Of a DNA stretch of 64,000 nucleotides, positions 1-64,000 are shown in pieces. Position 1 is the first letter of the stretch; the number at the start of each line of letters is the position of its first letter. Both the position numbers and the translations under genes were made by a program. This DNA comes from Trueperaceae bacterium (GTDB lineage Bacteria > Deinococcota > Deinococci > Deinococcales > Trueperaceae), in NCBI GenBank assembly GCA_965213925.1, contig OZ243927.1, forward strand, positions 2,912,001 through 2,976,000, read 5' to 3'. Under the pieces are notes generated by a model, which was given only the letters and a program-made list of their open reading frames with translations, made no database searches and was not told the DNA's origin.

Positions 1-197
1 GAACCGCGTCTTGAACTTCTTCTGAAGTGAGGCACCTGCTGCAATAGACGCGCGCGTCAGCCACACGGCAAAGCCTCCATCAGCAACGGTTCAAAGTTAG
101 GCGAGGAAGACCGACAGGCTGAGCACCTTGCACGGCGGCAACAGAAGTGCACCCCGGTTGTAAGAACGCTGTGACACCCATTGAGATAAGCTTTTAG

Positions 198-1355
198 ATG
201 ATGAAGACGTCTCGCGACAAGGTCACTAGGCTGCCTGAGGAGGCGCAGATACGCCGCCGCTTCTACCTGATCGCAATGGCGCTAGGGCTCGCTTCAGCCG
301 CTCTCCCAACGTTGTTGGGCGACTTCGCCTGGTTCGGCAGTCCTTACGAGACGCTGGTGCCGCTGACGCTCGGCGCGACTGCCTTCCTCGCGCTCCTGCT
401 GTGGATACGCCCCGGCAGCCTGCAGGCAGTTGAGGTGGGCGTGTTCGGCGTGATAGTCACTTACAACCTGAGCGTGCTCGCGCTGGTCTTTTACCTTCAC
501 CCTAACCCTTACGCTGAGGAATACATCTACGCCTATAAGATGTTCTCCCCGCTGCTGTACATGTGGGCGTTTTTGACCTTCGGACGGCGTGATGGGCTCT
601 TAGCCTCGCTCCTCTTCGTGATGAGCGCTTTTCTGCTCGCCGCCCCCTACCTGCTCCGGCTGGTCCCTACCCAGGTCGATCACGAGGGCGTCATCTTCTT
701 CTTTCTCGTCACGTCCGCTGTCAGTAGCGTCTATACCGCCATGCTCTACGCCCTCGCCTACTTTTTGGAGGCGAGCAACCAAGCGCACGCCCGCGCCGAG
801 GTGCTCGCCGAGCTCGCCTACACGGACCCACTCACCGGGCTGCCCAACCGCCTATGCTTCGACGCGCACCTGGTCCAGGCGGTCGACGCCGCCCGCACCG
901 GGAGCAGCTTCGCCCTGGCGTTCATCGACCTCGACGACTTCAAGAGAGTGAATGACACGCTCGGTCATCAGGCGGGTGACGTGCTCCTCAAAGCGGTAGC
1001 GGCGCGCCTGCAGGAACCGCTGCGCACCTCGGACCTGCTCGCGCGCGTGAGCGGGGACGAGTTCGCGCTAATTCTGCCAGGTGTCGAGACGGCTGCAGAG
1101 GTCAAGCGTGTGGCTGCCAAGCTGCTCGGCGCGCTCGAGACGCCGTTCGACCTAGGAGAAGCCTGCCATCAAGCGAGTATCAGCATCGGCTTCGCGCTCT
1201 GTACGCAGCAAGCTGCCACCCCTGAAACGTTGCTCGTCCAGGCGGATCAGGCGATGTACGCCGTCAAGCGGCGGGGCAAGGGCGGCTTCCACTTGGGCAG
1301 CCTTAGAGAAGAGACGACGGTAACAGCGGTGTACCTTGACACACCACCTGCCTAG
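198..1355 (+). CDS. Membrane-anchored diguanylate cyclase (GGDEF domain)
   Basis: Several hydrophobic N-terminal helices; DPLTGLPNR, FIDLDDFKRVNDTLGH and SGDEF motifs. Confidence 0.9.
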   Translation: MMKTSRDKVTRLPEEAQIRRRFYLIAMALGLASAALPTLLGDFAWFGSPYETLVPLTLGATAFLALLLWIRPGSLQAVEVGVFGVIVTYNLSVLALVFYLHPNPYAEEYIYAYKMFSPLLYMWAFLTFGRRDGLLASLLFVMSAFLLAAPYLLRLVPTQVDHEGVIFFFLVTSAVSSVYTAMLYALAYFLEASNQAHARAEVLAELAYTDPLTGLPNRLCFDAHLVQAVDAARTGSSFALAFIDLDDFKRVNDTLGHQAGDVLLKAVAARLQEPLRTSDLLARVSGDEFALILPGVETAAEVKRVAAKLLGALETPFDLGEACHQASISIGFALCTQQAATPETLLVQADQAMYAVKRRGKGGFHLGSLREETTVTAVYLDTPPA

Positions 1356-1656
1356 CGCGGCAGGTGGTATGAGCTGCTACGGGCATGATGCTGTCTATTC
1401 CTGAGGGGTGAGCACTTCTGTAGGAGTTGCGCGCGTTCGCTGCACAAACCTGTCTTGCCGCAACATGGAGCGTCAGGTCACCTATCTAGCTCAGGCGCAG
1501 TGGGCCCGACAGGTAACGCGACCGACACGTCGCCAGCCCTGGAGCGCCCGAGAATTGGCTTGCGAGTTGATATCTCGCGTACGGATAACGGTCGAGCTAA
1601 GCCGCAACGGGCTTAGAGCACAACCTTCGTACGCAGCAACGTAGCCACCATCTACT

Positions 1657-2158
1657 TGGAGTTGGTAAGGGATGAACGGACAGAAAAGTTCAACTTACGC
1701 CGCTAACCTTTCCAAGCTCTGGGTTCCGAAATCGTTAGGACACTGATAGCCGAGACTGCTGTGCAGTCGCCAACTGTTGTAGTACATGTTGATAAATTCG
1801 CTTACGGCTGATCGAACCTTTTCTCTCGTCTCGAAATTGATCTGATAGACGAGTTCTTTAAGGTGGCGAAGAAGCTCTCGGTCCAGTCGAGCTGGTGGCT
1901 TTAGCTTCCGCAGGAACGAACGGTGTAAGCGTTGTCCAGGCACGCGCCGGTGCCAGTAAAACTGGGGCGCATCCCCTGAGCGGCTAGCTCGCGCCCATAG
2001 GCGTAGGAGGTGTACTGGCTACCCTTATCGCTGTGATGAATAAGACCCTTTTGGCAGTAACGCTGTTTCGTCGCCATGCGCAGCGCCTGAACGACGAGGT
2101 CGGTCTTCATGTTGTCCGCCACTGCGCAGCCGACGACCCGCTTGGAGAGAAGTCTTTA
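1657..2158 (-). mobile_element. IS3-family remnant (3' part of the rve integrase domain, frameshifted or deleted, plus putative right end)
   Basis: ORFs 1901-2122 (IHHSDKGSQYTS, GACLDNA) and 1695-1943 (YYNSWRLHSSLGY) are IS3 OrfB motifs in different frames; the minus strand ends ...CTGTCCGTTCATCCCTTACCAACTCCA, like an IS3 IR. Confidence 0.8.
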
Positions 2159-2207
2159 ACAGCTAGCGGGAGCGGTCCACGCGACGCGTAAGCCTTGCGA
2201 ATGCGTA

Positions 2208-2385
2208 GGGGTCTCGTTTCGCATTCTCAGCAAGAGGAGAAGGCAGATGCAGAGATTCTTTCACTTCGCTGGCGCTACGTTCAGAATGACAACAGCGGCG
2301 GCATGTCACCCTGAGCCTTTAGGCGTGAGGGTCTCGTCTTGCACTCTCGGCTAGTCAAGCACGGAATGACGAGATTCTTTCACTT
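2208..2385 (-). repeat. Intergenic MITE/REP-like palindromic repeat family A (one and a half copies)
   Basis: GAGATTCTTTCAC...GTTCAGAATGACA and TGTCACCCTGAG...GGGTCTCG match the reverse complement of 14477-14606 and 46762-46947. Confidence 0.75.
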
Positions 2386-2595
2386 CACTCATTGCTCATT
2401 CCTCATTGCTCATTGCTTTTTTTGCGAACTTCCTTACACCTCGTTTTACATGTGAAATTTGCAAGTTCTTTGTAAGCGTTCAGCGGCTAAACTCTTTTTT
2501 AGCAAGGGAGTAACACTCCCGCGCTACGAACTCTCACCGGAACAGCCGCTTTCATTCATATTCTTTATCGGATGTTCCCAGAAAAGGAGCGCACC

Positions 2596-2967
2596 ATGCG
2601 CAACAACAAGAACAAAGGCTTCACCCTCATCGAACTCCTCATCGTCATCGCCATCATCGGCATCTTAGCAGCGGTTCTCATCCCGAACTTGCTCTCGGCT
2701 CGCAGCCGCGCATACGACACGACTGCTCAGACTTGTGCTAAAGGTCTTGCAACGGCGGCTGAAATCTTTCAGATTGACAACAATACCTATGTTGGTTTTA
2801 CTGATACTTACGCGAAGGCGAACGGTGCCAACGCATGTAACGACGCTAACATTACTGTTGCTGTCGGTACACCCACCGTTGGCAATTACAGCATGACCTC
2901 TACACACGCCAACGGTAGCAAAACCTTTACAGTTACGCCTAGCGGTATCACTTCTGCTGCTAAGTAA
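2596..2967 (+). CDS. pilA: Type IV pilin (major-pilin-like)
   Basis: Class III signal KG|FTLIELLIVIAIIGILAAVLIP; AAGGAG RBS before ATG 2596; Cys pair. Confidence 0.85.
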   Translation: MRNNKNKGFTLIELLIVIAIIGILAAVLIPNLLSARSRAYDTTAQTCAKGLATAAEIFQIDNNTYVGFTDTYAKANGANACNDANITVAVGTPTVGNYSMTSTHANGSKTFTVTPSGITSAAK

Positions 2968-2987
2968 GCAGGCAAGATAATGCCCAA

Positions 2988-3023
2988 GAGAGCTGAAGCT
3001 AACTTCAGCTCTCTTTCATTTAT
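2988..3023 (+). terminator. Putative intrinsic terminator between the pilin genes
   Basis: Hairpin AGAGCTGAAG-CTAA-CTTCAGCTCT followed by a T-rich tract. Confidence 0.6.
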
Positions 3024-3072
3024 TCCTATTCCGAATGTCATGAAATGATTGAGAGAAAGGAGGGGGAAAAAG

Positions 3073-3453
3073 ATGCTTGAAAAGCGTACAGAAGGCTTCA
3101 CACTTATCGAGTTGCTTATAGTTATTGCAATTATCGGTATTCTTGCTGCCGTGATGATTCCTAATCTTTTAGCCGCTAGACAGAAAGCTGATGAAAGCGT
3201 CATTCAAGGTTATATACGTTTTGTCGTTTTAGGCGTAGAATCTAAGCGGGATTACGCAAGTTCAACGCTTCCCGACGCCTCTTTGTCTTGTATGCAATTA
3301 GCAGGAAAAGACCCCGAACCTGGTAGCGTTAAGCGTTGTAAGTACGAACCTAATGCGGCAGCCGAAACTTACACCATCACGGCTGAAAGTCCTTCGGGGA
3401 AAGTTTTTCAGTATCAGAGCGATGGCGATATTGTTTCAGTCGCAAGCTACTAA
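3073..3453 (+). CDS. Second type IV pilin-like protein
   Basis: EG|FTLIELLIVIAIIGILAAVMIP prepilin motif; AT-rich coding sequence. Confidence 0.85.
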   Translation: MLEKRTEGFTLIELLIVIAIIGILAAVMIPNLLAARQKADESVIQGYIRFVVLGVESKRDYASSTLPDASLSCMQLAGKDPEPGSVKRCKYEPNAAAETYTITAESPSGKVFQYQSDGDIVSVASY

Positions 3454-3459
3454 GTACAT

Positions 3460-3541
3460 CATCACCCTGTCTTCATCCAGGCGGCTTCTTTAGCCGTCTT
3501 TTTCCTTTGCCCCACTTCACGTGCTGTATCATAGAACCATG
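3460..3541 (+). repeat. Array repeat R1 (partial: hairpin and T tract, then a TATCAT -10 and ATG)
   Basis: CATCACCCTGT...CCAGGCGGCTTCTTTAGCCGTCTTTTTC, core at 3477. Confidence 0.9.
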
Positions 3542-3742
3542 AGCATCTCTAAGCAAATGATAGAACCTGAATATATCGTTGATCATGAAGGGCGTAAGAC
3601 AAAAGTTGTCTTGCCGATTGAGGCGTATGAAGAACTGTTAGAAGACCTTCACGACTTAGCTGTCGCTTTTGAGAGGCGTGATGAACCTCTTCTTGCTTGG
3701 GAAGATGTGAGGCGTGACTTAGAGGAAGATGGCGCGTTATAA
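3539..3742 (+). CDS. Antitoxin (RelB/StbD-like), cassette 1
   Basis: Small acidic protein (VVLPIEAYEELLEDLHDL...WEDVRRDL) overlapping a RelE gene; leaderless ATG 6 nt after TATCAT. Confidence 0.75.
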   Translation: MSISKQMIEPEYIVDHEGRKTKVVLPIEAYEELLEDLHDLAVAFERRDEPLLAWEDVRRDLEEDGAL

Positions 3743-3995
3743 GCTGCTTGCTCGTTCGTCCTTTCGGAAAGACCTCAAAAGGTTATCCAAAGACGTTGCC
3801 GAGCGGGTGTCGGCTAAAGTTGAGAGTCTAGCCGACGACCCTTTCCCAGCGGATAGCAAAAAGTTGCAGGGTCATAGAGGGCTTTACCGTGTGCGAGTGG
3901 GCGCGTATCGGGTTGTATATGAGGTAGATCAAGAGGTCAAAATTATCGCCCTAACGTATGCGCGTCACCGGAAAGATGTCTACCGAAACCTCTAA
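3729..3995 (+). CDS. RelE/ParE-family toxin, cassette 1
   Basis: 88 aa, basic; KKLQG..LYRVRVGAYRVVYEVD...HRKDVYR motif. Confidence 0.9.
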   Translation: MARYKLLARSSFRKDLKRLSKDVAERVSAKVESLADDPFPADSKKLQGHRGLYRVRVGAYRVVYEVDQEVKIIALTYARHRKDVYRNL

Positions 3996-4001
3996 ACTTA
4001 G

Positions 4002-4086
4002 CCTGTGAATCCAGGCGGCTTCTTTAGCCGTCTTTTTCTTTGGCTTTTAGCCGCTACGGGACACACTACCTTGAGCGTATGAGCAC
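4002..4086 (+). repeat. Array repeat R2
   Basis: CCAGGCGGCTTCTTTAGCCGTCTTTTTCTTTGGCTTTTAGCCGCTAC...GCGTATGAGCAC, core at 4011. Confidence 0.95.
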
Positions 4087-4117
4087 CTGTTTGACTTTGT
4101 AGGTGTATCATTGAACC

Positions 4118-4339
4118 ATGAACCTTCATGACGTTGAAAGCGTCGCTCTACGGCTAAACCCCGAAGACCGCGCCGCGCTCGCGCACCGTTTGCTCGTCAG
4201 CTTGGACGACTTGAGCCCGGAAGAGCATGAGCGGGTATGGCTGGAAGCGGCAGAGGAGCGTGTGCGGGAGCTTAGGGAGGGCACAGTACAAGGTGTCCCT
4301 ACAAGTGACGTTCTGAGCGATGTCCGAAGAAAACTTTAG
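4118..4339 (+). CDS. Addiction-module antitoxin component, cassette 2
   Basis: AL.L..EDRA.LA..LL.SLD...W..AE.R..EL..G pattern of putative addiction module components. Confidence 0.8.
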   Translation: MNLHDVESVALRLNPEDRAALAHRLLVSLDDLSPEEHERVWLEAAEERVRELREGTVQGVPTSDVLSDVRRKL

Positions 4340-4655
4340 TGCTTTTGGCAGCCTTTTTCACCCTGCGGCAAGGCCCTGACTACTTGACGCCATAGAGTAC
4401 TACCGGAACAGGTCGCCCCATTTGGCTTCGACATTTTACGAAGATATTGAGCGCTGTCTTGAAGAGCTACTTGAGTTTCCAGAACTGGCTCCCGTTAAGC
4501 ACCCCGCCGGGGTTCGGAGTCAGCCGTTACGCCGTTTTCCGTACAGTGTGCTTTATACGGTAGACCCCGATGTTTTATATATCGTGGCTGTTGCTCATCA
4601 GAAACGCCGCCCCAACTACTGGTTACGCCGCTTAGGGCTCGAGGCGGACTCGTAG
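4320..4655 (+). pseudogene. ParE/RelE-family toxin with an in-frame stop, cassette 2
   Basis: ATG 4320 frame reads ...FHPAARP*LLDAIEYY...LRRFPYSVLY...IVAVAHQKRRPNYW; TGA at 4377-4379. Confidence 0.7.
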
Positions 4656-4665
4656 CATTGACATC

Positions 4666-4784
4666 CATCATCCTATTTTCATCCAGGCGGCTTCTTTAGC
4701 CGTTCTTTTTCTTTAGCCTTCAGCCGCCACGAGGCGTGCTATCCTAAGCGTATGAGCGCGTTTAAGCGAGCGGTAGAGCCTGAA
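4666..4784 (+). repeat. Array repeat R3
   Basis: Core CCAGGCGGCTTCTTTAGCCG at 4683; GCGTGCTATCCTAAGCGTATGAGCGCG...GTAGAGCCTGAA. Confidence 0.95.
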
Positions 4785-4795
4785 ATACGCTTGTT

Positions 4796-5179
4796 TCAGT
4801 CCAACGATAACTTTTTCCTTGCAAATGCTCTTAGTTTGGTAGCCTCGTTTTGAGCGCGTCTTGCGTCTTGTACGCTCACTTCGGGTAAATCGCCTGGATA
4901 GCGGCGAACGACGCCGAAAAGGGCGAGGAAACTAGCGGCTGTTACGGGGTCGCTGTCTGCTCGTAGCTCTGGTTCTAGTAGACTTAGTAGTCGCAACAGG
5001 TCGTGGGTACGGGGCGGCTCGATACTTTGTTCTAGTAGCGCCGCTTTGAGGTACTTTTCGGCGGCCTGGTGAAAGTCCCAAGTAGCGTTTCGGGGGTAGC
5101 GCGTAAGACCTAACTGGGCGTATTCATAATCTTCTTCAGCGTAGGCGGCCCAGCGTAGCGCCTCGCGCTTAGGCGGCAT
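4796..5179 (-). CDS. HEPN-domain protein (toxin), cassette 3
   Basis: AEEDY..A, FHQAAEKYLKA, PPRTHDLLRL and RYPG HEPN motifs. Confidence 0.85.
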   Translation of the reverse strand: MPPKREALRWAAYAEEDYEYAQLGLTRYPRNATWDFHQAAEKYLKAALLEQSIEPPRTHDLLRLLSLLEPELRADSDPVTAASFLALFGVVRRYPGDLPEVSVQDARRAQNEATKLRAFARKKLSLD

Positions 5180-5486
5180 AGAGCAAAATACCCTCTTGCG
5201 CTGCGCGTCTTGCTAGCGGTGAGCTTCTTTGGAGCCAGTGGCTTTGGCGCATCGGAACGAGGTCTATAGCGCTTTGCCTAGGCCATAGCGAGCGCTCTGC
5301 ACAGGCAGCTAGAGAGGAGAGGTCGGCGTCGTCGGGAACGATGTACAGCAAATCTACATCGCTACTCTCGTTAGCTTCACCTCGAGCCAGAGAACCGAAC
5401 AGGATAACGGCGTATGCGCCCGTTGCCTGTCCTAAACGTTCGGCAGCGCGGCTAAGCTCTGCGGGAAGGCTCTCTTTAGCTAGCAT
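5169..5486 (-). CDS. Minimal nucleotidyltransferase (MNT antitoxin), cassette 3
   Basis: LFGSLARGE...SDVDL motif; overlaps the HEPN gene. Confidence 0.9.
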   Translation of the reverse strand: MLAKESLPAELSRAAERLGQATGAYAVILFGSLARGEANESSDVDLLYIVPDDADLSSLAACAERSLWPRQSAIDLVPMRQSHWLQRSSPLARRAAQEGILLYAA

Positions 5487-5723
5487 CTAAGTCCATATCT
5501 CCTGCAAATCGTCTTCGCTGTAGAGGGCGTCTTCATCTTCCATATCTCTCATGGCATTGGACAGCGAAAAAGAGGTCCAGTCTGGTCCATCTAGTTTACC
5601 TTCTGCTTTTGGTACGGTCTTTTGAAGTAAGAACTCCGCAAAGTGCTGCTCTTCGCGCTGCTGCTGTGCGTCTAGCTGGGGCAGTAGCTCAACTACGGCT
5701 TCGATGCTCGTTTTATCTTCCAT
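5487..5723 (-). CDS. Small acidic DUF2281-like putative antitoxin (orphan), cassette 3
   Basis: L..L....Q.E...FAEFL..K N-terminus and acidic tail; leaderless start 6 nt after TAAACT. Confidence 0.55.
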   Translation of the reverse strand: MEDKTSIEAVVELLPQLDAQQQREEQHFAEFLLQKTVPKAEGKLDGPDWTSFSLSNAMRDMEDEDALYSEDDLQEIWT

Positions 5724-5735
5724 AGTTACAGTTTA

Positions 5736-5846
5736 CATCACCCTGTTACTCCAGGCGGCTTCTTTAGCCGCCTTTTTCTTTGGCTTTTAGCCGCTACTAG
5801 CCGTAACTGTTCTAAGCGTATGAGCACGTTTGAGTGAGTGGTAGAC
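5736..5846 (+). repeat. Array repeat R4
   Basis: CATCACCCTGTTACTCCAGGCGGCTTCTTTAGCCGCCTTTTTCTTTGGCTTTTAGCCGCTAC...CTAAGCGTATGAGCACG, core at 5751. Confidence 0.95.
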
Positions 5847-5850
5847 TCCT

Positions 5851-6204
5851 CTATTCCACCTCTTCAAGCATCGCCTCAACTTCGAGGCGCAACTCAGGAA
5901 GTTCTTTTTCCACTACGTCCCAGATAATCTCTAGGTCTAAACCGAAATACTGATGTGCAATGACGTTACGCAGCCCTACGATTTGACGCCAGGGAATTTC
6001 TGCGTGAGCGTCGCGGAGGTCTGTAGGGAGTTTCCCGGCAGCTTCACCGATGATGAGCAAATTAAAGGTTACAGCGTCGGCTCTTAGCGGGTCTGCGAGT
6101 AGCGTGTCGAGAGATTGATCTTTGGTGTAGGCTTCAATCTTGAGAATCGCGCCGAGAACATCGTCTAAGTAGAGCTTGACTTCACGCGACACGCCTTGCC
6201 TCAC
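5851..6204 (-). CDS. DUF86/HepT-like HEPN RNase toxin, cassette 4
   Basis: IIGEAA, EIPWRQIVGLRNVIAHQYFGLD (RX4HXY motif). Confidence 0.9.
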   Translation of the reverse strand: MRQGVSREVKLYLDDVLGAILKIEAYTKDQSLDTLLADPLRADAVTFNLLIIGEAAGKLPTDLRDAHAEIPWRQIVGLRNVIAHQYFGLDLEIIWDVVEKELPELRLEVEAMLEEVE

Positions 6205-6472
6205 TGATTACCTTATCGCGTAGGAGCGGTTTTAGACCGTCTTTGGTGATGAGGTCAACGGGACGGCCGAAAAGGTCTTCTAAGAATAGCTTGAGCCCCA
6301 TGTAGTTGCGAAAGGTCTTAGGGTGCAGGTCAACGAGAAAGTCTAGGTCGCTCGTTTCTTCTGCTTCATTCCTAGCTGTTGAGCCAAAAACGGATAGCTG
6401 CACTACACCGAAGTCTTGTAAACGGGTCCGGTATTGCTCTAGTGTTGTGCTCACGCTCTGAAGTTGGTTCAT
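6182..6472 (-). CDS. Minimal nucleotidyltransferase (MntA-like antitoxin), cassette 4
   Basis: VFGSTARNE...SDLDFLVD...LEDLFGRPVDL. Confidence 0.9.
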   Translation of the reverse strand: MNQLQSVSTTLEQYRTRLQDFGVVQLSVFGSTARNEAEETSDLDFLVDLHPKTFRNYMGLKLFLEDLFGRPVDLITKDGLKPLLRDKVISEARRVA

Positions 6473-6488
6473 CCTGCTTCGCAGTGTA

Positions 6489-6607
6489 CCTCATCCTGTT
6501 ACACCAGGCGGCTTCTTCAGCCGTCTTTTTCTTTGGCTTTCAGCCGCTACTAAGCGTGCTATCCTAAGCATATGAGCACGTTTGAGCGAATCACAGTAGA
6601 CCCTGAA
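6489..6607 (+). repeat. Array repeat R5
   Basis: Core at 6504; GCGTGCTATCCTAAGCATATGAGCACG supplies the start codon at 6572. Confidence 0.95.
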
Positions 6608-6787
6608 GTGATGTTGGGTCAGGCTGTTATTAGAGGAACACGCTTGCCCGTCTATGTCATTGTTGAAGCTGTAGCTGAGGGAAATACCATTGATGAACTC
6701 GTGCAGGCCTATCCCTTTTTAGGCGCTGAAGATGTCAGGCAGGCGCTGCTATTTGCGGCGCATCTGAGCCACGGCAATATGGCGTGA
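6572..6787 (+). CDS. DUF433-family antitoxin, cassette 5
   Basis: RITVDPEVMLGQAVIRGTRLPV...YPFL..EDVRQAL. Confidence 0.9.
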   Translation: MSTFERITVDPEVMLGQAVIRGTRLPVYVIVEAVAEGNTIDELVQAYPFLGAEDVRQALLFAAHLSHGNMA

Positions 6788-7131
6788 CCTTTCTGGTTGA
6801 TGAGAATTTACCTTTTGAGTTAGTTCAACTAGCGCAAGGTAGAGGTTTAGACGCGCTTTGGGTTCGTAATGTCATGCCGGGTGCTAAAGACAGTCTCATT
6901 TTGAAGCGTTTGAGCGAACAGCAAGAGGTATTGGTAACGAGAGATATCGGCTTCGCGAATCTAGTCTTTGGGCAGATGGTCGTGGGCGTACCTTTAGTGG
7001 GCGCGGTACTTATTCGTGAGGAGAGGTTAGAGGTCATTCGTCAGGTTTGGCTAACCTTCTTGCTAAATATGCCTACTTTTCGGGGAATTGCGGTGCTTAC
7101 GGCTAAAGGAGTGCGCGTTCGTGAGCCATGA
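6784..7131 (+). CDS. DUF5615/Mut7-like PIN toxin, cassette 5
   Basis: FLVDENLP...G.KD..I......EVLVTRD.GF; overlaps the DUF433 gene (GTGA). Confidence 0.85.
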   Translation: MTFLVDENLPFELVQLAQGRGLDALWVRNVMPGAKDSLILKRLSEQQEVLVTRDIGFANLVFGQMVVGVPLVGAVLIREERLEVIRQVWLTFLLNMPTFRGIAVLTAKGVRVREP

Positions 7132-7155
7132 TAATTCTATTGCTAAAAGGGGTCA

Positions 7156-7380
7156 ATGATGGCGTGTCCTGGAACGTGTGAACCCAAAATGATCCTCTTT
7201 CGCGGCAAGCAGAAGGGCGAAACGGTTATGATTGATGACGTGCCCGCTTTGGTTTGTCAGGTGTGCGGCGACATGGTTTTAGAACCTGATGTGGTGCGGC
7301 ACATCGAAGCACTGTTGCACTCTGAGGAAGAGCCAAGCAAGCAGTATCCTGTTTTTACGTTTGCGCAAAAAGCTGCTTAG
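7156..7380 (+). CDS. YgiT/MqsA-type zinc-finger protein (orphan antitoxin-like), cassette 5
   Basis: CPGTC...IDDVPALVCQVCGD motif. Confidence 0.75.
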   Translation: MMACPGTCEPKMILFRGKQKGETVMIDDVPALVCQVCGDMVLEPDVVRHIEALLHSEEEPSKQYPVFTFAQKAA

Positions 7381-7385
7381 CGCCC

Positions 7386-7506
7386 CATCGTCCTGTGAAT
7401 TCCAGGCGGCTTCTTTAGCCGTCTTTTTCTTTGGCTTTTAGCCGCCACTAAGCGTGCTATCCTAAGCACATGAGCACGCCCAAGCGAATCGCGGTAGAGC
7501 CGGAAT
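7386..7506 (+). repeat. Array repeat R6
   Basis: Core at 7402; GCGTGCTATCCTAAGCACATGAGCACG supplies the start codon at 7470. Confidence 0.95.
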
Positions 7507-7703
7507 ATATCACGGATCATGAGGGGCACAGAACGAAAGTCGTTTTGCCTATCGAAGCGTATGAAGCCTTGCTTAGAGCGGCGCAGCAGCCTAACAAAAC
7601 GCCGCAGAAGCGCACGTTCAGTTCGTTAGGCGCAGGCGAGGATGCCACTTTGCAGGGGGCGGAGACTCGAGACCTCATCGAGCGGGCTTGGCAGGAGCGT
7701 TGA
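7470..7703 (+). CDS. Antitoxin (apparently chimeric), cassette 6
   Basis: N-terminal ~35 aa close to the 3539 antitoxin; unrelated VapB-like C-terminus; overlaps the PIN gene. Confidence 0.75.
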   Translation: MSTPKRIAVEPEYITDHEGHRTKVVLPIEAYEALLRAAQQPNKTPQKRTFSSLGAGEDATLQGAETRDLIERAWQER

Positions 7704-8101
7704 GCCTGGTTTTAGATACGAGCGCTGTCCTCGCTTTCCTTAACCGTGCCGACGTAGACCATACACGTGTGCGAGAGGTACTTTTAGAGGAGCGCGAGTT
7801 GCTGGTTGTTCCTGTCGGCATTATGGCTGAGATTGGTTACTTGGTAGAGACGAGGCTGGGGCAGCGTGTTTTAAGCCTCTTTTTGCAAGATATTGCTGAA
7901 GGTCATTTCATGTTGGACTGTGGGCTCGAGGATATGTCGCGGGTACAAGCCCTCGTCGAGCGTTACGCGGACATGTCTTTAGGCTACGCCGACGCGGTTG
8001 TGATCGCTTGCACTGAACGCTCGGGGCTGAGAATTATCAGCTTAGATAGACGGCACCTTAATGTTGTCAACCGGGAGATTCAGTTCGAGCTATTGCCTTG
8101 A
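7688..8101 (+). CDS. VapC-like PIN-domain toxin, cassette 6
   Basis: VLDTSAVLAF...D..H...E...LGYADA......ISLDRRH; the true start may be TTG at 7700. Confidence 0.9.
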   Translation: MAGALSLVLDTSAVLAFLNRADVDHTRVREVLLEERELLVVPVGIMAEIGYLVETRLGQRVLSLFLQDIAEGHFMLDCGLEDMSRVQALVERYADMSLGYADAVVIACTERSGLRIISLDRRHLNVVNREIQFELLP

Positions 8102-8107
8102 GATTCG

Positions 8108-8222
8108 CTTATCTTCATCCGGGCGGCTTCTTTAGCCGCCTTTTTCCTCTGCTTTCAGCCGCTACCAGGCGTGCTATCCTAAGCGTCTGAGCACGCCCAA
8201 GCGAAGTGCGGTAGAGCCTGAA
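8108..8222 (+). repeat. Array repeat R7
   Basis: CCGGGCGGCTTCTTTAGCCGCCTTTTTC at 8119...GCGTGCTATCCTAAGCGTCTGAGCACG. Confidence 0.9.
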
Positions 8223-8320
8223 TATATTACGGACCATAAAGGTCGCAAGACCAGGGTCGTTTTGCCTATCGAGGTGTTCGAGGAACTCCTCGAAGACCTG
8301 CTTGACCTCTCAGTTACAGC
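8187..8320 (+). pseudogene. Degenerate copy of the cassette 1/6 antitoxin, with no toxin
   Basis: CTG replaces ATG at 8187; reads STPKRSAVEPEYITDHKGRKTRVVLPIEVFEELLEDLLDL and then diverges. Confidence 0.75.
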
Positions 8321-8514
8321 AGGAGATTTTGGAGCGAGCACAAGAGGTCAAGGCGCGGTTGGAAAGAGGAGGGCTACAAGCTATTTCGGCTCAGAGCGTT
8401 TGGAACGGCTCGAGCAAAAACTCGCCGCGCTCTATAACTCGAGCCGTATTCCTCAATACGTTTTTTCTTCCTCCCTGACGCTAAGGTACAAAAGACAAAC
8501 TAAAAGGAGGAAGT

Positions 8515-9495
8515 ATGTTTAACACGAAGACAGACGCGAAACGGTCCTTGTCCCGCCGGAAGCTCCTCAAAGGATTAGGCGCAGGTGCCATCGGCGTAAG
8601 CCTCGGTCATTTGAGCGTCGTGCGCGCGCAAGATACGGGCGGCTCGCAGACGGGTGGCGCGGCTGGAACCTCTAGCCCCTCTCTCCCCCTCGCTCTGCAA
8701 CGCTTCGACCTCGGCGACACCCGAGTTACTGTGTTCCAGGAGGCTGTTCTGGAGTTGCAGCCGTCGATGCTGGGTGCAGGCGGCGGCGCGTCCGAAGGTG
8801 CGGTCAGCGACCTCTTGAGTCAGTACAACTTGCCCACCGACGTGGTCCGCGCGACAGCCAACGTGATGCTTCTGGATAGGGGCGGCGAGCGCATCCTCAT
8901 CGATACGGGCACGGGGCAGAACCTCGTCCCGACCTTGGAGGCTATCGGCGTGTCGCCTAGTGACATTAACTATGTAATTATCTCGCACTATCACGGCGAC
9001 CACATCTCGGGCATGTCAAGTGACGGCGCGTTGACTTTCCCGAACGCTATGCACTATATCTCGCAGGCGGAGTGGGATTTTTTGCAGGGCGCACCCGCAG
9101 ATAACGACGGCGCACAAACCGCGTTGGACAAACTACAACCCGCGGTAGACGCGGACCAGCTCTCCCGCTTCGGCGGTGGCGACGAGGTCGTGAGCGGCGT
9201 GCAGGCGGTAGAGGCGTTCGGTCACACGCCGGGGCACATGAATTTCCTCATTAGCTCAGGCGATGAAAGCGTTTTACACATCGCCGACACCGCTGTCCAC
9301 GCGCTCGTGTCGCCCCTACACCCCGACTGGGCGTTCGCCTTCGACGGCGATTCCGAGAGAGCCGCTGAGACACGCCGTGAGATTTTGAACCGAGCCTCGA
9401 GCGAAGGCACGCGCATCTTTGCCTACCACTTCGCCTTTCCCGGTCTGGGCTACATTGCGCAAGAGGGCGAGGAATTCAGGTTCACGCCCGCGTAA
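8515..9495 (+). CDS. Tat-exported metallo-beta-lactamase-fold hydrolase (MPH/OPHC2/AHL-lactonase-like)
   Basis: SRRKLLK Tat motif; SHYHGDH, GHTPGH and YHFAFPG motifs. Confidence 0.85.
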   Translation: MFNTKTDAKRSLSRRKLLKGLGAGAIGVSLGHLSVVRAQDTGGSQTGGAAGTSSPSLPLALQRFDLGDTRVTVFQEAVLELQPSMLGAGGGASEGAVSDLLSQYNLPTDVVRATANVMLLDRGGERILIDTGTGQNLVPTLEAIGVSPSDINYVIISHYHGDHISGMSSDGALTFPNAMHYISQAEWDFLQGAPADNDGAQTALDKLQPAVDADQLSRFGGGDEVVSGVQAVEAFGHTPGHMNFLISSGDESVLHIADTAVHALVSPLHPDWAFAFDGDSERAAETRREILNRASSEGTRIFAYHFAFPGLGYIAQEGEEFRFTPA

Positions 9496-9631
9496 GGGCG
9501 GTTATCAGTAGTCAGAATTCAGTAGTCAGCTCAAAAGACGCTAATGAATTCTGACTACTATCTACTGACTTCTATTTTCTCAGTGAGCGTTTCACCAGAA
9601 CAATGGCGCTGCCCTGCTACGATAGCCTCTC

Positions 9632-10741
9632 ATGGACGCGCTACGGGCTTTTCTCTCCCTTTCGTTTACCCCTGGTTTGGGTCCACGCAAAATCAAGGTG
9701 CTCACGGAACACTTTGGCGGCGCAGTGGCAGTTTGGGAGGCGGAACCAGAGGCGCTGCGAGAGGTCGAGGGCGTTGGTCCTAAGCTGATTCAGTCACTTT
9801 TGAAGGCGAGAGACTCAGCAAAAATCAGCGAAGAGGTCGAGAAAGAGTTGGAGCGCGCGGAACGCTCGAACGTTGCGCTGCTGCACCTCGAGCACCCCGC
9901 CTACCCCGAACCTTTACGAAACGTCTACGACCCGCCCCCTCTCATCTATGTGCGCGGCACCTTGCCGAAGGTGCTCGCGCAGAATAAAGCCGTCGGTATT
10001 GTCGGCACGAGGAACGCGAGTCAATACGCGCTTCATCTTAGTTTGAACGTTAGCAAAGAGTTGGCCCTGGCAGGCGTCGCCGTCGTCTCCGGCTTAGCGC
10101 TCGGCGTGGACAGCGCCGCGCATAAGGGCGCAGTGCAGACTGAAAACGGGCAGACCGTCGCAGTGCTGGGTTCCGGCGTGGACGTCATCTATCCGCGTCA
10201 AAATCAGCGTTTAGCCGAAGAGATTTTAGAGGGTCACGGCGCAGTGGTGAGCGAATACCGAATCGGCAGCGGTCCGCGTGCCACGAACTTTCCGGCGAGA
10301 AATAGAATTATCAATGGACTTTCAAAAGGTGTTTTGGTTGTAGAGGGCGGGCTTAAATCGGGCGCACTCATTACAGCAGAGTTTGCGCTCGAGGAAGGGC
10401 GCTCGGTTTTCGCCATACCCGGCAGAGTTGGCGACAGTAAAGCCGAGGGAACTTTGGCGCTCCTCAAACAAGGCGCAGTGATGGTGCAGAGCGCCGCCGA
10501 CCTCTTACGAGAGTTCGGCTGGCGCGAAGCGGGTGCGAAAAACGCTGTTTCGCTGACCTCTTTAGAGGAGCCGGGGCGCAGCCTCGTTCAAACGATTCAA
10601 GAGCGCGGTTCTCCCCTACTCGATGATCTAATAAGCGCAACGGGTAAAACGACCGCCGACCTCTTGCCGACGCTGATGCTTTTAGAACTCCAAGGCGTCG
10701 TGAAGCAGCTTCCTGGCGGCAGGTACATCAGCTTGATTTGA
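9632..10741 (+). CDS. dprA: DNA-processing protein DprA
   Basis: DPPPLIYVRG, IVGTR, VSGLALGVD, FPARNRIINGLS, SGALITA; C-terminal winged helix. Confidence 0.95.
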   Translation: MDALRAFLSLSFTPGLGPRKIKVLTEHFGGAVAVWEAEPEALREVEGVGPKLIQSLLKARDSAKISEEVEKELERAERSNVALLHLEHPAYPEPLRNVYDPPPLIYVRGTLPKVLAQNKAVGIVGTRNASQYALHLSLNVSKELALAGVAVVSGLALGVDSAAHKGAVQTENGQTVAVLGSGVDVIYPRQNQRLAEEILEGHGAVVSEYRIGSGPRATNFPARNRIINGLSKGVLVVEGGLKSGALITAEFALEEGRSVFAIPGRVGDSKAEGTLALLKQGAVMVQSAADLLREFGWREAGAKNAVSLTSLEEPGRSLVQTIQERGSPLLDDLISATGKTTADLLPTLMLLELQGVVKQLPGGRYISLI

Positions 10742-10744
10742 GGA

Positions 10745-10889
10745 TACGCTACACTAAAGTCACTACAGAAACGCTCTTCGCGACTTGATCTATACTTGCT
10801 AGACCTTTTAATTGAAAGAGACGATGCAGCGTGCGAAGAGGTTGAGAGGCGAACGTTGTAGGGGTGGGTTTCAAACCCACCCCACCCGT
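10745..10889 (-). repeat. GTAG-type REP palindrome with tail (family B)
   Basis: GTAGGGGTGGGTTTCAAACCCACCC at 10858; flank resembles 54523-54655 in reverse. Confidence 0.6.
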
Positions 10890-10942
10890 TTTTCATATGT
10901 CGCGCACTCTATCTTGGAAGCACATGACAACACGGTCTAGTC

Positions 10943-12775
10943 TCAAAGAGTGTGAAGGACGAGACTCGAGTATTGAGGTAAGCGTAGCTCGAGCGTTCCT
11001 TTTTCAGTTTCAACCTCTTGCTTATCGAGTAGAGAGGTCAACGTCGCGCTATCCAAACCCAACTTCCACACAGGCAACGCCACCTCGACCTCTTCGCCTC
11101 GGTTCACCGCCGCGATGACGACATCCTCGCCCAAGACCCTCGCAAACGCATACACGTCACCTCTTGCGTAAAGCGTCACCAACGCGCCCTGCTGCAAGAC
11201 TCTATGCTCTTTCCGAAAGGCAATAAGGGTTTGACAGTGACCTCTTAGGTCTTCGTCCCACTGACCTTCATCCCAAGGGAAGGTGCGGCGGCAGTCTGGA
11301 TCACGACCACCCTCGACGCCAACCTCGTCACCATAGTAAACACACGGCACACCGATATAAGTAAAGAGTAGCGTCACCGCCGCTTTCATGAGACCCTTGT
11401 CGCCCTTCACTTGCGTTAAAAAGCGCGGCGTGTCGTGCGAGCCTAAGAGGTTGAACTGCGAGAGCTGAATCTCGAAGGGGAGGCGAGCGCGGGAGCGGGT
11501 CATGACCTTGTCTAATGTCTGCGCGTCGACTTTGACCGGATGACCCTTGTGGTCGGTTTCGGCGAAGAACGCCCAGAGCGGGCGGGCGAAGCCGTCGTAG
11601 TTCATCGCGGCGTCCTCTTGGTCGCCTTGCAGCCACTTCGTCGCTTCGTAGAAGTGTTCACCTAACACGTATGCTTCGGAGTTCTCTTCGCGCAACGTCT
11701 GGCGGAAATGGCGCACGTATTCGGCATTTTTCGCCGCGCCGGAGCCCTCGCCCAACATGTGCAGCACGTCGAAGCGCCAGCCGTCGATTTCGTAAGGCGG
11801 TTTGAGCCAGTAGCGCAACACGGCGTCGTCGGCTTCGTAGATGCGCTCGCGCAGTTCAGGGGCGCTGTAGTCGAGCGTGGGGAGCGTTTTAACGCCGATC
11901 CAACCGTGATACGACTCGGGGTCGTCTTCGTCGTAAAAGGTGTAGAAGTTTCGCGTCTGCGCCTCTTTCGAGCCGTACGCGCCCGCCTCTTCGTATTCGT
12001 CGTAACGGTCGAACCAGGGGTGACGTTCGGAGGTGTGGTTGATGACAGCGTCTAGGATGACGCGCATGTCGCGCTCTTTCAGCTCGGAGCAGAGTTCGGC
12101 AAACTCTTCGTTCGTACCGAAGTGCGGGTCCACGTTGAGATAGTCCACGGTGTCGTACTTGTGTGACGAAGGTGAAACGAAGATAGGGTTCAAGTAGAGC
12201 GCCGTGACGCCCAAATCCTCCAAGTAAGGCAACTTCTGACGAATACCCGCTAGGTCGCCACCATAGAACTCACGCGGTCCCTGTGAACGTTCGGGCAGTT
12301 CGCCCCATTCCTTCGCGACGACGGGCTCGCCTTCGTAGAGGTATTCGCCGTCCGTGACGTTGTTGCTGGGGTCGCCGTCAGAAAAGCGCTCGGGGAAAAT
12401 CTGGTAGAAGACCGACGACCAGACCCAGCGGGCGGGCTCATACGCCGGATTAAGACGAAAGTGCACGTCGCGCTCGGGGAAGTACGGTGAGACGCCATCT
12501 TGCGCGAGCCAGAATTGCCGTCCGTCCACGATGAACTTAAAGGCGTAGAGCGTGAGCTGTTCCGCTGGGTTGAGACGCAGTTCGCCCTCGTAAAAGGTCC
12601 ATGCGCCCTCCTTTTTCTGCAAGTTAAGCGGGCTCAAAAATTCTTCATTGTCGGGCTCGCTGCGTACCCAAGCGGACTCAATGGTGAGGTTGCGCGGAAC
12701 TTGGAGGGTGACGCGCCACTTCTCATTTTGCTCCGTGAGACCTTCGGCGGGGGAGTGAAAGGCGAAAATGTCCAT
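10943..12775 (-). CDS. malZ: Maltodextrin glucosidase / neopullulanase-like GH13 enzyme
   Basis: FYQIFPERF, SHKYDT, DAVINH, DGWRFDV, LGSHDTPR; start taken at MDIFAFH. Confidence 0.85.
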   Translation of the reverse strand: MDIFAFHSPAEGLTEQNEKWRVTLQVPRNLTIESAWVRSEPDNEEFLSPLNLQKKEGAWTFYEGELRLNPAEQLTLYAFKFIVDGRQFWLAQDGVSPYFPERDVHFRLNPAYEPARWVWSSVFYQIFPERFSDGDPSNNVTDGEYLYEGEPVVAKEWGELPERSQGPREFYGGDLAGIRQKLPYLEDLGVTALYLNPIFVSPSSHKYDTVDYLNVDPHFGTNEEFAELCSELKERDMRVILDAVINHTSERHPWFDRYDEYEEAGAYGSKEAQTRNFYTFYDEDDPESYHGWIGVKTLPTLDYSAPELRERIYEADDAVLRYWLKPPYEIDGWRFDVLHMLGEGSGAAKNAEYVRHFRQTLREENSEAYVLGEHFYEATKWLQGDQEDAAMNYDGFARPLWAFFAETDHKGHPVKVDAQTLDKVMTRSRARLPFEIQLSQFNLLGSHDTPRFLTQVKGDKGLMKAAVTLLFTYIGVPCVYYGDEVGVEGGRDPDCRRTFPWDEGQWDEDLRGHCQTLIAFRKEHRVLQQGALVTLYARGDVYAFARVLGEDVVIAAVNRGEEVEVALPVWKLGLDSATLTSLLDKQEVETEKGTLELRLPQYSSLVLHTL

Positions 12776-13123
12776 GCGGGTTAAGCTAACACACCTAGAA
12801 GCGCGAGCGTGAAAGGGAACTGAAAGAAGTGTGAAGCCGAAGCTTCCCAGCAACCCATGTGAAAGGCTGGACAACCTATCTGGGGCACGGTAAACTGCGC
12901 GTAGCAACACAGCTCGAGAGTCGTCTCAGTACACAGGTTCGCTGATTCGTAGAGCGCTCTGATGTAGCGCTGTAACAGTTTGCGGCTTTTTGAATGGGAC
13001 TCGAGGCAGAAAAACGATTCGTACAGATTTGGATACTTCTTTATACACGAAGTATCGGACCTGTCGGACACAGCTTAAACCAGGTAAACCAAAGAAAGAC
13101 CACGCTTTAAGAAAGGACGTTAG

Positions 13124-14311
13124 ATGAACAAACTTTTAGCACTTCTCCTCACCGCTTCTCTCATGTTGGGCGGAGCGTTCGCGCAGCAGCCCGTCACCGT
13201 CTGGACGCACTTGGGGAACACCGACCTCGAGTGGCTTCAAGGTCAAGCCGCCTCCTTCGAGGAGAATTTCGGCGTGCCCGTGCAGATTACCCGCATCGAC
13301 TTAGGCGAAATTAAACAGAAGATGCTCCTCTCCGCCCCTGAGGGCGAAGCAGCGGACTTGGTCGGACCCATTCCCCATGACCAAATCGGCGAGATGGCGG
13401 CGGGCGGCGTTCTAGCCGACATGAGCCAGTTCTCCACCGAGCAGTACCGCGAAGACCTCTCGGAGCAGGCGCTCTTAGCCTTTACCTTCAACAACCGCCT
13501 CTTCGGGCTGCCCATGTACGTCGAGGGTCCCGCGCTCATCGTCAACACCGACCTCGTCTCGGAGATGCCCCAAAACTTCGAGGACTTCGTCAGCCAAGCG
13601 GAGAGTTTGACGGGTGAGGGTAACTTCGGCTTTCTCTACGACATCGAGGACTTCTACTTCTCGTACGTCTGGATCAACAGCTTAGGCGGCTACGTCTTTG
13701 ACCGCACCGAAGAGGGCGACTTGGAACCCAGCGATTTAGGACTCGCCAACGAAGGCGCAGTCGAAGGCGCGACGCTCATGCGCTCCTTTCAGCATGAGTA
13801 CGGTCTCATTCCTGCCGACACGGAACTCGAGGTTGCCGAAGGTCTCTTTTTCGACGGCAAAGCCGCAATGATTTACGACGGTCCCTGGATGATCTCGAAC
13901 GTCCCCGATAACGTGCCGATTCAGGTCATGCCGATTCCTGCGATGGCGGACGGCACCGAATTCAACGGCTTCATGGGCGTGCAAGGCATCCTGATGAACG
14001 AATTTAGCCAGAACAAAACCACGGCTGCAAATTTCGCCAAGTGGGTTACGCGCCCCGAAGCGCAGATCGACCTCGCGAACCGTAGCGGGCGCATCCCCTC
14101 GTCCCAAGCGGCTGCCGAGCAGGTTTCGGACGACCCCGTGATCGCCGGCTTTGCCGAAGCGCTAGCGAACGCCGTGCCGATGCCCAACATCCCCGAAATG
14201 GGCAACGTCTGGGAGCCGATGGCGTCTGCGCTGTCCGTTATTTTAGAGAGCCCGGACAGCAACGTCGAAGCGGCGCTCAACAACGCGGTTAGCGAAATTC
14301 AGGGGAACTAA
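13124..14311 (+). CDS. malE: Maltose/maltodextrin ABC substrate-binding protein
   Basis: Signal peptide; PHDQIG, GKAAMIYDGPW, PMPNIPEMGNVW. Confidence 0.9.
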   Translation: MNKLLALLLTASLMLGGAFAQQPVTVWTHLGNTDLEWLQGQAASFEENFGVPVQITRIDLGEIKQKMLLSAPEGEAADLVGPIPHDQIGEMAAGGVLADMSQFSTEQYREDLSEQALLAFTFNNRLFGLPMYVEGPALIVNTDLVSEMPQNFEDFVSQAESLTGEGNFGFLYDIEDFYFSYVWINSLGGYVFDRTEEGDLEPSDLGLANEGAVEGATLMRSFQHEYGLIPADTELEVAEGLFFDGKAAMIYDGPWMISNVPDNVPIQVMPIPAMADGTEFNGFMGVQGILMNEFSQNKTTAANFAKWVTRPEAQIDLANRSGRIPSSQAAAEQVSDDPVIAGFAEALANAVPMPNIPEMGNVWEPMASALSVILESPDSNVEAALNNAVSEIQGN

Positions 14312-14332
14312 AGCTGAAGAGCATCGCTGTTT

Positions 14333-14364
14333 GCGCCAGGAGTTAAACTCCTGGCGTTTTTGTT
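14333..14364 (+). terminator. Intrinsic terminator after malE
   Basis: GCGCCAGGAG-TTAAA-CTCCTGGCGT followed by TTTT. Confidence 0.8.
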
Positions 14365-14476
14365 AGACCTCTAAACGTACGGTATTTCTAAAAGATGAGA
14401 TAGAAGCGTTCCCTATTCTGCCTCGAGCAGTCGTTAGGCAAAACGCTCAACACAGCGTTAAATAAGTAATAAGCCG

Positions 14477-14606
14477 TGTCATTCTGAACGGAGCGATAGC
14501 GGAGTGAAAGAATCTCTGACCTTGCTGACTCCTCTTACTGAGATTGAAAGGCGAGACCCTTCAACAAGCTCAGGGTGACAACAGTATTGCAGAGTTTAGC
14601 TGACAG
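14477..14606 (+). repeat. Repeat family A copy
   Basis: TGTCATTCTGAAC...GTGAAAGAATCTCT...GAGACCC...GGGTGACAACAGT...TTTAGCTGACAG. Confidence 0.75.
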
Positions 14607-14635
14607 AATACTTCATGCAAAAGAGAGGAGTCTAC

Positions 14636-16255
14636 ATGGATATATCCCGCTCAATCAGCGACTTCTTGCCTAAGAAGTCGAGTAGCGTACAGGCGGGCTT
14701 ATGGCTCTCGCTGGCGCTGCTTACGCTCGCGATTACGGTAGGCATCTTAGGGGGCTTCGCGGGCTACTGGCTCTTGCAGCTTGTCGTGCCGGACGCACCC
14801 GTTTACACAAGCCTCGTTTTTGGCATCGTCACGCTCGTCTTAGCGCTTATCTTTATCGCGCAGCGCTTCGAGTGGATCATGCCTTGGTACTATCTGCTGC
14901 CCGCGATTTTATTTTTGCTGACGTTTACCTTTTTTCCGGTAATTCTCACGGTTGTTTTGGCGTTCACGGACTACGCGGGGGTGCGTAACGGGCAACTCAA
15001 TGTCTCTTCGACGTCAAATATTGCGAATGTCGAGGGCGACACGCTGACGCTCGAGAACCCCCGCGCCTTTAACTGCGGCGCGTTGCGAAACGGCTGTTCG
15101 GACGTGCGGGCAATCGTCTACGCCTCTGGTTCATTAGAGGTCGCGGGCTCGAGCTTAGAGGGCGAGACGCTCAGCCTGGAGTCCGAGATACCCGAAGATC
15201 GAGAAGTCAGAACGGCGACCTTTAGCGTGCAGGGGTTTCCTTTGGAGGTGACGGTGAGTAGCGCCGAGGGCGACACCCTGACCTTACAGGACATCCCTCC
15301 GATTCTCGCTAACGCCTCGCCTGACGCCGTGGACCTCAGCAGTGTGCGCCTCGCGCTCGACCGCACGGGCATCACACGCATGATGACAGGTAACGATGAA
15401 AACTCTGTCACCCTCGCCGAACCGCTGCCCGAGGGTTTAGCGCCCGAGTCCATCGCCCGCTTCAACGACTTCGGTTACGTCGGATGGAGCAACTTTCGTA
15501 CGATTTTAAGGCGAGCGAGCAGCACGCTCCTCCCTGTGTTCACCTGGAACGTCGCCTTCGCAACCTTGACCATGATCATCAACATCGCCGTTGGCGTCTT
15601 TTTGGCGGTACTCTTGAACAATCCCGAATTGCGCTTTCGCAACCTCTACCGCACGCTGCTCATTATTCCCTGGGCGCTGCCGCAAATCATCACGATCCAG
15701 GTGTGGAAGGGCTTTTTGAACACGAACTTTGGCGCAATCAACCGGAGCTTGGCGCTCTTGGATTTGCCCACCTTCAACTGGCTAGACGACCCGTACGGCG
15801 CAAAAGCGGCGATTCTTCTGGTCAACTTGTGGCTCGGCTTTCCCTTCATGATGACGGCGACGCTGGGCGCACTCTCCGCGATTCCCGGCGACCTCTACGA
15901 AGCCGCGAAGATCGACGGCGCGAATGCGTGGCGGCGCTTCACGGGCGTGACTGCGCCGCTTCTGCGCACCGCGCTCGTGCCGATTGCCTTGACGGGTTTC
16001 GCCTTTAACTTCAACAACTTCAACATCATCTACTTGCTCACCGACGGCGGTCCCTTCGTGGAGGGGTACACGTCTACGGCACGCTCTACGGACATCCTTA
16101 TCACTTGGGCGTACAACGAAGCGTTCCGGGCGCAAGGGGGCTACGCTTACGGGCTCGGCTCCGCCATCTCGCTGCTGATTTTCTTTATCACCATCGCGGT
16201 CAGCCTGGTGAATTTCCGCGTGACGGGCGCACTCGACGAGGAGACGAACGCATGA
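14636..16255 (+). CDS. malF: Maltose ABC permease with a large periplasmic loop
   Basis: LYEAAKIDGA EAA motif; FAFNFNNFNIIYLLT; GAGGAG RBS before ATG 14636. Confidence 0.9.
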   Translation: MDISRSISDFLPKKSSSVQAGLWLSLALLTLAITVGILGGFAGYWLLQLVVPDAPVYTSLVFGIVTLVLALIFIAQRFEWIMPWYYLLPAILFLLTFTFFPVILTVVLAFTDYAGVRNGQLNVSSTSNIANVEGDTLTLENPRAFNCGALRNGCSDVRAIVYASGSLEVAGSSLEGETLSLESEIPEDREVRTATFSVQGFPLEVTVSSAEGDTLTLQDIPPILANASPDAVDLSSVRLALDRTGITRMMTGNDENSVTLAEPLPEGLAPESIARFNDFGYVGWSNFRTILRRASSTLLPVFTWNVAFATLTMIINIAVGVFLAVLLNNPELRFRNLYRTLLIIPWALPQIITIQVWKGFLNTNFGAINRSLALLDLPTFNWLDDPYGAKAAILLVNLWLGFPFMMTATLGALSAIPGDLYEAAKIDGANAWRRFTGVTAPLLRTALVPIALTGFAFNFNNFNIIYLLTDGGPFVEGYTSTARSTDILITWAYNEAFRAQGGYAYGLGSAISLLIFFITIAVSLVNFRVTGALDEETNA

Positions 16256-17538
16256 CCTATCTAACACGCATTCTTCCCCTACTCAGCCTCTTGATTCTTT
16301 CCGTCGCCTCCGCTCAGGAGCGGCGCGGGCAGTTCTTGGTGATTCCTTACGGCTGGGCGTGGTTTTTGCTCGCGTTCGTGATCATCACAGGCGGCATCGG
16401 CGCGGCGGCGTACTTTTACGGACGCGCCACAAGACCCGCCAAAGCAGGGCAATACGCGTGGACGGCGGCGACACACATGTTCATCTGGGTGGCGCTCGTC
16501 CTGGTGCTCTATCCGGTGATCAATTTAGTCGCTGTGTCCTTTAGCCGCAACGACAACCTCCTCAGTGCGCCGCCAGATGAGGGCAACCTCTTGGTGAGGG
16601 CGGGCATCTTGCCCGACCCGTCGACCTTTTCGCTCGCTCAGTACCGCGATGTTCTGGGCGAAACGCACATCCTCTGGTATCAGTGGATTCTGATTGCGAT
16701 TTTCCTCCTCGCGATCATAGGTTTTATCGTGACGTCGCTCGGCAAGCGGGCGGGAAACGCGAAGCGCTTCGAGAGGCTCGAGACACCCCTTGGCTGGACG
16801 CTCTTCCTCTCGGCGGCGGTGCTCATTTTGAGCGTGACGCCCGAGCAGTTTTATAGCGTCACCGAAGGGGGGCAGCGCCAGCCCTCGGCGAGCAGCAAGA
16901 AGGTGGTGCTCTTTATCCGCAATACGCTGCTGGTCTCAGGCATCACCGGGCTTTTCGCGGTTGTGATTAGCACCACGGCGGGCTACGCCTTCGCTCGCAT
17001 GAAGTTCGAGGGGCGCTACCCGACGCTCTTAACCTTTGTATTCGTGCAGATGTTCCCTGCGTTCATGGCGATCGTCGCGCTCTTTTACCTGATGAATTTC
17101 TTGGGACTCTTAAACACCTTTACCGGCTTGATCTTAGCCTATTCAGGCGGCGCAATCGCCTTCTCCGCGTGGATTTTCAAAGGGTATTTGGAATCCATCA
17201 GTCCGAGTTTGGAAGAAGCGGCGATGGTGGACGGGGCGACGCGCTGGGGTGCGTTCTGGCGCATCATCTTACCTTTAAGCGTGCCGATGCTGCTCTTTAT
17301 CTTCTTGTTGCAGTTCATCAATACGTACAGCGAGTTCGTCATCGCGAATATCCTCCTGACCGGAGATGACCGCTGGACCATCGGCATCGGGCTGCGCAGC
17401 TTCAGCACGAACCAGTTCAACACGCAGTGGGGCAGGTTGGCGGCGAGTGCGGTCTTGGGGAGCTTGCCGATCCTCTTTATCTTCTACTCGTTCCAGGAGG
17501 CGTTTACGGGTCAAACGGAGGGGGGGGTGAAGGGATAA
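16252..17538 (+). CDS. malG: Maltose ABC permease
   Basis: SLEEAAMVDGAT; ATGA overlap with malF. Confidence 0.9.
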   Translation: MTYLTRILPLLSLLILSVASAQERRGQFLVIPYGWAWFLLAFVIITGGIGAAAYFYGRATRPAKAGQYAWTAATHMFIWVALVLVLYPVINLVAVSFSRNDNLLSAPPDEGNLLVRAGILPDPSTFSLAQYRDVLGETHILWYQWILIAIFLLAIIGFIVTSLGKRAGNAKRFERLETPLGWTLFLSAAVLILSVTPEQFYSVTEGGQRQPSASSKKVVLFIRNTLLVSGITGLFAVVISTTAGYAFARMKFEGRYPTLLTFVFVQMFPAFMAIVALFYLMNFLGLLNTFTGLILAYSGGAIAFSAWIFKGYLESISPSLEEAAMVDGATRWGAFWRIILPLSVPMLLFIFLLQFINTYSEFVIANILLTGDDRWTIGIGLRSFSTNQFNTQWGRLAASAVLGSLPILFIFYSFQEAFTGQTEGGVKG

Positions 17539-17645
17539 GCAACTCAGCGCTTCAGCCGGTCGGCTCATTAGGTTTTTCCCTAATGAGCCGACCGGCTAGC
17601 GAGCTGAAATGCTGAAGACGCTTTTAGCACTTTAGCTCTCTATGC

Positions 17646-18842
17646 TCACCGCCTCGGCCCAGCTCCTAGTGGCGTCAGCGGCGCTTCTGCTGGAATCCGC
17701 CCAAGTTCTTTCGGTAAGGAGAGGGTCTCGAGCCTCGGCAAGACCAGCTCCCCAAAACGTTTACACTCGTCCAGACTCGGATAGCCCGAGAGGATAAAGG
17801 CGCGGATGCCCATTCTGTGGTAGCGCCTCAGCTTCTCGGTGATCTGCTCGGGGCTGCCGACAAGCGCCGCGCCGCAACCCGAACGGGCACGCCCGATGCC
17901 CGTCCAGAGGTGCGGCTCGGCGTAGCCTTCGGCGTCGGACTTTTTCCGCGCTTCGCTCTGAAGAGCGACGCCGAGCGTACGGGCGTCCAAAGCGCGGTTT
18001 TTGATCTCGGAGCCTCTGGCGTCGTCGAGTTTAGACACCAACCGCTGCGCCGCTTCACGCGCCGCCTCCTCGGTCTCTCGTACGATGACGTGGACGCGCA
18101 ACCCGTAGTCGAGGGTGCGCCCGTACGCTTCAGCCCTAGCGCTCAAATCCTCCATGTGCCCGCGCAAGTTCTCCTCGGTGTCGGGCCACATGAGGTACAC
18201 GTCGCAGTGTTCGGCGCAGAGGTCTTTGCCAGCCGGGGAGTAGCCGCCGAAGTAGAGGAGCGGTCCGCCTTGCTGGTAAGGCTTAACGGGCTCTGTCGTA
18301 TCCAGCTTGATTTTATAAAAGTCGCCCGAGAAGTCGATCGCGTCTTGCGTCCAGGCTTGCTTCAGGATTTCGATGACCTCTCGAGAGCGAGCGTACCGCG
18401 ACGCCGAGTCCAAGGTTTCGCCGGGCAAATTCGAAGAGATGATGTTGACGGTCAAACGCCCCTGGAGCATGTGGTCGAGCGTCGCGATCGCCCGCGCTAA
18501 CATCGGCGGATGGACCTCGCCGCAGCGGACGGCGGTGAGCAGGTTGATAGCTTGTGTCCTCGGCGCGACGCCCGAGGCGAAGGTCCAGGTGTCCTGCCCG
18601 ACTTGATACGACGACGGGCACAAGATATTGCGGTAGCCGAGCTTGTCAGCCCTTAGGAGGACGTCCGCGCAGTGCGCGAAGGTTGATTTTAGGCGGTCGT
18701 CGGGCACGCCCAAAAACTCGTAGTCGTCGTCGCATAGGGGGGCGAACCAGGCGACTTCCGCGCCCGTGAGATGCTCGGAGCGGACGTTGACGCGAGGCGG
18801 TTTGGCGTCTTGGGCCGTGACCTCTTGTTTAGATGCCAACAT
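17646..18842 (-). CDS. LLM-class flavin-dependent monooxygenase (SsuD-like)
   Basis: [47 protein letters not shown]. Confidence 0.85.
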
Positions 18843-19816
18843 CAGGGAACGCTCTCCCCTCGCGCCGCTTCTAACAGGCGGTACCACTCTCTGCGCGTGA
18901 GTTCGACCTCATCAGCTTGAGCGCAACTTTCCAAGCGTGAAGTCTTCTCGGTGCCTAAAATTGGCTGGATACCCATCGGATGACGCAAAAGCCACGAGAG
19001 CGCGATAGCCTCTTTGCTCGTTTCCTTTTCTCCAGCGAGTTTGGCGATGAGGTCCGCTGTGTCACGCTCGTTCTGCGGCGCGTCGTCGGAGGGCTTGAAG
19101 AGCCGCCCGCCCGCGACGGGCGACCAGGCTTGAATCATGACGCCCTTCAAGCGGCAATACTCCAGAGTTCCGTCCGTGTGGGCAAAAGGCGCGTCCGTGC
19201 GGTTGACTAAGATACCGTTGCTGATGAGATAAGGGTGCAGGAGGCTCAGCTCGAGCTGATTGACCACCAGCGGATAGTCAATGTGATTTTGGAGCAGTTC
19301 GAGCTGCGCCGCGCTGTGGTTGCTCACCCCGAAGTAGCGCACCATGCCCTCTTTATGCAGGTGCTCCGCCGCCCGCGCCACCTCCTCTAAATCGACGAGC
19401 GGGTCGGGGCGGTGAAAGGCTAAGAGGTCGACGTAATCGGTGCCCAAACGCTGCAAACTCGTCTCCACCGCCTGAACGAGATGGTCGGACGAGAAGTCGT
19501 AGCGCGAGGGCTGCCCGAAGTCGGGGTCGTCACCGATGACGATACCCGCTTTGGCTTGTAGGACGAGCTTGTCGCGCAGGTCGGGGTTTTGTTTGAGGGC
19601 GTAGCCGACCACCTCGTCAGACTTGCCGAGCGTATAGATATCGGCTAAGTCGACGTGGTTGATGCCGAGTTCGTACGCCTTGACGATAAGGTCGTTTGCC
19701 CTCGTCCTTATCTCGTCCGTAGGCGGCGTCTTGTCCCAGGTGCCGCCTAAATGCCAGGTGCCGTAAGCGAGGCGACTGACCTTTAAGTCGGTGTGGGGGA
19801 TGACGTACTGCTTCAT
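18842..19816 (-). CDS. Aldo/keto reductase (YdhF-like)
   Basis: DLADIY, HRPDPL, FGVSNH, NQLELS, AWSP motifs. Confidence 0.9.
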
Positions 19817-20291
19817 AGCGTTCCTTCCTATGCTGGGCTTTTGCTAAGTGTGCGGCACCCCGCTACCCCTTTAACGGCTTCCGCCGCAGAACGTAAAACT
19901 GCAACGTGCGAAGGTACCCGCACCCGCAACCCTGTCATATAACTCGCTATTATGGCGAATTTTTGTACAGGGATGGTGGGGAACCTTAACGTAAGGGTAC
20001 ATCTCGAGCCTAAACGCCCTAAATATGATAGGGGAAACGCACTAAACTGGACCACCTAGGTCAAGCGACTCGAGGAGAAGCGTTGCTTTTTGAAACATTC
20101 TCGAAGGAGTGTTTGCGAAAGAGGTTGAAAGCGTTTCAACCTCTTTTGTTTTGAGCGAAGGAGTCCTCAACCGGGTGTTGCTTCGCAATATTTCGTACAA
20201 TGATGCCGTTATAGACACCCGTTGCACCCATGAGAGGATGCGACCTCCTGCTTGGACGTTGAGGCTGGTAGAGGAATGCCCTAAAACGGTG

Positions 20292-22222
20292 CTACTTGGC
20301 TAGCTCGAGCCCATGTCCCTCAGCTAAAAACCCTTCCGCCTCTTCCTTGTCCATCGGCTTGGAGAAGAAGTAGCCTTGCACGAAGTCGCACTCCAACCCC
20401 TTGAGCTGCGCTAGCTGCGCCGCCGTCTCGACCCCTTCAGCGACGACGTGCATCCCTAGAGCACGCGCCATCGAAAGGATGGTGCTCACCAGCTCTGCGC
20501 CCCCGCTGCTGTCCATCTTTTGAACGAACGAGCGGTCGATCTTGAGCGTATCGGCGGGCAAGTCCTGCAGGTACGACAGGGACGAGTAGCCCGTACCGAA
20601 GTCGTCGATATGGAGTTTTACGCCCAAAGCGCGAAGTTCTTCTAAGGAGGCTTTCGCGGCTGGGCTGCGGTTCATCATGACGCCCTCGGTGATCTCCAAC
20701 TTGAGGTGCTCAGCGCGGAGCCCCGTCTCCTCTAAAACGGAGGCGACGTATGCTACGAGGTCCTCTTGCGCGAACTGCTGTGACGAGAGGTTGACGCTCA
20801 GGGTGAGCGGGCGCTGCGACGGGTAGAGAAGCTGCCACTGCACGACTTGTCTGCACGCTTCGCGCATGACGTAGCGGTCGATGGCGATGATCAGCTCGGA
20901 CTCTTCAGCCACGGGGATGAACTCGGCGGGCGAGATGAGACCGTACTCGGGGTGATGCCAACGCACTAACGCTTCAAAGCCGCTAAGCGAGCCTCTCTGC
21001 GCCGAAACGATCGGCTGATAGTTGACCTGAAGCTCGCAGCACGCCACCGCGAAGCGCAGGTCGGCTTCTAAGGTCATGAGCATAAGCGCCCTTTCGCGCA
21101 TCTCGGCGTCGAACAGGGCGTAACGCGCCTTGCCGAGCGATTTAGCACGGTTTAGAGCGATGTCCGCGTCACGCATGATCTCGTCGACATGGGTATAGCG
21201 CTGCGCCGAGTTCGCGGAGCCCTGCGAAGCGACGACGCCGATGCTCGCGGAGGTATACACCTCATGCTCGCCGAGTTGGATAGGCGTGAGAAGTTCGCGC
21301 TGGATGCGTTCGGCAACCGCCACCGCCTCGTCAACGCTGCCGACGTCCTCTAAGAGAACCGCGAATTCGTCGCCGCCTAACCTCGCGACGGTGTCCGCGG
21401 GACGAATCCAGGTGCTCAGGTTCGCCGCGATCTCCTTGAGGAGCGCGTCCCCTACCGTATGTCCCAAGCTGTCGTTGATGATTTGAAGCGGTCGAAGTCC
21501 AGAGAGAGCACCGCGAAGTGGTGGTCGGGGTTGCGCCGTTCACGCTCTAAAGCGTGCGTCAAACGGTCGTTGAAAAGGGCCCGGTTCGCAATACCCGTGA
21601 GGCTGTCGTGGAAGGCGTCGTGCAGGAGCCTCTCGTTAGCTAGGGCGAGTTCGGCGGTGCGCTCTAAGACGCGCTGCTCCAACTTCTGATTCGCTTCCGC
21701 TAACGCCTCGTTCGCCCTTTCCAGCGCCTCCTCCGCCTCGACACGCGCCGTGATATCTTGCTGCACGCCGATGAAGTGGGTGAGTTCTCCCTCGCCGCTG
21801 TAGACGGGCGAAATGATGAGTTCATTCCAGAAAGCCGCGCCATCTTTGCGGTAGTTCTTGAGCACGACCTTGCAGTGCTCGCCGTAGTGGATGGCGTCGC
21901 GGACGCGCTGTACCGCAGCCGGGTCGGTCTCTGGTCCCTGTAAGAAGCGGCAGCTTCTGCCGAGCACCTCATAGGGCTGATAGCCCGTGATGGCGGTGAA
22001 CGCCTCGTTGCAGTAGATGAGCGGACGCTCGCTACGGCTGGCGTCGGCGATCGTGACGCCGCTGCTCGTCGCAGCTAAAGCGCGCTCTTGCACGCGCATG
22101 ATGTCCTCCAGCCAGTTCGCTTTCTCGGTCAAACTCAGGTCCAGGTCGCAGTGCCATAAGGACTCGAGCGCCGCACGCCCGCTACGCACCATCTCAGCTT
22201 CAACGTTTTCACCCGTCGTCAT
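20292..22222 (-). pseudogene. PAS(LOV-like)-GGDEF-EAL protein, frameshifted near 21483
   Basis: 21452-22222 carries GRSCRFLQ and the GGDEF start; 20292-21467 carries GGDEF and EAL; the junction TTCAAATCATCAACGAC lacks one A of FK-IIND. Confidence 0.8.
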
Positions 22223-22275
22223 GACATCACCTTAAAGTGTACCCTCTTACGAAATTCTTACCGACGCTTAGAAAA

Positions 22276-22326
22276 AACTAAATCACTAGATTTATAGTTG
22301 ACAATGAGTAACACTACCGCTATGCT
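22276..22326 (+). promoter_or_regulatory. sigma70 promoter with overlapping ArsR-type operator
   Basis: TTGACA (22298)-17 nt-TATGCT (22321), GTG 6 nt later; AACTA-N14-TAGTT at 22276-22299. Confidence 0.7.
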
Positions 22327-22332
22327 AAGCGT

Positions 22333-22647
22333 GTGGAAGACGTTCGCGCCGCCGCCGCATTAGACGCCCTCGGCAACCCGGTACGCCTCGAGCTTTACCG
22401 CGTTTTGGTCCGCGCGGGCACGCCTGGGCTCAACATCAGCGAGTTGCAGCGTAAGGTGGGCGGCGTCCCTCGCTCGACGCTCGCGCATCACCTGCAAAAG
22501 CTCTCCCTAGCGGGGCTTATCCAGCAAGAGAAGGACGGCGCAAGCGTGCTGAGCCGCGCCAACTACGCTGCGATGAGTGCGCTGGTCAGTTACCTCACCG
22601 AAGAATGTTGCGTCGACGAATGCCGTACACAAGAGGAGGCGGCCTGA
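22333..22647 (+). CDS. arsR: ArsR/SmtB-family regulator with C-terminal CC (arsenic-sensing type)
   Basis: ALGNPVRLELYRVLVRAG..G...STLAHHL...YLTEECC. Confidence 0.8.
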   Translation: MEDVRAAAALDALGNPVRLELYRVLVRAGTPGLNISELQRKVGGVPRSTLAHHLQKLSLAGLIQQEKDGASVLSRANYAAMSALVSYLTEECCVDECRTQEEAA

Positions 22648-22672
22648 CCTTGCTATTTTTTTGACCGTAAAC

Positions 22673-22696
22673 AACTAATAACTTAGTTATTTAGTT
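22673..22696. promoter_or_regulatory. Second ArsR-type operator
   Basis: AACTAATAACTTAGTTATTTAGTT (AACTA-N14-TAGTT), just after TTGACC. Confidence 0.6.
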
Positions 22697-22708
22697 AAGG
22701 AGAACAGC

Positions 22709-23257
22709 ATGAACACTCGAGACTTCCTAGATACCCTAGCCCCCCACGAAGAGCACACACTCACCTTCGACTTAGGTCATGGACGCATCCACCCCGGTTA
22801 TCACGTTACGGAGATCAAGGCGGTGAGCGTTCAGGGGATGGACTGCGGTGGACAGGGCGACGCTTGGTCTGAAACGGTCGTGCAACTCTGGACGCCTGGT
22901 GGGTCCACCGAGGAAAACACTAAGGGAAATATGCACGTCAGTAAATTTTTGAGTATCTATCACCGTGTAGCGTCGCAGATTCCGGTTGCGGGAGAGGCGG
23001 AGGTGAGGCTCGAGTATGGGGACAACGGCGAACCTGCTATCAGCTACTTCGTGAGCGAGGTTCAGGTCGAAGGTCGAGAGGTCGTGGTGAGGTTGGAGCC
23101 GCCTTTCGTGGTCTGTAAAGAGCTGGAACGGTGCGGCGGTGACTTTTGCAATCAGTCCGCCAATCTAAACAACCTCTCCGTCATCAGCCCGGCGTCCGAA
23201 TGCTGCACGCCCGCGCCAGCACAGAACTCGGCAGAACAGACCACGTGCTGTGACTAG
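22709..23257 (+). CDS. DUF6428-like Cys-rich protein
   Basis: GYHVTEIK...DCGG...W.ETVVQLW...EY; C-terminal CC pairs. Confidence 0.75.
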   Translation: MNTRDFLDTLAPHEEHTLTFDLGHGRIHPGYHVTEIKAVSVQGMDCGGQGDAWSETVVQLWTPGGSTEENTKGNMHVSKFLSIYHRVASQIPVAGEAEVRLEYGDNGEPAISYFVSEVQVEGREVVVRLEPPFVVCKELERCGGDFCNQSANLNNLSVISPASECCTPAPAQNSAEQTTCCD

Positions 23258-24359
23258 CTCCACCATCAAGTCCGAGGGCAAACCTATGCGCGTCGGTCTC
23301 TTCATGCAGCCCGTCCACCACCCGAGTGAGAACCCGACTCTCGCTCTCGAGCGGGACTTACAGCTCATCCAACACTTGGACACCCTCGGCTACGACGAGG
23401 CGTGGATAGGCGAGCACCACTCGACGGGTTGGGAGACTATAGCCTCGCCCGATATTTTCATCATGGCGGCGGCGGCGCGTACCCGCTACATCAAATTGGG
23501 CAGCGGCGTCGTGCCGCTCTCCTTACATCACCCGCTGCTCGTCGCGGACAACTACGTCCTTTTAGACCACCTGACGCGGGGTCGCGTGATGCTGGGGATG
23601 GGACCGGGCGGCGGCTTGCCGAGTGACCCACACGTGTTCGGATTAGATACGGAGACGCAGGGGCGTCGCTACACCGCAACGCTCGACGCCGTGGTGCAGC
23701 TTCTCACCACGACCGAGCCGCTGAGTTTGGAGACCGAGTGGTTCACCTTGCGTGACGCTGTGCTGCAACTCAGACCTTACACACGTCCGCACATGCCCTT
23801 AGCGCTCGTCACCGGAACGAACCGAGACACCTTAGAGCGCATCGGGCGCTACGGTACGCGCTGGTTCGTCGGGACGAGCCCGGACACCTTCGACGAGGCC
23901 TGGCGCGTCGTCGAGCGCAGCGCGCGTGAGGTCGGGCGCGAGGCAGAGCGTCATGACGCTTATCTCCCGGTGACGATGCACTTAGCCGAAACTAAGGAAC
24001 GAGCTTTAGACGACATCCGCGAGGGTGCCGCGCGGGAGCGTTACGACTTCTCCGCGCCCGTGACGGGCTCTCCCCTTCCCGATGTGCCGCGTGAGGCGTG
24101 GGCTGAGCATCTCGCTGAGAGACCGACGAGCCTCATCGGAACGCCTGAAGACGCTCTGGCGAAGATTCGCGCGCTGCGGGAGAAAACGGGTGCGGGCGGG
24201 CTGCTCATCACGAGCAAGGAGTGGGCGTCACGCGAGGCAACTTGGGGGAGCTACGAGCGTTTCGCCCGTTACGTGATGCCCGAACTCAAAGGCTCATTGG
24301 AAGGTCTAAAGAAGGCTGAAGCGGTGGCTAAACGGTTTGTGCAGCAGGAGGCTGTCTAG
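23250..24359 (+). CDS. LLM-class flavin monooxygenase (LimB-like)
   Basis: LGYDEAWIGEHHSTGWE, LDHLTRGRVMLGMGPG. Confidence 0.85.
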   Translation: MTSSTIKSEGKPMRVGLFMQPVHHPSENPTLALERDLQLIQHLDTLGYDEAWIGEHHSTGWETIASPDIFIMAAAARTRYIKLGSGVVPLSLHHPLLVADNYVLLDHLTRGRVMLGMGPGGGLPSDPHVFGLDTETQGRRYTATLDAVVQLLTTTEPLSLETEWFTLRDAVLQLRPYTRPHMPLALVTGTNRDTLERIGRYGTRWFVGTSPDTFDEAWRVVERSAREVGREAERHDAYLPVTMHLAETKERALDDIREGAARERYDFSAPVTGSPLPDVPREAWAEHLAERPTSLIGTPEDALAKIRALREKTGAGGLLITSKEWASREATWGSYERFARYVMPELKGSLEGLKKAEAVAKRFVQQEAV

Positions 24360-24363
24360 GTCC

Positions 24364-25563
24364 GTGACGCGCGGCTGGCGTATCGCCTGGGCGCTAGCCG
24401 TGACGCAGACGGTAGGCTACGGCGTCCTTTACTACACCTTTAGCGTGATGATTGCGCCGATGGAGCGCGACCTCGGCTGGTCGCGGGGCGCACTCTCGGG
24501 CGCGTTTTCCCTGGCGCTGCTCCTCTCCGGTCTCGTGGCGGTGCCGGTAGGACGCTGGGTGGATAGGCGCGGCGCGCGGGGAGTGATGACGGTGGGCAGC
24601 GGGCTCGGCGCGCTGCTCTTACTCGCTTGGTCGTTTGTGGATGACCTCGCCGCGTTCTACCTCGTCCAGGCGGGCATCGGGCTGGTGATGGCGGCGGTGC
24701 TTTATGAAGTCGCCTTTACCGTCGTCGCGGCGTGGTTTCAGCGTGAGCGTGCAGACCGGGCGAAAGCCATGCTCCTGATCACGATGATGGCAGGGCTGGC
24801 GAGTACGATCTTCGTTCCGCTCGCCACCTTTTTGGTCGAGGTGATGACCTGGCGCGAGGCGCTTAGGGTGCTGTCGCTCGTCCTGGCAATCGTGACGGTC
24901 CCGCTGCACGCGCTCGCGCTGCGGCGTCCGCGAGCGTTCAGTGGGGACTCGAGCACCTCGAACACACGCCGACGAGACGTAAGCCCCGCCGAAGCCCTGC
25001 GCGCCCCGACGTTCTGGTGGCTCACCTGCGCCTTTGCGCTCGACCGCGCCGCGATCGTGACGATCGCCGCCCACGGCGTTCCCCTCTTGCTCGGCCGCGG
25101 CTACCCGCCCTCGCTCGTCGCGGCGGCAGTGGGGTCGGTCGGGCTCATGCAGGTTCTCGGGCGATTTCTATTCACGCCGCTCACGTCGCACGTTTCCCTC
25201 CGCACCTTGAGCGCTTTCACCTTCTGCCTCCACGCGCTGGCGCTCACCTCTTTGCTCATTCTGTCAGCGACCTGGAGCGTCTGGCTCTTCGCGGCGCTTT
25301 TCGGAATGGCAAACGGCGCGAGCACGTTAGCCCGCGCCGCCCTCATCGCAGAGGTTTACGGCGCGACCCATTACGGCAGCATCAGCGGCAGCATGGCGAC
25401 GGTGATTGCAGTTGCGCAGACCGCCGCGCCCTTGGGTGCAGGCGTGCTCTTTGACCTTATGGGAGACTACAGGGTGGTCCTTTGGGGACTCACGGGCAGC
25501 ACGCTCGTTGCGGCGATGGCGGTGACGCGGGCTCGAGTCGTAATACCAGCCTACGCCGACTAA
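24364..25563 (+). CDS. MFS transporter (ArsK-like)
   Basis: ~12 hydrophobic segments; TQTVGYGVLYY, LYEVAF, GLASTIF; start codon approximate. Confidence 0.75.
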   Translation: MTRGWRIAWALAVTQTVGYGVLYYTFSVMIAPMERDLGWSRGALSGAFSLALLLSGLVAVPVGRWVDRRGARGVMTVGSGLGALLLLAWSFVDDLAAFYLVQAGIGLVMAAVLYEVAFTVVAAWFQRERADRAKAMLLITMMAGLASTIFVPLATFLVEVMTWREALRVLSLVLAIVTVPLHALALRRPRAFSGDSSTSNTRRRDVSPAEALRAPTFWWLTCAFALDRAAIVTIAAHGVPLLLGRGYPPSLVAAAVGSVGLMQVLGRFLFTPLTSHVSLRTLSAFTFCLHALALTSLLILSATWSVWLFAALFGMANGASTLARAALIAEVYGATHYGSISGSMATVIAVAQTAAPLGAGVLFDLMGDYRVVLWGLTGSTLVAAMAVTRARVVIPAYAD

Positions 25564-25608
25564 ACGCTATTCTCGCGTCCCTATGCTCGAGCCCCTACTC
25601 CCGCGCCC

Positions 25609-26763
25609 CTATTCCCTTGCCATCGCCACCGCCACCGGAATCCGCGCCGCCCGCGCCGCCGGCAAGAGCCCCGAGCCCAGCCCCATCACGAGCGCGATCG
25701 CCACCGCGAAGAGCACCAAGCGCAGCGTCAGCGCGGCGACCTCTAAGCCGATGAGGTCATCCGTGATACGGTTGATCGCCAAAATCCCGAGTCGCCCGAG
25801 CAGCACACCGAACGCCGCCCCGACGAAGCTCAGCAGCGTCGATTCGGCGAGGACCAGTCCGAACAGAAAGCGCGGCTTCGCGCCCAACGCCCGCACCACG
25901 CCGAACTCCCGCGTGCGCTCGAAGACGCTCATGAGTACGGTGTTCGCCACCGCGATCGCCCCGACGATAAGCGCAATCGCGCTGATGCCGAGCCGCACCA
26001 CGTCGCTTATCTGGATACCTTTTTCGATCACGCCTAAGACCTCTCCCCTGGTTTGAAAACCCAGCTCGGGATACGCGGCGGAGAGGTCTTGGGCAACCTC
26101 TTCCGCGCGAGCGGGCTCCGCCAAGTCGAGCGCGAAGAAGGTGACGCGGTCGGGGATGCCGATAGCGTTTTGGAGAAGCCCTAAAGGAACGAGGATGGCG
26201 TTGTCAATCAGCCCGCCCCCCGAGCGGGCGATGCCCACAATCTGAAACGTATTCTCGGGGTTGAGACGTAAGGTATCGCCGATGCTCAGCTCGTTGCGCT
26301 CCGCGGTCTGCGTACCTACGATAGCAACTTTGGCGTCGCCGTCATCCGCTGTGAGTCCGCGCCCCTCTACTATCTCGTAATCGTAGTAGATCGCGCCCAC
26401 GTCCGTCCCCGGCGGCAACCCTTGAAAGAGAAAGGAACTGCTGAGGCTAAAACCGCCCCTCGCGTAGAGAAGTAAGGGCGTGAGGTCGGTGATGCCATAG
26501 GTAGGGGCGTCTGCGCGAAGTTCGTCGGCGTAGCGAAGTGGGAGTTCGGGGACAGCCGTTAAAGAGGTCGCGTCGAAAGGACCGAAACTCACCTGCAAAT
26601 CAGGACCGATGTTGCCGATCTCTGTTGTAAAGACCTGCCGCAACCCCTCCCCGAGCGAGAGGAAAATAACGGTTGAGCCTACCGCGACGGCGATGCCTAG
26701 CGCGGTTAAAAAGGTGCGCAAAGGGCGAAGGCGGAGCGAGTTGAGGGCGAGCGACCAGATCAT
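25609..26763 (-). CDS. MacB/FtsX-type ABC permease
   Basis: RTFLTALGIAVAV, NTVLMSVFERTREFGVVRALGA, PAARAARI. Confidence 0.9.
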   Translation of the reverse strand: MIWSLALNSLRLRPLRTFLTALGIAVAVGSTVIFLSLGEGLRQVFTTEIGNIGPDLQVSFGPFDATSLTAVPELPLRYADELRADAPTYGITDLTPLLLYARGGFSLSSSFLFQGLPPGTDVGAIYYDYEIVEGRGLTADDGDAKVAIVGTQTAERNELSIGDTLRLNPENTFQIVGIARSGGGLIDNAILVPLGLLQNAIGIPDRVTFFALDLAEPARAEEVAQDLSAAYPELGFQTRGEVLGVIEKGIQISDVVRLGISAIALIVGAIAVANTVLMSVFERTREFGVVRALGAKPRFLFGLVLAESTLLSFVGAAFGVLLGRLGILAINRITDDLIGLEVAALTLRLVLFAVAIALVMGLGSGLLPAARAARIPVAVAMARE

Positions 26764-27064
26764 GAAAGGATCACACGTTAGTCTATGGCCTCACCTCTTG
26801 ATCTTTGAGATTCGGCGTTACGGTTATAGAGAGCACTTCAGCTCGTCAGCACGTTAGCTAGTAAGGGAAACCTAAAAACCTGAAATCTAGTCGAGCTGGT
26901 TATATAATCCAGTCAAGCTGGTGTACGTCAGTCCTCACGTAGTGAACGAACGGTCTCGCGTAGCGAACGAACGGTGCTGACTAGCTGACACAGGTTAGAG
27001 CGAAGCTCAAAGGTCGTTCATCCCCGAAAGGGGGCTCTTAGCCTTCACCTATGCTGAAATGCTT

Positions 27065-28210
27065 TTAAGGCAAGGCGCGCCCCGTCACCTGTCCGTTTGT
27101 ACCTAGCGTTCCCCTATCTTCACCGTCGACGGCGAAATTTACGCCGCCGCCGTTGCCTGTATGGACATAGACGGGCAGATCGAACGTGAGCGTTTCGCCC
27201 GCTTCGGCGGTGCCGTAGTAGAGCCGTTCGCCTTCGCCTCTGGCGGGACCCGCGTAGACCTCGAGCCAAGCCGGAGCGTCTACGATAAAGATCGCCGTGC
27301 CCTCCGCCGAGGTTGCTCCAGACGTCACTTCGTTCGTGCTAGCCGAGTTGCGCGGAGTCGCTTCTCCCGCAGAAACTGCTGTAGAGCCAACGGCAGGGCT
27401 CAGCGAGATATTGAGGTTGCGACTCCGCGTGAGGTCGATGGTTTGCTCCACGCTCCGGTAGCCCGTCATGCTCACCCGTACGGTGCGGTTCGCACCTGCG
27501 CGCACCGGCGCGTCCACTACGGGGCTCAGCGCGTCGAAGGGCAGACCGTCCACGCTCACATTCGCTCCAGGTGGCGTGGTGTTGACCGACAAGAGGATGA
27601 GGTCTGTGGGGGCAACGTCGGCGGAAGGTGCGGCGTCGGGTCTGACCGGGTCGGTGCTAGCTCCCGCGGGCGCAGTCGCCACCAAGGCCTCAGACGGTTC
27701 CGGCACCTCTTGTGCGTAAGGCGTCGGCTGAAAGAGCAGCGCGTTGAAGCCCCACAGCGCCAAGACGACCACGCCGACAACCAGCATGAGCGTCGTCGCG
27801 AAGCGCCCGAACGCGCTCACCCTCGGTCCAAGACGCTTAGAGGTGCGCCCTTGCGCCTCTTCATAGAAGGCAGCCTCGTTCGTTTCGAATTCCGCGAAAG
27901 CGGCGGGCGTCGCCACTTTCGCCGCTTTCGCCTCGGCTTTATGGGCGCGGCGCTGTTCCTGGCGGAAGACGTGCAGCATCCGCGTCACGTCCAAGCCGAC
28001 CGCTTGAGCGTAAAGACGCAGCGCTTTTTTCGCGTAGCTCGCTTCGGACAGTTCGGCGTAGTGTCCCGACTCCAGCGCGATAAGGTAGGAGCGCCTGACG
28101 TCGGTCAGCTCCACCAGGTCGTCCAGGCTCAGCCCCTTCGCCTCGCGCGCCTCAAACAAAATATCACCAAGCTGCCCGTTACCTCTTCTATTCATATTCG
28201 TACCGTCCAC
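27065..28210 (-). CDS. RodZ-like HTH membrane protein (HTH-TM-PEGA-DUF4115)
   Basis: LGDILFEAREAKGLSL...YLIALESG; one TM helix; TPPGANVSVDG; GNGGGV. Confidence 0.75.
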   Translation of the reverse strand: MDGTNMNRRGNGQLGDILFEAREAKGLSLDDLVELTDVRRSYLIALESGHYAELSEASYAKKALRLYAQAVGLDVTRMLHVFRQEQRRAHKAEAKAAKVATPAAFAEFETNEAAFYEEAQGRTSKRLGPRVSAFGRFATTLMLVVGVVVLALWGFNALLFQPTPYAQEVPEPSEALVATAPAGASTDPVRPDAAPSADVAPTDLILLSVNTTPPGANVSVDGLPFDALSPVVDAPVRAGANRTVRVSMTGYRSVEQTIDLTRSRNLNISLSPAVGSTAVSAGEATPRNSASTNEVTSGATSAEGTAIFIVDAPAWLEVYAGPARGEGERLYYGTAEAGETLTFDLPVYVHTGNGGGVNFAVDGEDRGTLGTNGQVTGRALP

Positions 28211-28315
28211 ACTGTCCGTTATAGTCTCTCGTTGCTTGCGGTTAAGAACTCGAGCTTACCACCTAAACCGCGCAGAGAGAACCCAGAGAGACCCGAGTCG
28301 GGACGATCGAACACA

Positions 28316-29257
28316 CTAAACGAGACGAACGTCGAGCGGCTTCGCTGCGAGCGCCAGCGCTACTTCGGCGGCAAGCTGCGCGTTTTCCGCTAAGAGCCTC
28401 GTGTTGACTTCTGTCGTGCGCCCACCGGAAAGCTCACCGAGCCTGGCGAGCAGATAGGGCGTCACGTCTTTACCGCTCAGCGCGCGCTCGTCCGCCTCGT
28501 CGTTCATCCCCGAAAGGGGGCGCTGCGCCTGAGCGAGCCACGTTTCGACCTCTCGAGGCTCGAGCCCTTCCGACACAGGTTTTGCAACGAGGAGCGAGGA
28601 GAGCAGATTGAGGTCTTTCGTCTCCTTGAAAAGCGCCGCCACCTCTCTCGGACTGTCACAGCGGATAGGAACATCGAAAGAGGTCTCGGGCACATGAAAG
28701 CCTGCAAGTTTATCGGTTTGATACCCCACGAGCGGCACACCCAGGCTCTCCAAACGCTCCTTCGTCGCCGCGAGGTCGAGGATGGACTTTGCCCCCGCAC
28801 AGACGACGACAACGGGATACCGCGCCAACGCTATAAGGTCAGCGGATTCGTCGTGAGGTGCGCCGCCAGCCGTTTTGTGGACGCCGCCGATGCCGCCCGT
28901 TGCGAAGACCTCAATGCCTGCTAACGCTGCCGCGTGAAGTGTCGTCGCAACTGTTGTTCCTGCATCTCGCTTTTGAGCTGAAAGTGCCGCCAAATTCCAC
29001 AAAGACGCTTTATGCGCTTGTGTGGTGGCGAGGTGCTCCAATTCGTCCTTATCCAGCCCAACGACGAGTTCGCCTGAGAGCATCCCAATCGTCGCTGGAA
29101 CCGCGCCCGCGTCACGGATGATGCGCTCCAAACGTTGCGCCAGCGCTAAGTTGTCCGGTCTCGGCAAGCCGTGAGTGATGACGGTGGACTCCAACGCGAC
29201 GACGGCTCTCTTTTCTGCTAACGCCTGTTTAACCTCTTGATGGATGCGCAGTGCCAT
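28316..29257 (-). CDS. psuG: Pseudouridine-5'-phosphate glycosidase
   Basis: VVALESTVITHGLP, FATGGIGGVH, DESADL, GAKSILD, GKDVTPYLL. Confidence 0.95.
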   Translation of the reverse strand: MALRIHQEVKQALAEKRAVVALESTVITHGLPRPDNLALAQRLERIIRDAGAVPATIGMLSGELVVGLDKDELEHLATTQAHKASLWNLAALSAQKRDAGTTVATTLHAAALAGIEVFATGGIGGVHKTAGGAPHDESADLIALARYPVVVVCAGAKSILDLAATKERLESLGVPLVGYQTDKLAGFHVPETSFDVPIRCDSPREVAALFKETKDLNLLSSLLVAKPVSEGLEPREVETWLAQAQRPLSGMNDEADERALSGKDVTPYLLARLGELSGGRTTEVNTRLLAENAQLAAEVALALAAKPLDVRLV

Positions 29258-29476
29258 AGGCGCATTTTACGCCTTTTCGAAGCGAGAGCGCTTCGCGCCA
29301 GACGTGACCGCACATTTTCACCAGAATCATAATGCGGTAGAGGACGTAGGGAAGACCGGTCCCTCAAATAAAGAAGGTGTATCTATGACGAGCTTCACGA
29401 GTGTTTTTCTCGAGCATTGAGAAGCCTTCGTGACACCCCTTACAGCCCTCAAATAATCCCGTGATACACTCCCTGC

Positions 29477-29824
29477 GTGGCTTCGTCATCCTCCTTTTCT
29501 CTCCCTAGCGTCGAGACCCTCGCGCCCTACGCCAGCCAACTCACCTTCGGCGGCGTGGCGGGCTTCGCGTCCGGTTACGCGCTTAAAAAAGTAGGCAAGC
29601 TCGCCGCCATCGTGCTCGGCTTGCTCTTTATCGGTATTCAGGTACTCGTTTATGTCGGCGTGGCTGAGGTGGACTGGTTGCGCATCCAAGAGAGCGTCAA
29701 CCCGCTGCTCAGCCCTGAAGCGCTCAACAAAGCGTGGCGCAACCTCATCAAACTTCTAACGGGCAATGTACCCTTTGCGGCGGCGTTTGTACCCGGGTTT
29801 CTACTTGGTTTCCAGCGCGGTTAA
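29477..29824 (+). CDS. FUN14-family membrane protein
   Basis: QLTFGGVAGFASGYALKKVGKLAA...VDW. Confidence 0.8.
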   Translation: MASSSSFSLPSVETLAPYASQLTFGGVAGFASGYALKKVGKLAAIVLGLLFIGIQVLVYVGVAEVDWLRIQESVNPLLSPEALNKAWRNLIKLLTGNVPFAAAFVPGFLLGFQRG

Positions 29825-29978
29825 ATAGCAGGTATACCCGCTAAAGCAGGGCACAGGTAATCTGGTCACGCACACTCTAAATGGTTTCAGGACTGCTTTA
29901 GCTCGAACGCTCATAAATTAGATTTCACCTGCGCGGCTCAACCGCATCCGCCACCGAACGCTATTCTGGCTCACGGTT

Positions 29979-29999
29979 CTTGAGCGAGCATGACTCAAG
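29979..29999. promoter_or_regulatory. HAIR-like (HspR) operator
   Basis: CTTGAGC-N7-ACTCAAG versus consensus CTTGAGT-N7-ACTCAAG. Confidence 0.75.
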
Positions 30000-30003
30000 G
30001 GAC

Positions 30004-30032
30004 TTGACAAAGAGCTAGATTTTTCATATTAT
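30004..30032 (+). promoter_or_regulatory. groESL sigma70 promoter
   Basis: TTGACA-17 nt-TATTAT. Confidence 0.85.
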
Positions 30033-30041
30033 GCGAAGCAG

Positions 30042-30068
30042 TTAGCACTCAGCAGGTGTGAGTGCTAA
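30042..30068. promoter_or_regulatory. CIRCE (HrcA operator)
   Basis: Perfect TTAGCACTC-N9-GAGTGCTAA. Confidence 0.97.
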
Positions 30069-30113
30069 AAAAATGCCAAAACACACATCAGCAGAAGTAT
30101 TGAGGAGGCCAGA

Positions 30114-30401
30114 ATGACACTCAAACCCTTAGGCGACAAAGTCGTAGTCGAAGTCATCGACGAGCCACAGACCACCGCGAGCGGCATCGTTTTGCCCGAC
30201 ACGGCCAAAGAGAAGAGCCAGCGCGGTAAAGTCGTTGCAGTTGGTAGCGGTAAGCTCCTAGACAGCGGCGAGCGCATCAACCTAGAGGTCAGCGAGGGCG
30301 ACACCGTCGTGTTTGCCAAGTACGGCGGCACCGAGATCAGCTTAGACGGTAAAGACCTCATGATCTTGAGCGAGCGTGACATCCACGCAGTCGTAGCCTA
30401 A
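30114..30401 (+). CDS. groES: Co-chaperonin GroES
   Basis: [30 protein letters not shown]. Confidence 0.98.
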
Positions 30402-30578
30402 AAGCATGTCAGCTAGTCAGCGTGTCAGGAAAACCTCAAGTGCTGACACAGGTGATCGCTAAAAGCGACGCGCGTAAGCCTCCGAAGGAACGGTTTTCAA
30501 CCGTAATCTGTTGCTGACTAGCTGACATGCTCTACCCACCCAACCTCTTAAATTCAATCCTCTCGTTAGAAGGAGTAA

Positions 30579-32249
<1,671 letters not shown>

Positions 32250-32277
32250 GGGAAGCTTCGTTCAAAGTTATCCGAAC

Positions 32278-32318
32278 AGAGAGAAGGAGCGGCGCAAGTG
32301 CCGCTCCTTCTCTCTTAT
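32278..32318. terminator. Putative bidirectional terminator after groEL
   Basis: AGAGAGAAGGAGCGGCG-CAAG-TGCCGCTCCTTCTCTCT. Confidence 0.75.
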
Positions 32319-32335
32319 CTTGACTTTCGAAGAAG

Positions 32336-32860
32336 TCAATCGGACTCTGGGCCACGTCGGTAGAGAAACCAGTTGCCCTCAATGTGACGAAAAACTAATC
32401 CGCCATGATCTACTTTATTCAAATTCTCGTCACGGACATAGCGCCAACTTGGGTCGGCAAGATATGCATACCCTTTTTGTTCACCGGAATCATAGCTGTT
32501 CATATACACTGTAAGCGCGTCGTTTATCCATCTTTGGTCCACTGAGATTCTAATGATTCCTAAGCGCTTAAACTGGTTTCGCATTTCTTCTATTTGTGTA
32601 TTGTCAAGAGGGGGAACATAGCTGCTGTGTCTCTGTTCCCAATCTAAATTCAATGTGTTATCAGGCCATTCATCAACTTTTTCAAAAAGTGCTTCAAATT
32701 CCTCTTCATGTTCGTGAAAGTGGCGAACCATATTGCTATCGGTTGGTAATCGTCTTCCGAACGAATCTAAAAACATAAGCGCGAAGACGTTCATAGCTAC
32801 ATACGTAAGCAAAAGCACAAGGCATACAACTAGAAATTTCTCGTAGCGCGTGAAACTCAC
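32336..32860 (-). CDS. Hypothetical membrane-anchored protein (AT-rich)
   Basis: 174 aa ORF with one N-terminal TM helix. Confidence 0.6.
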   Translation of the reverse strand: MSFTRYEKFLVVCLVLLLTYVAMNVFALMFLDSFGRRLPTDSNMVRHFHEHEEEFEALFEKVDEWPDNTLNLDWEQRHSSYVPPLDNTQIEEMRNQFKRLGIIRISVDQRWINDALTVYMNSYDSGEQKGYAYLADPSWRYVRDENLNKVDHGGLVFRHIEGNWFLYRRGPESD

Positions 32861-32964
32861 TAACCCACTTTAGAGTTAGCAAGACGCAAACAGCGTGCAA
32901 GGCTCACCGCCTCGCCTCCTTACCGTCTTTCTGTGAAGACATCCCACATTGCACCTATCGCTAA

Positions 32965-32990
32965 AGTTATGTACACTTATGTACATAACT
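32965..32990. promoter_or_regulatory. Putative TA operator palindrome
   Basis: Perfect 11-bp inverted repeat AGTTATGTACA-CTTA-TGTACATAACT directly before AGGAGG. Confidence 0.7.
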
Positions 32991-32999
32991 AGGAGGATT

Positions 33000-33278
33000 A
33001 TGATTGCTTCAGATAAGGTTAAAGCGGTTGGCGTAAAAGAGTTTAGAGATAACCTCGCCGAGCACCTCCTGGCGGATACGCCTATCGCAGTGACTAAACA
33101 CGGGCTTACAGTGGGCTACTATATTCCGACACATCACCCTGTCACGTCAGACGATAAGCGCAGTTTGAAAGAGGTGACGGAACGACTGAGCCAACTCTTA
33201 GAAGCGCAGGGACTCGAGCCCGAAACGCTCATCCGAGCTGCGCAGGAGCTTAGGAAGAAGGACAAGCAGGCTGCGTGA
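33000..33278 (+). CDS. Phd/YefM-like antitoxin
   Basis: VGVKEFRDNLAEHL....PIAVTKHG.TVGYYIP. Confidence 0.8.
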   Translation: MIASDKVKAVGVKEFRDNLAEHLLADTPIAVTKHGLTVGYYIPTHHPVTSDDKRSLKEVTERLSQLLEAQGLEPETLIRAAQELRKKDKQAA

Positions 33279-33715
33279 GTAAGCGCCTTGTTCTGGATGC
33301 GAATATCCTCATCCGCGCGGTTTTAGGTACACACGCTTCAAGGTTGATAGAGGAATACGCGAGTAGCACGAGCTTTTTAACGGCTGATGAAGCCTTTGAG
33401 GGTGCGGCGAAATACGTTCCCGGCATCCTTACGAAGTCTGGCGGCAACGAAGAGGTAGCGGACGCTGCACTCAGCAAGCTCGAGCGATTGGGACGCCTTA
33501 TTCAAACTATCCCGGTTGATAATTTAGCAGCGTACGAAGCGGAGGCGCGAGAACGCCTCAAGCGGCGCGATGAGGAGGACTGGCCCTATCTAGCCCTCGC
33601 CGAAATGTTCGACTGTCCTATTTGGACCGAAGATACCGACTTTTTCGGAACTGGGGTAGCGGTGTGGACAAGTGGTAACGTTGAGCTTTTTTTGAAACGC
33701 TCGAGGCGTTTCTAA
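33275..33715 (+). CDS. PIN-domain toxin
   Basis: LVLDANILI...RDEEDWPYLALA....CPIWTEDTDFFG. Confidence 0.85.
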   Translation: MSKRLVLDANILIRAVLGTHASRLIEEYASSTSFLTADEAFEGAAKYVPGILTKSGGNEEVADAALSKLERLGRLIQTIPVDNLAAYEAEARERLKRRDEEDWPYLALAEMFDCPIWTEDTDFFGTGVAVWTSGNVELFLKRSRRF

Positions 33716-33752
33716 AGCAAGTCGCGTGAATAGTTTCTTAAACCACCGGTCC

Positions 33753-34811
33753 CTATACAACAGGTAAGGTCATCATCGCCTGAATACTCACCTGCCCCGC
33801 CAGCGTCCGCGCCGCACTTCTGAGCGCCTTCGCGTCCGGGCTCTCCGGCTCGGCAATGACGAGAGGTTGCCCCTGATCGCCACTCTCGCGCATCCGCCGC
33901 GTGACGGGAATCTCACCGAGAAGCGCCAGCTTCTCCTCCTTAGCAAACGCCGCCGCGCCCCCTTCGCCGAAGATGTAGTCGCGGGTGCCGTCGGGCAGCG
34001 CGTAGTACGACATGTTCTCGACAACGCCCAGAATCGGCGTGTGCAACTTGCGGAGCATCGTGTAGGCGCGGCGCACGTCCATCAGCGCGACGTCCTGCGG
34101 GGTAGTAACGAGCACTGCGCCCGTTAAGGGGACGAGTTGCGACAAGGAGAGCTGCACGTCTCCCGTGCCGGGCGGCAAATCTACGATGAGGTAGTCGAGT
34201 TCGCCCCACACGGTCTGCTTGAGGAGCTGCGTGAGCGTGCCGTGGAGGATAGGACCGCGCCAGGTGAGGGCTTGTCCGTCTTGAACGAGGTTCGCGATCG
34301 AGATGACTTTGACGCCGTAGTTGCGGAGGGGAATGATGTTCTTTTCGTCGTCCGCCATAAGGCGTTTGCCCTCAACGGCGAACATTTTGGCTTGGCTGGG
34401 ACCGTAGATGTCGGCGTCTAACAGACCGACTTTGGCACCTTCTAGCGCCAAGCTCGCTGCCAAATTTGCTGCCACCGTGGACTTGCCTACGCCACCCTTG
34501 CCCGAGCCCACCGCGATCACGTTTTTCACGCCGGGCAGCTCATTATTTTGCGCGCTCCGCACCTGCGAGCCGAAGGTAATGTCTACGCGCTCGACACCCA
34601 GGTATTTCAAGAGCGCCGCTTTGATGTCGGCTTCGATCTTTCCTTTGAGGGGGCACGCCGGAGTGGTGAGATCGATCTTGAGGGCAACAGCCTCCCCCTG
34701 GATGTCAACCTCTTTGACCATGCCCAGGGAAACGAGGTCCTTATGAAGTTCGGGGTCGTCCACCGTGCGCAGGGCTCGGATAACTGCGGCTTCGTCGATT
34801 GCATTTGTCAT
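33753..34811 (-). CDS. mrp: Mrp/NBP35 Fe-S cluster carrier ATPase
   Basis: DUF59 N-terminus; GKGGVGKST, DADIYGPS, DLPPGTGD, VENMS. Confidence 0.95.
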   Translation of the reverse strand: MTNAIDEAAVIRALRTVDDPELHKDLVSLGMVKEVDIQGEAVALKIDLTTPACPLKGKIEADIKAALLKYLGVERVDITFGSQVRSAQNNELPGVKNVIAVGSGKGGVGKSTVAANLAASLALEGAKVGLLDADIYGPSQAKMFAVEGKRLMADDEKNIIPLRNYGVKVISIANLVQDGQALTWRGPILHGTLTQLLKQTVWGELDYLIVDLPPGTGDVQLSLSQLVPLTGAVLVTTPQDVALMDVRRAYTMLRKLHTPILGVVENMSYYALPDGTRDYIFGEGGAAAFAKEEKLALLGEIPVTRRMRESGDQGQPLVIAEPESPDAKALRSAARTLAGQVSIQAMMTLPVV

Positions 34812-34981
34812 AGGTCAAGCGTAGCAACTTGGGAAGGGGTTCACAAGGGTTGAGATGACACCCTAGAATATCTTCAGCATTCAAGCTCATGTACAGGCGG
34901 AGCGGCGCGCCGAGATCACAGGCGAGAGCCCGCGCTGACTTCGGCCCTGCTGCTGAAGTCAGCTTCAGCAGCCATTACCCT

Positions 34982-36022
34982 TTACGGCTCGTGTACCTTA
35001 ATCATCACCTTCACCGCTCCATCCGTTCCCTCTTCGGCATACTCAAATCCTTTATGCGTCTCCTCGAAGGGAAAGCGGTGCGTAATCATCGGCGTGAGGT
35101 CCACTGCGCCGGAGGCTAAAAGGTTGATGGCGGCAGGATAGGTGTAGACGTAGCGAAAAATCCCTTTGAGGTCGAGTTCTTTAGTCGCGAGTTCGACCAT
35201 CGGCACGTTGTAGTGCTCGGCGTCGCCTAAACCGACCACGACAACCGTGCCACCTCTCGCCGCCGCACTGAGGCAATCGTTAAGCGCGACCTCGGCCCCA
35301 GCGCATTCGATGGCTAAATCGACGCCGCGCCCGTTCGTTTGCGCGCGGATGACCTCTCGAGTCTCCTCCTGTACCGCGTTTACGACCGTCGTCGCGCCCA
35401 TCTGTTTGGCAATGTCTAAACGAGCGTCCCGCACGTCACTGATGATAAGGTTCGTCGCGCCCGCAGCTTTGGCAGCCGCTAACGAGGTCAGCCCGATGGG
35501 ACCCGCGCCCGCAATAAAGACGCTCTGTCCCGCCTGAAGATTGCCACGCCGACAAGCGTGAATGCCCACTGAAAGAGGTTCGATTAAAGCAGCTTCGTCT
35601 AAGCTTATGGAATCGGGGATTTTGTAGGCGAAGTCGGCAGGAGACACGGCGTATTCGGATAAAGCGCCGTCAACGGGTGGGGTGGCGAAGAATACGACAT
35701 CGGGGCAGAGGTTGTAGCGCCCTGTTTTGCACCACTCACAGCGGCGGCAGGGGACGCCGGGCTCTAAAGCCACCCTATCCCCCACTTGCAAAGAGGTCAC
35801 GTTCTCCCCCACCTCCGCCACTACGCCTGCCACCTCATGCCCCAAAATCATCGGCTCCTCAACGACAAAATCGCCGATGCGCCCGGTGCGCAAATAGTGA
35901 ACGTCCGAGCCGCACACGCCCACCGAACGGATGGCGACACGCACATCGTCGGGACCGAAGTCGGGGGTGGGGACGTCCTCGAGGCGCAAATCCCGCGCTT
36001 GGTGTAAAACGGCTGCTTTCAT
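34982..36022 (-). CDS. Sorbitol/xylitol dehydrogenase (Zn-dependent MDR)
   Basis: CGSDVH, GHE, RVALEPG.PC..C..C..G.YNLC, GAGPIG, GIFRY. Confidence 0.9.
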   Translation of the reverse strand: MKAAVLHQARDLRLEDVPTPDFGPDDVRVAIRSVGVCGSDVHYLRTGRIGDFVVEEPMILGHEVAGVVAEVGENVTSLQVGDRVALEPGVPCRRCEWCKTGRYNLCPDVVFFATPPVDGALSEYAVSPADFAYKIPDSISLDEAALIEPLSVGIHACRRGNLQAGQSVFIAGAGPIGLTSLAAAKAAGATNLIISDVRDARLDIAKQMGATTVVNAVQEETREVIRAQTNGRGVDLAIECAGAEVALNDCLSAAARGGTVVVVGLGDAEHYNVPMVELATKELDLKGIFRYVYTYPAAINLLASGAVDLTPMITHRFPFEETHKGFEYAEEGTDGAVKVMIKVHEP

Positions 36023-36143
36023 GATACTGACCTTTCGTAAAATAGGTGTAGAGATTGTGTTCAAGTTCTACTGTGTGGCTCTTAGCTTTTAGCCATTAGC
36101 TCAACCTCTTTGAATTTTGCGCTCTCATCTTTTTTAGAGAGCG

Positions 36144-36260
36144 GCGTAGGGGCGATTCATGAATCGCCCCTACGCTACAACATTTGCCCCTTTCTCCCTC
36201 TTTGCGTTTGAGTCGTCTTTCTCCTTTAGAAGGTTGCTCGAGAGACTTTCTGGAACACTT
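36144..36260 (+). repeat. GTAG-type REP palindrome with tail (family B)
   Basis: GCGTAGGGGCGATTCATGAATCGCCCCTACGC; tail ...TTTGAGTCGTCTTT...AGAAGGTTGC shared with 54523 copy. Confidence 0.75.
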
Positions 36261-36368
36261 CCAGCGTGGTCTACCCATACTAGCTTTTGACTTTGCTAAA
36301 AGCTAGTATCTAACAGCTTCATCTACAGAACACCTTAACTCACATACAACCACTTATCGCCGACACAC

Positions 36369-37382
36369 CTACCCTAAATCAAACTGCACTTTCATCCGCT
36401 CCGGGTCGTTCTCGGCTAAATCCAACCCTTTTCGAAAATCTTGCACGCCGAGCGCGTGAGAGACGAGCGGTTCAACCTGAATCGCGCCGCCTTGAATGAG
36501 GGCAATCGCCTCGTGAAAGGTCTTATTGAGCGCGAACGAGCCGATGATTTTGAGGTCTTTACGGAACACGTCAAAGGGGCTGAACGTGGCGGTGGAGCCG
36601 TCCGGGGCGACGCCGAAGACCCAGACTTTACCGCCAGGGCGCACAAAGTCGAAGCTCTGCTCTAAGACTTTAGGAACCCCCGTCGCGTCCGCCACCACGT
36701 CAAAACCGTGCGGAACGAGTGAGCCAAACGTGTCTTGCGTGAGCTTGTCGGCGTGAATGGCGGCGTTTGCGCCTAGTGATTCGGCGAGTTCTAAGCGCCA
36801 CGGGTCTTTATCCACCATCGCGACGTACGCCGCGCCCGCTCGCTGAACCGCCTGCATCATCAAAAGTCCCATCGGACCTGCGCCGAAAATCAGCATTCGG
36901 TCTCCGGCTTGAAGCTGGACCTGTTGGAGACCCCAAACCACGCAGGCAAGAGGTTCGACTAGGGCGGCACCCGCGAAGGACATCTCGCCGACGCTGTACA
37001 CGGCGCTTTCAGGCGCGGACACGTAGCCCGCGAACGCGCCCGCGCGGGTCACGCCGATGACCTCTAAGTTGAGGCACTGGTTAAACTGCCGCTGCTGACA
37101 AAAGACGCAGCGGTAACAAGGGAGGTTCGGGTCGGCGGTGACGCGCTCGCCAACCTGGAAGTTTTGAACGTCGTCACCGACTGCCGCGACGACGCCGCTC
37201 AGTTCGTGTCCTGGCGTTACGGGATACTGCGCAACGGAGTACGAGCCGTGCCAGATGTGCAAATCTGTGCCGCAGATGCCCGCACGTTTCACGTCAATGA
37301 GGACGTCGTTCGGACCGATGTCGGGCGTGTCTTTCTCGAAGACTCGAGCCTCGTTCGGCGAAGAAATCTCAGCGGCAATCAC
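36369..37382 (-). CDS. Zn-dependent alcohol/polyol dehydrogenase
   Basis: CGTDLH, PGHE, C..C..C...QC, GAGPMG. Confidence 0.9.
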   Translation of the reverse strand: MIAAEISSPNEARVFEKDTPDIGPNDVLIDVKRAGICGTDLHIWHGSYSVAQYPVTPGHELSGVVAAVGDDVQNFQVGERVTADPNLPCYRCVFCQQRQFNQCLNLEVIGVTRAGAFAGYVSAPESAVYSVGEMSFAGAALVEPLACVVWGLQQVQLQAGDRMLIFGAGPMGLLMMQAVQRAGAAYVAMVDKDPWRLELAESLGANAAIHADKLTQDTFGSLVPHGFDVVADATGVPKVLEQSFDFVRPGGKVWVFGVAPDGSTATFSPFDVFRKDLKIIGSFALNKTFHEAIALIQGGAIQVEPLVSHALGVQDFRKGLDLAENDPERMKVQFDLG

Positions 37383-38209
37383 TTGATGGCTCCCATCGTC
37401 AAACCTGAAACGAGCTGGCGTTGGGCAATCCAGCCCACAATAAGCACAGGAATGACCGCCGCCGTAGACGCCGCCGACATTTTAGCGAGGAACAAATTAC
37501 CTTGCGCCGCCTTGAAGGTCGAGACGTAGACCGAGAGGGGTGAAGCGTCGCGAGAAGTCAGGTTGACCGCTAAAAAGAACTCGTTCCAGGTGAAAATGAC
37601 GCAGAGGAGCGCGGTCGCCGCCAAACCGGGGATAAGAAGCGGCATGATGACGCGCATGAATTCCTGCCACAAGTTTGCGCCATCCAGCCGCGCCGCTTCG
37701 ATAATCTCGTACGGGACATCCAACATAAACGAGCGCATCATCCATATCACCAGCGGCAGATTCATCCCCGCGTAGAGAAGGATCATCCCTAAGTGCGTGT
37801 CGAGCAGGTTGAACTGCAAGAACAGCACGTACAGAGGCACGATGATGCCCGCAGGCGGCAGCATCCGCGTGGACATAATCCAGAGCAGCGAGGCGTCGGT
37901 GCGCTTGGTTGGATAAAACGCCATCGCGTAGGCGGCGGGGATGCCGAGCAGGAGCGCTAAGAGAATCGAGAACGCGGTGATGATGACCGTGTTGCCCAGG
38001 TATTCCATGAAGGGCGAGTTAAAGAGCGCGTTTTGCCAGTTCGCCAGCGTCGGCTCGAAGAAGATGGGCGGCGGAAACTGAATCGCGAGGGTTTCGGTCT
38101 TAAACGACGTTAGCGCCATCCACAGAATCGGAAAGAACATCAGGAAGGCTAGGAATAAGGTTAAAACCGAAAGGGCGTGTCCATAGAGTTTTCTGCGGCT
38201 CAAGTTCAT
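37379..38209 (-). CDS. Polyol/sugar ABC permease (SmoG/MtlG-like)
   Basis: EIIEAARLDGA, WNEFF. Confidence 0.9.
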   Translation of the reverse strand: MNLSRRKLYGHALSVLTLFLAFLMFFPILWMALTSFKTETLAIQFPPPIFFEPTLANWQNALFNSPFMEYLGNTVIITAFSILLALLLGIPAAYAMAFYPTKRTDASLLWIMSTRMLPPAGIIVPLYVLFLQFNLLDTHLGMILLYAGMNLPLVIWMMRSFMLDVPYEIIEAARLDGANLWQEFMRVIMPLLIPGLAATALLCVIFTWNEFFLAVNLTSRDASPLSVYVSTFKAAQGNLFLAKMSAASTAAVIPVLIVGWIAQRQLVSGLTMGAIK

Positions 38210-39141
38210 GCGCCGACTCCTTCCTCATCTGAGTTACGTAACACTTGCAAGAATGCCAGGATGACGAAATTCGCTAAAATCACCGCGAACACCCCGTAGG
38301 CGCTGGCGCGTCCGACGTTTTGGCGCGAGAACGCCTCCAAGAAAATCTGATACGGCAAGTTCGTCGATTGCAACCCAGGTCCGCCCGAGGTCGTCACGAA
38401 GATCGCGCCGAACACGCTCAGGATGAAGATGGTCTCTAAGAGCAGCGCGATTTCGATAAAGCGCTTTAAGTGCGGCAAGATGATGTGACGAAACATGCTA
38501 AAGCCGCTCGCCCCGTCAATCCGCGCCGCCTCCACCGTCGAGTCGGGCAGAGACTGGAGCCCCGCCAAGAGAATCAGCATTACGAAAGGAATCCATTGCC
38601 ACGACACGATGCCGATAATCGTCGCCATCGGAAAAGATTGCAGCGCGTAGAAGTTCTGCACGCCGAAGAGTCCGAAAAACCAGGAGAGGAGCCCGAACGA
38701 AGGGTCTAAGAGGAGGTTTTTCCACAAGACCGCCGCCGCGACGGGCATCATCAAGAAGGGCGAGATGAGGAGTGTGCGAGCCAAGGCACGTCCGGGGAAG
38801 GGACGGTTTAAGAGCAGCGCGAAGGCGAGCCCAATGACGAAGGTAATGACGACAACGGACAGCGTAAGATAGAGCGTGTTCCATAAGACATAGTAGAAAT
38901 CCGAGTTTGTGAGGATGCGCCGGTAGTTGAGCCAGAGCCTATCCCAACCGATAAAGCCTGTGCTGGTAGGGCGTAAGAGGTTCCAGTTCGTAAAAGAATA
39001 GTAGATTGCCAGCGCGAAGGGAACCTGCGTCATCAGGATGAGGAATAAGATGCCGGGGGAGGACAGATACTTGCGGCGTTCCCGTTTGGCTGTATCCGAG
39101 GTCGAGGCTTGCTTGTTTTGCTTGAGGGTCGTACTCGCCAT
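38206..39141 (-). CDS. Polyol/sugar ABC permease (SmoF/MtlF-like)
   Basis: WQWIPFVMLILLAGLQS, EAARIDGA; start at MASTTL after AGGAG. Confidence 0.9.
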   Translation of the reverse strand: MASTTLKQNKQASTSDTAKRERRKYLSSPGILFLILMTQVPFALAIYYSFTNWNLLRPTSTGFIGWDRLWLNYRRILTNSDFYYVLWNTLYLTLSVVVITFVIGLAFALLLNRPFPGRALARTLLISPFLMMPVAAAVLWKNLLLDPSFGLLSWFFGLFGVQNFYALQSFPMATIIGIVSWQWIPFVMLILLAGLQSLPDSTVEAARIDGASGFSMFRHIILPHLKRFIEIALLLETIFILSVFGAIFVTTSGGPGLQSTNLPYQIFLEAFSRQNVGRASAYGVFAVILANFVILAFLQVLRNSDEEGVGA

Positions 39142-39231
39142 GAGGTCTCCTCTCGAGGTGGCGGACACGTGCGCGTTCGAGATGATGTAGAGCGGTGGTT
39201 TTGTTAGGCATGTGTTAGCTGTTGAGTGCGG

Positions 39232-39300
39232 CGTAGGGGCGATTCATGAATCGCCCCTACGACATTTGCCTCTTTCTGCAATTTTTCTAGCGTCGTCTAT
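39232..39300 (+). repeat. GTAG-type REP palindrome (family B)
   Basis: CGTAGGGGCGATTCATGAATCGCCCCTACG, identical to the 36145 core. Confidence 0.8.
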
Positions 39301-39344
39301 CACTACGCACTTTACGAACTAGAGTGAACCTTTAGCGTCGTTCC

Positions 39345-40655
39345 TTAGTAATAGCCCGCATCCTGCATCGTCTGAGCGGCGGACTCCTGCGCCCGCTCTA
39401 AACCCTGTTCGACGCTCGTGTTGCCCGAGAGAATCGCGGCGACGGTCTGCGCCACGTCGTTACCGATGCCCTGGAATTCAGGAATCTGCACGAACTGGAC
39501 GCCCGGCGCAATCTGCGGCTCGGCGGTGGCGTTGGCGGGCTCGGCGCTTTGGATCGACTGTAAGACTAAAGGCGCAAAGGGCGCGGCTTCGGTGTAGCTG
39601 GAGTTCTCGTAGGTCGAGGTGCGCGTGCCTGGTGGGACAGCCGCCCAACCTCTCTCTTCAGCCACTAAGTTAATGTATTCCTGTGAGGTCGCCCAGGTCA
39701 TGAACTTGAAGGCGGCTTCTTGGGCGTCGCTCGAGGCGGGAATCCCCAAGTTCCAAGACCAGAGCCAAGCGTTGCCTGTGTCCACCGGACCCACGGGCGC
39801 TAAGGCGTAGGCGAATTGGTCGCCGATGTCCGAGCTTGCCAAGAAGCCCGCAGCCACCGTCGCGTCCACCCACATCGCCACTTGCCCGGAGGTCATGAGC
39901 TGGAGCGATTCGGTGAAGCTGATGCCCGTCACACCGGGCGCACCGCAGTCTTGCACTAAGTCGCGGTAAAAGGTCAGCGCTTCTTGCCATTCGGGGGAGT
40001 CGATTTGCGGCTCGCCCTCCTTGTTAAACCACTGTCCGCCAAAGGTGTTGACTACCGTCGTAATCGGAGCCATGTTGTCGCCCCAGCCCGGCTTACCGCG
40101 CAGCGCGATGCCGTAGACGCCATTTTGCGGGTCGTGGAGCTGACAGGCGAGGTCGCGAATCTCTTGCCAGGTCGGTTGTTCGGGCATCGTAAGCCCGGCT
40201 TCTTCGAACATCTGCTGGTTGTACATCGTGAAGCTCGACTCGGCGTAGAAGGGCAGGGCGTAGAGTTCGTCCTCGTAGGTGAGCATATCGGTCACGGCGG
40301 GCAAGAGGTCGTCGAAGTTGTAGTCTCCTGCTACGTCCGAGTACTCCTCCTCGAGCTGGTCAACCGAGACGATCCAGTCGTTCGCTGCCCAGAGCGGCAC
40401 TTCGTACGCGCCCACTGTCACGAGGTCAAACGAACCGCTGCCTGTTGCCACGTCGGTGGTGAGGCGGCTGCGGAGCGTGCCTTCGTCTAAAAAGAGCCAC
40501 TCGAGCGCAATATCCGGGTTTTGCTCCGTGAAGTTGCTGCTGAGTTCTTGCATCGTGACCATGTCGGGGTTGTTGACCGAGGCAATAGTGATGGTCGTTT
40601 GCGCCGAAGCGGTCATACCGAGCGCAAAGAGCAGGGCGAATAAGACTTTTTGCAT
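39345..40655 (-). CDS. Polyol ABC substrate-binding protein (SmoE/MtlE-like)
   Basis: TIASVNNPDM, LRGKPGWGDNMA, MWVDATVAA, WLWSWNL. Confidence 0.9.
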   Translation of the reverse strand: MQKVLFALLFALGMTASAQTTITIASVNNPDMVTMQELSSNFTEQNPDIALEWLFLDEGTLRSRLTTDVATGSGSFDLVTVGAYEVPLWAANDWIVSVDQLEEEYSDVAGDYNFDDLLPAVTDMLTYEDELYALPFYAESSFTMYNQQMFEEAGLTMPEQPTWQEIRDLACQLHDPQNGVYGIALRGKPGWGDNMAPITTVVNTFGGQWFNKEGEPQIDSPEWQEALTFYRDLVQDCGAPGVTGISFTESLQLMTSGQVAMWVDATVAAGFLASSDIGDQFAYALAPVGPVDTGNAWLWSWNLGIPASSDAQEAAFKFMTWATSQEYINLVAEERGWAAVPPGTRTSTYENSSYTEAAPFAPLVLQSIQSAEPANATAEPQIAPGVQFVQIPEFQGIGNDVAQTVAAILSGNTSVEQGLERAQESAAQTMQDAGYY

Positions 40656-40735
40656 CGAGTTCCTCCAGAATTTAGCTTGAGAGCAGGCTTACTGTTGAGG
40701 GCATTTCTTTAGCAGGACGAGCGAGAATTTGGACG

Positions 40736-41007
40736 ATGGACACGTGACCATTTTGAGCGATAGAACCTCCTCTGATAGATTTTGACCGAAGCGTGAGCGG
40801 CAAATCTCCGAACTTCACTATGCGCTCGCGAAGACGGCGGTTGTTAATTTTCTAACCCTAATGGTCTCGTGTCCATTACTATAGTACAACGTTATACTCT
40901 TTGTCAATACTAGGGGCAGACTCCATGCTTAGTGATGCGTTTCGGCGGCAAAGAAAGTCTTGCATTAGGCGTTCTACACACATTCTGCTATACTGGTCTC
41001 GTGTCCA
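40736..41007. promoter_or_regulatory. Three LacI-family operator copies
   Basis: ATGGACACGTGACCAT (40736), ATGGTCTCGTGTCCAT (40861), TGGTCTCGTGTCCA (40994, over the regulator start). Confidence 0.8.
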
Positions 41008-42023
41008 CCATCAACGATGTCGCCAAACGCGCGGGCGTCTCCCCTACTACCGCCAAACGCGCTGTAAGGACGCCGCACCTCTTGGCAGAAGGAACCTTAA
41101 GGCGCGTTCAGCAAGCTATCCGTGACCTCAACTACGAACCTGACCAGGTCGCGAGCACGCTCCGCAGTGGTCAGAGCCGCACGGTAGGTCTCATCGTCGG
41201 CAACATCGTCGAGCCCTTTTTTGCGGAGCTTATCCGTGAGGTTGCGGGCGAGTTGCAGCGGCGCGGCTACGCGCTCCTCATCGCGGACAGCGAATACCGC
41301 GCCGCGTTGGAGTTGGAGCACCTTAAAAGCATGAGCAGCTACCGCGTGAGCGGGCTCATCGTGCGTTCGGGTTATGGGAATGCGAACCTTGAATACATGC
41401 AGCGTATGCAAGCGCAAGGCGTCGCCATCGTGGAAATCGACTACTTCTATCCGGGTAGCCCCTTTAGCCACGTGATGTTAGACAGCCGCCAGAGCGTGTA
41501 TGAAGGCGTCGTTTACTTAGCGGAACTCGGGCATCGCCGCATCGCGCCATTAGGAACCTACCACGAGACGATTAACCCAGAGGAGCGTTCGCTCTGCTTT
41601 GCGGAGGCGATGAACGCCGCCGGGCTCAGTGTGCTAAGCGACTACCAAAAGGTCGTGCGCTTCACCGAAGATGAGGCGCACAAGCTCACTCACGAGTTGA
41701 TGAAATTGGCAGAGCCGCCCACCGCGCTTTTTGCGTTTACGGGCAACATGGGAATGGGCGCGTATAGGGCGCTACGCGAGCACGGTTTGCGCGTTCCCGA
41801 CGATGTCTCTTTGCTCAGTTTCGACAACTACACCTGGACGAGCCTGGTTGACCCGCCCATTGATGTGATTGAACAGCCGACGAAAGAGATGGGGCTTGCG
41901 GCGGTGGATATTCTGTTCCAGAGGATTCAGCAAAAGAGTGAACACGCTCAGCAAGAGGTGGTGAGGCGGCGCTTTCCTGGGCGGCTCATTAAGCGGTGTA
42001 GCAGTGCGCCGCCTAAGCTGTAG
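41001..42023 (+). CDS. LacI-family transcriptional regulator
   Basis: TINDVAKRAGVS HTH; LGHRRIA; VPDDVSLLSFDN; leaderless GTG 6 nt after TATACT. Confidence 0.92.
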   Translation: MSTINDVAKRAGVSPTTAKRAVRTPHLLAEGTLRRVQQAIRDLNYEPDQVASTLRSGQSRTVGLIVGNIVEPFFAELIREVAGELQRRGYALLIADSEYRAALELEHLKSMSSYRVSGLIVRSGYGNANLEYMQRMQAQGVAIVEIDYFYPGSPFSHVMLDSRQSVYEGVVYLAELGHRRIAPLGTYHETINPEERSLCFAEAMNAAGLSVLSDYQKVVRFTEDEAHKLTHELMKLAEPPTALFAFTGNMGMGAYRALREHGLRVPDDVSLLSFDNYTWTSLVDPPIDVIEQPTKEMGLAAVDILFQRIQQKSEHAQQEVVRRRFPGRLIKRCSSAPPKL

Positions 42024-42179
42024 AGGATAACGCTGAGGTTTCGCGTTCTGGTAGACAGCGCGAGTTGAGCCCCTTTCATAACAACCCTTTCGGCTCAAAA
42101 GAGACATTTTCACCTCTTAACCTCTTTGTAAACCCGACAATGGAGAGGAGGAGAAATCCGCTCTGTTGAAAGGTGCGCT

Positions 42180-43019
42180 GTGCCGTTTCTTAAAGCTCTA
42201 TTGCGAAGTCCCTTCTTCTATCTATTTTTGTTCTTTGTCCCTTTGCTTATTGCAACTGTGGTCTATGTTCCTGCAAATGAAGCGCGTATCAAGGCGGAGT
42301 TACTCGAGCCACCTTTTGACGATCCACAGTTCGAGATAGTTCGTACAAATCATCTAGGTTATGAAGGATTGAACCAATCCAAAGTGGTCAACACTGACTA
42401 TCTCGATCAGAGTTGCGAAAGACGTTTCCGAGAGAATTACAGCAGGCTTAGAAGATTCTATACTCTCTTCATTAAAGAAGAAGCGTTCTTCCTTGCGTAT
42501 TTAGAAAATCAAGAGAACAACCCTTTTTCTCGCTTGAGGTTCGCTCTAGAGCGTCTTACGAGCGACCTCGGTCTAAGCGAGAGTTCGCGGGAACAGTATG
42601 ATCAATTCAAACTGCAACAGGACAATTACAATTCGACCAAGAAAGATTTTCACAGCTACATCGTTGAAAACGATTGTCTCTCGCCAACTTATACTTTGAA
42701 TCTGTCATCGACTACAGACAACGGACTTAGTCAATCGCTTACTATCGACAACGAAAATCCTTACGGTCTACCGCCCGAGCTAGCTCAAGTTCACGAAACG
42801 CCTATCTTTCTCGACGTGTATGGCGCTCCAAATTGGTTAGAGGTTACTCCGAAACAAAAGTGGCTTCCTATTGGCGAAAGTGAAACGCTCGAGTTCACAG
42901 CCACTTGTCCTTCTTCTAATCATCCTGCTACATACGAAGGTGAAGTCGGCATCTTTCAGCCGCCCGCGTTTGTAGACATGGTGGAGGTGAGGCTCGAGTG
43001 CCCCGCCACTTCTTCATAA
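42180..43019 (+). CDS. Hypothetical membrane-anchored protein with a possible C-terminal Ig/BACON-like domain
   Basis: N-terminal TM helix; PNWLEVTP...GESETLEFTATCP; AT-rich. Confidence 0.55.
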   Translation: MPFLKALLRSPFFYLFLFFVPLLIATVVYVPANEARIKAELLEPPFDDPQFEIVRTNHLGYEGLNQSKVVNTDYLDQSCERRFRENYSRLRRFYTLFIKEEAFFLAYLENQENNPFSRLRFALERLTSDLGLSESSREQYDQFKLQQDNYNSTKKDFHSYIVENDCLSPTYTLNLSSTTDNGLSQSLTIDNENPYGLPPELAQVHETPIFLDVYGAPNWLEVTPKQKWLPIGESETLEFTATCPSSNHPATYEGEVGIFQPPAFVDMVEVRLECPATSS

Positions 43020-43153
43020 AAGGTGATTTAAGCACTTTACCCACATTTTCACAAGGTTGAACGAGGGACAATTCGCCGTGTCAACCCGCCCCAATTAACC
43101 TCCGTAGGCTGCGCTCAATCCTCTAAGCGCCAAATGTGTTCTACTCGACCATC

Positions 43154-44665
43154 ATGTCCTCTGAGTCCGACCGTCAGTCCGCCGCCGACAACCGCAAGTG
43201 GTACGTCCTCGTCGCCGCGAGCCTCGGCACGTTTTTAGGCACGGTCATGGCGACGAGCGTCAACGTGGCGCTGCCCTCGCTCGTGAGTGTGCTGGAGACG
43301 AAGTTCGCGGTGGTGCAGTGGGTGGTGCTCTCCTTCTTGCTGACTAACGCGGTGCTCTTGCCTATCGTCGGGCGCTTGGCGGACATGCTCGGCAAGAAGT
43401 CGCTCTTCATCGCGGGCTACGTGATTTTCACGCTCGGCTCGCTCCTTTGTGGGCTCTCGCAGGGCGTCTTTTGGCTGATCGGCTTCCGCGTTTTGCAGGG
43501 CGCGGGGGCGGCGCTCCTGACGGCGCTTAGCTTAGCGATCGTCACGGACGTGTTTCCCGATAGCGAGCGGGGCAAGGCGCTGGGGATCACGGGCTCGGTG
43601 CTCTCGAGCGGCATCGTCATCGGTCCGACCTTGGGCGGTTTTCTCGTGGACGCGCTCTCGTGGCACTGGGTGTTTTTCATCGGTGTGCCAATAGGCATTC
43701 TCGGCACGCTCTTAGCGCTCCGCTTCGTGCCGTCCTATGAGCCAAAGGGCGGGCAGCACTTCGACTTACCGGGGGCGGCGGTGCTCTTTGGCTGTCTTTT
43801 GACGCTTCTACTCGCGCTAACTTTGGGGCAGCAGCGCGGCTTCGGCGGCTCCTTGATCCTCGGGCTGTTTGTGGCGAGCGCCCTTTTGCTCGCTGTTTTC
43901 GTGTGGCTCGAGCTGCGCGTCGAAGACCCCGTGATCGATTTGCGTTTATTCAAAAATGCGGACCTTAGCATCGGGCTCGTGACGGGCTTCGCGACGTTCG
44001 TCGCTATCGCGGGGACGATCTTTCTGATGCCCTTTTACCTGGAGAACATCCTCGGCTACTCGCCGCGCAACGTCGGTTTGCTCATGGCCATTGTGCCCGT
44101 GGTACTCGTCTTTATCGCGCCCGTCGCGGGCAGCTTGTCGGACAGGTTCGGCGCGAGGCCGATTACGGTCATCGGGCTGGTGCTCGTCTTAGCGGGTTAC
44201 ATCGCTATCGGCGCGTTGGACGAAGAGACAACCGCGCTCAGCTACGTGCTGCTCTTTCTGCCGGTCGGCTTAGGGATGGGCGTGTTCCAGTCGCCGAATA
44301 ACAGCGCCATCATGGGCTCGGTCCCAAGGGAAAAGTCCGGCGTCGCGGGGGGGCTTTTGTCAGAGACGCGGGCGCTCGGGCAAACTAGCGGCATCGCCAT
44401 TTTGGGGACCCTGTGGGCGGCGCGCGTGGCGGCGCGCGCGCCGGGTCAGGTGGGCGGCGACGCGACCAACGCGCCCGTGAGTGCGCAGGTCGGCGGCTTA
44501 CACGACATGTTCACTTTCATCCAAATTATGATCGCGCTCGCGCTCATTCTCTGCGTGTGGGACCTCGTTCGGCGGAGGCAGCGGGAGAGCGCCCAACAAA
44601 GAGACGGTGAAGGCAAAAGCGATAAAGGTACGAGTGGCGCGGAGGTTGTCACCGCAAAAAGGTAA
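43154..44665 (+). CDS. DHA2/EmrB-family MFS efflux transporter
   Basis: ~14 TM segments; GRLADMLGKK, ERGKALG, FQSPNNSAIMG. Confidence 0.9.
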   Translation: MSSESDRQSAADNRKWYVLVAASLGTFLGTVMATSVNVALPSLVSVLETKFAVVQWVVLSFLLTNAVLLPIVGRLADMLGKKSLFIAGYVIFTLGSLLCGLSQGVFWLIGFRVLQGAGAALLTALSLAIVTDVFPDSERGKALGITGSVLSSGIVIGPTLGGFLVDALSWHWVFFIGVPIGILGTLLALRFVPSYEPKGGQHFDLPGAAVLFGCLLTLLLALTLGQQRGFGGSLILGLFVASALLLAVFVWLELRVEDPVIDLRLFKNADLSIGLVTGFATFVAIAGTIFLMPFYLENILGYSPRNVGLLMAIVPVVLVFIAPVAGSLSDRFGARPITVIGLVLVLAGYIAIGALDEETTALSYVLLFLPVGLGMGVFQSPNNSAIMGSVPREKSGVAGGLLSETRALGQTSGIAILGTLWAARVAARAPGQVGGDATNAPVSAQVGGLHDMFTFIQIMIALALILCVWDLVRRRQRESAQQRDGEGKSDKGTSGAEVVTAKR

Positions 44666-44677
44666 ACTACGCTACTT

Positions 44678-45721
44678 ATGGTCGATTTCTCTGCGTTCTC
44701 CTTACCCGTTATCTTCATCCTCTTTGCCGCAGCAGCCGTTGTCATCGCGCTCGTCGGCACGCGCCTTACCAGAGTCGCCGACCTCTTGGCGGATAAAACA
44801 GGGCTCGGCGAAGCCATCGTAGGCGCGGTCATGCTGGGCGCGGCCACCTCGCTCTCGGGCATCGTCACCTCGGTGACGGCGGCGGCGGGCGGCGCGGCGG
44901 AACTCGCCATCAGCAACGCGCTCGGCGGCGTCGCGGCGCAAACTGTGTTTCTAGCGGTAGCGGATATGAGCTACCGCAACATCAACTTGGAGCACGCCGC
45001 CGCCTCGATCGCCAACTTGATGCAAGGCACGCTTTTAGCGACGCTACTCGCCATTCCTATCATGGCGCTCGCCGGTCCTGATGTGAGCTACTTCGGCGTT
45101 CACCCCGCCTCGATCATCCTCATCCTCGCCTATGGGTTTGGTATCGGTCTCATCGCCAAAGCGGAAGAGCAACCGATGTGGGACCCCTACCGCACACCCG
45201 AGACGAAAGAAGACGACCCCGACGAATCAGAGGAGGAGGCCAAACAGGCGAGCCTCACGCGGCTTTGGATCAGCTTCTTCGTGCTGTCGCTGCTCTTAGG
45301 CATCGCGGGTTTCGTCGTCGCGAGAACAGGGGTGCAGATCGCGGAACAGACCGGCATCTCCGCGACCATCGTCGGCGGGCTGCTCACCGCCATCGCCACC
45401 TCGCTGCCCGAACTCGTCACGACGATCGCCGCCGTGCGGCGCGGCGCGCTGACCTTGGCGGTGGGCGGCGTCATTGGCGGCAACGCCTTCGACACGCTCT
45501 TCGTCGCCTTTTCGGACTTCGCCTATAGAGACGGGTCCATCTACCACGCGATCACCAACCAACAAGTTTTCATCATCGCGCTGACTATCTTGATGACGGG
45601 CATTCTCCTCTTAGGACTTTTGCGCCGCGAAAAACAGGGCATCGGCAATATCGGCTTCGAGAGTTTTCTGACGCTAGCGCTCTACTTCGGCTCGTTTGCG
45701 CTCCTTTATTTCACGGGTTAA
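44678..45721 (+). CDS. Sodium/calcium antiporter (CaCA family)
   Basis: Two alpha repeats: GAATSLSG...SNALGG and ATSLPEL...GGN. Confidence 0.85.
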   Translation: MVDFSAFSLPVIFILFAAAAVVIALVGTRLTRVADLLADKTGLGEAIVGAVMLGAATSLSGIVTSVTAAAGGAAELAISNALGGVAAQTVFLAVADMSYRNINLEHAAASIANLMQGTLLATLLAIPIMALAGPDVSYFGVHPASIILILAYGFGIGLIAKAEEQPMWDPYRTPETKEDDPDESEEEAKQASLTRLWISFFVLSLLLGIAGFVVARTGVQIAEQTGISATIVGGLLTAIATSLPELVTTIAAVRRGALTLAVGGVIGGNAFDTLFVAFSDFAYRDGSIYHAITNQQVFIIALTILMTGILLLGLLRREKQGIGNIGFESFLTLALYFGSFALLYFTG

Positions 45722-45843
45722 TACCGTTTCCGGGTAATTCCCGTAGGAAACAGTGAGCAATGAGTCTAAAGGTTTAGACTCATTGCTCGTTCCTCACTGC
45801 TATCCTCACAAGGAGACTGCACCGCCTCTCGAGCAACCTCTAG

Positions 45844-46233
45844 TTACCGCAGGATATACGCGCTCAGCACCCGGTAGACGTCGTGGACGTTCTTGTCCTT
45901 GCGAAAGGCGAACGCGGTGGGTTCGGCTTCGCCGCGAATCCAGAGTTTGACCTCCGCCTCCATGTCGAAGCGCCCTTTGCTCTCCTTGGAAAACTTCGTG
46001 ATGCTCGCGTACGGTACCGATAGAAATTCCCGCTTCTTGCCCGTCGTCCCCTGTTTGTCCACCATCACTAAGCGCCGGTTCGTGAAGACCAAGAGGTCGC
46101 GCACCAGCCTGTAGGCGTGCTCGATGCGCTCGCCCTCCACCAGGATGAGCGAGAAGTCCTTCTCCAATTTGTCCGCGTCCACCTCAGATGCGTTGCCAAG
46201 TAGTCCGCTAAAAAGTCCCACAATGCCTCCCAA
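45844..46233 (-). CDS. Bacterial PH-domain protein (YvbH-like)
   Basis: RDLLVFTNRRLVMVDKQGTTGKK...S.PY..I..FS.E..G.FD. Confidence 0.85.
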   Translation of the reverse strand: MGGIVGLFSGLLGNASEVDADKLEKDFSLILVEGERIEHAYRLVRDLLVFTNRRLVMVDKQGTTGKKREFLSVPYASITKFSKESKGRFDMEAEVKLWIRGEAEPTAFAFRKDKNVHDVYRVLSAYILR

Positions 46234-46313
46234 GCAGATATCATTTAGTCACGAACGCAGCGAGTCGAGAAACCATTGATTAGCTCGCACATTCAGGGAT
46301 GATATCTGCGTCA

Positions 46314-46715
46314 TCAGTATAACGGTAGATTGCCAGAACACAGCGGTTCAGCATCCGAGGTTTGCTTTTGGAAAGAGGTCTGGACCTCCTCGAGCACCAG
46401 CGTCAGCACGGGCAAGAGGTAGAGCGAACCTAAGGTAAAAAGGATGAGGGGGCGCGAGAAGACAGCCCCGTCGGAGAGGTGCAGCAGGTTGAGCGTATCT
46501 ACATGAGCCGAGGTGGTCACGAAGACGACGAGCGACGTAGCGCTTAGCAGAGCGAACAACCAAGCGAGGTTGAGGGCGTCGAGAATTTCAGAAAAGCGTT
46601 CCGTGTCCGAGCGGCGAAAGGAGCGCAGGGCGGCAAGTAGAGACGCGGCTAAGCTTCCGGCAAAAACGAGCGTCAGCACGTAGAGCGTGAGTGCGAGCGT
46701 GGGTTCCATCGTCAT
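46314..46715 (-). CDS. Hypothetical membrane protein
   Basis: Three hydrophobic segments; GAGGAG RBS; start approximate. Confidence 0.5.
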   Translation of the reverse strand: MTMEPTLALTLYVLTLVFAGSLAASLLAALRSFRRSDTERFSEILDALNLAWLFALLSATSLVVFVTTSAHVDTLNLLHLSDGAVFSRPLILFTLGSLYLLPVLTLVLEEVQTSFQKQTSDAEPLCSGNLPLY

Positions 46716-46761
46716 CTCCTCTGCCCCTCCCGTTGGCACAAGGATTTATATGCAGATTAAG

Positions 46762-46947
46762 TACGCTGTCAGCTAAAGAATGAGGTATGTCATTCTGAAC
46801 GTAGCGAAGCCCTTTACAGGATAGACTCCGTGAAAGAATCTCTGCATTCGCCTCCTCTTCTATGAGAGAGCGCGCGACGAGACCCCTCGACTGCGTTGCA
46901 CTCCGCTCGGGGTGACAACAGTGTCGCAGAATTTAATTGACAGCGTA
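46762..46947 (+). repeat. Repeat family A copy with terminal inverted repeats (MITE-like)
   Basis: TACGCTGTCAGCTAAA ... TTTAATTGACAGCGTA (14/16 inverted match) around the family A core. Confidence 0.7.
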
Positions 46948-47691
46948 TTAAGGCGCGTTTGGCGCAGGTTCTGGCTGCGCTTCGGAGGACTTCTCTAAGT
47001 CAACCTCTTTGGCAGCTTCAGCGTTCTGGACGGGTTGATTCGGCTCGCTCTGAAGGGGGCTCGAGGACGCTGCGTCAGAGGACGTCCCAGCAAAGGACGC
47101 CGTATCAGACGTTCTTGAGGAAAGCGCCCTAGGGTTCGCGAAGAGGTACACCCCGCCGCCGATGAGCAGAAGTGGTAGGAGCGAACCGCTGATGACGTTC
47201 GTCGTCAGGAGGGCAATCACGAGCGCGACGATCGCCGGGTAAACCGCCCACTGCTTGCCCAAGCGCAGGAGATACCCGAACGTCGCCGCGAAGCCTAAGA
47301 AGAGGAGCGGAGCCGTGCCTAAGAGGGTGCCGCCGAAGCCCACCGCGACGGCGATAGAGAAGAAAAGTCCAGCAGGCAAAACTGCCCACCACCTCCTTCT
47401 ATCGCGCCAATAGAGCGCCCCGAACCCCAAGCCGATGAGGGTCAAGACGGCGGTGCCGCTCGAGAACGCCACGAGCGCCGCCCCGAAGAGCCCCAACGCC
47501 AAGACGAGCGCCCAGACCTCGCTGGGGTCGCGCAGGTAGCGTCGGCTCAGATAGACGCCGCCCAAGATGAGCAGCAGCGACCGCACCGCCATTGAAAGTC
47601 CATTAAGGAGTCCGCCGCCCGAGAGCAGCGCCAACACGCCCAAGATGATGAGCGCCCACGCGATGGGTCGTTCTTTCCGGTTTATGTTCAT
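46948..47691 (-). CDS. Multi-pass membrane protein
   Basis: Repeated WA-x-x-P helices; GGAGG before MNINRK; similar to 50067-50663. Confidence 0.7.
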   Translation of the reverse strand: MNINRKERPIAWALIILGVLALLSGGGLLNGLSMAVRSLLLILGGVYLSRRYLRDPSEVWALVLALGLFGAALVAFSSGTAVLTLIGLGFGALYWRDRRRWWAVLPAGLFFSIAVAVGFGGTLLGTAPLLFLGFAATFGYLLRLGKQWAVYPAIVALVIALLTTNVISGSLLPLLLIGGGVYLFANPRALSSRTSDTASFAGTSSDAASSSPLQSEPNQPVQNAEAAKEVDLEKSSEAQPEPAPNAP

Positions 47692-47834
47692 GTCCAACCT
47701 CCATAAGGTGAGCTTTAGCGTAGAGCGCACGCCTCTCTAAAACATCGGCAAAAGGGTGGCGCTAGGGGTCCATCTTTTGACGGAGGACCCGCACTGCTAT
47801 GAACGGTAGAGTGAGCTAGGGGGCGCGTGACCTT

Positions 47835-48512
47835 ATGAAATGGGTGGTAGGCGTGGAAAATGCAATCTCAAACGCAGGGGCGCAGCGCGTGCGTTTACTC
47901 CTAGTCGACGACCATAAAGTCGTGCGGCAAGGACTCAAGATGGTGCTCTCGTTGGAGGCAGGTTTGGAGGTCATCGGCGAAGCCGCCAACGGTCAAGAGG
48001 CGCTCTCTCAAGTTGCCGCCTTGTCACCCCAAGTCGTGCTGATGGACTTGCTCATGCCCGTGATGGACGGCGTCAGCGCGATTCGCGTGATTAAAAAGGA
48101 CTACCCCGAAGTCGAAGTCGTCGCGCTGACGAGCGTCTTAGAAGACCGCCTCGTGATCGACGCAGTCGAGGCGGGCGCGGCGGGCTACCTGCTCAAAGAG
48201 AGCGGACCCGAGGAGCTTATCGAGGCGATTTTTGCGGCTGCCAAGGGAGAGGTCAGGCTTCACCCGAAAGCGCAGAAGCGCCTCATTCAAGAGGTGCGCA
48301 CGCCCGAGATGCGCGAGGCGCTGACCGCCCGCGAAACCGCGACGCTCCGCCTCGTCGCCAAAGGTCACGCGAACAAGGAAATTGCGGAAGAACTCGGCAT
48401 TTCGGAAGTTACCGTCAAGACCTACGTCTCGAGCATCTTGTCCAAACTGAACCTCTCGAGCCGCACCCAAGCCGCGCTGTTCGCACTTAAAGAGGGACTC
48501 GTCGGGCTCTAA
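47835..48512 (+). CDS. NarL/LuxR-family response regulator
   Basis: LLVDDH, VLMDLLMP, LTARE...NKEIA..L.ISE.TVK. Confidence 0.95.
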   Translation: MKWVVGVENAISNAGAQRVRLLLVDDHKVVRQGLKMVLSLEAGLEVIGEAANGQEALSQVAALSPQVVLMDLLMPVMDGVSAIRVIKKDYPEVEVVALTSVLEDRLVIDAVEAGAAGYLLKESGPEELIEAIFAAAKGEVRLHPKAQKRLIQEVRTPEMREALTARETATLRLVAKGHANKEIAEELGISEVTVKTYVSSILSKLNLSSRTQAALFALKEGLVGL

Positions 48513-48525
48513 GGTGACCAGGTAG

Positions 48526-50070
48526 ATGGACATCCCCTTCTGGAGCCGCCTCAGCACGCGCTTGACGCTGCTCATCTTAGCGATCGTTTTGGTACTTGCC
48601 ACGGCGACAGGTATCCTGGTGAGCCGGGGGTTTTCGCTCCTAGATTCTTCGGCGCTGACGCAGGCAGAAGCGGAGGCAACCTCCGGGCAAGCAAATCAAA
48701 CTGCGGGAACCGACAACCCAGAACTGAGCGATATCGTGCGCGGCACCGTCATCAACCTCATCGCTGTTTTTCTGCTCACTTTGGTGGGCGCGACCGTGTT
48801 CAGCCGCAGCCTCCTCACCGAGCCCATCGCCTCGCTGACCAGAGCGACGCAAGAGGTGGCGGCGGGTCACTTGGGCGTGACGCTGGACGTGAACTCGAAG
48901 GGCGAGCTTGGGCTTTTAGCGAGCACCTTTAACCAGATGTCTCTAAGCTTAGAGGCGCGCACCCAAGACCTCTTAAAAGCGAACGAGGCGCTGCGCGAGA
49001 GCGAGGCGCGGCTCGAGGGGCGCGTGACCGAGCGCACCGCCGAACTGACCTCACTGCTCGAGCTGTCCAACGCCACCGCCCTAACAACAGAAGATATGCC
49101 GCTGCTTGGGCGGATTTTCGACCGGCTTTATGAACTCGTCCCCTACCGCTCAGCCGCGCTTTTTCGGCGCATGCAGGGGGGAGTCGCGCTCGTACTTTCA
49201 AGAGGCGCAGAGGTCGAAGGGCTCGAGCTGCAAGAGGTTCTGTCGCAGAAGACCGCCCGGCACCATACGAGAGGTCAACTCACGCGGCGCACGTTGCCGC
49301 TCATCGTCCGCGACAACGCGGTGGGGGCATTGGTGCTCGAGCATACCGGCACTATCAGCGACGACAGGTTGCGCCTCATCACCGCCTTCGCCAACCAAGC
49401 GGGCGTGACGCTGGAGAACATCCGCTTGTACGAACAGGTTCAAGAACGCGCCGCGTTTGAAGAGCGGCAGCACCTAGCCCGCGAACTGCACGACTCGGTC
49501 TCGCAGGCGCTCTACAGCATCGTCCTAGGGACGCACGCCGCCCGCAAACAGCTCGCGGAACCAGAAAGGGCGGACGCGGCGCTCGAGTACGTCCAACACC
49601 TCTCCGAAGCCGCCCTAGCCGAGATGCGGGCGCTGATCTTCGAACTCCGCCCCGATATTTTGGAGCGCGAAGGCTTAGCGGCTGCGTTGCGCAAACAGGT
49701 CGAGGCTTTAGAGGTGCGCCATGACCTTCAAGCGGAGTATACCGAGGAGGGCGAGCCCGAGGTTACGTTTGCTGTGAAACAAGCGCTCTACCGCATCGCG
49801 CAAGAGGTCATTCACAACATCACAAAGCACGCGAACGCCGCTCATGTGCATGTCAGCCTCTTACAGACGGACAAAGAGGTGAGGCTCGAGGTCTCGGATG
49901 ACGGCGTCGGCTTTGGCGTGCAGGACTTTCCGGGTCACTTGGGGCTCAAGTCCATGCGCGAGCGCAGCACCTCTTTAGGCGGGACGTTCGAGGTGGCGAG
50001 TGCGCCCGGCCGGGGGACGAGGGTCAGCGTGAAGATTCCTAAAGCGTCCCCCTTAGGCGACGCCACGTGA
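48526..50070 (+). CDS. HAMP/GAF HisKA_3 sensor histidine kinase
   Basis: ERQHLARELHDSVSQ, DDGVGF, GLKSMRER. Confidence 0.93.
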   Translation: MDIPFWSRLSTRLTLLILAIVLVLATATGILVSRGFSLLDSSALTQAEAEATSGQANQTAGTDNPELSDIVRGTVINLIAVFLLTLVGATVFSRSLLTEPIASLTRATQEVAAGHLGVTLDVNSKGELGLLASTFNQMSLSLEARTQDLLKANEALRESEARLEGRVTERTAELTSLLELSNATALTTEDMPLLGRIFDRLYELVPYRSAALFRRMQGGVALVLSRGAEVEGLELQEVLSQKTARHHTRGQLTRRTLPLIVRDNAVGALVLEHTGTISDDRLRLITAFANQAGVTLENIRLYEQVQERAAFEERQHLARELHDSVSQALYSIVLGTHAARKQLAEPERADAALEYVQHLSEAALAEMRALIFELRPDILEREGLAAALRKQVEALEVRHDLQAEYTEEGEPEVTFAVKQALYRIAQEVIHNITKHANAAHVHVSLLQTDKEVRLEVSDDGVGFGVQDFPGHLGLKSMRERSTSLGGTFEVASAPGRGTRVSVKIPKASPLGDAT

Positions 50071-50663
50071 AACGCGACCCGCGCACGCTCGCCTACGTGC
50101 TGCTCGTCATCGGCGTCCTGCTGCTCGCGAACAGCGGCTTTTTAGGGGCGCTACCCGGCTTCTTGCGGACCTTGTCGCTCTTAGGCTTGGGCGCGGCGCT
50201 CTGGCTCGGACCGACGCACCTCGCGGCGGGCTGGCGCATTGCGGGCTTTATCGCCGTTGGCGTCTTCGGCATTGCGACCTCGGACGAGTTCACGGGCGTT
50301 GCTTCGCTGGGCTTTCCCGCGCTCGCCTTTGCGCTCGTGTACCTCTCTGATGTGAAGCGCTGGTGGGCGGTGATTCCGGCAGGCATCCTAGCGAGTGTTG
50401 CCACGCTCCTAGCGTGCAACGAACTTTTTGCCTGGAACGCGACGCCCGTGCTCTTTTTAGGCTTCGCGGCGACCTTTACCTATCTGTATCTACTTTCACC
50501 GCAACGTGGCGGGCAGCGCTGGGCGCTCTACCCGGCGGTGGTCTTCATCGCGCTGACGGTGCTGGTGAACGACCCTGGCAGTGGGCTCTCGGGGGCGTTG
50601 CCGCTGCTTTTTATCGGAGCGGGGGTGCTGATGTTGTGGTGGTGGCAGCGGGGGTCCGGGTAA
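50067..50663 (+). CDS. Multi-pass membrane protein (paralog of 46948-47691)
   Basis: RWWAVIPAG, LFLGFAATF.YL and WALYPA shared with the paralog. Confidence 0.7.
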   Translation: MKRDPRTLAYVLLVIGVLLLANSGFLGALPGFLRTLSLLGLGAALWLGPTHLAAGWRIAGFIAVGVFGIATSDEFTGVASLGFPALAFALVYLSDVKRWWAVIPAGILASVATLLACNELFAWNATPVLFLGFAATFTYLYLLSPQRGGQRWALYPAVVFIALTVLVNDPGSGLSGALPLLFIGAGVLMLWWWQRGSG

Positions 50664-50700
50664 AGTTGCATCTTCTCTCTTCACAACGATATATTTATAC

Positions 50701-52260
50701 GTGCACTCCCCTACCGCTCCGACAACCCAAAATAAAGACATCCTGCTCGAGATGCACACCATCACCAAACGCTTCCCCGGCGTTATCGCAAACGACAACG
50801 TGAGTTTGACGCTACGCGCGGGCGAAGTCCACGCACTTTTGGGCGAGAACGGCGCGGGCAAAACGACCCTTATTAGCATCTTGTACGGTCTTTACAACCC
50901 GGACGAAGGCGAGATTTTCGTGCGCAGCGAAGCGGTACACTTTCGCTCGCCGAAAGACGCGATTCACGCAGGCATCGGGCTCATCGCGCAACACTTCATG
51001 CTCGTCAAGAAGCATACGGTGGCGGAGAATATCGCATTAGGTTTAGAGCGCACGCCCTTCTTCTTCCCGCTACGCAACCTCAAAACGCAAATTCGCGAAC
51101 TCGGCGAGCGCTACGGGCTGGGCGTGGACCCGGACGCTTACGTCAATGAACTCTCAGCGGGCGAGCAGCAGCGCGTGGAGATTCTAAAGGCGCTCGTGCG
51201 CGGCGCGAAGGTTCTTATCATGGACGAGCCGACGGGCGTATTGACGCCGCAGGAGGCGCAGAACCTCTTCGGCGTCTTGGCGCGAATGAAAGAGGCAGGG
51301 CACGCGGTCATCTTCATTACCCACAAGCTCAGCGAGGTTTTGGATATCGCAGACCGCATCACCGTGTTGCGCAAAGGGGCAGTAGTAGGCGCGTTGGAAC
51401 GCAGCGAGGCGGACGAGAAAACCCTAGCGCGGCTGATGGTCGGGCGCGAGGTCGCGCCGGTGCGCTTAGAGAGAGTGGCGGGCGAAGGGGACAAGGGCGT
51501 CGTTTTAGAAGCGGAAAAGCTCTCCGCGCAGAGCGAACGCGACACGGCGGCGCTCAAGGAGGTTTCATTTCACATTAAACGCGGCGAGATTTTAGGCGTG
51601 GCGGGCGTGGCAGGCAACGGTCAGAGCGAACTCATCGAGGTCGTCACCGGGCACCGCTCTTTAACGGCTGGGCGGCTCACCCTAGCGGGCGAAGACGTCA
51701 CCTCCCTAGACAGCCGACGACGCTTCGAGCGCGGCGTCGCGCACATCCCTGAAGAGCGTCTTGGCGTAGGCGTCGTGCCGACGCTCTCGGTGGCGGAGAA
51801 CTTGGCGCTCAGGCACTACCGCTACGCGCCCTTCGCGCGAGGACCACTCCTCAGCCCGAAAGCCGTGGCTTACTTCGCCGAACGCGCCATCGAAACCTAT
51901 GAGATCGCGACGCCTTCGCGCCGCACGCCTACGCGCCTCCTCTCGGGCGGCAATATTCAGAAGCTCATCTTGGCGCGGGAGCTGTCTAACCTGAGTGAGC
52001 GCTCCAACACCTCGCTTATCGTCGCCTCGCACCCGACGTACGGGCTCGACGTGGGCGCGGCGGCGCAGGTCCACCGAGCGCTCTTAGAAGAGCGCAGCGA
52101 AGGGAGCGGCGTGCTACTCATCTCCGAAGATTTAGAGGAACTTTTGGGATTAGCGGACCGAATCATGGTGATGTTTGCGGGTGAGGTCATGGGGACGCTC
52201 AAAGGTGAACAGGCTGAACGCGAGCAGCTCGGGCTGATGATGGCGGGGGTGAGGGCGTGA
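50701..52260 (+). CDS. Nucleoside/CUT2 ABC ATPase (two ATPase domains)
   Basis: GENGAGKT, MDEPT, LSGGNIQK. Confidence 0.95.
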   Translation: MHSPTAPTTQNKDILLEMHTITKRFPGVIANDNVSLTLRAGEVHALLGENGAGKTTLISILYGLYNPDEGEIFVRSEAVHFRSPKDAIHAGIGLIAQHFMLVKKHTVAENIALGLERTPFFFPLRNLKTQIRELGERYGLGVDPDAYVNELSAGEQQRVEILKALVRGAKVLIMDEPTGVLTPQEAQNLFGVLARMKEAGHAVIFITHKLSEVLDIADRITVLRKGAVVGALERSEADEKTLARLMVGREVAPVRLERVAGEGDKGVVLEAEKLSAQSERDTAALKEVSFHIKRGEILGVAGVAGNGQSELIEVVTGHRSLTAGRLTLAGEDVTSLDSRRRFERGVAHIPEERLGVGVVPTLSVAENLALRHYRYAPFARGPLLSPKAVAYFAERAIETYEIATPSRRTPTRLLSGGNIQKLILARELSNLSERSNTSLIVASHPTYGLDVGAAAQVHRALLEERSEGSGVLLISEDLEELLGLADRIMVMFAGEVMGTLKGEQAEREQLGLMMAGVRA

Positions 52261-53378
52261 GCGGATTTATGGGTTGGCGGCTCGAGCGTCAACCCTCCCC
52301 TTCCCCTTTGGCAGTCATTGGCGTCTCTTTGGGTGCGATTTTCGCAGCGCTCGTCGTCACCGGCTTCATCTTCTGGTTCTACGGCTTCCATCCGCTCGAG
52401 GCTTACGGCACGATCCTGAGCAGCACGTTAGGCAACTTCAGAGGCTTCGCCGAAGTGTTGCGGAAATCCATTCCACTCCTCTTGGCGGGCGTCGGGCTGG
52501 TGCTCGCGTTTCGGGCGCAGTTTTGGAACATCGGGGCGGAGGGGCAGATTTTAGTCGGTGCGGTAGCGGCGTCGGGCGTGGCACTTTTCGTTCCCTTACC
52601 CGGTCCTCTCTACCTTCCCGTGATGTTCTTGGCAGGTTTCGTCGGCGGCGCACTCTGGGGGCTCGTGCCCGCGCTCCTCAAGGTTCGTCTAGGCGTCAAC
52701 GAAATCATCACCACGCTGATGCTCAACTACGTCGCGATCTACCTCGTGCAGTACCTCATCTATGGACCCTGGAAGGGCGCGGCCACACGTGGAATGCCCA
52801 TCTCCGACTTCTTCCCCGACGCGGCGTGGTTGCCCGTCATCCCCGGCACGCGGCTTCACTGGCCCACCCTTGTTCTAGGACTTTTACTCGCCCTATTCGT
52901 CGCCTTTTTGCTCGCCCGCACAAAGCTCGGCTTCGAGATTCGCGTGCTCGGGCAAAGCCCGCGAGCGGCGCGGTATGCGGGGGTGAACTTTCTCAAGACG
53001 ACGTTGGTTTTGGTTCTTATTTCGGCGGGCGCGGCGGGCTTGGCAGGCGTAGGCGAGGTGGCGGGCATCTATCACCGCTTGACAGACCCCGCGCAGCTCT
53101 CGCTCGGCTACGGCTACACAGCGATCATCGTAGCGCTTCTGGCGAGGAACAACCCTATCGCGGCTGTTTTTACCGCGCTCTTTTTAGGGTTCGTCTTCGC
53201 CAGCGGCGACGTGATGCGGGTCTCACTCCGCTTGCCCTTCCAGATGACGAACGTCATCAGCGGTTTGGTACTCCTCTTTATGATCGCGAGCGAGCCGCTT
53301 TTGCGCTATAGATTGCGCCGGGTGGAGAAGGATTCGGCGGTAACGGATGTCGAGTCCCGCAGGTCTCGGCAGAGCTAA
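52257..53378 (+). CDS. Nucleoside ABC permease 1
   Basis: WNIGAEGQ, NEIITTLMLNY, GYGYTAIIVA. Confidence 0.9.
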   Translation: MSGFMGWRLERQPSPSPLAVIGVSLGAIFAALVVTGFIFWFYGFHPLEAYGTILSSTLGNFRGFAEVLRKSIPLLLAGVGLVLAFRAQFWNIGAEGQILVGAVAASGVALFVPLPGPLYLPVMFLAGFVGGALWGLVPALLKVRLGVNEIITTLMLNYVAIYLVQYLIYGPWKGAATRGMPISDFFPDAAWLPVIPGTRLHWPTLVLGLLLALFVAFLLARTKLGFEIRVLGQSPRAARYAGVNFLKTTLVLVLISAGAAGLAGVGEVAGIYHRLTDPAQLSLGYGYTAIIVALLARNNPIAAVFTALFLGFVFASGDVMRVSLRLPFQMTNVISGLVLLFMIASEPLLRYRLRRVEKDSAVTDVESRRSRQS

Positions 53379-53439
53379 ATAGAGGTGAGGCCGTAAGTGA
53401 AAAATCTTGGTGGAGAGTGGCGAATGAAAGATAGTTGAA

Positions 53440-53537
53440 AGCAACGAGCAATGAGCAATGAGTGAAACCCTTTAGACTCATTGCTCATTGCTCGGAACTC
53501 ATTGCTCATCTACTTATTGCTCGGAACTCATTGCTAC
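53440..53537. repeat. Heptamer (CTCATTG) tandem/inverted repeat tract
   Basis: GAGCAAT x3 followed by several CTCATTG; same unit at 2388-2417 and 45754-45800. Confidence 0.7.
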
Positions 53538-53557
53538 TTTATAGATAGGAAGGATAT

Positions 53558-54484
53558 ATGGAAGCAGATTGGCTCATCAGCACGGTAGGACGCGCGCTCG
53601 CGTTTAGCACACCCCTTCTCTGGGCGGCGCTCGGTGAAATCTACGCCGAACGCGCTGGGGTGGTGAATTTGGGGCTCGAGGGCATGATGATTCTAGGCGC
53701 GATTTTAGGTTTTATCGCAGGCCAAACGACCGGCTCGCCTCTGCTGGGTCTCGTGGTGGCGGCGGGTGCGGGTGGGCTCGCGGCACTTTTGCACGCCTTT
53801 ATTTCCATCACTTTGCGGGCGAACCAATACGTCTCCGGCTTAGCGCTCACGATTTTGGGGCTCGGTTTGGCAGGGCTCTTAGGCAGAGGATACGAGGGAA
53901 TCCCGCTGCGTCAGCCGATGCAAGCGGTCAGCGTTCCCTTGCTCTCCGATATTCCGGTTATCGGTCCAGCCTTTTTTACGAATCAGTACCTCTTGACCTA
54001 CGCGGGGCTTCTCATTGCGGTACTGCTCTGGTTCGTCTTGCGCTACACCAAAGTGGGCGTCACGCTTCGCTCGGTGGGTGAGTCGCCCAAAGCGGCGGAC
54101 TCGCTCGGCATCAACGTGTTTACGGTGCGCTATTTAGCGGTGATTTTCGGTGGGCTGATGGCGGGGATTGCGGGCGGCTACCTCTCACTAGCGTATCGCC
54201 CCTCGTGGAGCGAAGGGATGACGGCGGGGATGGGTTGGATCGCTTTAGCCATCACGATCTTCGCCGCGTGGAGCCCGCTGCGCGCTATTCTAGCGGCGTT
54301 TTTATTCGGCGCGTGCTTTCACCTCTCGTTTCGGCTGCAAGGCACCTTTCCTACCGAGTTCTTGCAGATGCTTCCCTACGTCTTCACGATTCTGGCGCTT
54401 ACGGTGATTGCGCTGAGTAAAGCAGGACGCCGTAGCGGTGCGCCCGAGGCGTTGGGGGAGCCTTACTCGAGGGGGGAGAGGTAA
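53558..54484 (+). CDS. Nucleoside ABC permease 2
   Basis: ERAGVVNLGLEGMM, G.GWIALA, APEALG.PY. Confidence 0.9.
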   Translation: MEADWLISTVGRALAFSTPLLWAALGEIYAERAGVVNLGLEGMMILGAILGFIAGQTTGSPLLGLVVAAGAGGLAALLHAFISITLRANQYVSGLALTILGLGLAGLLGRGYEGIPLRQPMQAVSVPLLSDIPVIGPAFFTNQYLLTYAGLLIAVLLWFVLRYTKVGVTLRSVGESPKAADSLGINVFTVRYLAVIFGGLMAGIAGGYLSLAYRPSWSEGMTAGMGWIALAITIFAAWSPLRAILAAFLFGACFHLSFRLQGTFPTEFLQMLPYVFTILALTVIALSKAGRRSGAPEALGEPYSRGER

Positions 54485-54522
54485 AAAGCACTTCAGCTAG
54501 TCAGCAGGTCAGGAAAACCTGA

Positions 54523-54655
54523 AGCAGGAGCGGGTTTGAAACCCGCTCCTGCATCTGCCTCTCGACCCCCTTGAATTTGAGTCGTCTTTTTCTATCAGAA
54601 GGTTGCAGCAAAGTATCCGAGAGGCTTTCTGCGACCTTTCGTAGTTTAGAGCGCT
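54523..54655 (+). repeat. REP-like palindrome with tail (family B)
   Basis: GCAGGAGCGGGTTTGAAACCCGCTCCTGC plus tail shared with the 36144 copy. Confidence 0.65.
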
Positions 54656-54716
54656 ACTTTTCGGCAGTTTCAGACTAAACCCATAATCTCAAGCCACCCC
54701 GCAGATAAGTCTCTAA

Positions 54717-54769
54717 ATAGATGATAAAAACATCTATAGCTTACATATAGATGAAAAATACATCTATAT
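54717..54769. promoter_or_regulatory. Tandem palindromic operators (probably MarR)
   Basis: ATAGATG-N7-CATCTAT at 54717 and again at 54747, 30 bp apart. Confidence 0.75.
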
Positions 54770-54845
54770 AGTGTTCATAGCGGTTCTCGGTTTGCTTATC
54801 GGTCTAGGAGACGCCGCGAGACTTCAGCTAGTTCGGGAGATTACG

Positions 54846-56114
54846 GTGGCAATTCCTAAATTCGAGCGTCCAGAGAACTTTATTGAACAGATACGCGACC
54901 ACCTGCGCGTGTTTCTAGGGGCTTCTAAACAGGTACTGATGACCGCAGGGATAGCTTTAGTGAACCGCACTCTAGGACGCTTCGCTCGAGCCTGGGCTGC
55001 CAGGAAGATAGCCCGAGGCGAAACCATTTGGTTGGACGACCTACCCGGTCCCGCCGCAAGCGAGGAGCAGCAGTTCGAGGGCTACCCACAGATCAAGGCT
55101 GACCTGTCTCCTAATACGCGCGTTCCGTCACAAAAGTCGCGCTTCATTGCGCTAGAATCCTACCCGCCCCCCGTCTACCCCTTTGCCTACCGCGAACCGC
55201 CCCTCTCGAGCTTCAGCATCAGCGGCTTAGGTGAGAGCGAGAAGCGACGCCCCCGTCACCTCTTCTTCGGGCTTGACTACGCTTGGCGCGGTTTGATGAA
55301 AATGCTGCTCATCAACAGTACTGGAGAGGTCATGAAAACGATTTTAGGACTTTGGTGGGATGACCGGCGGCGCTGGGGCGTGGTTGCAGCCGAGCGGCGT
55401 GTCATTCCTAGCCCTCAGAGGATGACGGACAAGATTAAAGCCTTCGCCAAAGCCAACGGCGCAGCCTTGGTCGGCGTCACCATCCCCGCCGATGAGACCC
55501 GCTTCGAGGAATTTGACGACCCTTACCAATATGCTATCTCCATCGCTGTACCGATGGACCGGGAGTATATGACATATGCACCCACTCGATACTCCCACAC
55601 AGAGGTCCAGCACATTTACCGCGAAGTAGGGAAAGTCGCTATTAAGCTTGCTGAGCACATCCGCTCGTTGGGCTATCCTGCGCTAGCGTGCACCAATATC
55701 GTCCCCGGCAGTACCAACGTGCTGCACGTACCCATCGCCATTCAAGCGGGGTTAGGTCAGTTAGGCAAGCACGGCTCGATGATCACCAAGGAGTACGGCT
55801 CGAACGTCCGCCTCGCCACAGTGCTTACTGACTTGCCGCTCGTTCCTGACGAACCCGTTGATATCGGCGTGGACGACTTCTGCCTGAACTGCAAAATCTG
55901 TACGACGAACTGTCCACCACACGCTATTTTCGAGACCAAACAGATCGTGAGAGGTGAAGAGAAATGGTACGTGAACTTTGACACGTGCGTTCCTTACTTC
56001 GTGGCAAACGAGAGCTGCGCTGTTTGCATCGAGGTGTGCCCGTGGAGCGAGCCGGGGCGGGGCGCAGTCATATCCGAGAAGATGCTCAAGCTCCGTGGTG
56101 AAATCGCAGCCTAA
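54846..56114 (+). CDS. Reductive dehalogenase-like cobalamin/2x[4Fe-4S] protein 1
   Basis: AGLGQLGKHG..IT.EYG..VRL..V.TDLPL..D.P.D.GV..FC..CK.C...CP and C......C..C...CPW; GTG start aligns with the paralog. Confidence 0.75.
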   Translation: MAIPKFERPENFIEQIRDHLRVFLGASKQVLMTAGIALVNRTLGRFARAWAARKIARGETIWLDDLPGPAASEEQQFEGYPQIKADLSPNTRVPSQKSRFIALESYPPPVYPFAYREPPLSSFSISGLGESEKRRPRHLFFGLDYAWRGLMKMLLINSTGEVMKTILGLWWDDRRRWGVVAAERRVIPSPQRMTDKIKAFAKANGAALVGVTIPADETRFEEFDDPYQYAISIAVPMDREYMTYAPTRYSHTEVQHIYREVGKVAIKLAEHIRSLGYPALACTNIVPGSTNVLHVPIAIQAGLGQLGKHGSMITKEYGSNVRLATVLTDLPLVPDEPVDIGVDDFCLNCKICTTNCPPHAIFETKQIVRGEEKWYVNFDTCVPYFVANESCAVCIEVCPWSEPGRGAVISEKMLKLRGEIAA

Positions 56115-56198
56115 ACCTCATTCATATGCGTGACTTTTTGAGTCTTCAATCAGCAAATTCAGTAGCGAGATGCAAAGTTCAAGTGTTGAGGAGGAGTT

Positions 56199-57464
56199 AT
56201 GGCGGTACCCAAACTCGAGCGTCCACAAAGCTTTAGAGAGCGAGTGCGTGACCATCTGCGCGTCTTTCGGGAAGCATCTAAGATGGTGTTACTCACCGCA
56301 GTTATGAAGCTAGCGAGTCATACATTAGGACGCCTCGCACGGTTCTGGATAGAGAGAAAAATAGCTCGAGGTGAGACCTTGTGGTTAGACGATATGCCTG
56401 GTCCCGCTGTAGCCGAGCATCAGACATTCGAGGGCTATTCTCAGATCAAGGCGGACTTGTCGCCTAATACTAACATTCGGTTACAGAAGTCTCGCTTCAT
56501 CGCCACCGAGCCGCCGCCGCCCACCTATCCTTTCGCGTACCGCGAGCCGCCCCTCTCAGGCAGCGTCATCAGCGGTTTGGGCGAGACTGAGAAGCGTCGT
56601 CCTCACCACTTGTTTTTCGGTCTCGATTACGCCTGGGGCGACCTGATGGGGGGCTTTCTTCTCCTACAGTCTACAAAGCTTTTTGGTATCACCACGAATC
56701 TCTGGTGGGACGACCGGCGGCGCTGGGGTGTCGTTTCACCCAAACAGCAGCGCGTTAGCGACCCCGCAAAGATGACAGATGATATCAAAGCGTTTGCGAA
56801 GGCGAACGGCGCGACTCTTGTTGGCGTTACCGCGCTAGCCGACGAGCACCGCTTCGAGGACTTCGACGATCCCTACAAGTACGCGATCTCCATCGCCGTG
56901 CCGATGGACCGTGAGGAGATGCGCTACACGCCCAGCGAGCGCTCCTACACGGAAATCTTTCGTATTTACCGTGAGGTAGGCCAAATCGCTATTAAAGTCG
57001 CTGAACATATTCGTTCGCTGGGTCACCCTGCGCTGGCGTGTACCAACATCGTTCCCGACAGTACTGTCGTCTTGCACGTACCCATCGCGATTCAAGCAGG
57101 GTTGGGTCAGTTGGGTAAACATGGCTCGATGATCACCAAGGAGCATGGCTCCAACGTTCGGCTTGCCACTATCCTGACGGACTTACCCCTCGTTACCGAT
57201 GAGCCCGTTGATTTGGGCGTCGATGACTTTTGCCTGAACTGCAAAATCTGTACAACGAACTGCCCACCGCACGCTATCTTCGAGACCAAACAGATCGTGA
57301 GAGGCGAGGAGAAGTGGTACGTGGACTTTGACAAATGCGTGCCCTACTTCGCGAGCAATGAAACCTGTGGGATTTGTATTGAGGTATGCCCCTGGAGCAC
57401 GCCGGGGGGCGGCGCAGTCATATCTGAGAAGATGCTCAAGCTCCGGGGTGAGGTTGCAGTTTGA
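56199..57464 (+). CDS. Reductive dehalogenase-like cobalamin/2x[4Fe-4S] protein 2
   Basis: Full-length paralog of 54846-56114; GAGGAG RBS. Confidence 0.75.
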   Translation: MAVPKLERPQSFRERVRDHLRVFREASKMVLLTAVMKLASHTLGRLARFWIERKIARGETLWLDDMPGPAVAEHQTFEGYSQIKADLSPNTNIRLQKSRFIATEPPPPTYPFAYREPPLSGSVISGLGETEKRRPHHLFFGLDYAWGDLMGGFLLLQSTKLFGITTNLWWDDRRRWGVVSPKQQRVSDPAKMTDDIKAFAKANGATLVGVTALADEHRFEDFDDPYKYAISIAVPMDREEMRYTPSERSYTEIFRIYREVGQIAIKVAEHIRSLGHPALACTNIVPDSTVVLHVPIAIQAGLGQLGKHGSMITKEHGSNVRLATILTDLPLVTDEPVDLGVDDFCLNCKICTTNCPPHAIFETKQIVRGEEKWYVDFDKCVPYFASNETCGICIEVCPWSTPGGGAVISEKMLKLRGEVAV

Positions 57465-58885
57465 GCGTAGCGGCGCACGAGCGAGATAGAGCTGACATCA
57501 CGCAGCAGTTAGGAACAATTATGCACGCTGACCCAACACGCTCACTTCGCGTCGCCATCATCGGCGCGGGTCCCGCTGGCTTCTACGCGGCGCAGGCGCT
57601 TACCAGGCAGTCTCCGTCCGCCACAGCCGATCTCTTCGAGCGCCTACCGAGCCCTTACGGACTGGTACGTTACGGCGTCGCACCCGACCACGAGACGGTC
57701 AAATCGAAAGCCTTCGCCTTCGACCTCATCCTCAGACATAGGCGCGTCCGCTATTTTGGCAATGTCACCTTCGGTAAAGACATCACGCACGAAGAGATTA
57801 GAGCGCACTACGACGCGGTTATTTACACCGTAGGCGCAAGCCGTGATAGGTCACTAGGCATCCCTGGCGAGGACCTCCCCGGCAGCCTCTCCGCCACCGA
57901 GTTCATCGCCTGGTACAACGCCCACCCCGACCATGCGGAACTGAACCCACCACTGGATACAGCGCACGTCGCCGTCGTCGGTATGGGCAACGTCGCGCTG
58001 GACGTGACGCGAGCGCTGCTCAAAGACCCCGGTGAACTGGATAAAACCGATATGGCTCCTTACGCGGTGGCGGCGCTGCGGCGCTCATTGGTCACCGACG
58101 TTCACATCCTGGGGCGGCGCGGTCCTTCACAGGCGAGCTTCACGCCTAAAGAGCTGCGTGAGGTTGCCGAACTGCCAGACGTTGAGATAGTCGTTGACCC
58201 TGCCGATATTGCAGCGAACAGGGTAGGAACGTTTGAAAATGAGCGCGAAGCGAAACATGCGGCGCGTAATCTGGAGCTTTTTACCGCTTATTCGAAATCA
58301 TATTCGAGACTCGCCAAGAACAGCGCTTCAAAGCGCGTTCACATTCACTTTTTCGTGTCGCCTGTCGAGGTTCAAGGAGAAGGACGGGTACAAGGTTTGA
58401 AGTTGGAACAGAATCGGCTCGAGCTAAAAGGTGAGCGTCTCTCTGCTGTCGGTACCAGCGAGTTCGAATCTTTGAATATCGGTCTCTTGCTGCGCTCGGT
58501 GGGCTACCGCAGCGCACCCCTTGACGGCGTCTCATTCGACGAAAAACGCGGCATCATCCCCAATCGAGGCGGGCGCGTGACGACCTTAGAGGGCGAGGTT
58601 GTGCGCGGCGAATACACCTCCGGTTGGGTGCGGCGCGGACCTTCGGGCGTAATCGGCACAAATAAGACGGATGCGGAGGAGACGGTGCGGCATCTGCTGG
58701 AGGACGCATCCACGCTCGAGCGTACCGAAGCTGCTGACATCACCTCTCTCCTAAAACGCAAAGGGGTGAGGTACGTGACGGCTGAGGACTGGCGGCGCAT
58801 CCTCAACACCGAACGTAGAAACGGTGCTCAGCAGCGCCGGAGTGTAAAGTTCGTAAGCGTCCGCGAAATGTTGGAAGTTTTGTGA
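57461..58885 (+). CDS. Ferredoxin-NADP+ reductase (adrenodoxin reductase/FprA-like)
   Basis: IIGAGPAGFY, PYGLVRYGVAPDH, GMGNVALDV, GWVRRGPSGVIGTN. Confidence 0.9.
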   Translation: MSVAAHERDRADITQQLGTIMHADPTRSLRVAIIGAGPAGFYAAQALTRQSPSATADLFERLPSPYGLVRYGVAPDHETVKSKAFAFDLILRHRRVRYFGNVTFGKDITHEEIRAHYDAVIYTVGASRDRSLGIPGEDLPGSLSATEFIAWYNAHPDHAELNPPLDTAHVAVVGMGNVALDVTRALLKDPGELDKTDMAPYAVAALRRSLVTDVHILGRRGPSQASFTPKELREVAELPDVEIVVDPADIAANRVGTFENEREAKHAARNLELFTAYSKSYSRLAKNSASKRVHIHFFVSPVEVQGEGRVQGLKLEQNRLELKGERLSAVGTSEFESLNIGLLLRSVGYRSAPLDGVSFDEKRGIIPNRGGRVTTLEGEVVRGEYTSGWVRRGPSGVIGTNKTDAEETVRHLLEDASTLERTEAADITSLLKRKGVRYVTAEDWRRILNTERRNGAQQRRSVKFVSVREMLEVL

Positions 58886-58937
58886 GCGCTAGAGCGGCGC
58901 TCACGCTCTGGTATGGCAGAAGATTATATGCTTAGGC

Positions 58938-59435
58938 ATGTCTAAACGCGCCCGCGTACCGAGCCCGTCGCTCTACTTCAACCACCACGACCTGGTGGAC
59001 GCCCTAGCAAACCATACCGGGTATCTGCTCAGCTACGTCGCGCAGATGGCGCAGCTCGCGCTGGACGAGTCGCTGGAGACGCTCGACATCGACGCGCGGC
59101 AGCTAGGCGTGATGGTCCTCATCGGTGAAACGGCGCACCGCTCTCAAGTCGCTATTAGCCAGCACTTGGGGTTGGACCGCGCTCACGTCGCTCGTTTGGT
59201 GGATGACCTAGAAACGTTAGGGTACGTGAGCCGCGACGCCGACCCGAGCGACCGGCGCTACTACAATTTGACGCTCACGGAGCGAGGTCAAGAGGTTCTT
59301 GAACACGCTAAGCAAAAATCTCAGGAGACCGAAGACGACGTTTACCAGTCACTCGACGATGAAGAACGCGCTCTGTTCCATACGCTGCTCAAAAGGGTGG
59401 CTGAGAAGCGCTTTTCGCTCGAGATGACCGAATAA
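58938..59435 (+). CDS. MarR-family regulator
   Basis: LVDDLE..GYV.R...P.DRR...L.LTERG. Confidence 0.9.
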   Translation: MSKRARVPSPSLYFNHHDLVDALANHTGYLLSYVAQMAQLALDESLETLDIDARQLGVMVLIGETAHRSQVAISQHLGLDRAHVARLVDDLETLGYVSRDADPSDRRYYNLTLTERGQEVLEHAKQKSQETEDDVYQSLDDEERALFHTLLKRVAEKRFSLEMTE

Positions 59436-59596
59436 ACCGGTCATTTTTCTTGACTGATATCAGTACCCAAATCCGAATAACAGGTCAAGCGAAAACACGG
59501 ATAGGTGAAACCTGAACATCTTAATGAAGATGCACTCTATATCTCCAAGTGTGATAATTTATACAGAGTCAATCACGGGGCAGCCCCGGAGGTCTT

Positions 59597-60739
59597 ATGA
59601 AACGTTGGTGGATTCTACTTCTCGTTCTACTCATTCCCCTTGCCACGGCACAAGAGGACGACACCCTTACGGCGGGCTTTATCTACGTCGGTCCTGTAGG
59701 CGACTACGGCTGGACCTTCGCGCATGACGAGGCGCGGCAGATGTTGGAAGACGAGTTCGACTGGTTGGAGACGGTTTACGTCGAATCCGTTCCCGAAGGC
59801 GACGCCGAGCCCTTTATCGACCAGTTGGTGCAGGGGGGTGCCGAGGTCATCTTTACGACGAGCTTCGGTTACATGGACGCCACCATCGCGGCAGCTGCGC
59901 GCTACCCAGACGTACTCTTCGCCCACGCGACAGGCTTTATGCGCGCGCCTAACGTGGCGACCTACACCGCTGAGTTCTATCAGGTTTACTATCTCAATGG
60001 TCTTATGGCGGGCGCGTTGACTGACGGGAATGTCGGCTACGTCGGCGCATTCCCCATTCCCGAGGTCAAGCGCCACATCGACGCCTTTACGCTGGGCGTG
60101 CGCGAGGTCAACCCCGAAGCGAATGTTACGGTGCGCTGGATCAACGCTTGGTTCGACCCCGCCGCCGCCACCGAAGCGACGCAAGCCCTTATCGCGGAAG
60201 GCGCGGACGTTCTAGCCTTTACCGAAGATACGCCCACCGTGATTCAAGTCGCGGCGGAGCGCGGTCTGCCCAGCTTCTCGCACTACTCGCCCATGTACGA
60301 GTTCGCGCCCGAGTACGTCGTGTCGGGTCAGCTCGTCCACTGGGACGAAATCTACCGCGACTTTCTGACGAAAGTGCGTGACGGTACGTATACAGCGGAA
60401 AATTTAGAAGAGGTCGATTACTGGTGGCTCTTAGCCGACGACGCCGTCGAGATGGCGGCGAGCGAAGAGGTCGTCATCAACCCCGAATACGAAGAGGCGC
60501 TTCGCGCCGTGACGGTAGATGACCCCGAATTAGGTGAAATCTCTGTTTACGACTTGGTGCTGACGCGCTTGGAGCAGATGAACGTCTCCCCCACCGCCTT
60601 CGACCCCTTTACCGGACCCATCACGGACAGAAACGGTAACGTGGTGGTTGAGGAGGGCGTCACCATGAGCATCGAAGAATTGGCTTCCATGCAATGGGCC
60701 GTCGAAGGGGTGACTGGACCCTGGCCTGACGAGCCGTAA
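59597..60739 (+). CDS. BMP-family ABC substrate-binding protein
   Basis: AGFIYVGPVGDYGWTFAHD, FTTSFGY, PIPEVKRHI.AF.LG, WFDP. Confidence 0.92.
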   Translation: MKRWWILLLVLLIPLATAQEDDTLTAGFIYVGPVGDYGWTFAHDEARQMLEDEFDWLETVYVESVPEGDAEPFIDQLVQGGAEVIFTTSFGYMDATIAAAARYPDVLFAHATGFMRAPNVATYTAEFYQVYYLNGLMAGALTDGNVGYVGAFPIPEVKRHIDAFTLGVREVNPEANVTVRWINAWFDPAAATEATQALIAEGADVLAFTEDTPTVIQVAAERGLPSFSHYSPMYEFAPEYVVSGQLVHWDEIYRDFLTKVRDGTYTAENLEEVDYWWLLADDAVEMAASEEVVINPEYEEALRAVTVDDPELGEISVYDLVLTRLEQMNVSPTAFDPFTGPITDRNGNVVVEEGVTMSIEELASMQWAVEGVTGPWPDEP

Positions 60740-61011
60740 GCCCCACTTACGCCACCCTTTGCCGCGTCAGGATCACTGTCTGATGCGGCTTTCTCGTGTC
60801 GGAATTCAGTCAACGTCTCGCGTTTCGTCTCGGAGAGCTTTTTGGCTGCGCGTGAGCAAACTCACAGTTCACCTCCTAGCTGACGAAAACTTCATAGCTG
60901 TGGATACGTCGACCTGGTTTACTTGCGGTACATAGAGCCCTATGAGCTAGCTCACCCTTATTTTTCGCGACTAGGCGATTCCTGACGCCTCACGAGGAGA
61001 GATTAAACAGC

Positions 61012-63564
61012 GTGACCCCCTCTATCTTTACGGCGATACTCACGACGCAAGGCGACGTCATCCAACTCAATCACCAAGCGCTCGAGGCGGCGCACATCGA
61101 CCCGCAAGAGGTTTTAGGTCAACCGCTCGGCGAGCTTCCTTATTGGACTGACCCGGAATGCGTGCGCAAGGCGGCGGCGGACGCGGCGCAGGGTGAGGTG
61201 GTGCGACTCGAAACAACCCTCGAACTGGAAGGAGCGCAGCTCGAGGCGGAACTCATCCTCGCCCCACTCCATAACGCTGAAGGTAAAGTCACGCAACTCA
61301 GTATTTACGTCATCGACATCGGCGAGCGCAAGGCGCGGGAAAAGGCTGCGAGAGAAAAGGTGGCGCGGCAGCAGCTCATCTTAGAAAACGTTAAAGAACA
61401 CGTCATCTTGCTGCTCGACGCCGAAGGCGTAATTACGGCGTGTAACTCGAGCGTCGAGCGCATCCTGGGCTACCGCCCGGAAGAGCTAGAAGGACGCTCT
61501 ATCACGTGCATCTTCACGCCCGAAGACGTGCGTTCGGGCGTCGTACAAGAAGAGATGCGCGTCGCGGCGGCTGAGGGGCGCGCCCAGGATAACCGCTGGT
61601 ACGTGCATAAGGACGGAAGCCACTTCTGGGCTGACGGCATCACTACGGCGAGATACGCCGAGGACGGCTCGCTGCTAGGTTTCGCGAAGGTGTTCTCCGA
61701 CGACTCGAAGAGCAAGCTAGCCGAGCAGGAGCGCGAGTACCTCTCGGGGCGTTTAGAGCGCAAACGGGCGTACTTAGAGACGATTTTTCAGCAGATGCCC
61801 TCGGGCGTCTCCATCGCCGAAGCGCCCTCGGGTAAACTCATCATGCACAACGAGGAGGCGGAAAAGCTTCTAGGTCATCCCCTGTTAGAATCGGCGGACT
61901 ACACAGGCTACTCGAGGTACGGCGCGCTCCACCCCGACGGGCAACCCTACGCGCCCGAGGAATACCCAATTACGAGGGCGCTTTTACATGGTGAGACCGT
62001 TTCGCAAGAGGACATGCACTATAGACGTGGGGACGGCAGAAACACGCTCTTCTCCGTCAACGCTGCGCCGGTTAGGGACGCGGACGGCACCGTCGTCGCG
62101 GCGATCAGCACCTTTCACGACATCTCCGGGCGGCAGCGCGCCGCCGAGGAGCTACGAAAGGCACACGAAGCGCTGCAGGCACGGGTGAAAGAACTCGACG
62201 CGATGAAAGAGGAGTTGGAGCGCGTCAACGCCAGGCTCTACCACGACGCCTTCCACGACGCGCTGACCGGGCTCCCCAACCGCCTGCTCTTCACGGAGCG
62301 TTTAGAGCAGGCCCTCAAGCGGCAGGTGCGCCACTCTCAAACCCACGCGGCAGTGCTCTTTTTGGACTTCGACCGCTTCAAAGTCGTCAACGACTCGCTC
62401 GGTCACGCGGTGGGCGACGGGCTCCTGACGGGTATCAGCAAACGGCTACAGATCTGCGTGAGACCGTCCGACACGGTCGCGCGGCTCGGCGGCGACGAGT
62501 TCGTGATCCTATTAGAGGAAATCACCCACAGCGAACAGGTCACGCACGTCGCGCAGCGCATCACCGAAGCGTTCTACCGCCCGCTGCTCGTCGGCGAGCA
62601 CGACCTCTACACGAGCGCGAGCATCGGCATCGTCTCCAATACCGCGTACTACACCCAGGCCGACGACGTGTTGCGCGACGCCGACCTCGCTATGTACCGC
62701 GCCAAGGCGAAGGGGCGCGGTACGTATCAACTTTTCAACCAGCGGATGCACCAGCAGGCGATGGATATGATGACGCTCGAGCGCGAACTGCGTAGCGCGG
62801 TGGCGCAGCGCGAACTGCGCGTCGCCTATCAGCCTATCTTGGCGGTCACGAACGGCACGCTTTTGGGCTTCGAAGCCTTGGTGCGCTGGCAGCACCCCAG
62901 ACGCGGGCTCATCTCCCCTGCGCTCTTTTTGCCCCTAGCCGAAGAGACCGGGCTCATCCGGGAGATCGACCGCTACGTCTGGACGGAGGCGTGTCGGCAG
63001 GTTCGCGCTTGGCAAAGAGGTTCGGACAACCCTAACGGATTAGAAACCCGTATAGACCACCCCCTCACCCTCAGCATCAACCTCTCGTCGCAGCATTTCC
63101 TCTATCCCGAACTCGTCCGGGATATCGAAAGCATCCTCGCCGAGACCGACTTTCCCCCGGAGCAGCTCGTGTTGGAAATCACCGAAGGCGCACTCATCCG
63201 CTCGTCGGAGATGGTCAGCACGACCTTGCGCGAGCTTAAAGAACTCGGGCTCAAACTCTACTTAGACGACTTCGGTACGGGCTACTCGTCCTTATCGTAC
63301 CTGCAACGCTTCCCCGTAGACGCCCTTAAAATCGACCGCTCGTTCATCCACAGCATGACCAGTAGCGAAGAGAGCGCCGAACTGGTGCGCACGATTATCA
63401 ACATGGCGCAGAACTTAGGCTTGCAAGCCGTCGCGGAAGGGGTAGAAACGCATGAGCAACTCGACAGGCTCCGCGACTTGGGCTGCTCGTATACGCAGGG
63501 CTACCTCTTTGCGAAGCCGCTCAGTGAGGAGCAGGCGGAGAGGTTTATGACGGTGAGTAGTTAA
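61012..63564 (+). CDS. Multi-PAS GGDEF-EAL protein
   Basis: Three PAS-like segments; RLGGDEF; EALVRW; DDFGTGYSS. Confidence 0.93.
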   Translation: MTPSIFTAILTTQGDVIQLNHQALEAAHIDPQEVLGQPLGELPYWTDPECVRKAAADAAQGEVVRLETTLELEGAQLEAELILAPLHNAEGKVTQLSIYVIDIGERKAREKAAREKVARQQLILENVKEHVILLLDAEGVITACNSSVERILGYRPEELEGRSITCIFTPEDVRSGVVQEEMRVAAAEGRAQDNRWYVHKDGSHFWADGITTARYAEDGSLLGFAKVFSDDSKSKLAEQEREYLSGRLERKRAYLETIFQQMPSGVSIAEAPSGKLIMHNEEAEKLLGHPLLESADYTGYSRYGALHPDGQPYAPEEYPITRALLHGETVSQEDMHYRRGDGRNTLFSVNAAPVRDADGTVVAAISTFHDISGRQRAAEELRKAHEALQARVKELDAMKEELERVNARLYHDAFHDALTGLPNRLLFTERLEQALKRQVRHSQTHAAVLFLDFDRFKVVNDSLGHAVGDGLLTGISKRLQICVRPSDTVARLGGDEFVILLEEITHSEQVTHVAQRITEAFYRPLLVGEHDLYTSASIGIVSNTAYYTQADDVLRDADLAMYRAKAKGRGTYQLFNQRMHQQAMDMMTLERELRSAVAQRELRVAYQPILAVTNGTLLGFEALVRWQHPRRGLISPALFLPLAEETGLIREIDRYVWTEACRQVRAWQRGSDNPNGLETRIDHPLTLSINLSSQHFLYPELVRDIESILAETDFPPEQLVLEITEGALIRSSEMVSTTLRELKELGLKLYLDDFGTGYSSLSYLQRFPVDALKIDRSFIHSMTSSEESAELVRTIINMAQNLGLQAVAEGVETHEQLDRLRDLGCSYTQGYLFAKPLSEEQAERFMTVSS

Positions 63565-63651
63565 AGTCGAGAAGGGAGAAGAGTGAAGTAGGAAGGGTGA
63601 AAGGTTCTTTCAAACTTCACCCTTCCTACTTTTTCCTTCCTCTTTCGTACC

Positions 63652-64000
63652 TCAATCCACGCGGTTAAACCGCTCCAAAATAATCAGCAAGACCACGCCC
63701 GGCACCGACGCCAGCAGCGCCAACCCCGCCCCCACCGGGTCCAACGCGCCGCCGCCCGCGAGTTTCGAAAAGAGCAGCGTCGGCAGCGTCTCGACCTGTC
63801 CGCGTCCGACGTAAAAGGTCAGCAAGAAGAGGTTGGACGAGATGAGAAAGGCGAACAGCGCGCTCGCCGCGAGACCCGGCAAGATGAGCGGCAGCGTCAC
63901 GTAAAGGGCGACTTGCCAGGGCGACGCGCCGAGCGTCCGCGCCTGCGCCTCGACCTCTCGCCCTAAATTTTGAAACGCCGAAATCAGCACGCGCATGGTG
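63652..64000 (-). CDS. ABC permease, 3' part (truncated by the window edge)
   Basis: EAQARTLGAS EAA-like motif; LPLILPGL. Confidence 0.8.
   Translation of the reverse strand, partial: TMRVLISAFQNLGREVEAQARTLGASPWQVALYVTLPLILPGLAASALFAFLISSNLFLLTFYVGRGQVETLPTLLFSKLAGGGALDPVGAGLALLASVPGVVLLIILERFNRVD

Follow-up and report, generated by a model that had tools for sequence, protein, structure and literature searches.

The window analyzed here is a 64,000-nucleotide stretch of contig OZ243927.1 from a Trueperaceae bacterium (genome G000 in our set). Directly behind two type IV pilin genes it holds a row in which copies of a repeat, called linkers below, alternate with cassettes of small genes assigned to toxin-antitoxin (TA) families. 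The features of the row are as follows.

2572..2967, plus strand: type IV pilin 1, the left anchor of the row (Pfam N_methyl)
3049..3453, plus strand: type IV pilin 2 of the PilA4 family (Pfam PilA4, N_methyl), with its stop codon directly before linker R1
3461..3572, plus strand: linker R1, of the position-1 type; pilin 3' tail, hairpin 3479-3499, TATCAT -10 box, ATG at 3539 that starts relB
3539..3995, plus strand: cassette 1; RelB-like antitoxin 3539-3742, RelE/ParE toxin 3729-3995 (Pfam; NCBIfam RelE_StbE)
3996..4114, plus strand: linker R2; hairpin 4013-4033
4118..4655, plus strand: cassette 2; Unstab_antitox 4118-4339, ParE-like toxin frame 4344-4655 (Pfam)
4667..4785, plus strand: linker R3; hairpin 4686-4704, then a 12-codon RelB-like stub
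4796..5723, minus strand: cassette 3, inverted cargo; DUF2281-like antitoxin 5487-5723, MNT 5169-5486, HEPN 4796-5179 (Pfam)
5736..5848, plus strand: linker R4; hairpin 5753-5773, stub ORF of only 5 codons
5851..6472, minus strand: cassette 4, inverted cargo; MntA-like nucleotidyltransferase 6182-6472 and HepT RNase 5851-6204, a predicted type VII TA pair (Pfam)
6489..6608, plus strand: linker R5; hairpin 6506-6526, ATG at 6572 that is the DUF433 start codon
6572..7380, plus strand: cassette 5; DUF433 6572-6787, DUF5615 PIN-like 6784-7131, apparent orphan YgiT-type zinc-finger antitoxin 7156-7380 (Pfam; YgiT by NCBIfam YgiT_finger)
7387..7506, plus strand: linker R6; hairpin 7404-7424, extended -10 box TGcTATCCT 7455-7463, ATG at 7470
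7470..8101, plus strand: cassette 6; RelB-like antitoxin 7470-7703, PIN/VapC toxin 7688-8101 (Pfam)
8104..8223, plus strand: linker R7; hairpin 8121-8141, start codon changed to CTG
8187..8330, plus strand: terminal remnant, the N-terminal part of a RelB-like antitoxin (Pfam, alignment, translation) and the right end of the row

Pilin and dprA genes lie alongside the row. Its cargo matches the Pfam families RelB-like, ParE, Unstab_antitox, HEPN, NTP_transf_2, HepT, DUF433, DUF5615 and PIN, and as adjacent small genes in known families the cargo is predicted to consist of type II and type VII TA modules. An earlier note on this DNA had read a different TA module in each interval. Pfam confirms this content, but several cassettes are eroded or composite, because the ParE frame of cassette 2 is interrupted by an in-frame TGA at 4377-4379 (translation) and the DUF2281 and YgiT genes look like orphan antitoxins. 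The same note was right that two cassettes are inverted, since the Pfam-matched genes of cassettes 3 and 4 are on the minus strand. The DUF2281 match in cassette 3 is weak (E 0.006), and in cassette 4 the NCBIfam MntA and HepT models stay below their cut-offs, while PADLOC assigns PDC-S09 to the MNT gene.

Seven same-orientation copies of the repeat had been reported, with the core at 3477, 4011, 4683, 5751, 6504, 7402 and 8119 on the plus strand and a spacing of 534 to 1068 bp; both count and spacing were reproduced. The 20-nt core is exact in five copies and carries one mismatch in the other two. Its chance expectation is 0.03, and none of 100 shuffles reached seven copies. The full linker is longer than the core, at about 112 to 120 nt according to nhmmer envelopes and alignments. 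When the whole genome (4.75 Mb) was searched with the core pattern, all seven matches fell within the array, and nhmmer --max with the linker returned the same seven, with the next match at E 0.3; the repeat is therefore not a REP element scattered over the genome. Over 128 genomes of the family, a covariance model gave seven copies in G000, six in the congener G001, two weak ones in a second congener, G002, and elsewhere one marginal match. Linker copies are about 85% alike within G000 and 84% between G000 and G001, so that nothing points to recent gene conversion. R1 has 77% identity to the first copy of G001 and 59-67% to the other copies of G000.

The linker begins with a short 3' tail, which is followed by a terminator-like hairpin and its T-run; next come an extended -10 box and an ATG, and last 3 to 13 codons from the start of a RelB-like antitoxin gene. 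The left edge is fairly constant, about 22 nt ahead of the hairpin, and the right edge lies at differing distances beyond the ATG, 8 nt at the least and about 40 nt at the most. An intrinsic terminator is predicted in 7/7 copies (a stem of 7-8 pairs, then the T-run), located 6-30 nt past the stop codons of the forward cassettes. Taken over 14 distinct copies in three genomes, the stem cells are paired in 99.1% of cases and all changes are one-sided (G-C, G-U or A-U), which fits an RNA hairpin; these copies contain no double compensatory changes, and their pairing is not above that of shuffled controls. The linker also contains small CCTG/CAGG arms with a spacer of 6 to 8 nt.

For the promoter part, TGcTATCCT is followed by 6 nt and then the ATG with no Shine-Dalgarno leader, as fits the leaderless promoters of Deinococcota, whose -10 box is 5-7 nt ahead of the start codon. 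Genome-wide, TANNNT peaks at spacer 6, where it precedes 295 of 4336 ORF starts (6.8%) versus about 1.1% at other offsets, and each linker has its -10 box at this leaderless spacing. No promoter was called in the linker by a sigma-70 scan, for which a -35 box is obligatory. The account of Deinococcus deserti cited here gives 60% of its mRNAs as leaderless (PMC4007540). In three cassettes the linker ATG is itself the start of the first gene (3539, 6572 and 7470). From this anatomy, we infer that the linker combines an intrinsic terminator, a leaderless promoter and an antitoxin gene 5' end, and that its promoter and terminator are probably active.

The cassette order is different in the relatives, and not identical as would be expected of a fixed arrangement. 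In both congeners the orthologous pilin pair is likewise followed by a row, some of whose cassettes are shared but differently ordered. In G001, six linker copies follow the pilins and the RelBE cassette is at position 4, compared with position 1 in G000; its toxin has 92% identity to the RelE of cassette 1. HicBA, DUF2281/PIN and DUF4258/YgiT fill the other positions of G001. The G002 row is decayed, and there the vapB cassette precedes the YgiT cassette, whereas in G000 vapB follows YgiT. The YgiT homologue comes after a DUF4258 toxin in both congeners. The antitoxin of cassette 6 has 71% identity to the first-position antitoxin of G002, and homology to the flank of G002 begins at 8442 (blastn). 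In another genus of the family, G005 and G055 have pilin-flanked TA rows with their own linker; the cassettes that both have show 83-89% DNA identity, and their order is permuted with the orientation unchanged. A pair in the G005 row shares 70% identity with the MNT and 76% with the HEPN of cassette 3.

Two metagenome runs add further junctions at the linker. Contigs from a biofilm metagenome place RelE next to the DUF433 cassette (3998 to 6504, with a side of 114 nt) and cassette 3 next to cassette 6 (5746 to 7405, with a side of 58 nt), in each case with a linker in between. All runs were read as k-mer contigs, in which false joins across a repeat of ~100 nt are possible, and several strains may have contributed to the joints. 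The antitoxin genes are mosaic. When the RelB-like genes are aligned, their first ~100 nt group by row position and the remainder by toxin type. DUF2281 heads stand ahead of HEPN/MNT, PIN or PemK across the three genomes. The mosaic breakpoints are within the antitoxin coding region.

We interpret the locus, with a probability of roughly 0.55, as a hypervariable TA island behind major pilin genes that is reshuffled by homologous recombination at the regulatory linkers. Homologous recombination is preferred over a site-specific machine because the right edges vary and the antitoxin genes have mosaic breakpoints within their coding sequence. Of the earlier proposal of a modular locus that swaps TA cassettes at the repeat, the modular part agrees with the differing orders in the relatives, but the notion of a new cassette system is not supported as worded. 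In the proposed mechanism, the terminator in a linker would end the cassette to its left, and the linker promoter would start transcription at or adjoining the ATG, giving a leaderless mRNA that runs into the first codons of a RelB-like antitoxin. Linker copies, being in the same direction and about 85% alike, would double as portable homology. RecA-type recombination between them could then delete, duplicate, permute or replace a cassette, with the partner on the same chromosome, on a sister chromosome or in DNA taken up by natural transformation, and a dedicated recombinase would be unnecessary. Because the RelB-like and DUF2281 antitoxins are conserved at their N-terminus, the homology would reach on into the genes, and toxins would be exchangeable behind one antitoxin head. 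To a large extent, however, the species could differ because each has lost other parts of a once larger, ancestral row. The origin of inverted cargo between same-strand linkers is not accounted for by homologous recombination, and a recombinase from elsewhere in the genome may act in trans, which counts against the model.

Loss is the whole explanation if the row is static, that is, if the linkers are promoters and terminators copied during tandem duplication of a relBE operon and the species lost different members of a large ancestral row. Linker divergence within the genome equals that between species, and so the copies would be old. The divergence of shared cassettes is close to that of core genes, with RelBE 80.8% identical between G000 and G001 and the flanking core genes (a metallo-beta-lactamase-fold hydrolase gene adjoining dprA, dprA itself and the next gene) 76-81% identical. 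The first and last linker copies are orthologous between these two genomes, and erosion is common, as seen in the broken ParE, the orphan antitoxins and the remnants. Nevertheless, we consider a static row unlikely. The reversal of vapB and YgiT between G000 and G002 and the exchange of two HicBA cassettes between G005 and G055 go beyond loss alone, and the linkers that flank the shared RelBE are not the closest pairs (A_R2 vs B_R5 75%, A_R1 vs B_R4 55%). The antitoxin genes are mosaic, and the metagenome contigs, at about 90-96% identity, have other neighbours.

Quite improbable, in our estimate, is an integron-like capture platform, where the linker or its core is the site for a dedicated recombinase, encoded elsewhere, that excises and re-inserts cassettes. 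The layout nonetheless resembles that of sedentary chromosomal integrons or of CALINs, which are attC clusters without an integrase: small, TA-rich cassettes with cargo in either direction between same-strand repeats, and a first copy fixed beside an anchor gene. Cassettes are permuted with their orientation unchanged in two genera, the linker has a fairly constant left edge, and the genome has 10 tyrosine recombinase genes as candidates. The linker is also homogeneous and particular to each genus, recalling the species-specific attC sites described for chromosomal integrons in the cited source (PMC12614218). On the other hand, no recombinase gene is near the G000 row: the nearest tyrosine recombinase (PF00589) gene is ~27 kb from it and outside the window, the 2 serine recombinase genes are both >295 kb from it, and, as the earlier note stated, the window has neither intI nor another recombinase. 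None was noticed among the ORFs read beside the rows of G001, G002 and G005, where the flanks are partly annotated. An integron integrase was not found anywhere in the genome, where the highest score with TIGR02249 is 61.5 bits and the cut-off 265.

The site itself also differs from attC, which has an R'' box (RYYYAAC) and an R' box (GTTRRRY). The lack of these ends had already been pointed out, and such box pairs occur in 0/7 copies on either strand, so that the repeat is not a standard attC served by an intI elsewhere. DNA folds of both strands of copy R6 gave short local hairpins only, without the single imperfect palindrome that spans an attC site, and the spacer of the CCTG/CAGG arms is not constant. 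Membership in integrons or CALINs was accordingly rejected for want of IntI, attC boxes and a site-spanning palindrome. Most integron cassettes lack a promoter and depend on a shared one, Pc, for their expression; in the present row, by contrast, each linker apparently has its own predicted promoter and terminator. These two functions would account for the conserved parts of the linker, while its variable right edge extends into coding sequence, where the breakpoints also fall.

That the repeats are a dispersed REP/MITE-like element or an assembly artefact lying between TA genes by chance is scarcely credible: a hairpin and 10 hairpin-core matches in unrelated taxa are all that speaks for it, but those ten are each single with no row around them, the single metagenome match sits within coding sequence, the genome has no copies outside the row (on which ground REP, BIME and MITE identity was rejected) and no Y1/RAYT-type transposase gene was found in it, and an independently assembled congener has a matching structure.

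Homologous recombination at linkers can be compared with other known arrangements of small modules. The pdif (XerC/XerD) modules of Acinetobacter plasmids are small, often contain TA pairs and move without a recombinase gene of their own, and the present row similarly has small TA modules bounded by repeats with no recombinase gene nearby. However, the Xer sites of pdif modules are 28 bp long and alternate in orientation, whereas our linkers are direct repeats of about 120 nt, in which no Xer-type core of 11-6-11 pattern was seen by eye. In Photorhabdus, small TA-rich chromosomal spots stand alone or together with transposases and integrases (PMC13617665). Like the present row, they pack unrelated type II TA systems closely, are frequently pseudogenised and differ in content between related genomes, but a common linker is not mentioned in the portion of that account cited here, whereas every junction of our row has the same terminator-promoter unit. 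A parallel in mechanism may be found in the minimal mobile elements of Neisseria, where conserved flanks enclose whole-gene cassettes that, in the cited part of the description, are exchanged by homologous recombination after transformation (PMC3082526). There, as here, different cassettes are found between conserved sequences across genomes without nearby mobility genes, and homologous recombination is proposed, in our case from the variable edges and the mosaic antitoxin genes. Those elements are described with two housekeeping-gene flanks; here the non-coding linkers of ~120 nt are repeated in tandem, and therefore one locus would have many exchangeable slots and could be rearranged internally. 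The present lineage is expected to be naturally competent.

A wider reading is possible, although we would sooner bet against it than for it. The linker would be at once a terminator, a leaderless promoter (perhaps antitoxin-controlled) and recombination homology, and the row an integrase-free counterpart of the integron, in which RecA-type recombination excises and permutes TA cassettes and captures new ones, possibly out of DNA that enters via the neighbouring competence pilus; other genera of the family would have rows of this design, each with a linker of its own.

TA modules are known to accumulate in small chromosomal spots, while how they arrive and move is mostly unclear. Our reading offers a concrete and testable model, in which the regulatory DNA common to all junctions is the recombination substrate and selfish or defensive modules are shuffled without a dedicated enzyme. 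Even if it is not true, the locus still illustrates clearly how expression signals are standardised across a TA island. If it is true, there would be a second route to a modular gene row, independent of integrons; the row might be coupled to natural transformation, since pilin genes anchor it; and the joining of antitoxin DNA-binding heads to unrelated toxins would be explained.

Seven copies of a 20-nt core were counted by pattern in the window, all on the plus strand (3477, 4011, 4683, 5751, 6504, 7402 and 8119); five of the seven match it exactly and two with a single mismatch. By chance 0.03 copies would be expected, and seven were not reached in any of 100 shuffles. From the alignment, the repeated unit is far longer than this core, about 112 to 120 nt, and we call it the linker (copies R1 to R7). 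It separates six toxin-antitoxin (TA) cassettes and a terminal remnant behind a pilin pair. The earlier note had claimed seven repeat copies of the same orientation, with the intervals each occupied by another TA module; the same seven copies were recovered, and the modules were confirmed by Pfam.

Linker copies (envelopes of the HMM search) and the units between them (Pfam assignments), from left to right
3461-3572, plus strand: linker R1, behind pilin 2
Cassette 1: RelB-like/RelE-ParE
3996-4114, plus strand: linker R2
Cassette 2: Unstab_antitox/ParE
4667-4785, plus strand: linker R3
Cassette 3, minus strand: DUF2281-like, MNT and HEPN
5736-5848, plus strand: linker R4
Cassette 4, minus strand: MNT/HepT
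6489-6608, plus strand: linker R5
Cassette 5: DUF433/DUF5615 plus a YgiT-type zinc finger
7387-7506, plus strand: linker R6
Cassette 6: RelB-like/PIN
8104-8223, plus strand: linker R7
8187-8330: terminal RelB-like stub

Several units of the row are eroded or composite. In cassette 2, the frame of the ParE-like toxin (4344-4655) contains an in-frame TGA at 4377-4379 and its upstream start codon is not clear; the toxin looks inactivated, with its antitoxin intact. The DUF2281 gene of cassette 3 and the YgiT gene of cassette 5 stand without the toxins that their relatives' homologues have. The row and the pilins are also poor in G+C, at 44-57% from about 1500 to 8500, compared with 58.4% for the whole genome of 4.75 Mb.

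The repeat is bound to this locus, contrary to the alternative of a scattered REP element: all seven pattern matches in the genome lie within the row, and nhmmer --max returned the same seven copies, with the next match at E 0.3. A covariance model was run on 128 genomes of the family and matched seven times in the source genome, six times in one congener (G001) and twice, weakly, in another (G002), so that apart from one marginal match the matches are confined to the genus. When one linker copy was used for blastn against 40 relatives, the variant hairpin of G002 was missed, and it was recognised only by reading the pilin locus of that genome. In genome contigs with one genome per species and near genomes left out, the gapped linker pattern had no match, and the hairpin core was found at 10 single sites in unrelated taxa with no row. 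In metagenome contigs, the linker promoter pattern matched nothing and the core pattern matched once, inside an unrelated coding sequence and with no row. Distant blastn against plasmid and phage collections gave no match. Rfam, with E values up to 1, gave nothing on the linkers and three weak matches elsewhere, all under the gathering score. A weak Rfam match to the HrrF sRNA at 2912-3016, scoring 34.6 bits where the gathering score is 77, overlaps with a strong terminator hairpin downstream of pilin 1 (2986-3015) and is most likely a chance match. To the right of the row, a 19-nt inverted repeat at 9507-9559, with arms 95% complementary and 15 nt apart, lies between dprA and a gene for a hydrolase of the metallo-beta-lactamase fold (8515-9495), and may be a terminator.

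The linker has four parts. The first is a common 3' tail of about 20 nt (CATCAYCCTGT...) directly after the stop codon of the left-hand cassette; the second is a hairpin, GGCGGCT-TCTTT-AGCCGYC, followed by TTTTTCTTT; the third is a stretch with TGcTATCCT at its end; and the fourth consists of 6 nt, an ATG and 3 to 13 codons resembling a RelB-like antitoxin N-terminus (MSTFKRIAVEPE). A consensus scan classed each of the seven hairpins as terminator-like. Stem pairing was counted over 14 distinct hairpin copies from the source genome, G001 and G002. It was found that 99.1% of stem positions pair and that all changes are one-sided (G-C, G-U or A-U); G-U pairs are suited to a hairpin formed in RNA. 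In these 14 copies no double compensatory change was present, and the covariation counts were not above those of shuffles. Upstream of the ATG, the putative -10 box is at the spacing that the genome itself uses, the signature of leaderless mRNAs: of 4336 long ORFs, 6.8% have TANNNT 6 nt upstream of their start, compared with about 1.1% at other offsets. Leaderless mRNAs are reported in Deinococcus deserti (PMC4007540). The leaderless signature, together with the PilA4-type pilin, suggests that the genome belongs in the Deinococcota. The linker ATG is the start of the first gene in three cassettes (3539, 6572 and 7470); in the others only a short stub begins there, and the cargo has its own start downstream. 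In R6, an inverted repeat with 7-bp arms, GCGTGCT-N14-AGCACGC (7453-7479), brackets both the -10 box and the start codon; it is perfect in R6, R7 and the last copy of G001, and partial in the remaining copies. We speculate that it could serve the RelB-like antitoxins as an operator. On these features, the linker is predicted to act as a terminator for the cassette on its left and as a leaderless promoter.

The row would work in a manner similar to an integron, yet the tests for integron membership were negative. The attC box consensus is RYYYAAC / GTTRRRY. A pair of such boxes is absent from both strands of all seven copies, and the genome has no integron integrase, the best score being 61.5 bits where the cut-off is 265; both results agree with the claim of a repeat without attC ends and without intI. 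When either strand of one copy was folded as DNA, only short local hairpins were formed, with no imperfect palindrome spanning the site. The genome has 10 tyrosine recombinase genes, the nearest about 27 kb off and beyond the window, and two serine recombinase genes, each more than 295 kb from the row; no Y1 transposase gene was found in it. The sole mobility remnant near the row is an IS3-type fragment just left of the pilins (1695-2122), a broken transposase whose two neighbouring minus-strand ORFs match parts of an integrase core (rve and rve_2 in Pfam).

In both congeners, too, a row follows immediately on the orthologous pilin pair, and the right flank of the row is different in all three genomes. 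The G001 row contains six linker copies and, in order, an inverted 87-aa gene, HicBA, an inverted DUF2281/PIN, RelBE, DUF4258/YgiT and a stub. It ends at tRNA-Val and tRNA-Cys on the minus strand, followed by a phage-type S24-peptidase repressor and a Cro-like HTH gene (right-flank genes at 8664-8884 and 9249-10263 of locus L021); this flank may be a prophage or an island, and dprA of G001 is 3.2 Mb from the row. The G002 row has three hairpins of the variant form GGCGGC-TCATY-GCCGCC plus a T-run, and consists of vapB with a deleted vapC, DUF4258/YgiT, an inverted DUF2281/PemK and a DUF433 stub. Inserted in its decayed linkers (L043, minus strand, about 8600-8530 and 7880-7790) is a CTCGAG-rich element that resembles modules of the row in G005, a genome of another genus, and is oriented opposite to the row.

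Cassette order is not the same among these relatives, in line with the reshuffling that had been claimed. The RelBE cassette is in position one in the source genome and in position four in G001, with 80.8% DNA identity, compared with 76-81% for the core genes that flank the row; the two RelB proteins (cassette 1, true ATG at 3539) share 83% identity over residues 6-68. The vapB cassette comes after YgiT in the source genome, and in G002 it precedes DUF4258/YgiT, a difference of order that cannot arise by loss alone. Internal linkers are about equally alike within the source genome (85%), within G001 (85%) and between them (84%), and the first copies of the two genomes are orthologous (77%) and distinct from the internal ones; the linker copies are judged to be old.

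The exchanges seem to have taken place anywhere within shared sequence, coding sequence included, because the edges vary, the antitoxin genes are mosaic and DUF2281 heads precede different toxins. Depending on the copy, the linker's right edge lies between 8 and about 40 nt beyond the ATG. In an alignment of five RelB-like genes from the three genomes, the first 100 nt or so are common to antitoxins before RelE and before VapC and cluster by row position, and the remainder of each gene clusters by toxin. By their 5' parts, cassette 1 of the source genome groups with the first gene of G002, and cassette 4 of G001 with the terminal stub of the source genome. DUF2281 heads with their adjoining linker precede MNT/HEPN in the source genome, PIN in G001 and PemK in G002. 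Such scattered breakpoints would be predicted by homologous recombination and not by a fixed-point recombinase. The permuted cassettes fit the modular, recombining TA locus of the earlier note, and its candidate new cassette system gives way to probable homologous recombination, which breakpoints within coding sequence favour.

Four public sequencing runs were compared with the locus, all as k-mer contigs. In one contig of a biofilm metagenome run, a linker connects the RelE end with the DUF433 cassette (3998 to 6504), so that cassettes 2-4 are passed over, and the shorter side measures 114 nt; in a second, cassette 3 is joined with the vapB cassette (5746 to 7405), and the shorter side measures 58 nt. 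Loose contig ends in the same biofilm run match the HicB junction of G001, and a G001-like organism is also present in the likely source sample. In a marine run, the HEPN/MNT cassette is behind a linker closer to R5. These junctions, on contigs of about 90-96% identity, are supporting evidence for reshuffling and not proof, as they may also come from several strains or from false k-mer joins across the repeat.

TA modules adjoin major pilin genes in seven of the nine genomes examined, a non-random sample; the two without them are G013 and G022. In G005, two pilin genes enclose eight TA pairs (L046, G005:C1:250000-266000, 4600-11050). Among these are homologues of the HEPN/MNT, MNT/HepT and HicBA cassettes, whose proteins are 65-85% identical, compared with 63% for DprA. 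Its row has repeats of its own, one motif having 11 of its 16 genome matches inside the row. Five G005 cassettes recur in G055, of the same genus (L051, reverse strand, 1500-6300), at 83-89% DNA identity, with the same orientation and a changed order: the two HicBA cassettes have exchanged places, the RelE cassette stands at the opposite end, and the spacing is by an own linker of about 95 nt. The linker modules of G005 and G055 are built around CTCGAGCCCC, with small hairpins of variable stems (GGCGT/ACGCC, CCAAA/TTTGG and CACC/GGTG) and a GCCTGA-N7-TCAGGC hairpin. In G050, from a third genus, the pilin pair is followed by two MNT/HEPN pairs, and there is a further TA row with no adjoining pilins in the stretch examined (L045, G050:C1:676000-695000, 7100-11600), comprising two RelB-like genes, PIN, RelE, PemK and others with eight copies of its own repeat, GGGGCTCGAGCC...TTTGCTTAGCGTTGAGGGCTCGAGCGGCC. 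A 345-aa ORF adjoining this row is, judged by eye, a putative transposase.

Clustering of TA genes in small spots is already known (PMC13617665), and no description of a TA row with a shared terminator-promoter linker was found in the literature searched. There is a likeness to the minimal mobile elements reported in Neisseria, in which homologous recombination brings in cassettes between conserved flanks (PMC3082526); in the present row the flanks are short tandem linkers. As direct repeats, the linkers would be substrates for homologous recombination, which we infer to be the mechanism acting at them. Cassettes could be rearranged by unequal exchange between linker copies, be excised as circles that re-enter at another copy, or be replaced by transformed DNA. 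The simplest account of the locus would be a TA hot spot with one regulatory linker at every junction.
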